DNA of 5,277 nt from Candidatus Saganbacteria bacterium (GCA_026387835.1 JAPLKZ010000007.1:1-5277), one strand, 5' to 3'; counted from the first letter of the stretch, positions 1-5,277 are shown. Numbers and translations are program-made. The notes: generated from the letters alone by a model not told the origin.

Positions 1-59
1 CCTTCGACTCGCCCCTCGACCCTTCGACAGGCTCAAGGCTCGGGGCTCGCTCAGGACAA
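1..59. repeat. GC-rich short-repeat block upstream of the tRNA. CCTTCGAC occurs at 1-8 and 21-28. CCCCTCGAC (12-20) and GCTCGGGGC (38-46) also occur in the right-hand block.
   Basis: Direct reading. This stretch is far more GC-rich than the AT-rich coding region. The 9-mers CCCCTCGAC and GCTCGGGGC recur at 5224-5232 and at 5211-5219 / 5236-5244. Confidence 0.6.
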
Positions 60-131
<72 letters not shown>

Positions 132-132
<1 letters not shown>

Positions 133-152
133 AAATTTGCGGAGCAAATTTT
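132..152 (+). other. Perfect 9-bp inverted repeat with a 3-nt loop (AAAATTTGC-GGA-GCAAATTTT) starting at the tRNA discriminator base. It could be a weak tRNA terminator or a protein/recombinase binding site.
   Basis: Arms 132-140 and 144-152 are exact reverse complements. Only 2 of the 9 pairs are G:C. The 3' arm ends in TTTT. Confidence 0.35.
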
Positions 153-223
153 CCCTCATTCTTATCCTCATCCTTCCGGAAAAGCAGGCCTTTATTTAGA
201 ATGTGTTGCAAATCAGAGAGCCC

Positions 224-252
224 TTTTCAGGTTGACTATTATTCCGGATAAT
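224..252 (+). promoter_or_regulatory. Candidate promoter for the response-regulator gene: TTTTCA (224-229), 17-nt spacer, GATAAT (247-252)
   Basis: The -10 matches TATAAT at 5/6 and the -35 matches TTGACA at 4/6, with a 17-nt spacer. The predicted transcript would start downstream of the 251 ATG. It would include the GGAGG at 267-271 that serves the 281 ATG. Confidence 0.3.
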
Positions 253-280
253 GAGAAAATCTTTGCGGAGGAGAATGTTA

Positions 281-862
281 ATGGACAAACCCGTTGTTCT
301 GGTGGTTGATGACGAAAAAGACGCGAGAGACACCATTTCCGAGGTCCTTTCAAAAGAATGCGAGGTTGATACAGCCGACGGGGGCAAGGCCGCGCTTTCA
401 AAATTAAATGAAAAGAAATACCACATCGTTCTTCTTGATATCAGAATGCCTGAAATGGACGGAATGGAAGTGCTTAAAAAGATAAAGGGACAATATAGCG
501 GCCCGAACAAGATCGAGATCATCATGCTGACAGCCTTTGATGAGGCAAAACTGGCGTGGGAAGCCTCAAAGCTCGGCGCGTCTGACTTTATCACAAAGCC
601 GTTCAGGAATGAAGACCTTATCTTCAGGGTCAAACTGGCGGCAAAGAGGAAAATGGACGACGATCTTTTTCTGCAAAAGGTCATGCTCGCCAATCATATC
701 TTTGTCGACAGCTCAAAAGAAGATCCTATTTTTGCCAGGAGAAAGCTCATTCTTGATGCGCTTTACAACAAGAACAACCAGGATATTGACAAAGTGAAGC
801 TCGAAGACCTGGAAGCGATACGCGGCGGAAAATGGGACAATATAGAACCGGAAAAAATCTGA
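281..862 (+). CDS. Response regulator: CheY-like receiver domain plus a ~70-aa C-terminal region of unrecognised type (no obvious HTH)
   Basis: Receiver signature, numbered from M281: DD (D10, D11) in VLVVDDE, phospho-acceptor D53 in IVLLDIRMP (GAT 437-439), T84 in IMLTA, K106 in ITKPF. Start 281 is preferred because GGAGG at 267-271 lies 9 nt upstream. The longest ORF starts at 251 and has no SD. Stop is TGA at 860-862. Confidence 0.9.
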   Translation: MDKPVVLVVDDEKDARDTISEVLSKECEVDTADGGKAALSKLNEKKYHIVLLDIRMPEMDGMEVLKKIKGQYSGPNKIEIIMLTAFDEAKLAWEASKLGASDFITKPFRNEDLIFRVKLAAKRKMDDDLFLQKVMLANHIFVDSSKEDPIFARRKLILDALYNKNNQDIDKVKLEDLEAIRGGKWDNIEPEKI

Positions 863-867
863 TTTTT

Positions 868-2895
868 CTAGATGGACGGGAAAGTCATCTTGAAAGCCGT
901 CCCTTTCCCAATTTGAGACGATACTTCTATCTTTCCCTTATGGTCTATTATATTTCTATGCGCGATGGATAAGCCGAGGCCTGTCCCTTCGGCCCTTGTG
1001 GTATAGAAAGGCTCAAAGATATGGTCAACCTGTTCCTTCGTCATTCCTGACCCCGTGTCCGCTATCTCAATTTCAACATTGTTTTCACTATCAAATGATC
1101 TCGCCTTTAAAACCCCGTCTTTTCCCGTAAAATCAAGAGAGTTCTGCATTATATTAAAGAACGCTTCGGAAAGCATGACGGGATTTGCCATTATCTTATT
1201 TTTCGCATCCAATTCCTTTTCAACTTTTATACTTTTATCCTTGATACGCCCTTCCAGCATCGATAAAGTATCTTCAATGACCTTGTTGATATCGGTCGTT
1301 TCCATCTCTTCAGATTTGGCCTTCGCGAACTTGAGCATGCGGTTGATTATAGATAGTATCCTGTCTATTTGTTCAGGCATCATTCTCGCATAGTTAGATA
1401 CATATTCTTTGTCGTCAATTCTTTCAAGAACTGTCTCGGATTTTGACCGGAGTACAGTCATCGGATTCCTGATCTCATGGGCGAGTCCCGCTGCAAGAGT
1501 ACCAAGCGCAGCCAATCTAGCGTTATCTTCCGCGGCTTTCTGAGCGATCTTAACTTTTTCCTGCTCGGTGGCAAGATCGACCTTTACCCGCTCGTATGGT
1601 TTTATACGCTCGATCACGACCGCTATCTGTGGAGCAATGACTTTCAAAGCGTCTAACTCTTCATCCCTGAAAGCATCTTCCGAAAGCTTTTTGCCGACGT
1701 ATAGCAGAGATATAAGCTCGCCTTTAAACAAACACGGGACAATATACTCGATATCTTTTTTCTTTTCTTCATCTTTCAATTCTTCCGGCAGTTCATCAAA
1801 AACAGCAGGCTTTTTATTTTTGGAATAATACTCTGCCTCTTTACCGGACAGATCGCCCTTCTGTCGAACGTCCAGCATTTTCAATTCCATTTTTTCAACT
1901 CTTGCCTCTTCCAGAACAGCTTTCAGATCTTCCATTCCAGCAACATACGATAATTTTTCGGAAAAGTAGGCTATGGTGTCGGTAAAATCGTACTTTCCTT
2001 TCAAGAATAATTTGTCCGATGAAGTTTGGATAAACATGCGGAGTCGCTCGAAAGCAAAGCCGACAAAGACACCGTAAGCGACTGTCATCGACAAAAAGCC
2101 GATATCAATATTCGGTGAAACGAAATATCTATAGGGTATTGCGAATGCAAAATAAAACAACCCTAATATTATCATCGTCAGCCCGTAGGCAATGGATTTG
2201 CTGATGATAACCGAAATGTCCATAAGGCGGGTTTTGGTGATGGCGTAGGCGATTATTGAAACTAAAACAAGGGAATTATAAGGTCCAATCCATATATAAC
2301 GATAATTCCCTGCCAGAATCAGATATAAATTAAAATATGTTCCAACAATACTTGTAAGTAAAGTGGCAAGAAAAATATAGCTCAACTGCGTTTTTTGTAT
2401 TCCTTTGGATTCTGTGGTTGATATAAATATTCTGTACAAACCTATTAGCACATAACTTGAGAAATATATAGCGAACAAAGGATATAAATAACCCAATATA
2501 CTTTCTTTTCCCCACGAACGAACAATAATTTCTCTAATAAATGCATCAGGAATAAAAACCCCTACTAGAATTAACAAATTTGGCAAATGTAAAGCAATCT
2601 TTTTAAAATTATTCAGCTTATATCCTGTTAAAACTAGGGAAAAATGCAGAAAAGTGCTGGCAATGAAGCCTGACGTGAAAATAAACTCTCTGTTCCAAAA
2701 CAGTGAAAGCGTCGTATTTTCACTTATCCCAAACATGAATATCCCAAGAGTCCACAAACCAACAGATAATGTCGAATAACCAAATATTCTGGTGCTTTCT
2801 TTCAGGGGGGCCCTGAAAAGTAATATGTAAGCCAAAATCACATCAAAAGCAAACGCTATAAAAAGAAAAATATTTATAAGAGTATTTGAAGTCAT
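868..2895 (-). CDS. Membrane sensor histidine kinase: N-terminal 8-9 TM sensor region, GAF-like middle region, HisKA and HATPase_c
   Basis: About nine hydrophobic segments fall in residues 1-285. The H-box is GLAHEIRNP with H473 (codon 1477-1479). N-box is FFNIMQNSLDF. G1 is IADTGSGM. F-box is IFEPFYTT. G2 is GTGLGLSIA. The start ATG (2893-2895) overlaps the upstream stop as ATGA. Confidence 0.95.
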   Translation of the reverse strand: MTSNTLINIFLFIAFAFDVILAYILLFRAPLKESTRIFGYSTLSVGLWTLGIFMFGISENTTLSLFWNREFIFTSGFIASTFLHFSLVLTGYKLNNFKKIALHLPNLLILVGVFIPDAFIREIIVRSWGKESILGYLYPLFAIYFSSYVLIGLYRIFISTTESKGIQKTQLSYIFLATLLTSIVGTYFNLYLILAGNYRYIWIGPYNSLVLVSIIAYAITKTRLMDISVIISKSIAYGLTMIILGLFYFAFAIPYRYFVSPNIDIGFLSMTVAYGVFVGFAFERLRMFIQTSSDKLFLKGKYDFTDTIAYFSEKLSYVAGMEDLKAVLEEARVEKMELKMLDVRQKGDLSGKEAEYYSKNKKPAVFDELPEELKDEEKKKDIEYIVPCLFKGELISLLYVGKKLSEDAFRDEELDALKVIAPQIAVVIERIKPYERVKVDLATEQEKVKIAQKAAEDNARLAALGTLAAGLAHEIRNPMTVLRSKSETVLERIDDKEYVSNYARMMPEQIDRILSIINRMLKFAKAKSEEMETTDINKVIEDTLSMLEGRIKDKSIKVEKELDAKNKIMANPVMLSEAFFNIMQNSLDFTGKDGVLKARSFDSENNVEIEIADTGSGMTKEQVDHIFEPFYTTRAEGTGLGLSIAHRNIIDHKGKIEVSSQIGKGTAFKMTFPSI

Positions 2896-3923
2896 GGCTT
2901 CTTAATTACCAGGAAAATATTCATCTGAGTTTCTTTTTCAAATTCGATCTCGATCGATTTGTTGATTAAGTTCTCGGTAAGTTTTAACATATCTTCCTTA
3001 GACCGGCGGTAGATATACCATTCCCCGAGTATTTCCGTATATGCTATAAAGCTATCTTTGTCAGAAACATTGCCTATTACCAGCTCGTCGCCTTCATTTA
3101 TTTTGCCAAATAATACCTCTATCATTTTTGATGCAATTTTATTGTTGAAATAATCTATAAGGCCGGAACAATATATTAGATTCTGGTTGTCCAGAACCCG
3201 ATCTATTTTTCCGCTCTTTAAAAGTGTTCTTATATCCGAATTGATGTAATTAACTCTGAACTTCTTGCCAGTTTTACCCTCAGCAATATAAACTTGATTT
3301 TTAACGTACTCGAGAGACTGGTTTTCAAAATCCAAACAGGAAAATACTGCCTTTTCCGCGAGAGGGTTTTCTTTTAAAATTTCAATTAACTCTATAGCTG
3401 GCCCAGATGCGATGCTGGCAATTTTGGCATCCGGTTTTATTTTTAGGATATTATTGATGTGTTCTTTGTAGAAATCTTTTCTGTTACGATTCGCTATTGC
3501 GGTCGGAACTCTCATCGAATACCTATGGATGAATTTTCCGTAGGTTGTATCTCCTTCGTAGCCGTTATCATACAAATAGAGCATTGTGATATAATCGCCC
3601 GCATAACCTAGAGGCTTTTCGTAAACCCGTTTATTATAAGGAGAAACATCAAAAAGCTTAACAAGTTCCTCCTGAAAATATTTTTGATGTTCTTTCGCTG
3701 CTTCCAAGGGCAGGTTGTTGTATATTTCCCAAATATTGGCAAAAAGATTGTCGATATTTTTAAATATTCCGTCTTTGTTTTTTTCGATTAAATATATCTG
3801 CTGTTGAATGGTTGGAGAGGTCTTGTCAAAAGCGTCAAATTTCTGTTTGACAGGCAATAAAAGTGATTTTAGTTTCAAAGTGTCATCAACAAAATTTTGG
3901 TCGAGAATTAATGTTTTATCCAT
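2892..3923 (-). CDS. Class I SAM-dependent methyltransferase with a helical N-terminal domain; tentatively PhcB-like (methyl-ester signal synthase family)
   Basis: Rossmann-fold MTase pattern. Motif I-like KIASIASGPAIE is at 3390-3422. An acidic beta2 end is seen in FSCLDFE. Then come NYINSDIRTL and NLIYCSGLIDYF (the GL-DY type motif). The N-terminal domain has KPLGYAGDY and AIANRNR. A G-rich SD (GGGGGA) lies 6 nt upstream of the ATG. The start abuts the upstream stop as TAAATG. The subfamily assignment is from memory of motifs, not from a search. Confidence 0.7.
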   Translation of the reverse strand: MDKTLILDQNFVDDTLKLKSLLLPVKQKFDAFDKTSPTIQQQIYLIEKNKDGIFKNIDNLFANIWEIYNNLPLEAAKEHQKYFQEELVKLFDVSPYNKRVYEKPLGYAGDYITMLYLYDNGYEGDTTYGKFIHRYSMRVPTAIANRNRKDFYKEHINNILKIKPDAKIASIASGPAIELIEILKENPLAEKAVFSCLDFENQSLEYVKNQVYIAEGKTGKKFRVNYINSDIRTLLKSGKIDRVLDNQNLIYCSGLIDYFNNKIASKMIEVLFGKINEGDELVIGNVSDKDSFIAYTEILGEWYIYRRSKEDMLKLTENLINKSIEIEFEKETQMNIFLVIKKP

Positions 3924-5072
3924 TTAATTTCCCCCAAATACTCTATTAAAATCAACAGTATTAATGGATTGTTTGACATTTCTGAAACTTGCCATCCGTA
4001 TCCCTGCCTTTTCCATCTCATCCCACAATTTAAGCACATAACTTTCGGAGATGCGGTTGACATGGTCCTCATTGTATTCTCTCATCCAACAGAGCAGAAG
4101 AAGCTCCGCAAAGCAGCTGTAAACCTCGTTCTCTTTTCTTAGACCGAAATCACAGTTTACATTCAATCCGTCAACTTCGGCCACTCCCGATTCAATAACG
4201 ATAACATCTTCACGCTCATAAGGCACTTTAACCGAAACATTTCTTGGCTGTGCGGCGTCGATAATTATTGATTTTGTTTTAAGATGTTTCGATCTCACTA
4301 TCACGCCGGGAGTATTTGTCACTGTTAACACAATATCGGCATTTTTGATATCGCTGATATCAAAAGAAACCACGATATTTTTGTTGCCGCTTTTCTTTTT
4401 AAGTTCCTCGCCCAGCGTTTTTACGTCTTCTTTGTTCTTGTCAATTAAAGTTATGTCGGAGAAGTATTTTAACAGAAGTTTACTGCTCATTGAACCGACA
4501 AAACCGGCGGCACCCACGACAGCCAATTTAACTTTTTCTTTATCCAATCCGGCTAAGTCCGCAGCCTTAATAACGTTTTTTGCGGCGATTACAGCCGAGA
4601 AAGCGTCGCCATTTGTTATGGACATTTTAACTTTACCTTGCAGATATGCTCCGTGATCTGTAACGATTGGTACAAACGCACCAAGACCTAACAGCTTAGC
4701 ATCAAGCTTTTCGGAAAATTTTGCCGCTTTCAATATCTTTGTTCTGGCTCTTTTTTCGTTTAAAAGCATCATCCGGGTGGAAAGCGAACAAAAAACCACC
4801 CATCCGTCAACCGTGCGTCCGTCTCTGCCTTTATAACCTGTGATCTTAGATAATATTACCGGAGGATGAAGCTTGCTTATGCCTTTTAAGAACCATTTCG
4901 GAGCATTATTGGCGAACGGATACTTCCTTGCGATATCGGGAAGAAGCTCAATCGGATGGGCCAAAAAGACATATTCACCTTTACCGATTAATGCCCTTAT
5001 AAACGATTTTGGTAAAAACGGGATTAGGATGTCCCTAATCGTTAGAAGTATTTGCTTTGTATTTTCTATCAT
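3924..5072 (-). CDS. NAD(P)-binding oxidoreductase of the acyl-ACP reductase (AAR) / COG5322 family
   Basis: By eye it is colinear with Synechococcus elongatus AAR. TNGDAFSA matches TGNTHTAY. KLAVVGAAGFVGS (Rossmann GxxGxxG, 4494-4514) matches TVAVVGATGDIGS. VYSCFAELLLL (C320, codon 4113-4115) matches the catalytic-Cys motif MFACFAEAMLL. VFLAHP near the N-terminus matches GLIGH. It carries about 33 extra aa at the N-terminus. Confidence 0.8.
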   Translation of the reverse strand: MIENTKQILLTIRDILIPFLPKSFIRALIGKGEYVFLAHPIELLPDIARKYPFANNAPKWFLKGISKLHPPVILSKITGYKGRDGRTVDGWVVFCSLSTRMMLLNEKRARTKILKAAKFSEKLDAKLLGLGAFVPIVTDHGAYLQGKVKMSITNGDAFSAVIAAKNVIKAADLAGLDKEKVKLAVVGAAGFVGSMSSKLLLKYFSDITLIDKNKEDVKTLGEELKKKSGNKNIVVSFDISDIKNADIVLTVTNTPGVIVRSKHLKTKSIIIDAAQPRNVSVKVPYEREDVIVIESGVAEVDGLNVNCDFGLRKENEVYSCFAELLLLCWMREYNEDHVNRISESYVLKLWDEMEKAGIRMASFRNVKQSINTVDFNRVFGGN

Positions 5073-5091
5073 ATAATAATATTTTGTTTAT

Positions 5092-5120
5092 ATTATACTC
5101 ATAAATACCGCGATTGTCAT
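5092..5120 (-). promoter_or_regulatory. Sigma70-type promoter of the three-gene operon: ATGACA (-35, 5115-5120), 17-nt spacer, TATAAT (-10, 5092-5097)
   Basis: Read on the - strand the sequence is ATGACA-atcgcggtatttatgag-TATAAT. The -10 is perfect, the -35 is 5/6, and the spacer is 17 nt. The -10 ends 19 nt upstream of the ATG at 5072, which implies a very short leader without an SD. Confidence 0.5.
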
Positions 5121-5146
5121 TAAAATATTGCCTGACGATTGCCATT
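5111..5146. promoter_or_regulatory. Direct repeats CGATTGTCATT (5111-5121) and CGATTGCCATT (5136-5146), 25 bp apart. A third ATTGCC lies at 5127-5132. Candidate operator overlapping the -35.
   Basis: The two 11-mers match at 10 of 11 positions. The hexamer ATTGYC occurs three times within 31 bp. The first copy contains the -35 element. Confidence 0.3.
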
Positions 5147-5188
5147 TTATGCCAAATATTACATAATTCATATAATCATGAAAAACAA

Positions 5189-5247
5189 CCCCCTCGGCTC
5201 GCATAAGTTCGCTCGGGGCGATCCCCCTCGACTTCGCTCGGGGCAAG
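5189..5247. repeat. GC-rich short-repeat block. CCCCCTCG occurs at 5189-5196 and 5223-5230. TTCGCTCGGGGC occurs at 5208-5219 and 5233-5244.
   Basis: Direct reading. It shares CCCCTCGAC and GCTCGGGGC with the block at 1-59. Both blocks end in CAAG immediately before tRNA-derived sequence. Confidence 0.6.
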
Positions 5248-5260
5248 CCTGCTTGGCGCA
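5248..5260. repeat. Right copy of the 13-bp direct repeat CCTGCTTGGCGCA; attR-like
   Basis: Exact match to 120-132. No further tRNA similarity upstream of it. Confidence 0.75.
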
Positions 5261-5277
5261 GGTTTTCTTGGTCGCGA

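Follow-up and report, generated by a model that had tools for sequence, protein, structure and literature searches.

A candidate enzyme-coupled signalling module with a PhcB-family methyltransferase, an AAR-like reductase and a recombinant HisKA_7TM kinase in Candidatus Saganbacteria

The stretch of DNA analysed here (referred to as the window, 5,277 nucleotides) comes from Candidatus Saganbacteria and matches a protein of a Candidatus Saganbacteria MAG with 100% identity. The window carries three contiguous minus-strand genes coding for a reductase, a methyltransferase and a sensor kinase, and a plus-strand gene coding for a response regulator (Table 1). The open reading frames and the sequence agree with the three coupled genes and the TAAATG and ATGA junctions described in the initial annotation. 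Four-nucleotide overlaps or abutments were also found in the related loci L004, L008, L014 and L016, and the three genes are arranged for translational coupling. The promoter that had been proposed upstream of the reductase gene is the best match of the window. Promoter-like matches are not above expectation in total (16 versus 12.1 +/- 3.4 in shuffled sequences) and a consensus match alone is therefore weak evidence. Nevertheless, both hexamers and the short leader (about 12-19 nt before the reductase ATG at 5072, devoid of a Shine-Dalgarno sequence) are kept in L014 and L171 despite different upstream genes, which supports a real promoter. With one conserved promoter and three genes devoid of intergenic space, a single transcription unit is likely.

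Table 1. Features of the window; positions are counted from its first nucleotide.
Feature	Position	Strand	Remarks
Response regulator, 193 aa	281..862	+	PF00072 E 1e-29; Asp53 codon 437-439
Sensor kinase ORF, 675 aa	868..2895	-	His473 codon 1477-1479
Kinase residues 228-675, transmitter core of reductase-linked lineage	868..2214	-	PF00512 (HisKA), PF02518 (HATPase_c)
HisKA_7TM sensor domain, kinase residues 1-227	2215..2895	-	PF16927 E 6e-9; methyltransferase-linked type
ATGA overlap	2892..2895	-	Methyltransferase stop over kinase start, read from sequence; same overlap in L004, L008
PhcB-family class I SAM-dependent methyltransferase, 343 aa	2892..3923	-	Short form without PhcB N-terminal domain; G174 codon 3402-3404
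TAAATG junction	3921..3926	-	Reductase stop and methyltransferase start, read from sequence; GGGGGA 6 nt 5' of ATG
AAR-like acyl-thioester reductase, COG5322 superfamily, 382 aa	3924..5072	-	Catalytic Cys320 codon 4113-4115
Sigma-70-like promoter	5092..5120	-	ATGACA-17 nt-TATAAT; 11/12 consensus, top match in window

The assignment of the first gene product to the AAR family held in both alignment and fold comparison. Cys320 is aligned with Cys294 of the AAR structure 6jzu (E 2.3e-16) and the NAD(P)H motif reads GAAGFVG (G187/G190/G193). No variation was seen among 41 homologues at C320, G187 or G190, and G193 is nearly invariant. The best Foldseek matches of the AF2 model (pLDDT 94.5) were AAR 6jzu (TM 0.73/0.81) and carmabin TAD (TM 0.75), and the N-terminal region of PigE matches the reductase with an E-value of 7e-30. 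The score against TIGR04058, the long-chain AAR equivalog, was 71.9 bits, below the cut-off of 449.7. Fold, cysteine and glycine motif together indicate membership in the AAR-like thioester reductase superfamily. Outside cyanobacteria, AAR-like domains also reduce thioesters to aldehydes, as described for PigE (PMC8341465) and KecF (PMC6498172). The window reductase shares the fold, the aligned catalytic cysteine and the GxxGxxG NAD(P)H site with cyanobacterial AAR as well as with PigE, TamH, KecF and carmabin TAD, and their chemistry, from acyl thioester through a Cys-acyl enzyme to aldehyde, is expected for it. Known AAR-like reductases pass the aldehyde on to a partner protein. Unlike these systems, the window encodes neither an aldehyde-deformylating oxygenase (also not found in L001) nor an aminotransferase, and the partner that has been kept is a HisKA_7TM sensor protein. 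An N-terminal PilZ domain in some relatives of the reductase is another difference from the known systems.

The second gene product had been described as a PhcB-like SAM methyltransferase. A direct search of Pfam and NCBIfam with it returned no match; BLASTP aligned it over 274 aa, at 28% identity and E 4e-36, with P0221 of Cupriavidus, a PhcB orthologue whose locus is organized as PhcB-PhcS(MASE8)-PhcR(REC-HK)-PhcQ(REC). The alignment starts at PhcB residue 190, the N-terminal domain (about 120-190 aa of the 463-aa PhcB) being absent. Homologues are annotated as 'EF 3-hydroxypalmitic acid methyl ester biosynthesis protein'. The recognizable motifs are KPLGYAGDY (103-110), motif I SGPA with G174, the acidic residue D198 at the end of beta-2, and G254/D257/Y258; KPLGYAGDY, GPA and GLxDY are common to PhcB, and G174, P175 and D198 are invariant or nearly so among the homologues. 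Its profile matched class I methyltransferases in the PDB, and the Foldseek matches of the AF2 model (pLDDT 95) in the same database are small-molecule SAM methyltransferases. By its BLASTP homology the protein is a genuine member of the PhcB family, and profile and structure show a class I SAM methyltransferase fold. Some of the relatives have a PilZ, cNMP-binding or receiver domain at the N-terminus, which points to regulated enzymes, and in one case a family member is found as a domain within a type I PKS.

The polytopic sensor kinase announced in the initial annotation was recovered by Pfam as HisKA_7TM (36.5 bits for a gathering threshold of 28.6), HisKA (45.5 bits) and HATPase_c (83.3 bits), and its sequence shows His473 as well as the G1 and G2 boxes. 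Hydropathy reveals two more hydrophobic segments within residues 228-675, and homologues show weak GAF matches in part of the equivalent region. The receiver-domain protein next to it was likewise confirmed. It is convergent with the kinase gene, with only 5 nt between the stop codons, and hence lies outside the operon. Gene callers choose the start at 281 although an alternative ATG exists at 251. No output domain is recognised in the tail of about 70 residues and the protein has no DNA-binding domain; its output is therefore probably a protein-protein contact. A small convergent regulator beside the kinase is kept in five lineages (seen in L004, L008, L009 and L014), and the window regulator shares 65% identity, along its entire length, with the one adjoining the L014 kinase.

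The two parts of the kinase have different closest relatives. Residues 1-227 are 50-85% identical to the kinases of L004, L008 and L012, which are linked to a methyltransferase, and only 8-31% to that of L014. The reverse is observed for residues 228-675, with 58-98% identity to the reductase-linked L014 kinase and 10-40% to the methyltransferase-linked kinases. Clustering also groups the window 7TM domain with the methyltransferase-linked 7TM domains. The kinase is thus a chimera whose two parts meet where the 7TM domain ends, which implies that the methyltransferase and the sensor domain came in as one cassette. The incoming 7TM domain, matched to the methyltransferase, replaced the sensor domain formerly paired with the reductase.

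In neighbourhood surveys, a polytopic kinase lies directly 3' of the PhcB-family gene in 59 of 80 genomes from many phyla. Relative to the stop of the methyltransferase, the kinase start is located at -193 to +33 nt in ORFs that were called from the first start codon and may over-extend. All the close methyltransferase relatives examined have a downstream HisKA_7TM kinase; it follows directly in six lineages, and two enzyme genes intervene in a seventh (P0011). Among the 28 evaluable close relatives of the reductase, a HisKA_7TM protein is encoded directly downstream in 13 and within 4 kb in 18, in comparison with 3 of 34 distant or fused relatives. Enzyme and polytopic kinase constitute a conserved functional pair, as in phcB-phcS. 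The pairs are nonetheless distinct: the closest relatives of the reductase (89% and 84% identity) precede a kinase without any methyltransferase, those of the methyltransferase (49-55%) precede a kinase without any reductase, and the type of 7TM domain tracks the enzyme gene immediately upstream. The initial view of the trio as one conserved unit making a single molecule is not supported by these relatives or by the recombinant kinase. The trio is not ancestral but a recent recombinant, in which a reductase-kinase-regulator operon received, as one cassette, a methyltransferase and the 7TM domain matched to it. More generally, lipid-modifying enzymes and sensor domains are exchanged together as matched cassettes in related genomes.

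The products of PhcB are methyl 3-hydroxy-fatty-acid esters, either methyl 3-hydroxymyristate or methyl 3-hydroxypalmitate. In Ralstonia and Cupriavidus, the signal is synthesized by PhcB (PMC8578825, PMC10653808). As in the phcB-phcS-phcR-phcQ system, the window contains a homologous methyltransferase gene directly 5' of, and coupled to, the gene of a polytopic sensor kinase, together with a regulator devoid of DNA-binding domain. The likeness claimed beforehand stands for the methyltransferase and for the pairing of enzyme and kinase, but not for the sensor domain or a PhcR-type regulator. The sensor domain is HisKA_7TM, in contrast to the MASE8 domain of PhcS, and hhalign detected no homology between the two sets of sensor domains (probability <1%), so that the analogy rests on the methyltransferase and the gene order. 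A PhcR-type receiver-kinase hybrid and a downstream PhcQ are both missing, the only regulator being the receiver protein with its 70-aa tail, which is convergent and outside the operon. The supplementary AAR-like reductase, the short form of the methyltransferase and a host phylum distant from Betaproteobacteria further distinguish the window from Phc.

The preferred reading is that of an enzyme-coupled two-component signalling module built on phcB-phcS logic, in which both the sensor domain and the partner enzyme are new. It is given a probability of roughly 55%. The methyltransferase would synthesize a small hydrophobic methylated compound derived from an acyl chain, by analogy with the PhcB esters. 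This compound would partition into the membrane and be bound by the co-inherited 7TM domain, and its binding would switch both the autophosphorylation of His473 and the transfer of the phosphoryl group to the regulator's Asp53. The reductase would convert an acyl-ACP or acyl-CoA thioester into an aldehyde via a Cys320 acyl-enzyme and NAD(P)H. Its contribution could be the supply or modification of a precursor, or a second product, a remnant of the ancestral pairing of reductase and kinase. With its original 7TM partner replaced, the reductase may have lost its functional coupling in this operon.

Adjacency is equally well accounted for by enzymes under the control of the kinase or working alongside it and cannot alone tell a synthase from an effector. 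The 7TM kinase could thus sense an external or membrane-derived lipid, or the state of the membrane, with the enzymes as the response rather than the source of the signal. They would then serve acyl detoxification or remodelling, or membrane-lipid homeostasis, in an operon autoregulated through the regulator. A fab operon is the immediate neighbour in L010, L012 and L016, a FadL-type uptake channel is encoded upstream in L018 and a PlsC-type acyltransferase is present in the L127 operon, all of which would suit such a function; the FadL channel and the fab neighbours also speak for the preferred reading. The effector role is nevertheless considered unlikely. The 7TM type co-varies with the upstream enzyme, and methyltransferase and 7TM domain were transferred jointly, the kinase core and the regulator remaining in place, as expected from ligand-receptor specificity and less so from a generic effector. 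Moreover, the homologous PhcB makes a signal (PMC8578825, PMC10653808), and the superfamilies of other partner enzymes (CqsA-like and LuxI/FeeM-like) are those of autoinducer synthases.

A joint pathway, in which reductase and methyltransferase act sequentially on one acyl chain and a single product such as an O-methylated hydroxy-aldehyde is the sole ligand of the kinase, is rather improbable. Co-transcription and coupling would favor it. The survey of the trio was also not uniformly negative: absent beside the nearest relatives, the trio was built in at least two further lineages, from methyltransferases and kinases of different subfamilies and with two arrangements of the genes (L016/L017, and L019 as methyltransferase, reductase, kinase), which leaves room for cooperation between the enzymes. 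In L127, the reductase occurs together with another kind of methyltransferase and with an enzyme resembling LuxI/FeeM. However, the closest relatives of each enzyme occur without the other and the window trio is a recent recombinant. Carboxyl methylation of the PhcB type would also compete with thioester reduction for the same carbon. Reduction followed by such an esterification fails chemically, because an aldehyde has no carboxyl to methyl-esterify, and the sequence names no intermediate.

Methylation of the kinase or the regulator in a CheR-like adaptation, instead of a small molecule, is very improbable. The family profile matches CheR in the PDB (E 1.6e-7), precomputed CheR SAM-domain matches exist for some homologues, and both the regulated relatives mentioned above and the tight physical linkage to a membrane receptor domain are compatible with this role. 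The CheR match is however confined to the generic SAM-binding core, and the top fold matches are small-molecule O-/C-methyltransferases and PKS methyltransferase domains. The PKS-borne family member and the fatty-acid methyl ester made by PhcB likewise argue for a small substrate, and the reductase, with the same 7TM-kinase linkage, would be left unexplained. Small AT-rich genomes often contain overlapping genes, but the likelihood that unrelated genes were packed together by chance in a compact genome is negligible given pairings that recur across phyla at dozens of independent loci.

Cassette swapping suggests a widespread and undescribed route of making and sensing lipid-derived signals. 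Tentatively, HisKA_7TM could be a broad receptor family for self-made fatty-acyl signals, each matched to an exchangeable synthase cassette, new channels being created by swapping enzyme and 7TM units onto kinase cores. The literature searched names no ligand for HisKA_7TM, which appears there in a sensor-domain census. If the proposal is true, the cassettes would comprise AAR-like reductases (fatty aldehydes), PhcB-like methyltransferases (methyl esters), alpha-oxoamine synthases and LuxI/FeeM-like acyltransferases, and the window would be a captured case of an enzyme and 7TM unit swapped onto an existing kinase core. Fatty aldehydes would then join the known autoinducer classes, and Phc-like quorum sensing would extend to Margulisbacteria/Saganbacteria, Omnitrophota, Nitrospirota and other uncultured phyla.

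In the alpha-hydroxyketone systems CqsA/CqsS and LqsA/LqsS, an acyl-condensing synthase adjoins a multi-pass kinase that senses its lipid-like product. The window resembles them by an acyl enzyme gene beside a multi-pass membrane kinase, although it does not itself encode such a synthase. In L016, an alpha-oxoamine synthase of the CqsA/LqsA superfamily is encoded directly 5' of a HisKA_7TM kinase. Besides this type of synthase, a thioester reductase of the SDR type and, together with a methyltransferase, a FeeM/LuxI-like GNAT are encoded 5' of paralogous 7TM kinases; all are enzymes of acyl groups, which speaks for the preferred reading. A point against that reading is that four standalone 7TM proteins are encoded in L105, indicating that the 7TM domain is able to act without a kinase.

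The four gene calls of the initial annotation, together with its TAAATG and ATGA junctions, are borne out by the open reading frame (ORF) listing and by direct reading. The reductase and methyltransferase genes abut at the TAA/ATG junction (3921-3926), with GGGGGA 6 nt 5' of the ATG, and the methyltransferase and kinase genes overlap by 4 nt (ATGA, 2892-2895). The regulator gene lies outside the operon because it is convergent with the kinase gene, their stops being 5 nt apart. Promoter-like matches in the window are not more numerous than in shuffles, although the promoter proposed for the operon scores best. Its hexamers and a short leader devoid of Shine-Dalgarno sequence recur in L014 and L171, the loci of the nearest reductase relatives; there they precede the reductase orthologue, and the upstream genes differ. 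Such conservation is better evidence for a candidate promoter than the count of consensus matches, and it supports the proposal. The Rfam scan of the window gave only the tRNA and showed no riboswitch in the leader; the terminator scan of the window gave no more than shuffles would, and no hit in the gap that separates the convergent genes. The NCBI annotation of the Candidatus Saganbacteria MAG, with which the window shares 100% protein identity, gives a reductase of 346 residues (P0121), 36 residues shorter than the ORF (window 4965-5072). No Shine-Dalgarno sequence is present 5' of the ATG at 5072; homologues of 380-382 residues (99% of the query aligned) and the conserved promoter and leader support this ATG as the probable start.

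Coordinates of the features of the window and of comparable operons in related loci (L-handles)
Feature	Coordinates	Strand	Basis
AAR-like reductase, 382 aa	3924-5072	-	ORF listing and direct reading
PhcB-family methyltransferase, 343 aa	2892-3923	-	ORF listing and direct reading
HisKA_7TM kinase, 675 aa	868-2895	-	ORF listing and direct reading
Receiver-domain regulator	281-862	+	ORF listing and direct reading
tRNA-Lys(CTT)	60-132		Rfam scan among bases
Candidate promoter ATGACA-17-TATAAT	5120->5092	-	top consensus match in window
phcB-phcS-phcR-like operons	L022-L098 (e.g. L045 2884-7004, L036 5557-10742), L169 6001-10906		

The assignment of the first enzyme to the family of the cyanobacterial acyl-ACP reductase (AAR) holds: it matches AAR structures (E 2.3e-16), its C320 aligns with the AAR catalytic Cys294 and its predicted fold is AAR-like, yet it scores 72 bits against the AAR equivalog model, far below the cut-off of 450. 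The structure model (pLDDT 94.5) matches carmabin TAD and AAR with TM 0.73-0.81. C320, G187 and G190 are invariant among 41 reductase homologues, G193 nearly so. Hydrocarbon and alkaloid pathways are where AAR-like reductases have been described; to our knowledge, none has been linked to signalling. The N-terminal region of PigE, which scores better with the reductase than the AAR equivalog does, was reported as an AAR-like thioester reductase (PMC8341465), and a similar role was proposed for KecF (PMC6498172).

The 343-residue methyltransferase has no significant direct match in the Pfam and NCBIfam scans, and a single-sequence PDB search returned noise only. It was identified through homologues, a family profile, structure modelling and an orthologue of PhcB in Cupriavidus. 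Many of its 249 database relatives bear the PhcB KEGG name, the family profile matches class I methyltransferases in the PDB, and the model (pLDDT 95) has a class I SAM methyltransferase fold, nearest to small-molecule O- and C-methyltransferases. Cupriavidus orthologues, found via a Paraburkholderia plasmid homologue and encoded in a PhcB-PhcS-PhcR-PhcQ locus, served as reference instead of Ralstonia PhcB. The alignment with the Cupriavidus orthologue (28% identity over 274 aa, E 4e-36) and the predicted fold agree with the PhcB-like nature first proposed; by homology, the enzyme is a short PhcB-family member without the N-terminal domain of PhcB. PhcB-family regions were also found on two Enterobacter ludwigii plasmids (hits H2 and H3: NZ_CP134637.1, 46713-47450, and NZ_CP134634.1; 31% identity, E 2e-23) inside a gene annotated as type I polyketide synthase, a placement suggesting that the family may act on carrier-bound acyl chains.

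The kinase combines a HisKA_7TM, a HisKA and a HATPase_c domain; it has some nine hydrophobic segments, and its H-box contains His473. Its HisKA_7TM sensor differs from that of the Phc quorum-sensing kinase PhcS, which is MASE8 in Cupriavidus. The idea of the 7TM domain as a diverged form of PhcS/MASE8 was rejected since profile-profile comparison shows no detectable relationship. In locus L105 (108-2837), four tandem standalone HisKA_7TM genes (about 225 aa, no kinase part) lie directly 5' of an AAR-like reductase; judging from these genes, the domain can evidently act without a transmitter. The regulator consists of a receiver domain and a tail of about 70 aa (window 695-862, residues about 125-193) that matches no known domain or Pfam family. 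The tail is kept in the L014 orthologue, including the terminal GKWDNIEPEKI, and is absent from the 157-169-aa regulators adjoining methyltransferase-linked kinases.

As a conserved neighbourhood, the trio of reductase, methyltransferase and kinase stands in part. It recurs in L016/L017, with a 72% identical reductase and a methyltransferase and kinase of a different subfamily, and in L019 in the order methyltransferase, reductase, kinase, but the nearest relatives of each enzyme occur without the other. Reductases 89% (L171) and 84% (L014/L015) identical precede a HisKA_7TM kinase with no methyltransferase, and in the Omnitrophota locus L018 the order is FadL, reductase, 7TM kinase. In a metagenome scan, a HisKA_7TM protein was encoded directly downstream of 13 of the 28 evaluable close reductase relatives and within 4 kb of 18, and this linkage was seen for 3/34 distant or fused ones. 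Conversely, close methyltransferase relatives (45-55% identity) have a HisKA_7TM kinase directly 3' in six lineages, without reductase and usually with a small convergent regulator downstream; in a seventh (protein P0011, L010), two enzyme genes lie between methyltransferase and kinase.

More broadly, in 59/80 PhcB-family loci of species-level genomes the start of a polytopic kinase falls between -193 and +33 nt relative to the methyltransferase stop, a count based on ORF calls from the first start codon and thus open to over-extension. These loci belong to Verrucomicrobiota, Planctomycetota, Myxococcota, Nitrospirota, Omnitrophota, Alpha- and Gammaproteobacteria. Their kinases mostly resemble PhcS and are often fused to PhcR, with a receiver-kinase protein encoded next; the short methyltransferase subfamily is the one with HisKA_7TM partners. 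Operons of phcB-phcS-phcR architecture are common in Verrucomicrobiota, Planctomycetota, Myxococcota, Gamma- and Alphaproteobacteria. Their products are a methyltransferase of the PhcB family (about 470 aa), a polytopic PhcS-like kinase with the shared SPYYAGLNL motif, and a hybrid of receiver and kinase; often a single fusion of about 880 aa combines PhcS and PhcR. PhcB-family methyltransferase/kinase operons thus span many phyla, whereas the phc cluster was described as restricted to Betaproteobacteria (PMC10653808).

Other enzymes encoded 5' of 7TM sensors are an alpha-oxoamine synthase (CqsA superfamily), an SDR-type thioester reductase, UbiE-/Methyltransf_11-type methyltransferases with a FeeM/LuxI-like GNAT, and a PlsC-type acyltransferase; a PilZ-reductase is found between a 7TM-GGDEF protein and a 7TM kinase. 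Different cassettes occupy apparently the same position, adjoining fabF-fabK-acpP-fabG, in L010, L012 and L016. In L127 (3369-9255), one apparent operon encodes a PlsC-type acyltransferase, an AAR-like reductase, a Methyltransf_11 protein, a FeeM/LuxI-like protein (Autoind_synth 44.9 bits, above gathering score) and a HisKA_7TM kinase. Some PhcB-family methyltransferases carry a PilZ, cNMP-binding or receiver domain at the N terminus. In L100 (2-5883) and L099 an AAR-like reductase fused to PilZ has a 7TM-GAF-GGDEF-Trans_reg_C protein on one side and a 7TM-GAF histidine kinase on the other. Such fusions suggest that second messengers control both enzyme families.

The window kinase is, by sliding-window identity, a chimera. 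The HisKA_7TM domain (residues 1 to about 215) shares 50-85% identity with the methyltransferase-linked kinases of L004, L008 and L012 and only 8-31% with the L014 kinase; residues about 228-675 are 58-98% identical to the L014 kinase and 10-40% to the methyltransferase-linked ones. L014 also matches the window in the reductase (84%), the regulator (65%) and the promoter. The methyltransferase gene and the adjacent 7TM domain would therefore have entered an operon of reductase, kinase and regulator and displaced the 7TM domain already there. The reverse exchange, in the L014/L171 lineage, is formally possible; methyltransferase and 7TM domain co-vary whichever the direction. In a crude clustering by BLAST scores of a small set of 37 7TM domains, these group largely by the enzyme immediately upstream, and the 7TM type follows that of the adjacent enzyme in 3/3 trio loci.

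Most economically, enzyme and 7TM domain are read as a specificity pair, like a signal synthase and its receptor: the enzyme would make a product and the product would act on the kinase. The Phc, Cqs/Lqs and Agr systems are known cases of a synthase gene beside a polytopic sensor kinase, and for the methyltransferase PhcB-PhcS is the direct precedent. Two points weaken the initial proposal of one molecule made by both enzymes: the trio is of recent recombinant origin, and reduction of the thioester competes with methylation of the carboxyl group for one carbon. Trios assembled independently elsewhere keep the proposal alive. That the enzymes are instead outputs under kinase control, for example in lipid homeostasis, is less probable than the specificity-pair reading, and low weight is given to a methyltransferase acting on a protein, as in CheR-like methylation, or to adjacency by chance.

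The literature found, whose coverage is incomplete and in which absence is weak evidence, holds no HisKA_7TM ligand and no description of an AAR-like reductase as kinase partner, of HisKA_7TM as partner of a signal-synthase-type enzyme, of the exchange of enzyme and sensor domain as a cassette or of Phc-like operons outside Betaproteobacteria, and nothing relevant on signalling in Margulisbacteria or Saganbacteria. As a sensor domain HisKA_7TM is widespread, and from its conserved coupling with acyl-modifying enzymes a concrete class of candidate ligands can be named. Under the specificity-pair reading, the chimeric kinase would be a natural experiment in which enzyme and sensor domain are inherited as the specificity unit of a two-component system, an insight of use both in explaining the diversification of signalling channels and in constructing orthogonal synthetic sensors.

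The last 13 nt of the tRNA-Lys gene (CCTGCTTGGCGCA, 120-132) are repeated exactly at 5248-5260, in direct orientation and 5.1 kb apart, just past the operon promoter, so that all four genes are bracketed. The chance recurrence of a given 13-mer in 5.3 kb is estimated at about 8e-5. GC-rich CTCGGGGC / CCCCTCGA motifs flank both copies (1-59, 5190-5250), the remainder of the window being AT-rich. The duplication looks like an att-type trace of integration at a tRNA gene; no integrase is encoded in the window. In L014 and L171, the related modules have different genomic surroundings.
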